From assembly GCF_000027125.1 (NCBI RefSeq), contig NC_017626.1: a stretch of DNA of 64,000 nt. The stretch is one strand, 5' to 3'. Position numbers and translations under genes: made by a program. This DNA is from Escherichia coli 042 (GTDB lineage: Bacteria > Pseudomonadota > Gammaproteobacteria > Enterobacterales > Enterobacteriaceae). The notes below the pieces were generated by a model. That model worked only from the letters and a program-made list of their open reading frames with translations. It had not been told where the DNA came from and searched no databases. Below are positions 1 through 64,000 of this stretch, piece by piece; the first letter of the stretch is position 1; every line of letters begins with the position of its first letter.

Positions 1-9
1 GGATCTGCA

Positions 10-1554
10 TTATTCGCCCTCCGCTTTGTCGCGTACTTCGGTGATGTTGATGGCATCGATACGGCTACTGTTGAACAGGTTGAATTTGCTGTCCGAGCCG
101 TGGCAACCGTCGCCAAAGGTAAAACCGCAGCCATTGCGTTCTGCGAAGGCATCGCCCGCCATTTCCCGATGACTGGTTGGAATGACAAAACGGTCTTCAT
201 AGTTGGCAATGGCGAGGTAGCGATACATCTCTTCGACCTGGCCGACGCTCAGGCCTACTTCGTCAATGGCGCGGGTATCGGTAACGCCTTCCACGGTTTG
301 TGAACGCATATAGTGGCGCATCGCCATCATCCGTTTTAGCGCCCGCAGTACCGGACCGGTATCGCCGGCACTTAACATATTGGCGAGATATTGCACAGGA
401 ATACGCAGGCTCTCGATGGCTGGCAGCACGCCTTCGCTTTTCGGCAAACCGCCCGCATCTGCGTAGGACTGAATCGGTGACAGCGGAGGAACGTACCAGA
501 CCATCGGCAGGGTGCGGTATTCAGGGTGCAGCGGTAGCGCCAGTTTCCAGTCCATCGCCATTTTGTAGACTGGCGAACGCTGGGCAGCTTCAATCACGTT
601 TTGTGGAATACCTTGTTTCAGGGCTTCCTCGATCACTGAGGGATCGTGTGGATCGAGGAATACTTCGCACTGGCGTTCATAGAGGTCAACTTCACGCTCG
701 GTGCTCGCCGCTTCCTCGATGCGGTCAGCGTCGTAAAGCAGCACGCCCAGATACCGGATGCGACCCACGCAGGTTTCTGAGCACACGGTGGGTTGGCCTG
801 ACTCAATTCGTGGGTAACAGAAGATACATTTTTCTGACTTGCCGCTTTTCCAGTTGAAGTAGATTTTTTTGTACGGACAACCGCTAATGCACAAACGCCA
901 GCCACGGCATTTATCCTGATCGATCAGCACAATGCCGTCTTCTTCGCGTTTGTAGATAGCGCCGCTTGGGCAGGTCGCCACGCAACTGGGATTGAGGCAG
1001 TGTTCGCACAAGCGCGGCAGGTACATCATGAAGGTGTTTTCAAACTGCCCGTACATCTCCTTTTGCATGGCCTCGAAGTTGCGGTCACGGGCGCGTTTTT
1101 CGAATTCGCCGCCCAACAATTCTTCCCAGTTTGGCCCCCAGATCACTTTGTCCATCCGTTTGCCGTCAATCAGTGAACGCGGACGAGCAGTAGGGATATG
1201 TTTGCCTTCCGGTGCGCTATGCAAATGTTCGTAGTCGAAGGTGAAAGGTTCGTAGTAATCATCAATCTGCGGCACCACCGGGTTAGCGAAGATTTTGGTT
1301 ATTACGCCCATCTTGCTGCCCAGACGCGGGCGGATCTTGCCATTCACATCACGCACCCAGCCGCCTTGCCACTCTTCCTGATCTTCCCAGTTTTTCGGAT
1401 AACCAATGCCCGGTTTGGTTTCGACGTTGTTAAACCATGCGTACTCCATGCCTTCGCGTCCGGTCCAGACGTTTTTACAGGTCACCGAACAGGTATGGCA
1501 GCCGATACATTTATCGAGGTTAAGCACCATGCCGACTTGCGAACGTATTTTCAT
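10..1554 (-). CDS. narY: Respiratory nitrate reductase Z beta subunit (Fe-S)
   Basis: 514-aa ORF starting MKIRSQVGMVLNLDKCIGCHTCSVTCK with multiple Cys clusters typical of NarH/NarY; start overlaps narZ stop (ATGA). Confidence 0.93.
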   Translation of the reverse strand: MKIRSQVGMVLNLDKCIGCHTCSVTCKNVWTGREGMEYAWFNNVETKPGIGYPKNWEDQEEWQGGWVRDVNGKIRPRLGSKMGVITKIFANPVVPQIDDYYEPFTFDYEHLHSAPEGKHIPTARPRSLIDGKRMDKVIWGPNWEELLGGEFEKRARDRNFEAMQKEMYGQFENTFMMYLPRLCEHCLNPSCVATCPSGAIYKREEDGIVLIDQDKCRGWRLCISGCPYKKIYFNWKSGKSEKCIFCYPRIESGQPTVCSETCVGRIRYLGVLLYDADRIEEAASTEREVDLYERQCEVFLDPHDPSVIEEALKQGIPQNVIEAAQRSPVYKMAMDWKLALPLHPEYRTLPMVWYVPPLSPIQSYADAGGLPKSEGVLPAIESLRIPVQYLANMLSAGDTGPVLRALKRMMAMRHYMRSQTVEGVTDTRAIDEVGLSVGQVEEMYRYLAIANYEDRFVIPTSHREMAGDAFAERNGCGFTFGDGCHGSDSKFNLFNSSRIDAINITEVRDKAEGE

Positions 1555-4500
1555 TTTTTCGCCTCCTGTACCTGATCGCGACCTTCATCATCCAGCCAGT
1601 TAACGTTCTTCATCTTGCGGATCATGATGAATTCGTCGCGGTTCGAGCCGACGGTGCCGTAGTAGTTAAAGCCCCAGGCCAGCTGCGCGTAACCGCCAAT
1701 CATATGCGTTGGTTTCGGACAAACGCGGGTGACCGAGTTATGAATGCCGCCGCGCATGCCAGTTACTTCCGAACCAGGAATATTCATAATGCGTTCCTGG
1801 GCGTGATACATCATGGTCATACCCGGCGGTACACGTTGGCTGACCACCGCGCGGGCAGTCAGCGCGCCGTTGGCGTTAAACACTTCCACCCAGTCGTTAT
1901 CGACAATGGTCAGTTCACGGGCATCGGTTTCGCTGATCCAGACAATTGGTCCACCGCGAGAGAGCGTCAGCATTAGCAGGTTTTCACTGTAGGTTGAGTG
2001 AATGCCCCATTTCTGGTGCGGCGTCAGGAAGTTAAGTGCTTTTTCCGGGAAGCCGTTTGGCGGTATCTGGCGCATTTCACTGACGCTACGGGTGTCGATA
2101 GGCGGGCGATAAGCCACCAGGCTTTCACCAAAAGCACGCATCCACGGATGATCCTGATAAAGCTGCTGGCGTCCCGACAGCGTGCGCCACGGAATTAACT
2201 CATGAACGTTGGTGTATCCCGCGTTATAGGAGACGTGATCGCTTTCCAGACCAGACCATGTGGGGCTGGAGATAATTTTACGTGGCTGCGCCTGAATATC
2301 GCGAAAGCGAATCTTCTCGTCCTCTTTGTGCAGCGCCAGATGGGTATGTTCGCGTCCGGTGATCTCGCCCAGCGCCTGCCACGCTTTGACTGCAACATGA
2401 CCGTTGGTTTCCGGTGCCAGCGCCAGAATCACTTCTGATGCGTCAATGGCGGTGTCAATCAGCGGACGCCCCTGTGCTGGGCCTTCACGCTTGGTGTAGT
2501 TGAGTTTGCCGAGGAAATCGATTTCATCCTGGGTATTCCACGAAATCCCTTTACCGCCGTTGCCAAGTTTGTCCATCAATGGCCCGAGCGAGGTAAAGCG
2601 TTCATAGGTAGCAGGGTAGTCGCGTTCCACCGCCACAATATTGGGCGCAGTTTTACCTGGAATCAGATCGCATTCGCCTTTGCGCCAGTCGAGCACTTCA
2701 CACGGCTGTGAGAGTTCTGCCGGAGAGTCATGCAGCAGTGGTTGTAATACCACGTCGGTTTCTTTGCCAAGATGGCCCACGCACGCTTGCGAAAAGGCTT
2801 TGGCAATACCTTTGTAGATTTCCCAGTCGCTGCGTGATTCCCACGCCGGATCGACCGCCGCAGATAGGGGATGAATAAACGGATGCATATCCGAGGTGTT
2901 CATATCGTCTTTTTCGTACCAGGTGGCGGTGGGCAGAACGATATCGGAGAACAGGCAGGTACTGGACATACGGAAGTCGAGCGTCACCAGCAGGTCGAGC
3001 TTGCCTTCAATCGCCGCAGTTTGCCACTCGACTTCTTCTGGTTTGATCCCGTCGCTGGCACCGAGTTCCTGACCCTGAATCCCACTTTCGGTTCCCAGCA
3101 GATACTTCTGCATATACTCGTGGCCTTTGCCGGAGGAGCCAAGCAGGTTAGAACGCCAGACAAACAAATTACGCGGATGATTGCTGCCGCTATCTGGTTG
3201 TTCGCAGGCCATGCGTAAATCGCCCGAATTCAGCGCCTGGGCGGTAAATTCTGTGGGGGATAATCCGGCCTTGTCGGCTTCAGCTTTAATCCCGAGCGGG
3301 TTACGCCCCAGCTGCGGCGCAGAAGGTAGCCAGCCCATACGTTCGGCACGAACGTTGAAATCAATCAGATGACCGCTGTACTTACTGGCATCGGCGAGCG
3401 GTGAAAGTAACTCCTGAGCAGAGACTTTTTCATAGCGCCATTGGCTGGAATGATTGTAGAAAAACGAGGTGCTGTTCATCTGGCGCGGTGGTCGGTTCCA
3501 ATCGAGCGCAAAGGCCAGCGGCAACCAGCCGGTTTGCGGGCGCAGTTTTTCCTGACCGACATAGTGTGCCCAGCCGCCACCGCTTTGCCCGACACAACCG
3601 CAGAAGATCAGCATGTTGATCATTCCCCGGTAGTTCATGTCCATGTGGTACCAGTGGTTAACACCTGCGCCGAGGATAATCATCGAGCGTCCATGCGTTT
3701 TATGGGCAGTATCGGCAAATTCACGAGCGATGGTTTCAATATACTGGCGCGGCACACCGGTAATTTGCTCACCCCAGGCTGGGGTGTACGGTTTGATTTC
3801 AGCGTAATCTTTCGCGCTGTTTTCATCTTCCAGCCCGCGATCGAGGCCGTAATTCGCCAGTACCAAATCATAAACGCTGACCACCGGACAGGTGTTGCCA
3901 TCGGCTAATGTCAGGTTTTTAACGGGCAATTGGCGCACCTGGACCGGATTGTGTTTTACGCTGCGAAAATGCGGATTTTCAATGCCGCCAAAGTAGGGGA
4001 AGGCCACGCCTGCAACGGCATCATGTTGACCGAGCAGGGTTAATGACAATTCGGTTTCCGTACCGGCGGCAATAGATTCCAGATTCCATTTGCCTTTTTC
4101 TCCCCAGCGAAAACCAATCGAACCGTTCGGCACCACCAGTTCACCTGCGGTATTAACTGCCACGGTTTTCCACTGCGGATTATTGCTTTCGCCCAGTCCA
4201 TCCACCAGGTCAGATGCGCGGACCATGCGCCCGGGAACGTAGCTGCCGTCGTCGCGAGGTTCCAGCATTACCAGCATCGGCATGTCGCTGTAGCGGCGGC
4301 AGTAGTTGATAAAATAATCGCTGGGATTATCGAGATGAAACTCTTTTAAAATGACATGGCCCATTGCCATTGCCAGGGCACTATCAGTGCCTTGTTTCGG
4401 TGCCAGCCACTGGTCGCACAATTTGGCCACTTCAGAGTAGTCAGGGGTAATGGCGATGGTTTTAGTGCCTTTGTAGCGTACTTCGGTAAAGAAGTGGGCG

Positions 4501-5291
4501 TCCGGCGTACGTGTCTGAGGTACGTTAGACCCCCAGGCGATGATGTAGCTGGAGTTATACCAGTCGGCAGATTCTGGCACGTCGGTTTGCTCGCCCCAGG
4601 TCATCGGCGAGGCAGGCGGCAGGTCGCAATACCAGTCATAGAAACTTAAACAGGTGCCACCTAACAGCGACAGATAACGTGTTCCGGCGGCGTAAGAAAC
4701 CATCGACATCGCCGGGATCGGCGAGAAACCGGCAACGCGATCCGGGCCGTAAGTTTTGATGGTCCAGACGTTAGCGGCAGCAATCAGCTGATTTAGCTCC
4801 TGCCAGTTAGAGCGGATAAAGCCGCCGCGTCCACGTACTTGTTTGTAGCTCAGGCACTTTTGCGGATCGTTCATAATCGATGCCCACGCCAGTACCGGAT
4901 CGCTGTGTTGCTTGAGGGCTTCGCGCCACAGTTCAATCAGTCGTTTACGAATGAGCGGGTATTTCAGACGGTTAGCGCTGTAGAGATACCAGGAGTAACT
5001 TGCGCCACGCGGGCAGCCGCGAGGTTCATGATTGGGCAGGTCAGGGCGAGTGCGCGGGTAGTCGGTCTGTTGGATTTCCCAGGTCACCAGACCATTTTTA
5101 ACGTAGATTTTCCAGCTACAGGAGCCTGTACAGTTAACACCGTGGGTGGAACGCACGATTTTGTCGAACTGCCAACGCTGGCGATAGCTGTCCTCCCAGT
5201 CGCGGTTGCTATGCATCACCTGTCCGTGACCATCGGCAAAGGTTTCGCCCTTTTGTTTGAAGTAGCGAAAGCGATCCAAAAGTTTACTCAT
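1551..5291 (-). CDS. narZ: Respiratory nitrate reductase Z alpha subunit (molybdopterin)
   Basis: Track ORF is 1287 aa; start moved to internal ATG at 5289-5291 giving MSKLLDRFRYFKQKGETF (1246 aa), the NarG/NarZ N-terminus with the HGVNCTGSCSW Fe-S motif. Confidence 0.93.
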   Translation of the reverse strand: MSKLLDRFRYFKQKGETFADGHGQVMHSNRDWEDSYRQRWQFDKIVRSTHGVNCTGSCSWKIYVKNGLVTWEIQQTDYPRTRPDLPNHEPRGCPRGASYSWYLYSANRLKYPLIRKRLIELWREALKQHSDPVLAWASIMNDPQKCLSYKQVRGRGGFIRSNWQELNQLIAAANVWTIKTYGPDRVAGFSPIPAMSMVSYAAGTRYLSLLGGTCLSFYDWYCDLPPASPMTWGEQTDVPESADWYNSSYIIAWGSNVPQTRTPDAHFFTEVRYKGTKTIAITPDYSEVAKLCDQWLAPKQGTDSALAMAMGHVILKEFHLDNPSDYFINYCRRYSDMPMLVMLEPRDDGSYVPGRMVRASDLVDGLGESNNPQWKTVAVNTAGELVVPNGSIGFRWGEKGKWNLESIAAGTETELSLTLLGQHDAVAGVAFPYFGGIENPHFRSVKHNPVQVRQLPVKNLTLADGNTCPVVSVYDLVLANYGLDRGLEDENSAKDYAEIKPYTPAWGEQITGVPRQYIETIAREFADTAHKTHGRSMIILGAGVNHWYHMDMNYRGMINMLIFCGCVGQSGGGWAHYVGQEKLRPQTGWLPLAFALDWNRPPRQMNSTSFFYNHSSQWRYEKVSAQELLSPLADASKYSGHLIDFNVRAERMGWLPSAPQLGRNPLGIKAEADKAGLSPTEFTAQALNSGDLRMACEQPDSGSNHPRNLFVWRSNLLGSSGKGHEYMQKYLLGTESGIQGQELGASDGIKPEEVEWQTAAIEGKLDLLVTLDFRMSSTCLFSDIVLPTATWYEKDDMNTSDMHPFIHPLSAAVDPAWESRSDWEIYKGIAKAFSQACVGHLGKETDVVLQPLLHDSPAELSQPCEVLDWRKGECDLIPGKTAPNIVAVERDYPATYERFTSLGPLMDKLGNGGKGISWNTQDEIDFLGKLNYTKREGPAQGRPLIDTAIDASEVILALAPETNGHVAVKAWQALGEITGREHTHLALHKEDEKIRFRDIQAQPRKIISSPTWSGLESDHVSYNAGYTNVHELIPWRTLSGRQQLYQDHPWMRAFGESLVAYRPPIDTRSVSEMRQIPPNGFPEKALNFLTPHQKWGIHSTYSENLLMLTLSRGGPIVWISETDARELTIVDNDWVEVFNANGALTARAVVSQRVPPGMTMMYHAQERIMNIPGSEVTGMRGGIHNSVTRVCPKPTHMIGGYAQLAWGFNYYGTVGSNRDEFIMIRKMKNVNWLDDEGRDQVQEAKK

Positions 5292-5385
5292 GACATAACT
5301 CCTGCTCCAGGAATGAATTGGGATCTGATGCCTTGTCGGGTGCGACACGGTTGTAGCCTGATAAGACGTGTCAGGCATCGATCTC

Positions 5386-6774
5386 TTATTTTTGGCTGAA
5401 CTTCCGCCGACCATAAACCAGCCAGGTCAGCAGCACACAAACGATGTAGAAGATTAAAAACACTTTCATCGCGCCTACCGGAGAGCCGGTCATATTGAGC
5501 GACATGCCAAACGCCTGCGGAATGAAAAAGCCGCCCACTGCGCCAATGGCTGAGATAAAGCCCAGAGCCGCCGCCGTTTCGGTGACGGCTTCTCTCTGAG
5601 CTTGCTCATCACTACCGCCTTTCATCTTCACCCGATAAATGGTTATCTGGCGAAAGATGACGGCGATCATCTGGAAAGTAGAACCACTTCCCAGACCTGC
5701 GGTCAGAAACAACCCCATAAATACGGCGTAAAATGCGATGAAATTACCGGAGCCTGTGCCCGGTAAGGTAAGGAACAGCAGGGCGCTGAAAATCGCCATA
5801 AAAATGAAGTTGATCAACGTCACCCGCACGCCGCCGAATTTATCGGAAATAGCACCACCAACCGACCGCGCGATGGCACCAATAAATGGGCCAAAGAACG
5901 CCAGGCGCAGAATATTCACATCAGGGAACTGAGTTTTCGCCAGCATGGCAAAACCCGCAGAAAAACCGATAAACGAACCGAAGGTGGCAAGGTAAAGCAG
6001 GCTCAGCAGCCAGAGATGCAGGCGTTGTAACACTGGCAGCTGGTCGGCAATTGACGCGCGTGAACTGGCGATATCATTCATCCCTGACCAGGCGGCGATC
6101 GTGGCAATCGCCAGTAATGGCACCCAAATCCATGCGGCATTCGCCAGCGACATCACCGAACCGTCGGCCTGCGGTACGCCATTGACGCCGAGAAAGGCAA
6201 ATACGGGTACAAAAATGACCAGCGGTGCAACCAGCTGCATCACACTTACACCTAAGTTTCCTAATCCGCCATTAATCCCAAGTGCGCTCCCTTGTTTGGC
6301 TTTTGGGAAGAAGAAACTGATATTGCCCATGCTCGAAGCAAAGTTCGCACCTGCAAAACCGCATAGCAAAGCGATAACGATAAATATCCCAAAAGGAGTA
6401 TTCGGATTCTGCACGGCAATTCCGAGCCAGACGCAAGGAATAATCAGGATTGCAGTACTAAAAACCGTCCATCGGCGTCCACCAAATATAGGCACCATAA
6501 AGGAGTAGGGGACACGCAATAATGCGCCAGAAACGGAGGGTAATGCGGTTAATAAAAAGAGTTGATCGGTAGTGAAATTAAAACCGATTTTATTGAGATT
6601 AACAGTAACTGCGCTAAATAGCATCCAGACACAGAAGGCAAGAAGTAGACAACTGACTGATATCCAGAGGTTTCTTCGAGCAATATGTTTTCCTTTATTT
6701 TCCCAGAAGGCCGGATTTTCTGGTTTCCAGTCGCGCAAAAGATAACGACTAGTTTTCTCATTTTGCAGTGCCAT
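5386..6774 (-). CDS. narU: Nitrate/nitrite transporter (MFS, NarK family)
   Basis: Start taken at internal ATG 6772-6774 (MALQNEKTSRYLLRDWKPENPAFW), 462 aa; multi-TM hydrophobic profile; sits immediately upstream of narZ. Confidence 0.9.
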   Translation of the reverse strand: MALQNEKTSRYLLRDWKPENPAFWENKGKHIARRNLWISVSCLLLAFCVWMLFSAVTVNLNKIGFNFTTDQLFLLTALPSVSGALLRVPYSFMVPIFGGRRWTVFSTAILIIPCVWLGIAVQNPNTPFGIFIVIALLCGFAGANFASSMGNISFFFPKAKQGSALGINGGLGNLGVSVMQLVAPLVIFVPVFAFLGVNGVPQADGSVMSLANAAWIWVPLLAIATIAAWSGMNDIASSRASIADQLPVLQRLHLWLLSLLYLATFGSFIGFSAGFAMLAKTQFPDVNILRLAFFGPFIGAIARSVGGAISDKFGGVRVTLINFIFMAIFSALLFLTLPGTGSGNFIAFYAVFMGLFLTAGLGSGSTFQMIAVIFRQITIYRVKMKGGSDEQAQREAVTETAAALGFISAIGAVGGFFIPQAFGMSLNMTGSPVGAMKVFLIFYIVCVLLTWLVYGRRKFSQK

Positions 6775-7085
6775 ATTGTTCCTCACATGTACACATTGGT
6801 AATGAAAAAAAGACAAAACAGGAGGTAAGGCGCAATAGCCAGTTATTAGAATTAAGGATGAATTGGGTGAAGTGCTGATTGAAAGAATAGATAAGAAAGC
6901 GTAACCGCGGGGGCAGAATGGGGATTAAACAGACAGATATGTGTTACTAAATGTAACTAACAAGCTAACCATTAAACGGATGTTAAGCTATGTATGCATG
7001 TCATGATCCAACCCTTCAGATGATGAATCCAAAGGGTTTATATTTTTAACAAGACCAGACACTTATAGAATTAGTGATGATTTAT

Positions 7086-8342
7086 TCACTGAAAAGGCCA
7101 TGAGCTGGAGGAAAACGATCTGTCCAGAAAGTCTATCGGTTCCTCTCTTATCGCCTCATTGTAATAATCGTTATTACAGTAAGTATTGTTTATTTCATCT
7201 AATGTCATATTTTTAATTTTTATATTCATCTGATTTACAACTTCTTCTGTTTTATAAGTGTGTATATTATATGGGGTATATGCTTCTTTAATAGTATAGT
7301 GAAACAATTCGTTATCCACATCTACTCCGTCAGAGTGAACTTCAAATGCACCAGGCGAAAGAATTGCCAGGCCAGTATTAAGCTTAAGTGCTGGGGAAAA
7401 TAAATTAAATAACATGAGCTGGATAGTAGGGCAATTGTTCTTCCCAGAAACATTTAAAAAATTTAAGTTTTTGCTCTGTTTTATTATGGGGAATAAAGTT
7501 CCAATATCGGACGTATTCTTAGTGTCAATGCGGGTTATTTTATTATTGTCCAGCCTTAAACTTTTGATAGATGAAAGATAAGTCAGGAAATGAAGGTTTA
7601 TTTTTTCCAACTGATTGTTCGCAGCGTTTAATGTCTGAATATTGCAGAAGTTGCTAAAGAATATTTTAATTTCAGAAAGCAAGTTGTTGTTGATAAGTAA
7701 CGTATTCAAGTTGGGAAAAAAGGTATTATGTAAACTTGTTAGTTTATTATGGGATAGATCCAGAAGTAAGAGTTCATCTTTATTTCCTGCAACAATATCA
7801 GTTAATTGATTGTGGCTGAGATTCAGGTACTGCAGCCTTTCGCAACATTCTAATTGCACAAACTCTAGTTGATTATGTGCCGCACTAAAATAAGTAATTG
7901 ATGAAAGCCTATCTATATCAATATTTCTGAGAGAATTATTATTCATAGATATATGTGTAATGCTTACATTTCTACCTTGAGGAAAATTTATTGACTCAAG
8001 AGCATTACTATTCAGACTAAGGTTGATGAGTCTATCGTAGGTGGTTGCATCAAAATGTTTGAGTTGGTTCTCATCAAGATTGATAGAGGTGAAGTTTTGC
8101 AGTCCTGGTGGTTGAGTAGTTAAATTAAGCCCTGATAAATCAATATTATTCTGTTTCGACAAAAAAGCACAATTTATCCTTTTAGCGGCTTCGTTTCGGC
8201 ATTCCGGACGATGGATTTCACCTGTAAGTATGCGTTCTGCTTTCCATTGATTTAATTCGAGCATCCAGTTAAGTTCATTTTTTTCTGGATGTTGCTGTAT
8301 GGATTGTGGATTTATTTTATTAAATATTGAAGGGAATTTCAT
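7086..8342 (-). CDS. Leucine-rich repeat protein (YopM/IpaH-like N-terminal region plus about 10 LRRs, no recognisable catalytic domain)
   Basis: Track ORF begins at GTG 8381; preferred start is ATG 8340-8342 (MKFPSIFNKI) preceded by GGAG. Tandem ~22-residue LxxLxLxxNxL repeats; very AT-rich coding sequence. Occupies the yddJ/yddK position of K-12. Confidence 0.8.
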   Translation of the reverse strand: MKFPSIFNKINPQSIQQHPEKNELNWMLELNQWKAERILTGEIHRPECRNEAAKRINCAFLSKQNNIDLSGLNLTTQPPGLQNFTSINLDENQLKHFDATTYDRLINLSLNSNALESINFPQGRNVSITHISMNNNSLRNIDIDRLSSITYFSAAHNQLEFVQLECCERLQYLNLSHNQLTDIVAGNKDELLLLDLSHNKLTSLHNTFFPNLNTLLINNNLLSEIKIFFSNFCNIQTLNAANNQLEKINLHFLTYLSSIKSLRLDNNKITRIDTKNTSDIGTLFPIIKQSKNLNFLNVSGKNNCPTIQLMLFNLFSPALKLNTGLAILSPGAFEVHSDGVDVDNELFHYTIKEAYTPYNIHTYKTEEVVNQMNIKIKNMTLDEINNTYCNNDYYNEAIREEPIDFLDRSFSSSSWPFQ

Positions 8343-8403
8343 AACTGCTCCGTAGTAATACTTTCTTTTCTGATTTATCACCCTTGATAAATCAGGATGT
8401 GTT

Positions 8404-9663
8404 TTATAACTCTGTAGAAAAGGATTGGCTTAACCAATTATTGGGTGTTGAACCATAACCTAAGGAAGGTTTATCCTCATTATGAATATAATAACAGACG
8501 GGTGTGCCCGTTGGGTCCTTTAGCCCCGAGTGTGAGGGTAGAGAAGAGGAATTTGACTTATAGTCACCAACCCCGTACATGCGATGCATAGGCAGAATGG
8601 CTTTTAGTTCTGCGTCAGAAAATATTGTTTCTTCTTCTATTAAAGCGTACTCTCTGGAATAATATTTTGATCTATAACGAATAGACATTGAGTCATTGTC
8701 TTTTATATGATTTCCTTCGGAATTCTCGCTTACTTCTACAAGATGTTCATCGCTGGTATCGATATTTGTGATTGCCAGGTTATAAGATAATTCAATGGTC
8801 ACTTCATTAGTGTCATCAATTATATTTCTTACTGCAGTCCAGTACTGCATTTGGGCAAGTGGATCATTGTTGATGCCGTTAACTAATACATGCCAAAGAT
8901 GTTTTGATGATATTAATTGATCAATGTCATCTGTTGGCAATAAATTGTTATTGCTTAAGTTTAAATATTCCAGTTTTGTAGTGGTTTTCGCGTTTAAGTG
9001 TGCAATATGGTTGTCGTTTAAAGTGATTTTTTTCATCCTGGGATGATTGTGTAATATAAGGTCAGTGATCATATTGTGATGGGCACTTAACTCAATCAGA
9101 GATTCTTGCCGGGAGAGATCCAGCGATGCTAGCTTGTTATAATCAAGATTAAGAAATTTCAGTTTATAACTATCAGAAATATTAATTTTTGTCAGGTTGT
9201 TATTTTGCGCTTCCAGGTTAACCAATGAATACTGATTTTTTAAATCCAAATTTTCCAGATTGTTGTGATCAATATAAATATTTTCCAGTTTTGATTCATT
9301 TGGAAAGGTTATCGTTTTAATTTTATTAAAGCTGAGGTTGATATTGACGAGGCTGGCATTGTCAGTAAAGTCAAGACAAGTGAGACAATTTTTTTCCAGA
9401 TTTAACGTGTTAACTGTCGAGGGGATAGGCGGTAACTCACTCAAATCAAGATATGACAAATCAAGAGATGCCATGTTCGAATTGTAAGCTTCTTTAATTC
9501 GCTCTACGGCAATAGCTCTTTCTTCACCATTATTAAGCGACTTATTACCCCATTGTGCCAGTCGTTCACAAAAATTGCTGGAGATGGTTTCTTTGTTAGG
9601 TAATGCGTTATTTAATTGATAACTGGCATTATTTTTTACACAAGCTGTATTAATATTGGTCAT
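8404..9663 (-). CDS. Leucine-rich repeat protein, paralogous architecture to the adjacent LRR gene
   Basis: ORF begins MTNINTACVKNNASYQL (ATG 9661-9663; an upstream GTG at 9669 is also possible). N-terminal ERLAQWGNK...GEERAIAVERIKEA segment followed by LRRs (LDLSELPPIPSTVNTLNLEKNCLTCL...), then a ~130-aa C-terminal region of unknown type. Confidence 0.8.
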   Translation of the reverse strand: MTNINTACVKNNASYQLNNALPNKETISSNFCERLAQWGNKSLNNGEERAIAVERIKEAYNSNMASLDLSYLDLSELPPIPSTVNTLNLEKNCLTCLDFTDNASLVNINLSFNKIKTITFPNESKLENIYIDHNNLENLDLKNQYSLVNLEAQNNNLTKINISDSYKLKFLNLDYNKLASLDLSRQESLIELSAHHNMITDLILHNHPRMKKITLNDNHIAHLNAKTTTKLEYLNLSNNNLLPTDDIDQLISSKHLWHVLVNGINNDPLAQMQYWTAVRNIIDDTNEVTIELSYNLAITNIDTSDEHLVEVSENSEGNHIKDNDSMSIRYRSKYYSREYALIEEETIFSDAELKAILPMHRMYGVGDYKSNSSSLPSHSGLKDPTGTPVCYYIHNEDKPSLGYGSTPNNWLSQSFSTEL

Positions 9664-9790
9664 AATCACTCATCAATAAATATTATAGTAAGATGTCCCC
9701 GGAGGGTATGGAATAATATTAATTGAGGTGAATGACCAGAAATATCAAAAATTGCTCATTTTTACTTAAGGAGTCATACAGCAGCACTTA

Positions 9791-9819
9791 AATCAAAAAC
9801 CAGCCCAGAGAAGGGCTGG
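9791..9819 (-). terminator. Rho-independent terminator downstream of the porin gene
   Basis: Minus-strand RNA: CCAGCCC-UUCUCU-GGGCUGG hairpin followed by UUUUUGAUUU, beginning 14 nt after the porin stop codon. Confidence 0.6.
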
Positions 9820-9832
9820 TCAGGAGAGGATG

Positions 9833-20868: not shown

Positions 20869-21006
20869 TTACTTTTCAGCGGGGCGTTTTCTGCCGGTTG
20901 GGTTATTTACCACGCTGGATTTGTCACCTTCGGTAACTATTTTGCGCTGGTTAGAAATTTTATGGTCCAGTCCAAGAATATGACGTGCCTGACGGTTCGA
21001 TTTCAT
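20869..21006 (-). CDS. sra: Stationary-phase-induced ribosome-associated protein (small protein, below ORF-track cutoff)
   Basis: Hand translation of the minus strand from ATG 21004-21006: [45 protein letters not shown] then stop; GAGGAG RBS. Confidence 0.85.
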
Positions 21007-21107
21007 TTTAACTCCTCAATCCTGTTGCTAGTTTTAAGGACAACATCGCCGTAGCGAAGAAACACGTGCTAAACCCCTAAATTAGGTTGCCGATCAAGCA
21101 TAGCACC

Positions 21108-21323
21108 TTAAAGCGTAGGGTGCTGGCCACTGACCACATAATTGATCGTTTGCTGGTAGATATCACTGAGGATGTCGTTATCAGAAGCTTCCACCCATTT
21201 GGTCAGCTCCATGAGAATGTCATCTTCAGTGACAACACCGTGCTCTGCCCGAAGGCCTTGCTCAATGGCATTAACCAGAGCGGGTTCTGCTGTTGAATTT
21301 TCTGCCTGATAATAAGTAAACAT
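21108..21323 (-). CDS. bdm: Biofilm-dependent modulation protein
   Basis: Start at internal ATG 21321-21323 (MFTYYQAENSTAEPALVNAIEQGL), 71 aa; divergent from osmC. Confidence 0.85.
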   Translation of the reverse strand: MFTYYQAENSTAEPALVNAIEQGLRAEHGVVTEDDILMELTKWVEASDNDILSDIYQQTINYVVSGQHPTL

Positions 21324-21667
21324 AGCGATTCTCCGTGTCTGTGTATTTTTGGTGTCTGCTACGGATCGCAGATATATAAAGCACATTCAGCATGGCAAAT
21401 ATTTGCCGCTTCGTTGTTAAGATTAGTCCTGGTTGATAATTTTTATATTATAACACCATGATATTCATAGGGATTGTAATTGGGGCGATCCGATTAATAT
21501 TGATACAATATCTTTTGGATTATATATTCCCCGTTATCTATTGTGGGAATTTAATTTAAGTACAGAGATAATGTTTTCGCCGGATTTTATTCGGAATATC
21601 CTGCTTATCCTCGTGCGGTTTCTCACGTAGTCTATAATTTCCTTTTTAAGCCCACAGGAGAGCAACA

Positions 21668-22099
21668 ATGACAATCCATAAGAAAGGTCAGGCACACTGG
21701 GAAGGCGATATCAAACGCGGGAAGGGAACTGTATCCACCGAGAGCGGCGTGCTGAACCAACAGCCGTATGGATTTAACACGCGTTTTGAAGGCGAAAAAG
21801 GAACCAACCCTGAAGAACTGATTGGCGCAGCGCATGCCGCATGTTTCTCAATGGCGCTTTCATTAATGCTGGGGGAAGCGGGATTCACGCCAACATCGAT
21901 TGATACCACCGCCGATGTGTCGCTGGATAAAGTGGATGCAGGTTTTGCGATTACTAAAATCGCACTGAAGAGCGAAGTTGCGGTGCCGGGTATTGATGCC
22001 TCTACTTTTGACGGCATTATCCAGAAAGCAAAAGCAGGATGCCCGGTTTCTCAGGTACTGAAAGCTGAAATTACGCTTGATTACCAGTTGAAATCGTAA
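21668..22099 (+). CDS. osmC: Osmotically inducible peroxiredoxin (OsmC/Ohr family)
   Basis: 143 aa, MTIHKKGQAHWEGDIKRGKGTVSTESGVLN; preceded by about 340 bp of AT-rich promoter region. Confidence 0.93.
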   Translation: MTIHKKGQAHWEGDIKRGKGTVSTESGVLNQQPYGFNTRFEGEKGTNPEELIGAAHAACFSMALSLMLGEAGFTPTSIDTTADVSLDKVDAGFAITKIALKSEVAVPGIDASTFDGIIQKAKAGCPVSQVLKAEITLDYQLKS

Positions 22100-22154
22100 A
22101 GCGTTGCCGGATGACGCGTCAGGCGCGTGATTGCCTGATGCGTTGTTAGCGTCT

Positions 22155-23081
22155 CTACAGCGCCCGCCAGCACCGGATCTCACGTCCGTCCTCCCTTATT
22201 GTTAATGATTGCCGGACTTCACATCCGTGGGTTGCCAGAGGGCAGCGTTCGCGGAAAAAACAGCCTTGTGGCAACGTGCGGTTTCCTGGTAGATCCGTTT
22301 TACGTAATGCCCATTCTTCCTCCAGCGGTTTATCAATGGCGGGGAGGGAATCCAGCAATAATCGGGTGTATGGATGTGCCGGAGCTGTCAGCACCTGTTG
22401 CGCGTCTCCTAGTTCCACAATCTGTCCGAGATACATCACCGCCACCCGATCGCTCATATGACGTATCACCGAGACATTGTGTGAAATCAGCACATAAGTC
22501 AGCCCGCGATTTTCCTGTAGCGTTACCAGTAAATTGAGGATCTGCGCCTGCACGGAGATATCCAGCGCCGAGGTTGGTTCATCAAGCACAATCACGTCAG
22601 GCTGCGAAGAGAGTGCTCTGGCAATGGCGATACGTTGCCGCTGCCCGCCTGAGAACGCATGAGGCAAGCGATCGAGATACTCCGGACGAATACCCACCTG
22701 CACAGCCAGCTCCTCTGCCAACGCTCGCCGCTGTTGTTCACTACTACGCTTAGCTATCCAGAGCGGTTCTGTGATGATGCGCCACACCGGTAAGCGCGGA
22801 TTGAGCGAAGAGAGCGGGTCCTGAAACACCATCTGCATAATGCGTTGTGATCTTGAACGGATGTACTGCCCGTGGCTCGGTTGCAGCATACCCATTAAAA
22901 GCTGTGCGAGGGTGCTTTTGCCGCAGCCTGACTCACCGACGATCCCTAAGGTTTCACTACGACGGATCTGTAAATCAATACCATTGATGGCATGAACATG
23001 TTCCGTAGTTTTACCAAGCCAGTTTTTTCGGGCCGGGAAATTGATATGGACGTCGCGTAACGTTAATAACGTGTCAGACAC
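22155..23081 (-). CDS. ddpF: D,D-dipeptide ABC transporter ATP-binding protein
   Basis: Walker A GESGCGKST and ABC signature LSGGQRQR; start assigned to GTG at 23079-23081 (MSDTLLTLRDVHINF, 308 aa), overlapping the ddpD 3' end. Confidence 0.88.
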   Translation of the reverse strand: MSDTLLTLRDVHINFPARKNWLGKTTEHVHAINGIDLQIRRSETLGIVGESGCGKSTLAQLLMGMLQPSHGQYIRSRSQRIMQMVFQDPLSSLNPRLPVWRIITEPLWIAKRSSEQQRRALAEELAVQVGIRPEYLDRLPHAFSGGQRQRIAIARALSSQPDVIVLDEPTSALDISVQAQILNLLVTLQENRGLTYVLISHNVSVIRHMSDRVAVMYLGQIVELGDAQQVLTAPAHPYTRLLLDSLPAIDKPLEEEWALRKTDLPGNRTLPQGCFFRERCPLATHGCEVRQSLTIREDGREIRCWRAL

Positions 23082-24060
23082 TAATGACCTCCTGCTGAGG
23101 ATACCAACAGGCGCAGCGGTGGTTGTTGTCACCATACGCTGTTAGCGCCGGGACGTTTTCACACTGTGCACCTGCCGCATAGCAACGATCGCGAAAAGCG
23201 CAGCCGTCAGGCAAATGGGTGAGGTTTGGTACCGTCCCCGGAATAGCGGGTAATGGCTGGCGCGGTATTCCATGTTCCGGTGCGCATTGCAGCAAACCAA
23301 TGGTATACGGATGCCGGGGATGATGGATAACGTCTGCCGTCACGCCGCTCTCAATCACGCTTCCGGCATACATCACGTAAACGCTATCGCACAGTTGCGA
23401 CACCACGGCCATATCATGGCTGATGAACAGTACCGCAGTTCCACTGGCGCGGGCTTTATGTTTAAGCAGACGCAGTACCTGCAACTGTACCGTGACGTCC
23501 AGCGCCGTAGTCGGTTCGTCGGCAATAATCAATTGCGGCTCGCAGGAGAATGCCAGCGCAATCATTACCCGCTGTCGCATACCACCTGAAAGCTCAAACG
23601 GATAGCGCGACATAACTTCCACGGCATCCGGGATTTGCATCTCTTCCAGCAGGGCAATCGCTTTAGCTCTGGCTTCCCGACGACTTTTTGGTTGATGATG
23701 GCGGATCACGTCCATCATCTGAAGACCTATTCGACGTGTCGGATTAAGGGCGGTCATCGGTTCCTGAAAGATCATCGCCACTCGTGCGCCGCGCCACTGA
23801 CGAAGCTGTTTTTCCCGAGCGTTAAGAGCATCTTCTCCCAGCAGTGAAATATGTCCCCGATGTACGCAATAACTGCCCGTCGGTAACAGACGCATAATCA
23901 ACATTGCAGTGACTGATTTACCCGAGCCGGATTCTCCCACCAGACCGACAATTTCACCGCGGTTGATTTTCAATGACACATTGTTGAGCGCGTGAACATC
24001 ACCGTTAAAACCGGGGAAACTCAAATGCAGTTGTTGAATGTCCAGAACGGGTTGGGTCAT
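23074..24060 (-). CDS. ddpD: D,D-dipeptide ABC transporter ATP-binding protein
   Basis: 328 aa with GESGSGKS Walker A and LSGGMRQR signature; start overlaps ddpC stop. Confidence 0.9.
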   Translation of the reverse strand: MTQPVLDIQQLHLSFPGFNGDVHALNNVSLKINRGEIVGLVGESGSGKSVTAMLIMRLLPTGSYCVHRGHISLLGEDALNAREKQLRQWRGARVAMIFQEPMTALNPTRRIGLQMMDVIRHHQPKSRREARAKAIALLEEMQIPDAVEVMSRYPFELSGGMRQRVMIALAFSCEPQLIIADEPTTALDVTVQLQVLRLLKHKARASGTAVLFISHDMAVVSQLCDSVYVMYAGSVIESGVTADVIHHPRHPYTIGLLQCAPEHGIPRQPLPAIPGTVPNLTHLPDGCAFRDRCYAAGAQCENVPALTAYGDNNHRCACWYPQQEVISV

Positions 24061-24953
24061 GACTGCTTTCCTCCTGCTTTCGGGTCAAGCAGATCGCGAA
24101 TACCATCACCAAAGAGATTAAACCCGACGGCGGTAAGCAAAATCGCTGCCCCCGGAAATGCGCAATACCACCATTGATCGAGCACATAGTTGCGACCATT
24201 CGCCACCATCGCCCCCCATTCAGCACTTGGTTGTTGAGCACCCAGGCCAATAAATCCCAACGTGGCGGCCATTAAAATCGCGCTACCGATATCCAGCGAT
24301 GCCTGCACAATCAGCGGCGGCAGGGAGTTACGTAAAATATGCCAGTTGATCAGATGCCAACGCGACGCACCAAAGGTTTTCGCCGCCTGAACATAGGTAT
24401 ACTGGCGAACAACTAATGTTTGCCCCCGCGCCAGGCGCACATAAAAGGGAATTCGCACAATAGCAATCGCCAGCATGGCGTTAAACAAACTCGGCCCGAG
24501 AGCGGCTGCCAGTGCCATTGTCAGCACCAGCGAAGGAATCGACAGCATAATGTCCATGATGCGCATGATAATCGCGTCTGCGCGTCCGCCAAGCACACCG
24601 GATAGACACCCGAGTAGCGACCCCATCATACCTGCAATGGCGACCACCACTAATCCGGCGAGAATTGATTGCTGACTGCCGACCAGTACGCGGCTAAACA
24701 GATCGCGTCCCACTTCATCGGTGCCAAACCAGTGCGCCGCAGAAGGCGGCAAAAGGCGGGCGGTTAAATCAATGGCGTTGGGATCATGCGTCGCCAGCCA
24801 CGGTGAAAAAATCATCATCAGTAGCATTAATACAATGATGACTGCGCCGGTCACGGTAAGCGGGCTGCCTTTCAGCATCCATACCAGTTTTGCACCGTTA
24901 AATCGCGTTTGTTTTGGTGGGCGCACGGCTGACGTTTCCTCGCTTAGCATCAT
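24057..24953 (-). CDS. ddpC: D,D-dipeptide ABC transporter permease
   Basis: 298-aa polytopic membrane protein of the DppC/OppC type; 4-nt overlaps with both neighbours. Confidence 0.9.
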   Translation of the reverse strand: MMLSEETSAVRPPKQTRFNGAKLVWMLKGSPLTVTGAVIIVLMLLMMIFSPWLATHDPNAIDLTARLLPPSAAHWFGTDEVGRDLFSRVLVGSQQSILAGLVVVAIAGMMGSLLGCLSGVLGGRADAIIMRIMDIMLSIPSLVLTMALAAALGPSLFNAMLAIAIVRIPFYVRLARGQTLVVRQYTYVQAAKTFGASRWHLINWHILRNSLPPLIVQASLDIGSAILMAATLGFIGLGAQQPSAEWGAMVANGRNYVLDQWWYCAFPGAAILLTAVGFNLFGDGIRDLLDPKAGGKQS

Positions 24954-25972
24954 TCACCACCTCCACGTCCGATACGCGGATCAATCCACAAATAGAGCAA
25001 ATCCACCACCAGGTTGACCAGCACATAAGCAAACGAAACCACGACGGCAAATCCCATCACCGCAGGGAAGTCGAGCGCCTGTATTGATGTCACTACCCAT
25101 GCCCCCATTCCGGGCCAGGCAAAAACGGTTTCGGTGAGCACTGCGCCATACAACAAATCGCCCAGCGCCAGACCCAATACGGTAATCGAGGGGATCAACG
25201 CATTGGGTAGCGCATAACATAAAACGATATACCAGCCGGGCAAGCCGCTGGCCCGGGCGGTACGAATGTAATCTTCACTCAATTGTTCCAGCATAGCTGA
25301 GCGGATCTGGCGAGCGACAATTCCCAGGTGAACGAACGCCAGCGTTAATGCCGGTAAGATGAGATGTTGCAGCGCATTGAAGAAGACTTCACCGTTGCCT
25401 TCAAGCAGCGCATCGAGCAGATAAAAGCCGGTAACGTGCGTTGGTGGATCCAGCCAGTCATCAAGCCTTCCGCCGCCGGGAAGAATTTGCAGATGACCAT
25501 AAAACAGCACAATGACGCCCAGCCCAAGCCAGAACGCAGGTGTGGAGATTCCGGTAATGGCCATTATTCGCACCAGATGATCCAGCCAGCGATTTCGCCA
25601 GACTGCAGAGAGTATGCCCAGCGGGATGCCAATCAGGAGTGCCAGCAGCAGGGCACAAAAAGCCAGTTCCAGCGTCGCCGGGAAAAATATACGCAACTCT
25701 TCCAGCACCGGACGCCCGGTACGAATGGATGTTCCCAGGTCACCCTGAAACAGGTCGCTGACGTAGCGGTAAAACTGTACGTACAGTGGCTGGTCCAGTC
25801 CCAGTTGCTGGCGAATATTATCCACGATAGCATCGCTGGCGCGGTCACCCGCCAGTAACCGCGCCGGATCGCCGGGGATCAGGTGCGAGATAATAAACGT
25901 TATCACACAGACGCCCGCCACCACGAGCACCAGCCCCCAGCAGCGTTGGCGTAAAATACTCCAGAAGGTCAC
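24950..25972 (-). CDS. ddpB: D,D-dipeptide ABC transporter permease
   Basis: 340-aa DppB/OppB-type permease. Confidence 0.9.
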   Translation of the reverse strand: MTFWSILRQRCWGLVLVVAGVCVITFIISHLIPGDPARLLAGDRASDAIVDNIRQQLGLDQPLYVQFYRYVSDLFQGDLGTSIRTGRPVLEELRIFFPATLELAFCALLLALLIGIPLGILSAVWRNRWLDHLVRIMAITGISTPAFWLGLGVIVLFYGHLQILPGGGRLDDWLDPPTHVTGFYLLDALLEGNGEVFFNALQHLILPALTLAFVHLGIVARQIRSAMLEQLSEDYIRTARASGLPGWYIVLCYALPNALIPSITVLGLALGDLLYGAVLTETVFAWPGMGAWVVTSIQALDFPAVMGFAVVVSFAYVLVNLVVDLLYLWIDPRIGRGGGE

Positions 25973-25973
25973 G

Positions 25974-27524
25974 TTATTTACTCATGGTATTGATATTGAA
26001 GACCTGTTCCAGCATGGGATTGAACACAAAACCTTTCACCTCTTTGTTCATCGCCAGTTGGTAGTTTTTCTGGAACAGGTACACATAAGCAGCGTCATCA
26101 ATGACGATTTTCTGTGCCTGCTGGTAGTCCCGAGTACGCTGCGTCTGGTCGGTGGTCGCTAGCGCATTGCGCAGTAACTTATCGACCTCACTGTTTTCAT
26201 AGAACGAGCGGTTACCCGGCAGACCTTTTTTGTCTGACTCAAACCAGTAATTCATAAACATATACGGGTCGGCAAAATCCGGACTCCAGTTGCCAATCGC
26301 AATGTCATAATCACCTTTTCCCACTCTGTCGCGCATGGTGGCGTTCGCCAGCTTTTCCAGCTTCACGTTGATGCCCAGCTTGTTGAGACTGGATTGTGTC
26401 GCCAGAGCAATAGGCTCCCAGTTCGGATCATTATCAGAATAGAGAAACGTCAGGCTGGTGGGTTTGCTCGTCACTTTATCCCATTCGGCTTTGGCTTTCG
26501 TTTCGTCATGGTTGTATTGCATTGCCGTCGCATCGTATCCCCACATGCCTTCCGGAATCGGGCCGCGCATTTGTTTTCCGTTACCACTCAGAATGCCGTT
26601 AACCATACCCTGATAATCGGTAGACCAGGAAATGGCCCGACGCAGATCCGCCTGATTAAGTGGCGCTTTGCTGTTATTCAGATACAGATAGGTGACGCGC
26701 AGTGACGGATACTCTGCCACATTGACTTTGTTTTCCTGCTTCAGTGCGTTGAGTTGATCCACCGGCAGCGCATCGGCAATGTCAATGTCGCCACGGGAGA
26801 GCTGCAGGCGACGGGAAGCACTTTCACCGATAATTTTTACCGATACCCGTTTGAAATTCGGTTTATTGCCGGGGTAATGCGGATTTGGCACCAGAACTAA
26901 TTGCTGACCTTTTTGCCAGCTTTTCAGCATAAACGGTCCGGAGCCAGCGGTATTTTGCGCGAGGAAACCACGTGCATCATCCGCCGCATGCTCCTTTAAG
27001 ACCGCCGGATTGATAATGGATGCACCGTCATTCGCCAGCGTGTAGAGGAACGGTGCGAATGGCTGGCTAAGGGTAAACCTCACTGTATGTTCGTCGGGAG
27101 CATCAATCTTTAAATCTTTGGGAAATGCTTCTGCTGGCCCCTGGCCGATTTTTAGTAACCGCTCAAAAGAGAGTTTTACTGCTTCGGCAGTGACAGGAGT
27201 GCCATCGGCAAATTTAGCATTATCCTTCAGGGTGAATGTCCACTCTTTTTGATCGTCAGACGCTTTCCAGCTACTCGCCAGATCGCCTTCAACGTCGGTT
27301 GAGCCTTTATCACCGTCCGTTTTGTACTGAACCAGTCGCTGATAAGACGGGTAGGTCACTGTCCAGTCGTTATTATCAATTGTCACCGCTGGGTCGAGGG
27401 TTTGTGGGTCGGCAGCTTTACCGATCACCAGCATATCTTTCGGTACGGCGGCGTGCGCAACCGGCATTGTTGTGGCAAGGACGATCGCGAGCAATGTAGG
27501 ACGAAACAAAATCGATCTCTTCAT
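25974..27524 (-). CDS. ddpA: D,D-dipeptide periplasmic substrate-binding protein
   Basis: Start moved to ATG 27522-27524 (MKRSILFRPTLLAIVLATTMPVAHA, signal peptide) with AGGAAA RBS; 516 aa, family 5 solute-binding protein. Confidence 0.9.
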   Translation of the reverse strand: MKRSILFRPTLLAIVLATTMPVAHAAVPKDMLVIGKAADPQTLDPAVTIDNNDWTVTYPSYQRLVQYKTDGDKGSTDVEGDLASSWKASDDQKEWTFTLKDNAKFADGTPVTAEAVKLSFERLLKIGQGPAEAFPKDLKIDAPDEHTVRFTLSQPFAPFLYTLANDGASIINPAVLKEHAADDARGFLAQNTAGSGPFMLKSWQKGQQLVLVPNPHYPGNKPNFKRVSVKIIGESASRRLQLSRGDIDIADALPVDQLNALKQENKVNVAEYPSLRVTYLYLNNSKAPLNQADLRRAISWSTDYQGMVNGILSGNGKQMRGPIPEGMWGYDATAMQYNHDETKAKAEWDKVTSKPTSLTFLYSDNDPNWEPIALATQSSLNKLGINVKLEKLANATMRDRVGKGDYDIAIGNWSPDFADPYMFMNYWFESDKKGLPGNRSFYENSEVDKLLRNALATTDQTQRTRDYQQAQKIVIDDAAYVYLFQKNYQLAMNKEVKGFVFNPMLEQVFNINTMSK

Positions 27525-27537
27525 GACAGTTTCCTGA

Positions 27538-28119
27538 TTAACTGGCGTGCTGTGTGCCAGGGGATATAAAACAGGTGAATTGATCAGCGAGTAGTGGGTA
27601 ACTCGCTGCCTGGGGTAATTCGAAGTGCCACCATTCGCTCGGGATACCGACAAAGCCACCGCCAGTCATAATCGCATTCAGCAACAGCCGATTGCGCTGA
27701 GCGGCGGGCGGGACGGAAGGGTGATAAGCATGGGAACGTTCGTGCATTTCATCGAACTCTGCACCCATATCCAGGATGTTCCCGTGCTCATCACGAAGCG
27801 TCAGGTCGATCGCCGTGCCACGGCTGTGATTAGAACCGACCGTCACATCAACAACATATTGCGGGTCTGGGCAGGTTTGCCACAACATCGCCTGTGCTTG
27901 TTGTGGGCGATACGCATCGTAAATCACCAGTTGTAAGCCTGACAGCTGGGCGATACTGATACTTTTCGCCAGCGCAGTAATCGCATCCTTGTGTAACAGA
28001 CAACGCGCTTGCTGATAAATAGCTTTGCCTGTGATGTTATCAGCGCAGGCGTATTTCAGTTCGATCTCCAGATCAGGGAAGATCACGGCTAAATCAACCA
28101 GTTCGGTGGTATCCGACAT
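27538..28119 (-). CDS. ddpX: D-Ala-D-Ala dipeptidase (VanX homologue)
   Basis: 193 aa, MSDTTELVDLAVIFPDLEIELKYACADNITGK with the VanX-type Zn-binding pattern; first gene of the ddp operon. Confidence 0.9.
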   Translation of the reverse strand: MSDTTELVDLAVIFPDLEIELKYACADNITGKAIYQQARCLLHKDAITALAKSISIAQLSGLQLVIYDAYRPQQAQAMLWQTCPDPQYVVDVTVGSNHSRGTAIDLTLRDEHGNILDMGAEFDEMHERSHAYHPSVPPAAQRNRLLLNAIMTGGGFVGIPSEWWHFELPQAASYPLLADQFTCFISPGTQHAS

Positions 28120-28376
28120 AAACGGTTCCTGTATAAGACAAAAATTGCTGCGCTTTCCGCTTATGCAGATCTCATGCCATGCCGGGATAAGCGCCAGAAT
28201 GCTGGCTTAAAGTTATATTTTTTAACTTTTGATCAACATTTGTGCAGCGTAGTGCAGTTTTGGTGCAAGAGGGGAAGTTAAGGAAGGAATCTCCCGGAAT
28301 CGTAGCTGAAATCACAGTATTTAAGTGACAGTGTCACTTTAAAGGAAAACCCGCGAGTGCGGGCGAGAGGAATTTG

Positions 28377-30776
28377 TCAGATTTTCAGCGGTAACACACT
28401 GCTCATCCAGCCTGGAATTTCTTCGGCGGGCAGGGGGCGGGAAAAGAAATATCCCTGAATAACGCGACAGTGGATCTTGCGTAGCATCTCAAATTGCTCT
28501 TTGGTTTCGACGCCTTCCGCCACGACGGTTAAATTAAGGCTTTGCCCAATGCTGGTAATGGCTTCAAGTAAGGCAAGGATGCGTTTTTCGGTCAGACAAC
28601 GATCGACAAAACTTTTGTCAATTTTGATTTCCGTTACCGGAAGACTGACTAAGCGGGATAATCCGGAAAAGCCCGTGCCAAAATCATCTACCGATAAACC
28701 CACGCCCATATCGCGCAGGATCTGAATGCGCTTAAAGATTTCGGTATCGTGTTCCATCATCATGCTTTCCGTGATTTCCACCGTCAGCTGGTGGCCGTCA
28801 ATACCCCAGGCGTGCATTGCATCAGACACCTGATTAGGCAGTTGATTACTGCGAAAGTGCAGCGCCGACAAGTTAACGGATAACGCCGGGATATGAATAT
28901 TCTGGCTACGCCATTCTGCTAACTGACGGCAAGCTTCCGCGATGACCCAGCGCCCAATATTTTCGATTTCACCGATCTCTTCTGCGAGAGGAATAAACCG
29001 TGAAGGGGGCACATGACCATGCAGGGGATCGTGCCAGCGAGCAAGGGCTTCGATGCCGTACAGTTCACCCGTTTCTGCGAAGATTTGCGGCTGGTAAACC
29101 AGTTTCAGTTGGTTATTGCTAATTGCTTCTTTCAGCGCCGCGCCTAAAACCAAACGCTCTTTTACCATTTCGTTCATCGCCGGGCTGAAGAACTGCCAGC
29201 CGTTACCGCCATTTTTGCGAATAAAATCCATTGCATTGTGAGCAGTGGAGAGCAGGTAATCGCGGTTTTTACCCACGTCGTAGCTGATGCCAATGCTCAA
29301 GGTGAGCGGGAATGGCTTATCGTCAATCATTATCGGCTTGCTGACCACATTCCGTAGCTCATCGGCGATTTGCGTAATGTTACTGACGTCGTTTTCCAGG
29401 CTCACGAGGACAAACTGCGTACCTTCGATACGACAGAGATATTGATCCGGTTTGAGTTTTTCACGAAAGCGATTGACCACTTCCAGCAATGCCTGATCGG
29501 CCCACGCATAGCCAAGGCTATCAATCACATCCTGAATATGGTCAACACTGATGAGATAGACCACCGGAGAGACGGCTTTGTCGACCAGGTCATCGAGGTA
29601 ATTGTGCAGGTTATTGCGATTTGGCAGACCGGTCATCGGATCAAATTGGATGAGTTGTTCAATATGCTGACGGCTTTTTTCCTGTTCCAGCGCCAGCGCG
29701 GCCATATGCTGGCTGATATCTGCCACGCGTTCGATAAAGGCGCTGGTTTCTGCTCCTGACGAGGTTTTAATTTGCAGGATCCCCGCAGGCGCACCATCAC
29801 GCTGACGAATGGTCGCTGACCAGCTTTGCGCATTTTGAACTTCTGCACCGTGCGAAGATGACGCCCAGTGTATCGGCATCCCGTTGCGCAGCGCGAACAG
29901 CGAAACATGCGATTCGTTGAGTACAGATTCGATGTTACGACAAATGATTTCCCCCATTTCATGAAATGGCGGGCTGCTGCACATGGCGGCGAGAATATTG
30001 CCTTCAAGCTGGCGGATTTGCCGTTCTTCGGTGATATCCGAGAAGGTCATTACCAGGTTCTGCAGATGCGCGAGCACGTCATAAACCGGGCTGATAGAGG
30101 CTTTAATCCAGATTTTTTCACCGGTGCGCGTCAATAGCAGAAATTCGTCCTGATCGCGGGCGGTTTTCCAAAGCAACTGTTGTAAACGAATGCGGTTATC
30201 GGCAGGGAATTCAGGAATGTTCAGGAGTGAATCGGGCTGCATACCGCTGGCTTCGCTAATGCAGTAACCAAACATTTCGGTAAATGCGCGATTGCACTGC
30301 ACAATATGGCGTTCCGGATCGAGGACAATCACCGGTCGGTCGAGATGGTCAACGGCAATAATCAATTGTCGGGTCTGTTCTTTTTGCGCCATTTCTACGC
30401 TGGCATCCCGTACCAGCGCCAGGTAATAAATTTTACCCTCGGCGCTCACTTTCGATAGCGCAAAACGGGTCCAGATTTTACTGCCGTCTTTTTTCTCCAG
30501 CTGCAGCTCCCGACTCATCCCCTCGACGCGCGCTTTACCGCCTTCACGGTTGTGACGGATGTATTCAGGATGCGCGGGACGCAAATCCCGTGGAATCAGC
30601 ATATCAATGTTATTGCCAATGACTTCTTCACGTTTGTACCCCCAGAGCTTCTCTGCGGCGGGGTTGAAAAACATCACTTCATCATTTTCGTTAATTAACA
30701 CCGCGCCCATCATATTTTGCTCAAGGGCGGGGAAAAAAATGCCATCGGCGGCATTATCCGCATCGGTTAGCTTCAT
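28377..30776 (-). CDS. dosP: Heme/oxygen-sensing c-di-GMP phosphodiesterase (PAS-GGDEF-EAL)
   Basis: Start moved to ATG 30774-30776 (MKLTDADNAADGIFFPALEQ) with GAGG RBS; 799 aa. Confidence 0.92.
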   Translation of the reverse strand: MKLTDADNAADGIFFPALEQNMMGAVLINENDEVMFFNPAAEKLWGYKREEVIGNNIDMLIPRDLRPAHPEYIRHNREGGKARVEGMSRELQLEKKDGSKIWTRFALSKVSAEGKIYYLALVRDASVEMAQKEQTRQLIIAVDHLDRPVIVLDPERHIVQCNRAFTEMFGYCISEASGMQPDSLLNIPEFPADNRIRLQQLLWKTARDQDEFLLLTRTGEKIWIKASISPVYDVLAHLQNLVMTFSDITEERQIRQLEGNILAAMCSSPPFHEMGEIICRNIESVLNESHVSLFALRNGMPIHWASSSHGAEVQNAQSWSATIRQRDGAPAGILQIKTSSGAETSAFIERVADISQHMAALALEQEKSRQHIEQLIQFDPMTGLPNRNNLHNYLDDLVDKAVSPVVYLISVDHIQDVIDSLGYAWADQALLEVVNRFREKLKPDQYLCRIEGTQFVLVSLENDVSNITQIADELRNVVSKPIMIDDKPFPLTLSIGISYDVGKNRDYLLSTAHNAMDFIRKNGGNGWQFFSPAMNEMVKERLVLGAALKEAISNNQLKLVYQPQIFAETGELYGIEALARWHDPLHGHVPPSRFIPLAEEIGEIENIGRWVIAEACRQLAEWRSQNIHIPALSVNLSALHFRSNQLPNQVSDAMHAWGIDGHQLTVEITESMMMEHDTEIFKRIQILRDMGVGLSVDDFGTGFSGLSRLVSLPVTEIKIDKSFVDRCLTEKRILALLEAITSIGQSLNLTVVAEGVETKEQFEMLRKIHCRVIQGYFFSRPLPAEEIPGWMSSVLPLKI

Positions 30777-30800
30777 GATTACCTCTGCATCCTGGCGCAT

Positions 30801-32183
30801 CTAAAGACTGGCTTTCCAGAGTTCAACACGGTTTCTACCTCGTCTTTTGGCGATATACAGAGCTTCATCGGCTATTTGAATGAGGCGCTCATAGTCAGGA
30901 TGACCATTAAACATGGCGGCACCGATGGAAAGTGAGAGGGCAATATCTTCGCCGTTCGCGGCTTTCAGTTTGGTTTTCTCTACCCGACTGCGAATACGTT
31001 CTGCGGTACGTAACGTTTCGTTTTCAGATGCTTCAGTCAAAACAATGATAAATTCATCGCCCCCGTAGCGGAAAACATAATCACTACTGCGGACGTTGTC
31101 ATAAAAGGCCTGAGAGACTTTACGCAGAATTTCATCGCCAGTGTTATGGCCCCACGTATCGTTGATCTCTTTGAATTTATCAACGTCAATAATCAGCACT
31201 GACAGCGGTGTACCGGTCCGGTTGGCATGGGCAATTTCGCGTTTGAAGATCGTCGGTAGGAAACGGCGGTTAAGTAATTTCGTCAGGACATCCATACCGA
31301 CTTCGTGGCGCGATACTTCTTCAAACAATTCACGCAGCAAGGTAATAATCTGCGATACAGTATTTCTTATCTGTAATAGAAACTTCACCCGAAGACTTCT
31401 GTTATTCAAATTCCTGGTGTTACGCATGGTTTGATTGAAAATACCGTCGAAATCCTGAATCAGACGGGAGATATGGCCCACTTCGGCTATGCCGCTAAAA
31501 TAATGTCGACCTTTATGGTTAAACCACAGGCCAAAATCAGCCTGGCTTAAAGGCAAACTACTGCCTAAATCAGAATCCAGCAGGACTTTATAGATAATAT
31601 CTATTTCCCATGAAAGTAATGAGGCTATTTGCCGTTCTTTTTCTTCTTCGGCATTTTCCAGTAACGAGAAGATACGATAGTTTTCATCTTCCTTTGAGGC
31701 ACTACTGTCACTAAAGGTAAACGCGCGGGTCATCACTTCCATAGCGATATCAATACTGTTAATAGAGAAATGGTAGACCTGAAGTTTTTCTGCGGCGGAA
31801 TAATCCGAAGAGAAGATGACTGGATAGAGGATTTTTTTCAGCACCCGAAACCCCATCTCGACAATTTCTACCGGAATTCCTATGCGGGCATGCACTTCCG
31901 CGACGGTATGCTGGATTTGTATTAGCCTTTCGACATCGTCAACCTGGGCAGAAAGCACGTTAATAATCCAGCGTTCCATCGCACTTTTCAACTGCCGCTC
32001 AACTTGTTCATTACTCAAGAATTCTTCGGCATGCGGGTCGATACGGACAATTCGGTAAAACTCAATACTCAGATAATGGGCATGCGCAACGGCAATTTCC
32101 GCGGCTTTAGCACGAATGAGCGGATCTGCTTGTTCGACAAGCCCGGTCCACTCATCTTTCATTCTTTTAAAATACATCTCCAT
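30801..32183 (-). CDS. dosC: Heme-sensing diguanylate cyclase (globin-coupled sensor)
   Basis: 460 aa; C-terminal GGDEF domain (RYGGDEFIIV); immediately upstream of dosP. Confidence 0.92.
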   Translation of the reverse strand: MEMYFKRMKDEWTGLVEQADPLIRAKAAEIAVAHAHYLSIEFYRIVRIDPHAEEFLSNEQVERQLKSAMERWIINVLSAQVDDVERLIQIQHTVAEVHARIGIPVEIVEMGFRVLKKILYPVIFSSDYSAAEKLQVYHFSINSIDIAMEVMTRAFTFSDSSASKEDENYRIFSLLENAEEEKERQIASLLSWEIDIIYKVLLDSDLGSSLPLSQADFGLWFNHKGRHYFSGIAEVGHISRLIQDFDGIFNQTMRNTRNLNNRSLRVKFLLQIRNTVSQIITLLRELFEEVSRHEVGMDVLTKLLNRRFLPTIFKREIAHANRTGTPLSVLIIDVDKFKEINDTWGHNTGDEILRKVSQAFYDNVRSSDYVFRYGGDEFIIVLTEASENETLRTAERIRSRVEKTKLKAANGEDIALSLSIGAAMFNGHPDYERLIQIADEALYIAKRRGRNRVELWKASL

Positions 32184-32507
32184 AATTCACACCCTTATAA
32201 GGCTGGGAAAGCAGACGGAATCAAAACGAAACGCAACGTGCGAGGTCGACTAACTGCACCATATTCTCCTGAAATATGAAGATATACTGAAAACAAATAA
32301 GCGACTTAGGACAGTTTCAATCTACGCTACTGTTCTTCAGAAGAGTATAGCCCATCGTAATTATTTTTCGGTGACAGCGAATATCGTATGTTTTTTCATA
32401 TTCATACATTTTTATTAGGGGATTTATGACTGTTTAACTAAGTGTGGTTAATTGCGTAGTTAATTTGACTTAAGTAAGCATGATTACTAGTGGGATATTT
32501 CAAGAGG

Positions 32508-32541
32508 GTAACAAGCCGGGGGAAAAGCACCGGCTTGTTAC
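32508..32541. other. Perfect 12-bp stem-loop downstream of yddW
   Basis: GTAACAAGCCGG-GGGAAAAGCA-CCGGCTTGTTAC, 18 nt past the yddW stop on the minus strand; no adjacent U-tract. Confidence 0.5.
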
Positions 32542-32558
32542 AAAGTAAGAATGGGAGT

Positions 32559-33878
32559 TTAACTGCCCCAACGACTTTGCAGATAGCTGACCGCTTGTTG
32601 AGTCTGTGGCTTATTCAGATAGTCCTCACGGAACAAGATTGTGCCGCTAATTTCTGGCACGGCATCGTTAAGATCGAGCTGCTTTTTCAGTTCCGGTACG
32701 CCGCCGTTAATCATCCAGTCTGGCTCTATTTTTGAAGGTTCACCCACTTTATAGAAGGCGATACCGATATACAGGCGGGTCCTGGTCGGTTTAACGACAT
32801 CCGCCCACCATTTTGCCAAAACGTCATAACGTGCGGCACTCCGTGAGAACGGCCAGTAAATTTGGGGAGCAATGTAATCCAGCAATCCTTGTTCCACCCA
32901 TCGACGGGTGTCAGCGTAGGATTCGTCATAGGCTGCCGCGCCTCGGGTATCGGAACCGAGCGGATCGTGTGATCGGTTACGCCACACGCCTGCCGGGCTA
33001 ACGCCAAATTCGACTTCCGGCTTAATGCTTTTAATGGTGTGCGATACCTTCGCAATTAACTGCTGAGTATTGTTGCGCCGCCAGTCTGCTTTTGACGCAA
33101 ATGCGCCTCCGTATTTGCGGTACGTTTCGTTATCATTTAGCCGTGAACCCGGTGACTCAGTATAGAAATAGTCGTCAAACTGCACGCCATCTACCGGATA
33201 GCGGGAAACCACTTCCGCGACTATTGATGTGATCCAGTCCTGAACTTCAGGGATGCCCGGGTCGAGGACAAAGCGATCGCCGGACGTTCTGATCCAGTCG
33301 CGGTGTTGCACATAGACGCTCGCTGGTTGTTGAGCCAGAGTGCTATTCAGTTCCCTGATAGTACCGGGCTTCGTATTAACCGATACGCGATAGGGGTTAA
33401 ACCATGCGTGTACTTTCATCCCACGCTTGTGGGCTTCGTCGAGCATGAATTGCAGCGGATCGTAACCTGGATTTTCACCAATCTTTCCGGTCATAAGATC
33501 GGACCACGGCAAAATTTTTGATGGCCACAGGGCGGTACCGTCCGGCTTGACCTGGAAAAAGACCGTGTTTATGCCGAGACGTTGCAGATGATCCAGTTTG
33601 TCGATCATCGCCTGTTGTTGTACACGGGCCCGGCTGGTGGGGTTACTAATGTTAACCGAGGAAACCGGTGGCCAGTCGAGGCGAGACACCGTGGCCAGCC
33701 AGATGCCACGCATCGGTTGTGACGATTGTTGCGTCGTGGCTGGTGGCTTTGAACCCGCTGGTGGTGTCACCATGGACTCTGGAGGCGTGTTTTTACAACT
33801 ACACAGTAAAAGTGCCAGTGCAACCAGTATCGCTGGTCTTCTAATCGCTAATTTCTCGTTTCGGGAGCAGATATCCAT
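32559..33878 (-). CDS. yddW: Putative glycoside-hydrolase-like lipoprotein
   Basis: 439 aa with lipoprotein signal MDICSRNEKLAIRRPAILVALALLLCSCKN. Confidence 0.85.
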   Translation of the reverse strand: MDICSRNEKLAIRRPAILVALALLLCSCKNTPPESMVTPPAGSKPPATTQQSSQPMRGIWLATVSRLDWPPVSSVNISNPTSRARVQQQAMIDKLDHLQRLGINTVFFQVKPDGTALWPSKILPWSDLMTGKIGENPGYDPLQFMLDEAHKRGMKVHAWFNPYRVSVNTKPGTIRELNSTLAQQPASVYVQHRDWIRTSGDRFVLDPGIPEVQDWITSIVAEVVSRYPVDGVQFDDYFYTESPGSRLNDNETYRKYGGAFASKADWRRNNTQQLIAKVSHTIKSIKPEVEFGVSPAGVWRNRSHDPLGSDTRGAAAYDESYADTRRWVEQGLLDYIAPQIYWPFSRSAARYDVLAKWWADVVKPTRTRLYIGIAFYKVGEPSKIEPDWMINGGVPELKKQLDLNDAVPEISGTILFREDYLNKPQTQQAVSYLQSRWGS

Positions 33879-34008
33879 ATGTGCTGGTTTCCGGTAAACA
33901 GATGTGCGCTCATTCTCGTACTTATCCCGGTTAAGTCAATACGACAGCAAGCACGAAAAAGGGAGCGATGAATTATCGCTCCCTTATCTTATAACCATTC
34001 AGACATGG

Positions 34009-35544
34009 TTAGTGTTTCTTGTCATTCATCACAATATAGTGTGGTGAACGTGCACGCGGGTGCAGGAAGAAGTGACCTTTTGGTGCGTTCTGACTGTTGA
34101 TTGGCTCCAGAGTGACGCCGGTATTCCCTTTGCCTTTACGATCATGAACAGCATAGAGAATAAAGGGCAGGGCAAGTACCACCAGGAAACTAACGACCAG
34201 TAATTCAACATACATATCGGTAGAGTCACCCTGGATGTTATCCGGCGGCAGGAAGGAAACAATAAACGCCATAATTGAAGTCAGCAGACCGACAACAGCC
34301 ACGACCAGTTTCACCCCTTTACCACCAGGGATATTAAATGTGCGTTTTAAGTCAGGATGTTTAAGAACCAACACAATGTAGCCAATAAACAGCATGAAAT
34401 AAGCACACAGATAAATCACCACCGTCAGCGCCAGTGCGATCAGGAAGGACATGTTGTTACCGCCACCGGTATTGGTGAGGATGATCAACGCGATAGAAGT
34501 AATCACCAGCTGCGAAATGACCAGCGTTACCGGTACGCCATTTTTGTTCATTTTAGCGAATGCTGCTGGCAGCAGGTTTTTCTGCGCTGTGACATACATC
34601 CCGCGAGAAGGACCAACAATCCAGGAGGCGATTTCCGCCAGAACACCCAGCAACAGCAGTGCGGAGATCACGCGAACCGTCCACTCAATTTCCGGTGCCA
34701 CATGGGACATCAGAACGGTAAAGGTTTGCATTACACCTGCGGAGAGGTTGATTTCATTACCCGGAATGACCATCGCAATAGACAAACCGCCAACAGAGCT
34801 TAAGCAGATTGCCGCCACCATCAGCAGTAACATAGCCAGTGGATAGTCGCGCCCTGGATTGCTCATTTCATTGACGTGGGTTGCGGAAGCTTCAACGCCC
34901 ATATAACTCAAAATGAAGGCAACAAATACAACCAGGGTGCCCACTTTAGAGAAGTCAGGGAAGAAGGTCTTCGAATCCATTTCGATAGCAACGGGGGCAC
35001 CGGAGTGCAGATAAATAGCCGCTAATGCGATCAAAATAAATGCAGGTAACAGGATACCGGCGAAGAAGCCAACTTTAGCAATTCGCGCCGTGTATTTCGT
35101 GCCACCAAACTGCGTTAATGCCAGCGCCCAAAGAATGATGAGTGCTGCAATAGTTTTGGTAATGGGGTCTTCATTCAGCGCTGGCCATTTCAGGATGTAG
35201 GAGAGTGCCCCTAACACGAAATAGAGCATCGGAATAAAACCAATGGCGATTTGCAGATAGCCAAATGAGATCGCTGCAAATCCCCACCTCGGCCCCAGAG
35301 TATTTGATACCCAGGCGAAGACACCACCTTCTTCCCAGCCGTCGACGGTGGCCATTTCCGCAGCACAAAGTCCCACGGGAATAAACCATAAAATCCCGCC
35401 TAATAGCAGGAAGAAGACTAATGAAAAGCCCGATGTTGCGAAGGTAGGGTATTCATAAACAGCCATTACCATCGATGCCGTTATGGCAAAGAATCCGAGT
35501 AATGTGAGCTGCTTAGCTTTACCTGTCTGTACTGATGTAGCCAT
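34009..35544 (-). CDS. gadC: Glutamate:GABA antiporter (APC family)
   Basis: 511-aa polytopic membrane protein immediately downstream of gadB. Confidence 0.92.
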
Positions 35545-35653
35545 ATTATCCCCCTAAAACGGTATTCCTGTCGGAACCGCACCTGTTTTGTTCTGAAGCG
35601 TATTCAGAACAATATTTTCCGTTGCTAATGCCAGTGAACAGACTTTGGAAATT

Positions 35654-35679
35654 GTCCCGAAACGGGTTCGTTTCGGGAC
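35654..35679 (-). other. Intercistronic hairpin between gadB and gadC
   Basis: GTCCCGAAACG-GGTT-CGTTTCGGGAC, perfect 11-bp stem 20 nt after the gadB stop; no U-tract. Confidence 0.5.
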
Positions 35680-35699
35680 ACCGTTACCGTTAAACGTTA

Positions 35700-37100
35700 T
35701 CAGGTATGTTTAAAGCTGTTCTGCTGGGCAATACCCTGCAGTTTCGGGTGGTCGCTGAGATATTTCAGGGAGGCTTTGTAGTCTTCCAGCAACAGTTCAG
35801 CAAAGTCCATTTCGAAGCCGCGACGACACATAATGCGCATCACCACGATGTCGGTGGCTTCACCGCCAAGAGTGAAGGCCGGAACCTGCCAGCCGCGCAG
35901 ACGCAGACGTTCAGAGAGGTCGTACAGGGTGTATCCCGGATCTTCACCATCTTTCAGTTTGAAGCAAACCGCCGGGATGCCTTCGTCCGGGCGACCGGTA
36001 CAGATGAACTCATACGGCCCCAGTTTGGCGATTTCATCCGCCAGATAAGCGGCAACCTGGTAAGAGGCGTTCTGTACTTTGGTATAGCCTTCACGACCGA
36101 GGCGCAGGAATTCATAGTACTGTGCAATTACCTGACCCGCCGGGCGGGAGAAGTTGATGGCGAAAGTCCCAATCTGACCACCGAGGTAGTCAACGTTGAA
36201 CACCAGTTCCTGCGGCAGCGCTTCTTCATCACGCCAGATAACCCAGCCGCAGCCCAGCGGAGCCAGACCGAATTTATGGCCTGAAGCACTGATCGATTTC
36301 ACACGCGGCAGGCGGAAGTCCCAGACGATATCCGGGGCGACGAACGGTGCCAGGAAGCCACCGCTGGCGGCGTCGATGTGCATGTCGATGTCGATACCGG
36401 TGTCGGCCTGGAATTTATCCAGCGCATCGTGCAGCGGTTGCGGGAACTCATAGTTACCGGTGTAGGTCACGCCGAAAGTCGGCACCACGCCGATGGTGTT
36501 TTCGTCGCAGGCTTCAATCATGCGTTTCGGGTCCATAAACAACTGACCGGGGCGCATAGGGATCTCACGCAGCTCCACATCCCAGTAGCGGGCGAATTTA
36601 TGCCAGCAGATTTGCACCGGACCGCACACCAGGTTTGGTTTATCCGTTGGTTTGCCTGCAGCTTCCATACGCTTGCGCCAACGCCATTTCATCGCCATCC
36701 CGCCGAGCATACAGGCCTCGGAAGAACCAATGGTGTTGGTGCCAACGGCCTGACCATTTTTCGGCGCAGGCGCATGCCACAGATCGGCAACCATGTTTAC
36801 GCAACGCAGGTCGATGGCTGCAGATTGCGGATATTCTTCTTTGTCGATCCAGTTTTTGTTAATGGATAAATCCATCAACTTGTGGACATTTTCGTCGTCC
36901 CAGGTCTGGCAGAAAGTGGCCAGGTTCTGACGAGCGTTGCCATCAAGATATAATTCGTCATTGATAATCTGAAATGCGACATCGTCGCGCATTTCGTGCA
37001 GCGGAAAACGTTTTGATTCTGCGATAGTGGAAATAGACTTCGCACCAAAACGTGAATCGAGTAGTTCCGACCTTAAATCCGTTACTAGCTTCTTATCCAT
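35700..37100 (-). CDS. gadB: Glutamate decarboxylase (PLP-dependent)
   Basis: Start moved to ATG 37098-37100 ([24 protein letters not shown]) with AAGGAG RBS; 466 aa. Confidence 0.93.
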
Positions 37101-37179
37101 TTTAAACTCCTTAAAATGATTGGATCGCATTAAAAAAGTAGGATTTATCGATAAAGTAAGCAAGTGCAAAGGACTCGTG

Positions 37180-37199
37180 TTTAAATAACAAAATCCTAA
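37180..37199 (-). promoter_or_regulatory. GAD box (GadE-type binding site) in the gadB promoter
   Basis: Minus strand reads TTAGGATTTTGTTATTTAAA, the 20-bp GAD box, about 80 bp upstream of the gadB ATG in an AT-rich region. Confidence 0.6.
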
Positions 37200-37461
37200 T
37201 GTTATTTATCGTGAGATATTATGCGAATAATGTTTTTTCATTGAAAATCAATACATTATTGAATTATTGGGTGGTAGCAAGGTGTTTTGTGTTGTTATTT
37301 TTATGCACTTTCTACGCCTCCTGAATTATCACGTAAAAATCAGACCTTAAAATATCACTATTAGTACTTGGTTATTATTTTGAACGCATTTATAAAATTA
37401 TTACATAAAAATAGCGAATATTGATAAAATCCCCGCCAACGATGTGTTGACGGGGCTGTTA

Positions 37462-40245
37462 TTATTTTGGCAATAATACTCCGGTATAGGTATTCACCGG
37501 ATGAGAAAGATATTGTTTAACGGCAGTGTTAACATTCTCTACCGTCATTTGTTTCAATAATTGCTCCTGCTCAGTCCATGCTGCAGGATCGTCATATTGA
37601 ATAAGACTATTTACAATGGTGTTCGCTAATTGTTGAACGCTACGCTGTTGGATATCGAGGCTGCGCTGAACGTTTTGCTGGTATTCGTTCAGTTCTTGCT
37701 CACTGATCCCTTTAGCCAGACGCTTAACCATCACTTCATTCGCTAACGTTAACAGTTCATCATGTCGTTCCGGTTGACAAGTAAAAGCCAGCAAATGACT
37801 GATATCTTTGGCCTGAGGATCAACCGAGAGGCGAGAAGAAACGCTGTATGCCCCAGAGGCCTGTTCACGAATATTAACGCGTAGATCTTTTGCCAGTGCG
37901 ACGTTAAAAGCATCGAGCGCCATACGCGTCTCCAGATTAACCGGTGTCCGGGAATCATAACGCTTCCACTGTGAAACCTGTGCCACAGGTTCATTTTGTT
38001 CTTTTACAGTAACCGATGCGTTGTCCGTCGCGCGAGTTAATGGTTTACCTGCGGCTAATGGCGAATCAGAGTGTTTGATTGATCCTAAGTAAAGCGTAAT
38101 TAACGGCAGGAGTTTGTCTTCTGCGACATTACCGACAATGACAAACGTGATATCCGCTGGAGATGAAAACAACTGGCGATCGGCAGCCAGCGCATCTGCG
38201 GCAGTAAACTGTGCAATCTGATTTTCTTGCAGTAATTTCGTGCGGTCATCAGCATAGCGCGTCTCATACATCTGCTGGGCGAATTTCTCCGCTGGACGCT
38301 GGTCGAGCGTTTTCAACGCCTGAATTTGAGCATTTTGTAGCGATGCCCAAATATTATCGTTAATCGTGCTGTGGGTGATTCGCTGGTTAATCAACTGGAA
38401 ACCAGGTTCAGGGTTATTAGTCCGCGCGCTAACAGAGAGCAATGTATTCATGCCACTGACTTTACTGCTCAAGGTTACCGAGTTTTCCGCACTCCAGCGT
38501 TTCAGGCTGGAAGAGGAGAGTTCACCAACGCCGCTTCCGCTTACTGCTTTATTTGCCAGCGCGATAAGTGATTTTTGCTGCGCAGGGAAACTTAAATCGC
38601 CTTTATAAGATACGGCAGTAATTTGTAGCTTTTGCTCTTCACCCGCGGATTTTGCCAGAATAACCCTGGCACCATTGGAAAGTGTTAATGATGTCAGATT
38701 CTCAGCCAGCGTTTCTTTGCTGCTAATTTCCGCCTGTGGGTCAGCGTCTACTGTTAACGATAAATTTCTGCCTGGGAAGATGTAAGCCGCCAGCTTTTTG
38801 TTGGCGTACTCTTTTTCCAGCGCCAGGATAGCCGCAGGAGACAATGCTTTTTTGGCAGCAACCTCATTGTTTACCATTTGCTCCCAAAATGCATCCTGGT
38901 TCTTTCTTAACTGCTGCCATTTTTCCGCCAGACTTTGCACGGTAATTTGCTGCCACAGACGTTTCGAAAGTTGATATGTCTCTTCCGGCGACAAGAACGG
39001 CGTATTATTTAATGAGCTGGATGCCAGGCGACTGGTCAGCATACGTAAATCACGTTCAGCTTGCTGATCAACCGCATTTTTCAGCCAGGTGAGGCGGGTA
39101 GATTTGACATCATCGAGTTCTTCAGCAGAAAAACCATGCTGATCAATAGTTGCCAACTCTGCCATTAATGCATTCGCAGCATCCTGCATATTATCGTCTC
39201 GTGCATTTACACGGAAAAACAGCGACTGATAATCGGGTGCAATTTTAACGCTGCGCGCAGTGCCGCCAGAAATAGTCTTCAACTCGCCCGACTGTATGCG
39301 TTCCTGCAGACGCTGATTGAACAGCTGAACCAACATGCTCCATTCAGCTTGTTCGATAAAGCTTTGCTCATCGCTCACTTGCACCATTGGCAGGCGATAA
39401 TAGAGTGCGATGCCGTTCACCCGGTTTTCTTTATCATTAATGATATTAAAGCGCAGGTGGTTTTCGGCTTTTGTCGGCCAGACGCGATTTTCAGCTGCTT
39501 TGTTAGCCGGAAGCTTACTTAAATTATCCTTAATCAGCGCCAGCGCTTCTTTACTGTCGATATCGCCGACCACGATAAAGGTCATATTATTTGGTTGATA
39601 CCAGCGTTGATAAAATTGGCGCAATTGTGCCGGTGTGACCGTAGCGACAGTATCCATCACGCCGATAGGTTCACGGTCTAAATTACGGGTATTTGCCAGC
39701 AGGAAAGGGCGGCGCGCCTGAGAGGTGCGCCATTTCGCATCCTGATGGGCACGCCATTCCTCAGTAATTACGCCGCGTTCAGCGTCTACTTCGAGTTTTT
39801 CAAAGCTTGCGGCATTACTCCATTCACTAAAGATTGCCATCACTTGTTGCAGATTTTGTTTCTGCGTAGTCGGCAAACTCACCTGATACACCGTTTCGTC
39901 ATAGCTGGTATAGGCATTAACATCGCGACCAAAACGCAGGCCCATTGACTCAAATGTTTCGATGACTTTATTACCCGGCCATGTTTTTGTGCCGTTAAAC
40001 ATCATATGTTCTACAAAATGAGCCACGCCGCGCTCATTGTCCTCTTCCTGCAATGAACCGGTATGAATTTGCAGCCATAAATTTACCTGATCCTTTGGTT
40101 GAGCATGCGGATAAATCATATATCGCAAGCCATTGTCCAGTTGCCCGGTAATTAACTTTTCATCCTGCGGTAAGGCGGCGGCAATCAGTCGCCCGGGGAG
40201 CAACAGAGTTGCCACTAACGTCAGTAAGAAACAGAGGTTTCTCAT
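37462..40245 (-). CDS. pqqL: Periplasmic M16-family zinc protease
   Basis: Start at ATG 40243-40245 (MRNLCFLLTLVATLLLPGRLIAA, signal peptide) with GGAGA RBS; HFVEHMMF inverzincin motif (HxxEH). Confidence 0.9.
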   Translation of the reverse strand: MRNLCFLLTLVATLLLPGRLIAAALPQDEKLITGQLDNGLRYMIYPHAQPKDQVNLWLQIHTGSLQEEDNERGVAHFVEHMMFNGTKTWPGNKVIETFESMGLRFGRDVNAYTSYDETVYQVSLPTTQKQNLQQVMAIFSEWSNAASFEKLEVDAERGVITEEWRAHQDAKWRTSQARRPFLLANTRNLDREPIGVMDTVATVTPAQLRQFYQRWYQPNNMTFIVVGDIDSKEALALIKDNLSKLPANKAAENRVWPTKAENHLRFNIINDKENRVNGIALYYRLPMVQVSDEQSFIEQAEWSMLVQLFNQRLQERIQSGELKTISGGTARSVKIAPDYQSLFFRVNARDDNMQDAANALMAELATIDQHGFSAEELDDVKSTRLTWLKNAVDQQAERDLRMLTSRLASSSLNNTPFLSPEETYQLSKRLWQQITVQSLAEKWQQLRKNQDAFWEQMVNNEVAAKKALSPAAILALEKEYANKKLAAYIFPGRNLSLTVDADPQAEISSKETLAENLTSLTLSNGARVILAKSAGEEQKLQITAVSYKGDLSFPAQQKSLIALANKAVSGSGVGELSSSSLKRWSAENSVTLSSKVSGMNTLLSVSARTNNPEPGFQLINQRITHSTINDNIWASLQNAQIQALKTLDQRPAEKFAQQMYETRYADDRTKLLQENQIAQFTAADALAADRQLFSSPADITFVIVGNVAEDKLLPLITLYLGSIKHSDSPLAAGKPLTRATDNASVTVKEQNEPVAQVSQWKRYDSRTPVNLETRMALDAFNVALAKDLRVNIREQASGAYSVSSRLSVDPQAKDISHLLAFTCQPERHDELLTLANEVMVKRLAKGISEQELNEYQQNVQRSLDIQQRSVQQLANTIVNSLIQYDDPAAWTEQEQLLKQMTVENVNTAVKQYLSHPVNTYTGVLLPK

Positions 40246-40301
40246 AATTATCTCCATGCGAAAACCGGGCAAATTTACCCGGTTAAGTAAAATCCGAACT
40301 A

Positions 40302-42674
40302 TTAAAATTTCATGCTGACATCAAGCCAGAAAGTACGGCCACTGGCGTAGGTCGCCACACCGGTATTCGTTGTATCAACCGCGGTTTTGCTATCCAGTAC
40401 ATTGAGAATATCGGCACTGATCGTCAGGTTTTGTTGTTTCAGAAATTGTGGCGTCCAGGACAAGCGGGTGTCCCAGGTCAGGCTGCTATCCAGTTTTTCG
40501 TCAACATACTGCTTGTAATCTGAATATTCGCTGATGTATTGCGCATTCGTCTTACCCAGGATAATGCGAGCTTTACGCGCTTCTTGCCAGGTCAGCGTAT
40601 TCGCCCACACCAACCCGCTCGGTTGATGCGTGAAATCCATGTTTAAGGAGATCTTTAGTGGATTATTAAAATCCGCCACTGGAACGCTATCGTAAGAGAC
40701 CAGATTACCGTTATAAACCACCCGGTTATCACCGGTATTGCTCTCCTCATAACCATTGTTTAACGACAAGTTGCCCTTGCTCTTGATATAGCTAAAGACA
40801 ATTTGCGGGTTAATATCTACCTGGCTGATATGCAGGGGTTCGGCCAGTTCAAAACTGAGGTTGAACGAATGCGTTTTGGTTTTGCCGTCGTTGTTATATT
40901 CAGTAATGGTGGTTTTAGTCGCGCTGTCGGTACGACTGCTTTTGCTGATTTGATCATGCGCTTCACGGTAAACATAGTTTGCGCGCGCAATAACGTTCTT
41001 ACCGATTTTTTGCTGCAATCCCATTGCCAGTTCATCGTTATAAGGCGTTTTCAAATCCTGATAACGCGTCAGGGTTTTATTGCCTGATACCGATTCCGTC
41101 CAGCTATTGCGGATATCACGTAATCCCATATCAAGAATATTCCCGCCATAGTAACGGTTATAACCGGCGGTAATCATTGAGGTTTGATCAGCAAAAATAT
41201 CCCATTCCGTCATAAAGCGCGGGGAGATATTGTGGTTTGACAGATAGTTGTCATAGTCATACCGCACGCCGGGCATTAATGACACATTACGCCAGCTAAT
41301 ACGATCCGCCATATACAGCGTGTAGTTGTCAATTCCCAGGCTGCCTTTACCTTTATGGTAAATGGTATGGTTAGTTTTCTTTCCGGCAGCATTAATCACA
41401 TAGGATTCAGACTGGTTATGGCGTTCAGTCCATGCATCGGAATAGATGTATTCCGCGCCGAAGTAGGGTTGATGCGAAACATTACCCACGGTGAATTTTT
41501 GCCAGTCCAGGCGTGTTTTGAAGGTGTAATTATCTACAGCCTGGGAAATGTGTCCTAATCCGCCACGGGTGCAACGCCCTGTAATATCACCATATGTACA
41601 TGAAAGTTCGGTGTACCAGATGTCATGATCGTGACGGGTATAATCACTAATATGATCCCAACCAACGGTGGTACGTAGTTTGGCCCATGCGAGCTGCGTA
41701 TCCATATCCCATGCCAGACCGTAGGATTTATTACCCATTTCGCGATCAGACTGCGGGAAGGTGCTGGTATTATAATCACGACTGGAGCCGGTATATTTTA
41801 ATGTTAAATCGTGGGTAAAGCGGTCGCTGGCAAACCAGGTAAATTTGCTCACTGCGGTATCGATAACGTTTTTATACTGTGCCCGACCGGCGACAATGCC
41901 GTCATTCGAAACATAATCCGCGCGGGTGATATCAGACTGGCGGCGCGATAAACCGGCGGTAACGCCGAAGTTATCAGCGAGTTCCTGATTAAACGCCAAA
42001 GTATAAAAGTTCTTTTTAAAATCTGGAGAGTAATAAGTACTTCCTGAAGAACCTTGATTAAATGCGCTCTTGTTATTCTCATCGATATGCGATGTTAACC
42101 AGTCCGAACGCGTAGTGCGATAACCCAGTTCCACGCTGCTATCATCAGCATTGAAGCGTTTGATCTTTGCATCAATTACCCCGCCATTGAAGCGACCAAA
42201 TTCAACCGGCACAAAACTGTCATAAAGCGTCACATTGTCCAGTAAGCTGACATCTAGATAATACCCCTGTGACATCCCGCTAATATTGGTTGCACTACTG
42301 GCATCGGACTCATTCGCTGGGTTCAGGTTATTAGTTGCACTAATACCATCAATCAAATAGGCATTCTGGTAGGGCGACGCACCGTGAATAGAGATTTTCT
42401 CCGGGCGAATATCTCCCTGGTTCAACGAGGTACTTTGCGTTGAATCCATGCGCACAGCAGGGTTGGTTCTCAGCAGATCGCTGATATTGCCATTCCCGGT
42501 CGGTAAACGCTCGATGCTTTCACTGGTGTAATGCGTATTGCCGTTTACGGGTACAGGGACAGGAGCATAGACCGTCATCTCTTCAAAAACATGCATGTAC
42601 ATGTTTTTGTCATCGACGGCCTGCGCCACATCAGCGCCACATAAAATGACGCCAGGAATAAGAACTCGCTTCAT
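40302..42674 (-). CDS. yddB: TonB-dependent outer-membrane receptor-like protein
   Basis: 790 aa with signal peptide, plug and beta-barrel character, C-terminal aromatic (…LDVSMKF). Confidence 0.9.
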   Translation of the reverse strand: MKRVLIPGVILCGADVAQAVDDKNMYMHVFEEMTVYAPVPVPVNGNTHYTSESIERLPTGNGNISDLLRTNPAVRMDSTQSTSLNQGDIRPEKISIHGASPYQNAYLIDGISATNNLNPANESDASSATNISGMSQGYYLDVSLLDNVTLYDSFVPVEFGRFNGGVIDAKIKRFNADDSSVELGYRTTRSDWLTSHIDENNKSAFNQGSSGSTYYSPDFKKNFYTLAFNQELADNFGVTAGLSRRQSDITRADYVSNDGIVAGRAQYKNVIDTAVSKFTWFASDRFTHDLTLKYTGSSRDYNTSTFPQSDREMGNKSYGLAWDMDTQLAWAKLRTTVGWDHISDYTRHDHDIWYTELSCTYGDITGRCTRGGLGHISQAVDNYTFKTRLDWQKFTVGNVSHQPYFGAEYIYSDAWTERHNQSESYVINAAGKKTNHTIYHKGKGSLGIDNYTLYMADRISWRNVSLMPGVRYDYDNYLSNHNISPRFMTEWDIFADQTSMITAGYNRYYGGNILDMGLRDIRNSWTESVSGNKTLTRYQDLKTPYNDELAMGLQQKIGKNVIARANYVYREAHDQISKSSRTDSATKTTITEYNNDGKTKTHSFNLSFELAEPLHISQVDINPQIVFSYIKSKGNLSLNNGYEESNTGDNRVVYNGNLVSYDSVPVADFNNPLKISLNMDFTHQPSGLVWANTLTWQEARKARIILGKTNAQYISEYSDYKQYVDEKLDSSLTWDTRLSWTPQFLKQQNLTISADILNVLDSKTAVDTTNTGVATYASGRTFWLDVSMKF

Positions 42675-42702
42675 TTATTTTTATCTCCGTACAGCAGGGC
42701 TT

Positions 42703-44397
42703 TTATTGTTTTTTTAAAACCGCGCTAATGTCACAAATATCATCGGCCAGGTTCCAGACACCGGGTTGATGTGTAACCATAATGACGCCGCTTGAGGGTA
42801 GTTTTTCACGCACTAAACGCAGTAAGCGGATAGCCTCTTGTTCCTCAAAATGAGAGGTAGTTTCGTCAAGAAATATCCATTTCGGACGTCGTAAAATTAA
42901 TCGTGCCAGCGCGATACGTTGTTTTTCGCCGCTGGAAAGAATATCGCCCCAGCGATCGTGGTCATGAATACGCGCAGCCAATTTCCCCAGACCAACCTGA
43001 TGCAGTACTTCGCTCAACGATTTATCGTCTACGGACAGGGGAAGTGCTTTACAAATTATCTCTTTCAGTAAGCCGGTTTTGATTAACGGTGTTTGTGACA
43101 CATACCAACTGTCAGCAGGAGAAGAAATATCACCTTTAAACCACGGCCAGCAGTGGGATAATGTTTTAAGCAGTGTGGTTTTTCCCGCACCTGAGTAACC
43201 TTTCAGTAATAGCCATTTGCCTGGCGAAACATGAAAGTTTAGGTTCTCTAATATGATCTTATTATCAGGAGTACGAATACTCGCGTCAGCCACTTGTACC
43301 GCATGTTGGCAATTTTTAGGCTTATTCGTAGGGCGCTGTTCGGTGAGTTGATGGAACTCATACAAGCGATCGATAACCGCAGCCAGTTCAGCAAGTTCAT
43401 CATATTTATAAATAAACCAGCTTAAATTGTTCGATACCAGCATAAATGCCTGGCGCGATTTCATCAGTCCGCCCAGATTGATCTGTCCGCTAATAAACTG
43501 CGGCAATAACAGAAAGTAGGGAAGAACGCTAAGCGAGCGCGAATAAATATTCTGCCAGTAATCAAGCCACCGCTGACGATTCATTAAACGATGCCAGTTA
43601 TCTTTAATGGTATGAAAATTGTCGCTCAACTCCTGGCGTTGTAGAGACTCAGCATTGCTTAGCGCAATCAGTTCAGCCTGCTTATTATGCTGCACAAGAT
43701 TAGTTCGAAATGTCGCTTCGCTACGTTGTTTTTCCACATTAAGCGGACGAATACGTTTACCAACCTTATGAGTAAATAAAGTTCCACCGATCACAATGAG
43801 CACGACGGTATAGACCATATACCCCTGGATATTCCATTCTGTTCCACCAACAGTGAATGAGAGCGTACCCGCGCTTTGCCAAAGAATAACGGTAAAGGTG
43901 ATCAACATGCTAAGTGACTGGATGAAGCCAAATGAAAGACTGAGCGTTTTGCTGATCAGTAAGAGAATGTCTTCAGCGATACGTTGGTCAGGGTTATCTG
44001 TATTTTTATGCTCACCGTAGATCTGCGTGAAGTAGTAGTTTTTATCTGCAAACCAGCGATTAAGGTAGTAATCTGTTAACCATTCGCGCCAGCGAATAGT
44101 CAGTAGTTTAATTAACCATGTTTTGTTTACGGATATTAATACAAAGATCCCCAGCAGGGCAGGGAACCAAAGGACAAGCTGCCAAAGCTTATCGGTTTCT
44201 TTCTGGCTTAGCGCATTGAAAAAATCATTATTCCAGTCGTTTAACCAGACCTGAATTTTAACCACGCCAAGGATCATGGCGAGGATAATAATGATTAACA
44301 GCACTGAAGTTTTATTATTCTTACGCAGCCAAAAGGGCTTCAGCAGACAGAGATACTTTGCTATCAACATACGAAACGTAATGGGAATGGTTATCAT
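42703..44397 (-). CDS. yddA: Inner-membrane ABC transporter (fused TMD-NBD)
   Basis: 564 aa; N-terminal TM helices, C-terminal NBD with Walker A GYSGAGKTT and signature SSGEKQR; first gene of the yddA-yddB-pqqL cluster. Confidence 0.9.
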   Translation of the reverse strand: MITIPITFRMLIAKYLCLLKPFWLRKNNKTSVLLIIIILAMILGVVKIQVWLNDWNNDFFNALSQKETDKLWQLVLWFPALLGIFVLISVNKTWLIKLLTIRWREWLTDYYLNRWFADKNYYFTQIYGEHKNTDNPDQRIAEDILLLISKTLSLSFGFIQSLSMLITFTVILWQSAGTLSFTVGGTEWNIQGYMVYTVVLIVIGGTLFTHKVGKRIRPLNVEKQRSEATFRTNLVQHNKQAELIALSNAESLQRQELSDNFHTIKDNWHRLMNRQRWLDYWQNIYSRSLSVLPYFLLLPQFISGQINLGGLMKSRQAFMLVSNNLSWFIYKYDELAELAAVIDRLYEFHQLTEQRPTNKPKNCQHAVQVADASIRTPDNKIILENLNFHVSPGKWLLLKGYSGAGKTTLLKTLSHCWPWFKGDISSPADSWYVSQTPLIKTGLLKEIICKALPLSVDDKSLSEVLHQVGLGKLAARIHDHDRWGDILSSGEKQRIALARLILRRPKWIFLDETTSHFEEQEAIRLLRLVREKLPSSGVIMVTHQPGVWNLADDICDISAVLKKQ

Positions 44398-44420
44398 TAG
44401 CGAAAATTGATTGTGCCATC

Positions 44421-44447
44421 CAATGATTATCTATGGCAATGATTTAC
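44421..44447. promoter_or_regulatory. Candidate Fur box upstream of yddA
   Basis: CAATGATTATCTATGGCAATGATTTAC contains AATGATTATC, 9/10 to the Fur hexamer-repeat core; within 50 bp of the yddA start. Confidence 0.35.
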
Positions 44448-44516
44448 TGATGAAATTTATTTAAGTGTCATTTAACATTTTGAAATATAAAGAAATTTTT
44501 TATTTTCAATGGTTAC

Positions 44517-44538
44517 GATTATGCTATTGATAATCAAG
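44517..44538. promoter_or_regulatory. Second candidate Fur box upstream of yddA
   Basis: GATTATGCTATTGATAATCAAG contains TGATAATCA, matching the Fur core. Confidence 0.3.
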
Positions 44539-44687
44539 GGTATTGCTAATGCCCTGACGCATGCCACGTAAGCCAGAATTTTCGCAAGGGAAGATGATGA
44601 TGACGAAACACCCAACAGGAATTTATGTCGGGTGCTTTGTTAAGGTCATAAGACGGAGGCTAAGACTGGAGCAAAGAAGGAGCGTTA

Positions 44688-45845
44688 TTAATTATTCTCC
44701 ATTTGTTTTGCAACATCCATAATGTGGTAAAGCGGTACTCTGTTCTTGGCTAACTCCACCATGGCGTTCATATAAGGTACCATGGTTGAAAAAAGGATTT
44801 TATAACCTTCGCAAAAATAGGAAACAGTCTCATTGTTTACTTTAGTAATACGATGCTTAGGGCAACCGCCATTGCAGATAGGTTTATATGCACATTGCTG
44901 ACATTTCGCTGAAATCCGTTTTTTTTGCGCTGTCAGTTGTACACTGTTCATCGTTTTAAGTTCAGATTTATTAATGTTTCCAATTTTGTACTGTGGATAG
45001 ACAAAATGGTCGCATTCGTAAATGTCTCCATTACTTTCAACAACCAGATTATCCTTGCAGGACTCCTGGAAAATACAACTGGTATGCCCATTCCCCAAAA
45101 AACGGCTGACAAAACTTTCAAACTGACGGATGAAAATTTCACCCACATCGTTTTTAACCCATTGCATAAAAATGGTCGACATAAACTTGCCATAAGCCGT
45201 AGGAGGCACAGAAAAATCAATGATACGGAATGTGTTCTCACTATGACCACTGAAATCAATATTCGGCGTCCCGGTTTCGAGCAATTCGATAAATTGCATA
45301 TGTTTACTGCCGATAGATTTTAAAAAATGATAAACCTCAAGAGGGTAATGGACATTAACGTTATTAATGACGGTTAACGTATTAAACTCTACTTGATATG
45401 ATTTCAGACGCTCGATGGCTGCTATCACTTTTGCAAAAGTACCGTTACCAGAATTACTGCGTCTGTAACGGTCATGTAGCTCCTGGGGTCCATCGATCGA
45501 GATACCAACCAGAAACTCATGTTCTTTGAGAAAGGCACACCATTCATTATTCAATAAAATGCCATTCGTTTGTAATGCATTAAAAATACGTTTTTGGCCT
45601 GCATAGCGTTGTTGATAGTGAATAACTTTACGGAAAAAATCCAGACCAGCCAGAGTGGGTTCACCGCCTTGCCACGTAAAATAGACCTGATTGCCAGACG
45701 CTGCGATATATTGTTTGATGAACTCTTTCAGAGTGCTGTCATCCATCCATTTTTCATGAGTAAACTGCGACTCTTTTTCAAGGTAAAAACAGTAATCACA
45801 TTTGAGATTACATTGAAAACTGGAGGGCTTGGCTGTAACGTGCAT
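44688..45845 (-). CDS. ydeM: Radical-SAM anaerobic sulfatase-maturating enzyme homologue
   Basis: Start at ATG 45843-45845 ([21 protein letters not shown]); CxxxCxxC radical-SAM cluster plus C-terminal Cys-rich SPASM-like region. Confidence 0.9.
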
Positions 45846-45896
45846 CGCTATCTCGCTCAATAAGGCGGCGGAAAAATCCGCCGCATGAAGGTTTAG

Positions 45897-47579
45897 TTAT
45901 TTCGCTTCGCTTAGTGCTTTCTTGATATTGTTAAACTTCTCCTGATTTACCTCGCTAAGCGGTGGCTGGCTGCTGTCGATAAACTCTCTTACCACGCCTT
46001 GCATCTCTTTAACGACCTGTGGATTGGCGGCGGCAAGGTTATCTTTTTGCTGTAGATCCGTCAGTTTGTATAGACCTAACTGATTGTTTTCTACTGTATA
46101 GACAAGCGAATAATCGTTATTTCTCACCGTATAAGAGAATTGGCTTAAGTCCTCGGTATTGGGGTTATGCGGGTAATCGTCTGACTGATGGCGGACAAAT
46201 TTGTGGTAATTATCCCAGAATGGAATATTTTCCTCGTCAAACCAGTGAGAATAAGAGGTTATCCAGGTCAGATTTTTATGTGGCTCGCCTTGTTTCTTAT
46301 CTTGCAACCACGGCAGCAAGGAAACGCCATCCAGCTTAAGGTCTTTTGGAATGCTGATATCGGCTGCATCAAGAGCTGTCGGGTAGAAATCCATTGCGGA
46401 AATCAGCTTGTCATAATTACCTGGTTGAAGTTTTCCTTTCCACCACATAAACATTGGGGTGTGAGTACCGCCAGGATAAGTCTGACTCTTATAGCCTTTT
46501 TGCGCCCCGTTCAGCGGCAGAGGACCATCGATAACCGCACCATTATCGGAGGTAAAGAGAATAATAGTATTGTCATACTGTCCGTTTTTCTTCAGTTGTT
46601 CGAGAATGCGTTTTACACCCTGATCAACAGAATAAACGGAAGCGTAGTAGTTATCTGCTGTTTGACTACCGGTATTAAATTGCTTCTGATATTGCTCCGG
46701 TGCAGGATTATCATTTGGCAGGTGCGGAGCATTATAAGCCAGGTAAAGCATAAAAGGCTGGTCAAGTGTTTTGGCACGATCAACAACGCCAATTGCCTCA
46801 TCGGTTAACTGATCGCTGATATAACCTTTTGCGGGGACGCGTTCACGATTTTTGAACAGTGAAGGGGAGTTGTAATATGCCGTTCCTGCAGCGTGGAATC
46901 CCATAAAGTAATCAAAGCCACGGTTTTGAGGTTGCCATTCTTCCGCAGAAAATGTGGTGAAGTTGTCATGATAGTCACGCGTTTGTTTATCTTCCGGTAC
47001 TGGCACATTACTGATTTTTGACAAGTGCCATTTACCTACTGCTGCAGTGTAATAACCATGATTCTGGAATAATTCAGGCAAGAAAGTTTCTGTTAGCGGA
47101 ATACCATCCTGAGCATCGGTATTGGAATAGACACCAAAGCGGGCGGGCGCTCGACCGGTCATTATTGCGGCGCGGGAGGGGCCGGAAACACCGTGCGCCA
47201 CATAGCCGTTAGTAAAACGTACGCCTTCATCCATTAATGAAAGGAGCGTCGGCGTTGATTTTTGCGCAGCTTCAATGGCTTTATCTATCCCTATTTTGTA
47301 GGTATCGACAACTTCACGATTTTCCATTGTTTTTGGGTCAAAAGATTCCTTATCAAAAGGAAGTTGTCCATAACCAAGATCATCCATGGTCAGTACGATA
47401 ATATTTGGCTTTCCTTTGGTACTGTATTCAGTCGGCGTAAAGTCTGAGAAAGCAACGTTTGTTTTGGTTGCTTTCAGCTTTACATCATCTGCCGCATGAG
47501 CAGCAAATGCAGCCATACCAGATGCCAGTATCAAAGATATCGAGGTACTTACGACACTTTTCTTTAATGCAGACTTCAT
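45897..47579 (-). CDS. ydeN: Periplasmic sulfatase (arylsulfatase family)
   Basis: Start at ATG 47577-47579 (MKSALKKSVVSTSISLILASGMAAFAAHA) with GAGGAA RBS; 560 aa; GVSGPSRAAIMTGR active-site segment with Ser in the modified position. Confidence 0.9.
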   Translation of the reverse strand: MKSALKKSVVSTSISLILASGMAAFAAHAADDVKLKATKTNVAFSDFTPTEYSTKGKPNIIVLTMDDLGYGQLPFDKESFDPKTMENREVVDTYKIGIDKAIEAAQKSTPTLLSLMDEGVRFTNGYVAHGVSGPSRAAIMTGRAPARFGVYSNTDAQDGIPLTETFLPELFQNHGYYTAAVGKWHLSKISNVPVPEDKQTRDYHDNFTTFSAEEWQPQNRGFDYFMGFHAAGTAYYNSPSLFKNRERVPAKGYISDQLTDEAIGVVDRAKTLDQPFMLYLAYNAPHLPNDNPAPEQYQKQFNTGSQTADNYYASVYSVDQGVKRILEQLKKNGQYDNTIILFTSDNGAVIDGPLPLNGAQKGYKSQTYPGGTHTPMFMWWKGKLQPGNYDKLISAMDFYPTALDAADISIPKDLKLDGVSLLPWLQDKKQGEPHKNLTWITSYSHWFDEENIPFWDNYHKFVRHQSDDYPHNPNTEDLSQFSYTVRNNDYSLVYTVENNQLGLYKLTDLQQKDNLAAANPQVVKEMQGVVREFIDSSQPPLSEVNQEKFNNIKKALSEAK

Positions 47580-47981
47580 AAATGTTCCTCTTCTTATTGT
47601 ACTTAATTCCAAAGTAATTTTACGAAGAGAAATAAGTGAATGTAAGTGAAGTTAGTCACATAAAGAGATAGCAGATTTAGCTAAAAAAAGGGAAATAACA
47701 GTCCATGAAGCGTTGACATTACTTTCTATTCTACTAAGTAATTTCTCGACGATAAACAACTAATCTATTGATATTTAATAAATTATTGTATTTTACTGAC
47801 AAAATGCCGAATTGAGATCATAAATAATCATGCAACAGGTTATGCAAATGCATAAATATGTGATGAATGTCACTTATTTATTTCAATAAATATATCGCCT
47901 AAAAACAACGCGGGGCAGGGAATGGCTGCCCCATTTTAATTTTTACGTAGGGTGCGTGGTTGACTACTCGTTAGCAAATAA

Positions 47982-48743
47982 TCAAATAGCTAAAGCATTC
48001 ATCGTGTTGCCCTTATTCATACCCGTGTGCCTTTGACAACGGTACTCCTTAGAAACTCTCTTTGGACTGTTGCCAAAATGTTTGCGGAACGCATAAATAA
48101 AATAAGATGTACTCGCATAACCACATTGTTCGGCAATTTTATTGACTGAACCTTCTACGCGTATCAAATTTTTTGCGTGCTGCATTCTGGCATCTAAAAG
48201 AATCTGTGAGAATGTCGTTTGCTCTTGCTTTAGTTTTTTCTTCAACAGGCTTTCACTAATGTACAGGCAGTCACAAATATCTTTCAGCTTCCATGGGTGC
48301 GCCAGCTTCATGTTGACAATATTTCTAACTTTCCCAGAAACGGATAGCACACCGTTAGTTAATAGTGTAATGAAACCTTTGCATGCGGCAAAAATAGACA
48401 GGCAAGAAAAAAGCAAAAGTTCTGAAAAATTATGATGATTGCGTTCTTCCGAGTTGAGATAAGCAATCATTTCATTAAGCAATCCAGTCGGTACATTTGA
48501 AGCACGTAAAAACTTCGCAGGAACAGGCACCGTCACTGTCTGGATGTTAGTGCATTGTAGATATTTTTTAATGGTATTTTCATTAAATCCGATTTCTTTG
48601 AAATGCCGCTCATAAGGTTCAAAATGCGTACGAACAGCGTTATCTACCATCAGGATCTCGCCGTCAGAGAAGGCGTAATCTTTATCTAAAATGTTAGCGT
48701 TGAAGGCATGATGAATAAATATAACAGAACAAACGAGCGACAT
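47982..48743 (-). CDS. ydeO: AraC-family acid-resistance regulator
   Basis: 253 aa with C-terminal AraC HTH (…QCGYASTSYFIYAFRKHFGNSPKR); downstream of safA. Confidence 0.9.
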   Translation of the reverse strand: MSLVCSVIFIHHAFNANILDKDYAFSDGEILMVDNAVRTHFEPYERHFKEIGFNENTIKKYLQCTNIQTVTVPVPAKFLRASNVPTGLLNEMIAYLNSEERNHHNFSELLLFSCLSIFAACKGFITLLTNGVLSVSGKVRNIVNMKLAHPWKLKDICDCLYISESLLKKKLKQEQTTFSQILLDARMQHAKNLIRVEGSVNKIAEQCGYASTSYFIYAFRKHFGNSPKRVSKEYRCQRHTGMNKGNTMNALAI

Positions 48744-48817
48744 TTTATCTCCTTAAAACAATAAAGTTTTTATCGATACTTTTTTAACATTTCACATTTA
48801 TAATTTGCTGTTTATTT

Positions 48818-49015
48818 TCAGTCTTGCAAACTATTGATAATGAAATGTGTAAGATCCCTTGCAATGCGACCCATTTCTGAAATACCCAGCTGATCAATTG
48901 CCGAAAACATGGCTATCAACGTAAGTGTCAGTAATAAGACAACCACAATTACAGACATGATTTCTTTATAGTTGTCTCTTTGCGTGATTTTGTTTTTCAC
49001 TGTGGTCGCATGCAT
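48818..49015 (-). CDS. safA: Small membrane protein linking EvgS/EvgA to PhoQ
   Basis: 65 aa, MHATTVKNKITQRDNYKEIMSVIVVVLLLTLTLIAMFSAIDQ, single TM helix. Confidence 0.85.
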   Translation of the reverse strand: MHATTVKNKITQRDNYKEIMSVIVVVLLLTLTLIAMFSAIDQLGISEMGRIARDLTHFIINSLQD

Positions 49016-49126
49016 TTCAAATATGTTTATTTAGCGGATAACGTTAAAAATCGTTAATCAGTATGCTTAATATAACAGGCTGGAGAATAGAGGAAATAGG
49101 ACTGGCGCTTCAGTACTGAGCGGAGT

Positions 49127-49142
49127 TTCTTACAGCTGTAGG
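49127..49142. promoter_or_regulatory. Candidate EvgA box upstream of safA
   Basis: TTCTTACAGCTGTAGG, an imperfect inverted repeat within a longer block shared with the ydeP upstream region; 112 bp upstream of the safA start. Confidence 0.5.
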
Positions 49143-49262
49143 CGGAGGTATATATCTTATAACGAGCAGTTTAATTTAGCACATGTGAGTAAATTGCGCG
49201 ACAATGGTCAATGAGGAATTCTTCTGCTGTGCGGATGACAGCAGAAGAAATGAGGAGGCGAA

Positions 49263-51542
49263 TTAATTTGATGGTTCTAATTCAACCGGAATACTTTTAT
49301 AGCCAGGAATGCCACTTAATGGATCGTGGTTATCAAGTGTTAGCATGTGATTCGATTCTGGAAAATAGGTCACCAGTGAGCGGTCAGCCATAGGGTAAAT
49401 GACCACTTTTAATCTATCCATGCGGCGTGAGCTTCGCTTACCGTCTGGCGTAAGCGCAATAAGATTAACTCTTTCGCCGTTTTTTACACGGCAAATTTTA
49501 GCTTGTTTAGCACTCATAAAGACCACATCTCGTTGACCGAATACCCCTCGATAGCGATCATCCATACCATAAATCGTCGTGTTGTACTGATCGTGACTGC
49601 GTACTGTCGCCATGACTAGCTTACTGTTAAACGCTGAAGAGGGATCTTCTAACAGCCCTTTACTGGTAATGAAATTAGCCTTACCTGACGGCGTCATCCA
49701 GCGCCTTTCAGCAGCTGCATTTATCAGGTGAAAACCACCGGGATGACGGATGCGCTGGTTATAGTCGGCGAACTCTGGCAGCACAGCTTCAATGTCATTG
49801 CGAATGCGATCATAATCTTCCACCAGATACTCCCAGGCTACCACGCTCTGGGGTAGTGCAGCCTGCGCGATTCCCGCGACCACTGCACACTCTGATTTCA
49901 GCATTACACCGGCGGGTTTTAACACGCCACGCGAGGCATGAATCATCGACATTGAATCCTCAACGGTTACCGCCTGCGCACCACTTTTTTGCATGTCAAT
50001 CTCGCTACGTCCCAGAACCGGCAGAATATAGCTATGCTGTGCGGTCAGCAGATGAGAGCGGTTAAGCTTAGTGGCTACGTGTACCGCCAAATCTAATTGC
50101 GTTAACGGTACAGCGCTCGCTTCCCGATCTGGCATTGCCAGTGCAAAGTTGCCCCCCATGCAGATCAATGCTCGAGCCTGCCCCGTACATATTGCTTGCA
50201 TGCTGGCAATTGCAGCATGTCCAGGTGCATGAGGTGGGGTGAAACCATAGCGCTCACCCAGGCGAGCCAGAAACTCTGCAGACGGTTTCTCGGTGATACC
50301 GACGGTTCGGTCGCCCTGTACATTAGAGTGACCACGTAGTGGGCAGATACCTGCACCAGGCTTGCCAATGTTACCTTTCATCAACAGCAGATTGACCAGT
50401 TGCTGTACGTTTTGGGTACCATGTTCGTGCTGAGTGATCCCCATTCCGTAACAGATAATGGTGCGTTCGGCAGCGGCATATGCATCAGCCAGTTCGGCGA
50501 TTTGGGTCTGACTTAGTCCAGAAATACGTTCGATATCTTTCCACTCGGAATTGAGAACGTCACGGCGTAGCTCGTCAAAGCCGACGGTATGCGTTTGAAT
50601 AAATTCGTCATCCAGCAATGAGGGCCGACCTGCGGCGCTTGCAGCATCATCGCGCTCAATTAACAGGCGCATCATCCCCTTGAGCAACGCCATATCGCCA
50701 CCAATGCGCACGTTATAGTAGGCACTGGCCAACTGAGTCTCAGAGTTCGTCAGCATTTCAAACGGATTTTGCGGTGCGGTAAATCGCTCCAGGCCACGTT
50801 CCTGTAGAGGGTTGATGGCGATCATTTTCGCTCCCCGTTTCACTAAAGCGCGCAACGAAGTCAGCATGCGAGGGTGGTTTGTACCAGGGTTATGCCCAAT
50901 GCAAATGACTAAATCGCATTTCTCAAAGTCTTCCAGCAACACGGTGCCTTTACCCACACCGATACTCGCTGCCAAACCCACGCTGGTCGGTTCATGGCAC
51001 ATGTTGGAACAGTCGGGAAAGTTATTGCTCCCGTATTCACGGGCAAAAAGCTGATAAAGAAAGGCAGCTTCATTGGAAGTGCGCCCCGAAGTATAGAATT
51101 CAACCTGATTGGGATCACTATAGCTTTGAAGGCGTGCGCCTATTTCGTCGAAAGCTTGTTGCCAGCTTAATGGCTTGTAACAGTCGCTGACGGCATCATA
51201 TTTCAAAGGCTGAGTGAGACGCCCCGCAGCTTCAAGCTCGTGATCTCCCCAGGTAAGTAATGATTGAACCGTATTCTCAGCAAAGAAAGAGGCATTTACC
51301 TGCTTATCCGTGACTTCCCAGGCGATTGCTTTTGCGCCGTTTTCACAAATGTCGAATGACGCACTGTGCTTAGGATCTGGCCATGCACATCCAGGACAGT
51401 CAAAGCCCTCTGGCTTATTCATGTCAAACATGGCAATAACATCCTGGCGTATATCCATCTGCTTACGTACTGCATTCGCTACGGATTTAACAGCACCCCA
51501 ACCACCGGCAGCACCCTGGTAGGATTCAATTTTTTTCTTCAT
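49263..51542 (-). CDS. ydeP: Molybdopterin oxidoreductase family protein (FdhF-like), acid-resistance associated
   Basis: 759 aa, [20 protein letters not shown]; N-terminal Cys cluster (CPGCAW) and molybdopterin-binding domains. Confidence 0.9.
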
Positions 51543-51790
51543 CTGCTTATCCTGTGTGGAAATGAATTATTAGGATTTGTAATAGCGATGATGCACAGTA
51601 TATACAAAGGGATTATCGTCAATATGGATATATAAGAGTAGGGGACTACTCTCTATCTATTTTTAACCTATTATCGTTAAATAATAGAATGGTATAAATA
51701 CGATAAGTTAAGCATCATCTCTCATAGTGTTTAAATTAACATATTTTTCAATATAAAAAATAAGACTCTGGCTTCAATTGTGCGCGGATT

Positions 51791-51806
51791 TTCTTACAGG
51801 TGTAGG
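51791..51806. promoter_or_regulatory. Candidate EvgA box upstream of ydeP
   Basis: TTCTTACAGGTGTAGG, same motif as upstream of safA, with conserved flanks (GCGGAtTTTCTTACAGgTGTAGG). Confidence 0.5.
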
Positions 51807-51880
51807 ATAATAGCCTTCACAAAATAATTATCCGCGCAATTTCCGTGAATGGAGCGCATAGACTAAGATCAAAATCACAA

Positions 51881-52795
51881 TTATTCATAGATAAAAGTGA
51901 CACCAATGACTGACTGGACGGTTCCGGCTGAAACCTTGTTTCCTGTTTGTCCATAGGTTGCGCTTAAACCCAGAGGTACTTTGCTTTTATTTACTGTCCC
52001 CAGGGAGACATTTTCTCCCGTAGCCAGTATTTTTCCATTACGCATCAGAGAGACACCCACTCCCGATGCTTTTGTCGCATCAGGTGCTGTGTTAGCAAAC
52101 ACTTGTCGGGCACTGTCAGTGGTGGCACCCGAAAGATAAAATGAGAGCTTTTGTTCGCTTGAGCAATATACGCCAAGGGGTATTTCTGCGCTTCCAGGAA
52201 AGTCCGGGAGATTCACGGTGACATTACGACTATCAACAGTGCAGCCGCCTGTTGGCATAACAACACTGTTATTTGAAATAATATTCCACGTAAAATTACG
52301 CGGATTTCCGCTTCCTAACGTGGCAATTTTATACATATGAATACGGGCAATGACTTCCCCCGCTTTTATGACAACTCCACCGGCTGCACCAACTGGGGTA
52401 ATATAGAGTTTTAACGGTAATGGCATCGGTGTCTTATCACCAATATCCAATACGTTGGTATTTGTCGTCAACGGGAAGGGGTAGGTTACATTATTCCAGT
52501 ACAGCGATCCTTTATATGACTGTAGGGAGCCTGCGAAAGCTGAGCCTTGTACCAGGTTTATATGATCGGTGTCGTACCAGCCGCCGTAATCATTCCAGCA
52601 ACTTATATGCTGAGACAAGTCTACAACCAGATTCTGGCCCGGTTGTATTACAGGGTCGAGATTAACATAAACAGAGGTTGTACCTGCTCCAATACTTGAC
52701 CCGCCATCGACATTACAACTGAAGGCAAAAACTTTGCCTGCCATTAATAGAAGATAAATACCGAACAGGACCTTTATACTGAATGTTTTACCCAT
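51881..52795 (-). CDS. ydeQ: Fimbrial tip adhesin (FimH-like, two-domain)
   Basis: 304 aa with signal peptide [24 protein letters not shown]; last gene of the chaperone-usher operon. Confidence 0.85.
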
Positions 52796-52854
52796 GATAT
52801 ATCCTAAGGTTAAGAAATTGATTTAAAAAGGAGGCTAAGAAAATCGAATCGACG

Positions 52855-53358
52855 TTATTGCCAGGTGTAGATCACATTGATTAGCGCCTCGATCGTTCCC
52901 TGGCTTGCATTTCCATTCACCGTGATAGCTCTTGCCTTAAGTGGAAACTGTGCATTACGAGTGATCTCATCAACAATAACCGTTTTGCTATCGCCATTTT
53001 TTAACGTCGCATCCTGGTCATCCCTCAGCTCTATCTGAATATTTTCGGCACTACCTTCATTTTTGTAATAACCCGTATTGTCAGTTGAACCTGTCACGAT
53101 TGCCGTCACTGCACTTGTTTCAACCGGACAATCGGTTAATGACAAAGTAATATTGTGCCAGCCAGATGCAGAGCCAGGTTGTTGCAGATTGCGTGTATAA
53201 AGATCCCCGAGATTAACGTTAGCTTCTTTGGTTTGAATAGTGCAGGGTTTAGCGACTACCCGACCATTAACAGTGATAGTGACATCGGCGGCCTGGAGAG
53301 TTGCTGTGAATAACGCGCAAAACGTAGCTAACAGGAACCTCTTGTGAAGTCTTTTCAT
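52855..53358 (-). CDS. ydeR: Minor fimbrial subunit (FimG-like)
   Basis: 167 aa, signal peptide, pilin-fold minor subunit. Confidence 0.85.
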   Translation of the reverse strand: MKRLHKRFLLATFCALFTATLQAADVTITVNGRVVAKPCTIQTKEANVNLGDLYTRNLQQPGSASGWHNITLSLTDCPVETSAVTAIVTGSTDNTGYYKNEGSAENIQIELRDDQDATLKNGDSKTVIVDEITRNAQFPLKARAITVNGNASQGTIEALINVIYTWQ

Positions 53359-53370
53359 ATCTGACTCTGA

Positions 53371-53901
53371 TTATTGAAATTCAAGGGTAAAGGTTGCCGA
53401 AGCCCTCACCAGTCCCGGATTGACGGACTTCTGAGTTGACTTCAGACGAGCGGAGTAAGGCAAAATATTGTTCTGTTCTGGTACCAGTGGGATCCACTGC
53501 ATCCCGGCATGAAGGTCATTCAATTTCACCGGACGCATATTTCCGTCCAGTATTTCTATACCCAAACCGGAGGCCGTATTGCTTCCTTCATCCAGTTTCA
53601 ACAGAGTATTATTTTCTGCATCCTCAATACCGTTAAATGCAACTCGAACCCCCGTTGTCCCTTTGCTGCATTCACTTAACGTAATCTGAAAAGGGACGGC
53701 TGGACTTGTGCTACCGGTCGTTGGAAATTGTCTGGCACTGTTTTTTTGGAGATCTACGGTAAAATTAAGCGAATCCGATGAGACTGTGCAGCCATAATCG
53801 AGGACGCGCCCGCTAATTTTAATAACGCTATCTGCGGATAAAGCAGAATAGGTGGTTAACCCCAGACATAAACCGAGGAAAATAATGTTATTGTATTTCA
53901 T
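53371..53901 (-). CDS. ydeS: Minor fimbrial subunit (FimF-like)
   Basis: 176 aa, signal peptide MKYNNIIFLGLCLGLTTYSALSA. Confidence 0.85.
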   Translation of the reverse strand: MKYNNIIFLGLCLGLTTYSALSADSVIKISGRVLDYGCTVSSDSLNFTVDLQKNSARQFPTTGSTSPAVPFQITLSECSKGTTGVRVAFNGIEDAENNTLLKLDEGSNTASGLGIEILDGNMRPVKLNDLHAGMQWIPLVPEQNNILPYSARLKSTQKSVNPGLVRASATFTLEFQ

Positions 53902-53914
53902 AATCTCTTGTTCC

Positions 53915-56530
53915 TTAGCGACAGATTGCTGTCTGCTGGTTCAGTAAGGTTCCAGGAGAGACTTCAGGAAGCTTGTAATCGACTATACAGTTTGAGTTTT
54001 TATCATTGCCCCATGAAACCTGTAATTTCCCTGACTGTGGAAGTCCAGTCAGATAAACCTGACCGTTTTCTGCGACAATGCTGCCATTTTTATTCTCTCC
54101 GTGTGTGACAATTGCACCGAATGGAACGCTCTTATTACCGTACTTCAACGTCATTAATACTTTCCCGCCGATTTGTGCATTAAATGTTGCTCTGGCAATA
54201 GCACCGTGAGTTGGGATGACAGTGACTACGGTTTCATCCAGTTCAACATTATCTGCAAGGGAATTCGCGTTAAGAGCGACACGATTTTCTCTATATTCTG
54301 TCGCAAATGGTAATATGGCATAGCCACGCCAGTCGGTATGAATTCCGGTCTGGTTCTCTATTTTGACATTATCAGCGCCAGGAGCCTTAACCAGAACCAT
54401 TGTGTCGCCCAGCGGCTGTCCAAAGGTGATGCCATCAGCATGAGCAATAATCCCACCACTCATTCCGTAATAAATCTGGCTGCTGTCACCACTCCGACTG
54501 TAACCGACATTCGTATTACCGTAAGCTCCACGATAATTAAGAGAACTGTAACCACTGGTGCCAGACGATGTATTACCTCCGTGGGTGTTACCGACCTGAA
54601 CGCTATAATTCAGGTTATTATCCGGCAGCAGAGTGCCATAAACTCCCGATAGATTGGTCATGCCACCTTTCAAATCGTTTGACATACTGTAACTGGCGTT
54701 TGAATTACGAAATGCCGACTGACTGTCTGTACGCATCCAATGACTGAAGGGAACATTAAGCGTAAAAGCGAGTAAATGATCCCGATCGTTTTGCCATATA
54801 TTATTGGAATAGCTGTAATTCAGCGAAGTCGTAATATCACCAAACGGCACATTTAATCCAAATGATATTTGCTGGTCGCTGCGTGACGTGTTCCAGTAAC
54901 TTTGGCGACTGGCACTGAAAAATGTCGTACCGTAATTTCCAAGCTGCTGAGAGATGCTTATTTGTTCCTGACCACGCTTACTGTAGAACAGATTAAAATA
55001 ATCAATAAATTGTGTCTGCTCATTGGTGTCTCCGGTAGGAGGCTTGACGGTGTAACCACTCATTCGACTGTAGGCACTGTCGGATAAGTTATAAAAACCT
55101 TGCGTAGAATAGCGATATCCTGCGACCTGGATATTGGTTCCTGTCTGGTAGAAGGATTTGCTGTAGACGGATTTAACCGATTGCCCGCTGTGACGGGTGT
55201 CATCTGCAAGCGTCGTATTGGCTTGCGTGATATCGAAAGAAAAGGCACCAAACAGTCCCAAATCTTTACCAATACCAAGGTTGAAGGCCTGATAATTTTC
55301 TGCAATTTGCATTCCGCCATAAGGTGTCCAGTTTCCTTCCAGTCCATGCATCAAGCTACCTTGTATGAACTTGGGAGAGCTTTGCAGGTTATTTCCACTA
55401 CGATATTCCCCCATGGCAAGCGCATAACGCGTATATCCAGCACGTTGGAGAACCGGAACAGACGAATAAGGAACATATAATGTCTGAATACTGCCGTCTG
55501 CCTCTTTTATGGTTACTTGCAGATCACCACCATTGGCCGCAGAGTTGATATCATCAATAGTAAAAGGGCCGGGTGGGACAGTAGTCTGATAAACATCGTA
55601 TCCATTCTGTTTTACACTCACTTGTGCGGTGCCGCGGGCAATACCATGAATCACCGGAGCGAAACCATGTTGGCTATCGGGCAACATCGCTTCTGTTGAA
55701 TTTATTTTGAGGCCACGAAAGTTCACACTATCAAAAATATCGCCATCGGTATAACTATCACCTACCGTTAAGCGTGAGCGTAAGGGAATAATGTCACGTT
55801 CAGCCGACGTATTGATATGCTGCCATTTATTGCTGTCAGATGAATTGCTACTCCCACTGTTATAACTCCACGTTGAGTTATCGCGCAGTCGCCAACTACC
55901 AATGTTGATGCCACTCTGTAAATTCAAATATGCATAGTTGGATTTTCCTGCATTATGGTTACTACGATTATTAATAGAATTACCATTAAAACTATAGTTT
56001 AGAAGCCCAGCATTTATTCCTTCTTCCCACAGATCAGGAGAAACATAGCCGCGAGCCATTCTGCCAACATAAATTTGCGGAACGGAGAGTGACAGATGTT
56101 GCTGACCAACATCAAACTCAGTTGATGCGTCGGCCAAACGATCCTGAAGTGGTGTGCATGTGCTGTTGTCCGGCACATGTTTTTCTGCCGAATGTTCCTT
56201 ATTGTCCAATAACGCAGATTTTTTTATGCCAAGACTGACAAGAAGCTCTGTACTCAGGCATGGGATGAGATCTGCGTTATTATCATCTGCAATAAAAGTA
56301 ATATCCCGACTAGTCATAAATTCGTCGTTCAAATAAATGTCGACCCGATATGTACCAGGTGGTGCCTCGCGTCCCTTAGTAAAGGCGGATAAATCGACAG
56401 ATTCAGCAAGATCATTGCTTAAAAACCGTGGATTAAAATAATACTCTGCGTCAACGGGAAAAACCGCAGTTGCTAAGCCAAGGGCAATGGTAAGCCGTGC
56501 AAAGCGAGGCAGTAGTAACACCTGATGCAT
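53915..56530 (-). CDS. ydeT: Fimbrial outer-membrane usher (FimD-like), full length
   Basis: Track ORF starts at 56566; likely start ATG 56528-56530 (MHQVLLLPRFARLTIALGLATAVFPVDAEYYFNPRFL). Long FimD-like segments such as TVPPGPFTIDDIN...GDLQVTIKEADGS. Confidence 0.85.
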   Translation of the reverse strand: MHQVLLLPRFARLTIALGLATAVFPVDAEYYFNPRFLSNDLAESVDLSAFTKGREAPPGTYRVDIYLNDEFMTSRDITFIADDNNADLIPCLSTELLVSLGIKKSALLDNKEHSAEKHVPDNSTCTPLQDRLADASTEFDVGQQHLSLSVPQIYVGRMARGYVSPDLWEEGINAGLLNYSFNGNSINNRSNHNAGKSNYAYLNLQSGINIGSWRLRDNSTWSYNSGSSNSSDSNKWQHINTSAERDIIPLRSRLTVGDSYTDGDIFDSVNFRGLKINSTEAMLPDSQHGFAPVIHGIARGTAQVSVKQNGYDVYQTTVPPGPFTIDDINSAANGGDLQVTIKEADGSIQTLYVPYSSVPVLQRAGYTRYALAMGEYRSGNNLQSSPKFIQGSLMHGLEGNWTPYGGMQIAENYQAFNLGIGKDLGLFGAFSFDITQANTTLADDTRHSGQSVKSVYSKSFYQTGTNIQVAGYRYSTQGFYNLSDSAYSRMSGYTVKPPTGDTNEQTQFIDYFNLFYSKRGQEQISISQQLGNYGTTFFSASRQSYWNTSRSDQQISFGLNVPFGDITTSLNYSYSNNIWQNDRDHLLAFTLNVPFSHWMRTDSQSAFRNSNASYSMSNDLKGGMTNLSGVYGTLLPDNNLNYSVQVGNTHGGNTSSGTSGYSSLNYRGAYGNTNVGYSRSGDSSQIYYGMSGGIIAHADGITFGQPLGDTMVLVKAPGADNVKIENQTGIHTDWRGYAILPFATEYRENRVALNANSLADNVELDETVVTVIPTHGAIARATFNAQIGGKVLMTLKYGNKSVPFGAIVTHGENKNGSIVAENGQVYLTGLPQSGKLQVSWGNDKNSNCIVDYKLPEVSPGTLLNQQTAICR

Positions 56531-56607
56531 ACGATATGCCTTAAATGCGGCACGAAAGGCTGTCATTATTTATTCCGATTGAGTTTATTATTAATTAGGT
56601 CACTGGC

Positions 56608-57327
56608 TTACTGCATGGTTGCCTTAATACGCGGAGTTAATGCACCGTAATCATTGATCGTCTGAAAACTGATATCCCCGGTTGCAGCATGCGGGATATC
56701 CACCGATACTTCACCTTTTGGCGGCACCATGGTGTTTGGGAGATTGCTATTTCCTGCTTTCATATTTGTTACGGTAATGAAGTAGGGCGTTGGATTAATA
56801 AGAGTGAGTTTGCTACCGCTGCGACGAAACCGAAGCATTGCTGGCGCTTCTTCAGGTGCCATTGCCAGGTTAGTGGGGCGATAAAACATTTTTATGCGGC
56901 TAATAATTGCCAGCTGTAATGTATTCTCATTCTTCTGGTCTTTTTCCATAGCAGGAATAGCTTTAACATTAACCCAGAACAGGCTTTCACGGTCGCCTGG
57001 TAACTGATGATTAGTGGCGTTGATTATCCGCAGCGTATTCTCTTTTTTACCTTGCATGGAAAAAAGCGGTGGAGTAATGACAAACTGGGTGTCTTTTTGG
57101 TCACCTGCATTTTCTATCCATGACTGAATGAGATAGACACTGGCAGGATCATTATTCGTGACAGGCAATAAAACCTGTTTCTGGTTTGCCGGATAAATTA
57201 CCCGCGTCGCACCCAGTGCGACAGCTGCGTTGGCAACGGTGCTATGGCAAGCAAAGAGCAATAAAAGTAACACTGTCGCCATAAAGGAAATAGAGTAGGG
57301 GGTACGCGTAGTTTGCATCTGATGCAT
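56608..57327 (-). CDS. Periplasmic fimbrial chaperone (FimC-like)
   Basis: 239 aa with signal peptide and PapD-like fold; start may be one of the internal ATGs. Confidence 0.8.
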   Translation of the reverse strand: MHQMQTTRTPYSISFMATVLLLLLFACHSTVANAAVALGATRVIYPANQKQVLLPVTNNDPASVYLIQSWIENAGDQKDTQFVITPPLFSMQGKKENTLRIINATNHQLPGDRESLFWVNVKAIPAMEKDQKNENTLQLAIISRIKMFYRPTNLAMAPEEAPAMLRFRRSGSKLTLINPTPYFITVTNMKAGNSNLPNTMVPPKGEVSVDIPHAATGDISFQTINDYGALTPRIKATMQ

Positions 57328-57678
57328 TCTCCATGTGTTAAGAGGATAAGCGGGAAAACCGTTACATCAGACAATCGATAAATGTTGCTAATACATTGGC
57401 GAGTCGCCGGGTTTCCAGACTTAATGCGTTTGTAATAAATGTTGGTTCTCTTTTAATAGGAAAACCTTGCTACAAAGTAAATATTTTAAATAACAGTAAG
57501 TTTAACTACTGTTGTTTATTGATCGTTTAGATATTATGTGATTTTTCATAGTGCTCCAAATACAAACCATTCCTCATTAATAATGAGATTCACATTGGCG
57601 AATTGCTCGGGTGTGCGTAGCCATGCCACACACACCCTGTTTCAATTTCAGATGACGTATAGCCACCTTAAGATTGAA

Positions 57679-58242
57679 TTATAGATATTGAACTTTGAAG
57701 GTCGCATCAGCGTTTGCAGTACCAGCTACTGACTGCCCGAGAGCAATATAACGAGCCTGGAATGGCAGTATATTCGTGCCATCAATCAAGTCGGTTTTAG
57801 CGCTAAAAGTGCCACCATCAAGTATTAATACCTCCCCCGTACGGTCCAAAATTTGAATACCAACATTTTGGGCAGAGCCTGCCGCTGAACTCTGCAGCGC
57901 TAAGGTATCGTCATTACTGGTGACAGTAGTACCCAGGAATGCAACAGCTGCATTACTGGAAACATTGGTATCACAATCATTCAGCTTGATATTGAAGCCA
58001 ACGGCGGAGCTGAGGTCACCCGCTTTAGCCAGACGAGAAGAGCGAACCTGACCCAGCTCAACCGTTTGGTTCATTGATTCTGAATCAATCGCACAAGCGG
58101 CATTTACCACTTCACCTTTAAAATGAATAACACCGCCATTAACAGTGGTCGTTACTGATTCATCACCCTCGGCTGCGCTTACCGCAGCAGACGACATCGC
58201 CAACACAGAAACGACAATCATACCGACATGTTTGAGTTTCAT
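57679..58242 (-). CDS. Major fimbrial subunit (FimA-like pilin)
   Basis: Start at ATG 58240-58242 ([23 protein letters not shown]) with GGAGAA RBS; 187 aa ending ...DATFKVQYL. Confidence 0.8.
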
Positions 58243-58675
58243 AATTCTCCAAAATTTATATTTAAGTAGCTGAATAAAGAGAGTTAACAATTAAGTCATT
58301 CTGTTATTGCTTATAAAACAAGAATCATTCTTGATGGGATATTGCCCTGAAAATATAGTTTCCAGGGTTATTACATTTCACGAAGAACGATAATATCTTT
58401 AAATTACAAGGACACCTAATCACAACAAGTTTATTGCAGCACTTGTTGTAGAGAGTAGTTGCAAAAACATTTTATGTCGCTAAATAACATGACGATTTCA
58501 TTATGCATGATGTTTATAAACAGCGACTAAACAGAATATTATTGCGAACAAGGGAAGTGTCAGGAAAGGTCAAGAGCGACTAATGGTTTATATGGCTATA
58601 AATTATTAGCTATGGTTAATGTTTGCATGGTGAAACTAACGCCGAAATGCTCTAACCAGATAAGTGCAGGGTTTA

Positions 58676-58930
58676 TTAAAGCTGACCAAGAGGCTTTCTT
58701 AATTTAGTAATATCTCTCTTAGGTGGCTCTCCAAATATCCGCGAATATTCCCGACTGAAATGAGATAAGCTTTCGTAACCGACAGCATAGGCTGCAGTGG
58801 TGACATCGTAATGTTCATTCAGCATCAGTCGCCTGGCTTCACTGAGGCGTAGCCATTTCTGATACCGGAGTGGACTCATTCCCGCAAGCTGTCTGAAGTG
58901 TTGATGGAAAGAGGGTGTGTTCATTTGCAC
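58676..58930 (-). pseudogene. yneL: AraC-family regulator, C-terminal HTH fragment only
   Basis: 84-aa ORF covering only the second HTH of an AraC/XylS domain (…GMSPLRYQKWLRLSEARRLML…SLSHFSREYSRIFGEPP); no room upstream for an N-terminal domain before hipA. Confidence 0.6.
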
Positions 58931-59211
58931 GCGGTTTGCCAGCCTGACTCTTCAACGCAGGGAAGATGCGGCAAACGGCAAACCTGCATACCAGCCAGCC
59001 TATATCCGGTATGCACAGGCCAATTATGAAAGAGGAGAGGCTTTATGTTCTGGAACCCTGAAGTAATAACGACGACCGGAAAATCGCTTCGCATCACTCA
59101 AATTCCATTTAACATAATATACATTATGCGCACTAATATAAACCAAGGGAGAATCCAGTCGTTGGCGGTCATGATTGTCCTGCTCATTAACAACGACCAA
59201 AACCCCATATC

Positions 59212-60478
59212 TTACTTAATACCGTATTCTCGGCTTAACCGGCCGTGCAACCTCAACACATTGGTTTCAACTGCCGTCACCACGTTCTCCGGAAAATCTG
59301 TCGGTAATGAAGTCTTCACGTTATCCAGTGCTGCCGGAATCATTCTGGCAAAGTCACTCAGGATTTCATGCATCTGCACTTCCGGAAATTTCAGCAACTT
59401 TGCTGTCGCCAGAAAATGTCGCGGATAAATTTTATCGATTGCCGTTTTTTTGCCTTTGGATGCGTTAAGCCCCATTGCCAGTTTGAGATCGCTGATGTGT
59501 ATTCCTGCGCCACCCAATACCGGAAATGCTGAAATGATGTCGTAAAATGGCGTGAGTCGATAACTGCCGCCAGCCTGAATAAATACGGAGAAGTTTTTTG
59601 CATGGCCATCCGTTGCGCCAATCAACCACTGGAACACCTGAAACTTCATAAAATCATAGCGATCTTTCAGCGCCTCGCTGGACCCCATCAAAAAAGCCAT
59701 GATCCGCGCGATGCCTGGGCCTCCATCTGATTCATATTTCACCGATGAAGTTAAACCGAATGTCTGACACATATCCTCCTGTGGCAAGCGAAGTAAAACC
59801 GTTCGCTCAGCATTCCAACGCCTGTCAAAACGTTCGACCGCTAACGCGCGCACATTCCCCGCTTTAATGATTTCTGCGTCCGGCACATTCAACCCAAGTT
59901 CTTTCGCCAGCAGCAGACAGTAATACTCATTATCAACGCTTTGGCTGAGATCGAGCGTCGCATTGGGCTGCCTGATTTCGCCAATCGGTAATTTAATGAT
60001 GTGCGTCGTCGGCGTTATTCCTTTCGGAATGCACCAGTCATTGCCTATTCTGAGCAGCGCTGTCTTCTCCTGCGCGCCAGCAACCGAGATGCGAAAGTCA
60101 TTTTCTTCTCTAATCATGCCCAGAGGGATATCTGCTTTATAAGCCGTTAATACTTCTTCAAGTCTGGCTTCAGTAAGCTTTTCCCATGCCATTATCGGAT
60201 GCGTTACGGTTTCGTCTTCGGGTATTAACGTCACGGCACCAACGCTGTCTCGCCCTATTTCTGACAATAAATCAAACGGTTGTCTGGATTTGGCATGATA
60301 ACGTTTAACGATCCGGTCACGTACAATCGGGCTATCGGGTAACAGATTATCGAAGAAGTTAAATACGGCATCAGAGGTGATATTCCCCCTCTGCAATGGC
60401 AGCGAAAGTGACAACGGTCTGGCATAACGGCTGGCTAACCACTCCGGTGCATACTTAAAGGTGTGCGCGCCGTTGGCT
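59212..60478 (-). pseudogene. hipA: hipA toxin kinase remnant, 5'-truncated, no hipB
   Basis: HipA-type sequence from about residue 19 (LANGAHTFKYAPEWLASRYARPLSLSLPLQRGNITSDAVFNFF...) to the stop at 59212. An in-frame TGA lies three codons upstream of the first homologous codon. No hipB, promoter or RBS upstream. Confidence 0.75.
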
Positions 60479-63400
60479 AGCGAGAATCATAGTCGTCAGC
60501 AGAACGGTTATCGGAACTGACGCTGTTATCAAACCAGTTATACAGCGCCCAGCTGTCAACATAAGCGCCGGTCTTATTCGCATCGTTCTGATACCAGGTC
60601 GCGTACAGTCCTGCGCTGTAACCGCTGATGCGCCCATCCGATTTATAACCCACACGATTACTCTGAGTATTACTGTGCTGATTGGCGTAGCCTGCCATCA
60701 CGCCAAGATGCCAGCGATCCTGCGCGTTGCTACTCCACTGCGCCAAATCGCCTCCTAGCTGCAATACATAGCGGTTAGCCTGAGTATTTAGCTGGCCGTC
60801 ACCGGTCCTGAAACGTTCGTGCCCCCCGACATGACGCATCCACATACTGCTTGCCGAACCCTGAGAATGCAGTGAATCTGTATACTGCGGCTCACCCAGA
60901 CGGTCGTGTAAGCGATGGCTAAACAGCGAGTTGGCTGCGGCAATGTTGCTGATATAGCTTCCGGCCTCCGGGCGATAAACTGATGGGCCTTCCGGATCCA
61001 CAACAGGGGGATTATTGATGGGATCGGGTGTATCCGGTGGCGTTACGCCTTCCCATTTACTGGTCAGATACCAGTTTTTCTCGTCATTCCCCTTCCCTTT
61101 AGCCAGCGTGTAGACGTAAGCCCCAGCTTCGACAGTTCCGGTGGTCAGCGCGAAGTTACCTGCAGAATTACCGCCAACCTCAATGAGTTCAATACCGTTG
61201 ACCGTTTGTGCACCGACGCCGCCAATGTTATCAACCCGAACGCGAGTGTTCCCTTGGGTATCGCCTTTCACGTTCATCTTATCGGTGGGCGAATTATCGC
61301 CGCCCAGCGTCGCGTTGAACGTCATCAGGCCATTGTTTCCGTTATAGTTACCGTTAACGGTCAGTACATTCCCCGGTTTCCCCCCTTCGCTGTTCATTTG
61401 AACCGTGCCACCATTCTCCAGGTTACCGCCGACAGTGGTTTTAGCGACACGCAGTGTCCCCCCTGGCATAACGTTCACATCACCTGCAGTGGTGACATTT
61501 CCCGACATCACACCGCTGTTATGGATATTAATGTGCTGACTTGCCATATTAATGGCAGAGTCGGAACCGAAAGCAATTTCACCACCCACGATATCCGTCG
61601 TACCCTGATACGCCGCGGAATCGTTGTTAAGAGTCAGGATCCCGGTACCCAGTTTTGTCACATCACCGCTACCGCTGATACTGTGCGTCATCGCCCAGCT
61701 ACGCTCAGTGGAGATGGTGAGCAGGCCATTATTGATAACGGAAGCATCACCCAGGTTTTTCTGCTCGTTGACGCTGAGCGCGCTGCCTGTATCAATGTTG
61801 AATTGCCCCACAAAGCGGCTATTATCGCCATCCAGCTCTACATCTGTCCTGGCGGTTGCGCTCACGATACCCTTCCCGCTTATGCTATTACGCAGTTCTC
61901 CAGTCACGTTTTTTAGCGTTAACAGACCGTCATTGGCAATATTTCCTCTGCCTAACCCCTGCGTATTATCGAGGCTGACTTCCGCATTTGGGCTAATGCT
62001 GGTTAACGCATTGTAGCGTGCATTAAGCCCCTCGATAGCCAGTGTTCCCCCTGTAACATTCAGGTTTCCGCCACCTGTCAGTTCACCCTGACTGATCCCA
62101 CCTTTATTTACCGTGAGCGCCCCCTCTTTGAACAAAACAGTCGAACCCATCTGCCCGGTGAATGTCTCTACCGTCTGCGTCGATCCATTAAGATCGACGA
62201 TGGCCGCGTTGCTGATGTTCAGTTCCCGGGTGTTGCCAAGTGCACCATCCGCATCGGTACGTAATGTCCCCATCTGAACGTAGGTTGCCCCCTGATAGTC
62301 GTTCTGACCGTTGGAAAGCGAAACCTGTCGTACCGTATTGATTGCCAGATCCCCTTCACCACCGATTTTTGCCGACATATCGGCTGTTGCGCCATAGGCT
62401 CCGCCATGTTCGGCTAACGTCAGCTTTTGCCCACCATGGATGTTCAGCGCTTTCAGCCCATAGTTAACGTACAAACCATCACCTGGTGCGGTCGTGAGGC
62501 GGAATCCATAATCACCCTCGGCGACCACTGTTCCGTTTTGTGCAATGTGTAACTTTTTGTCCGCTTCCACCGCGTCGCCCTGTAAATCACGTAACGTTAA
62601 TGAGCCACCCGATCCAATAACCGTTTGCGCCTTCACCAGTTGAACGCCGACATGGCTATCATCGTGTTCCAGCAAATTGAGCGTCGTCAGAGGGTTATTC
62701 GCCATGGGATCATTCCACGGTTTAGGCACGTCGATAAGCACGTCGCCCATCCCGTTTACCTGATAGTTACGGCCTTTCCAGGTGTAGTCACCCGTGCCGA
62801 CAACCAGCGTATCGACGCTGATATATCCCTCCGCAAGCGTCGCAGCAGGTATATCCGTATCGAAAGTGAGCGTACCGCCATTCATGGCTAGTCCACCAAT
62901 GGATTGCTCTCCCACTTTTACCGATGTGGTATTTTCACTGTCAGACTGAAGCATCGCGTGAGTAAGCGCAGCGGTGTTGTCGCGTTCCAGTGTGAAGGTA
63001 CTGTCTTTCAGTTGGGCAACACCGGCGAATTCAGTTCCTGTTGCATGGGTAAAGCCAAACATTTTGTCGGAGGATGACAGCTGCACTCGCATCAAGCCAT
63101 CGCCTTTGAGCGCATTGGTCAGCGTGTAATCTCCTGCACTGTTCGTTGATGCGAGAATGTCGAGCGTACCGGGGCTTGCAATGGTTACTTCACTCGAACC
63201 CATGCCTGTTACCCCATCTGCCGTATGTGACGCAATAGTCAGGAGGCCGTCATTGACCAGCGTTTTACCACTATAAGTATTCCCTGCATTGAACACCGTA
63301 TGGCCTGCATCATGCATCACTTTTCCGTCTTTATCGTCACCCGTAATCAGCATATCGACCTGGTAGCCGGCATCACTGTTATTAGTATGATTAAAGACAA

Positions 63401-64000: not shown

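Follow-up and report, generated by a model that had tools for sequence, protein, structure and literature searches.

[quoted passage not shown] Within the stretch of DNA analyzed here (64 kb, hereafter the window), the list of open reading frames places this frame on the minus strand at positions 58676-58930, where it opens with a GTG codon and encodes 84 amino acids, an in-frame stop codon standing just 5′ of it at 58952-58954. The first-pass annotation took it for a fragment of an AraC/XylS DNA-binding domain, and the resemblance is real: the translation matches Pfam HTH_18 (PF12833) with an E-value of 4.9e-21 and 75.2 bits against a cutoff of 33.6, which assigns it to the AraC/XylS family, and HTH_AraC (PF00165) with an E-value of 5.6e-8 and 33.2 bits against a cutoff of 26.6. 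The 84-aa frame covers positions 6-76 of the 80 positions of the HTH_18 profile, and the homologous stretch as a whole comprises 88 codons (58679-58942), the first of which corresponds to profile position 1; stop codon included, the relic delineated by Pfam, BLASTN, tblastn, and the PGAP annotation is the 3′ end of a regulator gene, at 58676-58942 on the minus strand. Describing it as only the distal helix-turn-helix (HTH) was thus inaccurate, since the profile is matched from its first position and 88 of the ~100 residues of the DNA-binding domain are kept. A complete domain of about 100 aa, with seven helices and two HTHs, is nevertheless not what this stump contains. When an intact orthologue is aligned to solved structures (query 197-292 = MarA 13-108), the stump starts at residue 217 of the 304-aa orthologue and at about residue 33 of MarA, and in intact relatives the first HTH_AraC match begins 13 residues before that point. 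By the helix boundaries of the MarA structure, the stump is devoid of helix 1 and of most of helix 2, but keeps the second HTH whole, together with the linker helix and the recognition helix that belongs to the first HTH.

The closest proteins with additional N-terminal sequence combine AraC_N (PF06719) with HTH_18, and a full HMMER scan with one of these longer relatives returned proteins of about 300-320 aa with the same two domains. In a scan of species representatives, intact orthologues of about 304 aa were found in Enterobacter vonholyi, Citrobacter youngae, Enterobacter sp. MGH24, and Klebsiella michiganensis, with 88-92% amino acid identity; no equivalog model of NCBIfam reaches its cutoff for the orthologue, so that the orthologue group counts as uncharacterized. 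The six-frame search for N-terminal remnants suggested by the first-pass annotation, which we extended by tblastn to the whole 64-kb window with four full-length relatives and pieces of the Klebsiella orthologue as queries, found no AraC_N domain (~150 aa) or remnant of one in any frame: all the alignments at the stump begin at 58942, and the remaining matches in the window have E-values of at least 0.001 and fall in unrelated genes. The weak matches at 60289-60483 (regulator residues ~197-259, E = 0.009-1.3) lie in the hipA reading frame and were taken as chance, and matches picked out by eye in the upstream frames (AYRI/GYRL against GYRIGKAIDW) proved spurious, as homology stops at 58942 and the DNA beyond it belongs to other genes. 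Elsewhere in the window, 48033-48335 on the minus strand gives a weak tblastn match to an AraC-family DNA-binding domain (E about 0.001-0.1), presumably from a separate and intact regulator gene.

At the nucleotide level, the same limit is met, for BLASTN of the window against the Klebsiella orthologue loci (L004-L007) yields a single ungapped match of 279 bp, at 58664-58942, with 84% identity. The claim that there is no space upstream for the rest of the protein also holds, because only 281 bp separate the start of the frame from the hipA stop codon (59212-59214), and a missing N-terminal part of ~215 aa cannot be accommodated there; from the breakpoint at 58942 the distance to hipA is only 269 bp. 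On these grounds, we consider as refuted, with a probability close to nil, the idea that a full-length AraC gene sits here and is masked by a frameshift or a sequencing error. Masking of that kind is met with in one assembly of Enterobacter hormaechei, where an AraC_N frame overlaps an 82-aa HTH frame, and in some long-read Klebsiella assemblies, which split the regulator likewise, but upstream of 58942 the window shows neither AraC_N similarity nor homology to the Klebsiella gene, and what it holds there instead is a hydrolase gene relic, a DUF2255 gene relic, and the dif site, all described below. The reading as an orphan AraC-family fragment deprived of its N-terminal part is, in short, borne out by Pfam, BLASTN, tblastn, and the comparison of strains.

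This fragment turns out to be a standard E. coli locus. Megablast against 5,426 complete E. coli genomes recovers it widely, and in every fragment-bearing E. coli locus that was opened its 267 bp bear the PGAP label of an HTH-domain pseudogene, "incomplete; missing N-terminus", with the fimbrial operon on one side and hipA on the other. The stump occupies the place of yneL, flanked by the fimbrial operon and by dif/hipA and on the strand of hipA, and it is 92-97% identical in nucleotides to the fragments of other E. coli genomes, with the same 5′ breakpoint. The 84-codon frame is therefore the yneL-type pseudogene, which was already known: the K-12 annotation gives yneL as a pseudogene, and the literature treats YneL either as a pseudogene or as an uncharacterized AraC-family factor of no known function. 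The breakpoint is identical in all six E. coli loci that have the full 88-codon fragment, which argues that the truncation is old and arose in a single event; we accordingly rejected the view of it as a recent local accident tied to the hipA junction, which is created by a strain-private deletion. On the other flank, homology of the stump to other genera stops 12 bp past its stop codon, and the fimbrial side is thus a breakpoint too; the nearest gene there is that of the FimA-like major subunit (57679-58290, minus strand; open reading frame list and strain comparison). The operon to which it belongs (53915-58290, minus strand) appears intact in the window, with major subunit, chaperone, and an 883-aa usher.

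What the stump derives from can be read in the 165-bp spacer that separates it from dif. The first relic there is a 60-bp piece of an alpha/beta-hydrolase gene (58945-59004, plus strand), which reads ...LQRREDAANGKPAYQPAY... and is 81-93% identical in nucleotides to sequences of five species (L006 4295-4354, L014 7259-7318, L015 8367-8426, L016, and L017), where the matches fall inside hydrolase frames of 357-393 aa; in other genera, this hydrolase gene is transcribed divergently from the regulator. The second, at 59025-59070 on the plus strand, is a 46-bp remnant of the first ~15 codons (MKEER..FWN.EV) of a DUF2255 gene, with a 1-bp insertion, and is 91% identical to L014 6305-6349 and L006 3710-3754; the product of L014 5959-6348 matches DUF2255 with an E-value of 9.5e-40. 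Both relics stand in the ancestral order, that is dif, DUF2255, hydrolase, and regulator 3′ end, and their collinearity implies at least three deletions. Indeed, dif lies 1.4-5 kb upstream of an intact regulator, in the orientation of the window, in E. vonholyi, C. youngae, MGH24, and four K. pneumoniae assemblies. The interval between the two encodes, on the opposite strand, a flavodoxin-like protein, a DUF2255 protein, an alpha/beta hydrolase, and an iron alcohol dehydrogenase in E. vonholyi, and a HigBA module and the hydrolase in C. youngae.

On this basis, a stepwise history can be proposed. The enterobacterial ancestor would have carried the regulator a few kilobases from dif, divergent from a small accessory operon comprising an alpha/beta hydrolase, DUF2255 and flavodoxin-like proteins, and sometimes an iron alcohol dehydrogenase. 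By analogy with YqhC-like AraC_N regulators, the ancestral protein probably controlled this divergent operon. In the E. coli lineage, at least three illegitimate deletions would then have removed about 4.9 kb, a total reckoned relative to E. vonholyi, while sparing, in their original order, dif, the 46-bp and 60-bp pieces of the DUF2255 and hydrolase genes, and the 3′ end of the regulator gene; the N-terminal 216 codons of the regulator would have gone together with its probable target operon. The stump would have drifted neutrally thereafter; depending on the E. coli lineage, it has since been cut shorter, frameshifted, or lost. At the terminus, dif must stay, and the dispensable, horizontally exchanged genes that flank it are deleted, replaced, or interrupted time and again.

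Intact copies of the regulator do exist in E. coli, in 94 of the 5,426 genomes, where they are accompanied by the alpha/beta hydrolase and a truncated iron alcohol dehydrogenase. This cassette (e.g., L098 6471-9915, in E. coli C10) resides in a degraded prophage-like island beside intS/tRNA-Arg, a location that shows it to be horizontally mobile within the Enterobacteriaceae. A full-length AraC-family frame, which the first-pass annotation had envisaged as the finding that could overturn its reading, is accordingly present in a trivial sense, in the intS/tRNA-Arg island of these genomes, and absent from the locus at stake; copies elsewhere leave the status of the stump at dif unchanged.

As for the dif site itself, at which chromosome dimers are resolved at the replication terminus, it occupies 59107-59134 on the minus strand, with the sequence AGTGCGCATAATGTATATTATGTTAAAT, which matches E. 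coli dif at 27 of 28 positions. The match occurs once in the 64-kb window, never in 100 shuffles, and judged by its sequence this is the chromosomal dif site. In the published layout, with two arms around a 6-bp core, GGTGCGCATAA is the XerC arm and TTATGTTAAAT the XerD arm, so that the XerD arm faces the stump, at 165 bp, and the XerC arm faces hipA, whose stop codon is reached after a further spacer of 77 bp (59135-59211). All nine KOPS motifs of the window (GGGNAGGG) point toward dif, seven to its left on the plus strand and two to its right on the minus strand, with none in the opposite sense, so that their polarity converges on the site. The GC skew is compatible with this position, albeit weakly, only 5 kb of mostly a single gene being available to the right of dif. 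A canonical dif stands at the same position in nine E. coli loci, and a preprint locates the dif of K-12 in the yneL-hipA intergenic region. At the first position of the XerC arm, the window's copy has A, where all 11 E. coli loci in which dif was found have G; the A form also occurs in loci of Klebsiella, Citrobacter youngae, and Enterobacter hormaechei. The interval initially delimited around the orphan fragment (58676-59211) hence includes dif and two short gene relics that had gone unmentioned.

If the stump is a remnant, is it nonetheless a gene? It could be that the 84-aa frame is expressed as a stand-alone AraC-type DNA-binding protein with a new role, be it a minimal regulator in the manner of MarA/SoxS or a dominant-negative one. 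Codon by codon, however, its evolution in E. coli does not have the signature of a coding sequence. The 30 sites that vary among eight E. coli alleles are spread over codon positions 1, 2, and 3 as 10/8/12, a distribution for which uniformity is not rejected (P = 0.67), when four intact orthologues give 9/2/25 (P = 9e-6). The stump thus displays no excess of third-position or synonymous change, and the flatness of its spectrum next to that of the orthologues points to neutral decay. In the same vein, dN/dS amounts to 0.06-0.11 in comparisons with Klebsiella (inter-genus dS of about 0.7) and to 0.3-1.2 between pairs of E. coli alleles, and the 7 nonsynonymous and 5 synonymous differences between the window and L008 reject the inter-genus constraint (P = 0.003) and not neutrality (P = 0.11). 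Residues conserved throughout the family have been replaced in several lineages, as in FSREY changed to FCREY or FRREY.

The distribution across the population bears on the same issue. At least 80% of the fragment is retained in 1,280 of the 5,426 genomes and some of it in 4,256, most of those below 80% having the shorter K-12-type form, which is also frameshifted; in about 1,170 genomes (about 22%), none is detectable. Several observations were counted against the pseudogene reading, and speak for a mini-regulator: about one E. coli genome in four, namely the 1,280 above, still has the frame open; most pairwise dN/dS values within E. coli stay below 1, and the counts for the window and L008 are no proof of neutrality; and the microarray compilations cited in PMC9308461 report condition-dependent yneL transcripts. 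Read-through from hipBA would explain such transcripts and is conceivable, given that no terminator is predicted from hipA to the frame (none was found in a scan of 58300-59400), but in this window the hipBA promoter has been deleted. Between dif and the start of the frame, no sigma-70-like promoter is predicted save one minus-strand site over the AT-rich dif core, probably by chance; by eye, no good Shine-Dalgarno sequence precedes the GTG codon, and an Rfam scan of 58200-59500 gave nothing at E ≤ 1. A preprint moreover reports that a 525-bp deletion including yneL in K-12 had no growth effect in the assay used. With these points added to the incompleteness of the seven-helix domain, from which helix 1 and most of helix 2 are gone, we consider a functional mini-regulator very unlikely, and we are highly confident that the stump is a pseudogene in neutral decay.

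Decay is not restricted to the regulator. On the other side of dif, hipA (59212-60479, minus strand; Pfam HipA_C and Couple_hipA) is devoid of its first 55 bp and of its promoter. Alignment with L008, where hipA spans 3112-4434, ends with window position 60479 opposite L008 4379, and L008 4380-5394 is missing: the junction at 60479/60480 is that of a 1,015-bp deletion which has taken hipB and the intergenic region along with 55 bp at the 5′ end of hipA and 483 bp at the 3′ end of an autotransporter gene. The latter, of the ECSE_1600 family, is left 3′-truncated at 60480-63992 on the minus strand (open reading frame list and L008 comparison), with a stop codon (60477-60479) supplied by hipA-derived sequence. 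What remains after this deletion is a toxin gene deprived of both promoter and antitoxin and an autotransporter whose barrel end is missing, and the junction is not found in one piece in any complete E. coli genome. At 1,537 bp from the stump breakpoint, it corresponds well to the distance of about 1.5 kb at which the first-pass annotation, starting from the hipA junction, had located a second rearrangement boundary.

The broader proposal that this interval is a hotspot of gene decay gains support from the comparison with orthologous loci that it called for, since nine E. coli loci set against the window reveal at least six deletion or replacement states within 2 kb. L001 and L013 have a deletion from 59272 into the autotransporter gene, L009 has a 5′ truncation of hipA ending at 60280, and L096 has lost most of hipA, with an endpoint 5 bp from dif. 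In L012 (E. coli GN04171), 58641-59097 has been replaced up to 9 bp from dif by 398 bp of other DNA (L012 1841-2238), 65 bp of which resemble dif-proximal sequence of E. vonholyi, so that the two XerD-side haplotypes of E. coli are not simple derivatives of each other. K-12-type genomes, for their part, have lost the fimbrial major subunit and chaperone, along with the 5′ portion of the usher gene. Throughout, dif itself is kept while the accessory genes beside it turn over. Location at the terminus is the most economical explanation for this turnover and decay of accessory genes at the flanks of dif, and proximity to dif plausibly raises the rate of deletion and turnover.

Insertions are observed there as well. 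An integrase-less island of 7.9 kb sits between dif and the relic spacer in some genomes (e.g., L094 32400-40185, in E. coli MSB1_7C), its insertion point coinciding with the edge of the XerD arm, and its junction with the spacer is found in 466 of the 5,426 genomes (8.6%). It encodes a LysR regulator, a GATase1 protein, two aldo/keto reductases, an NAD(P)H oxidoreductase, a quinol monooxygenase, and a CMD-family protein. Its far junction has only GTTAAAT in common with the XerD arm, preceded by the dif-core-like AATTATGTATAT, and the island is possibly either an Xer-exploiting element or the product of a microhomology-mediated deletion. We did not retain it as ancestral content, for in the other genera examined nothing equivalent lies near dif.

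The same regulator has also been truncated outside E. coli. In K. pneumoniae ATCC 13883 (L018 9555-10258), a single deletion of 5.28 kb (L006 857 to 6140), which starts 430 bp beyond dif and has a 3-nt microhomology (TGA) at its junction, leaves a regulator remnant ~430 bp from dif, with an endpoint 19 bp from the E. coli breakpoint. An 82-aa product of Enterobacter hormaechei (P0014) was examined as a third truncation and discarded, as it reflects a frameshift or an assembly error in an otherwise full-length gene. That the E. coli and ATCC 13883 deletions end no more than 19 bp apart, both sparing the same ~265-285 bp of 3′ segment, might suggest that the DNA of the stump is kept for a role in cis, either as a spacer or buffer on the XerD side of dif or as upstream regulatory DNA of the fimbrial operon, the stump being directly upstream of the major-subunit gene and on the same strand. 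Such a role appears extremely unlikely, however: the L012-type replacement leaves dif, hipBA, and fimA in place, the 7.9-kb island implies that the distance from the stump to dif is not fixed, the downstream neighbor is a different gene in Klebsiella, and the closeness of the two endpoints is one coincidence and, as such, weak evidence.

From the same coincidence between independently truncated regulators, from the E. coli deletions and replacements that stop 5-9 bp from dif on either side, and from the integrase-less island at the edge of the XerD arm, one could go further and see in the XerD-side flank of dif a "graveyard" that is systematically prone to deletion in Enterobacteriaceae, beyond what the location of dispensable genes entails. 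We regard this as doubtful. Were it true, it would point to rearrangements anchored at dif, whether linked to dif/Xer/FtsK or to the processing of the terminus, or else to a selected boundary inside the regulator gene.

For the annotation of this region, the consequences are mainly corrective. As a gene, the stump is of little importance, being an annotated pseudogene under neutral evolution, and yneL, which some surveys count among the candidate uncharacterized transcription factors of E. coli, should drop out of that set. As a place, the supposed decay hotspot is the replication terminus with its dif site, a landmark needed to annotate the window, and the origin of the stump, rebuilt from relics of 46-60 bp, offers a worked example of stepwise loss beside an indispensable cis site.

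It remains to situate these elements relative to known systems. The stump is comparable to MarA, SoxS, and RamA in its small size and in its HTH_18 homology to MarA residues ~33-108, but MarA-type proteins possess seven helices with both HTHs complete, whereas the stump begins inside helix 2 and shows no coding constraint. The AraC_N-type regulators (PF06719 + PF12833) include E. coli YqhC, whose gene is divergent from yqhD, which encodes an iron alcohol dehydrogenase. In their two domains the intact orthologues of the stump are built in just this way, and that of E. vonholyi is divergent from an iron alcohol dehydrogenase and the hydrolase; the window's stump differs in being without AraC_N domain, target operon, or evidence of function. 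With yneL (b1506) of K-12, which also goes under the label "putative HTH-type regulator", it shares the locus between ydeQRST-type fimbrial genes and dif/hipA, the breakpoint lineage, and the PGAP label; yneL of K-12 is 19 codons shorter and frameshifted, whereas the window's allele is the longer, un-frameshifted form of 88 codons found in about 24% of genomes, with substitutions of its own that are common only to a small group (P0004). Finally, the window's dif sequence departs from the E. coli site by the A that replaces G at position 1 of the XerC arm, and otherwise resembles the dif of the XerCD-FtsK system of this species: it is likewise a 28-bp site, it lies between yneL and hipA, and the KOPS motifs converge on it.
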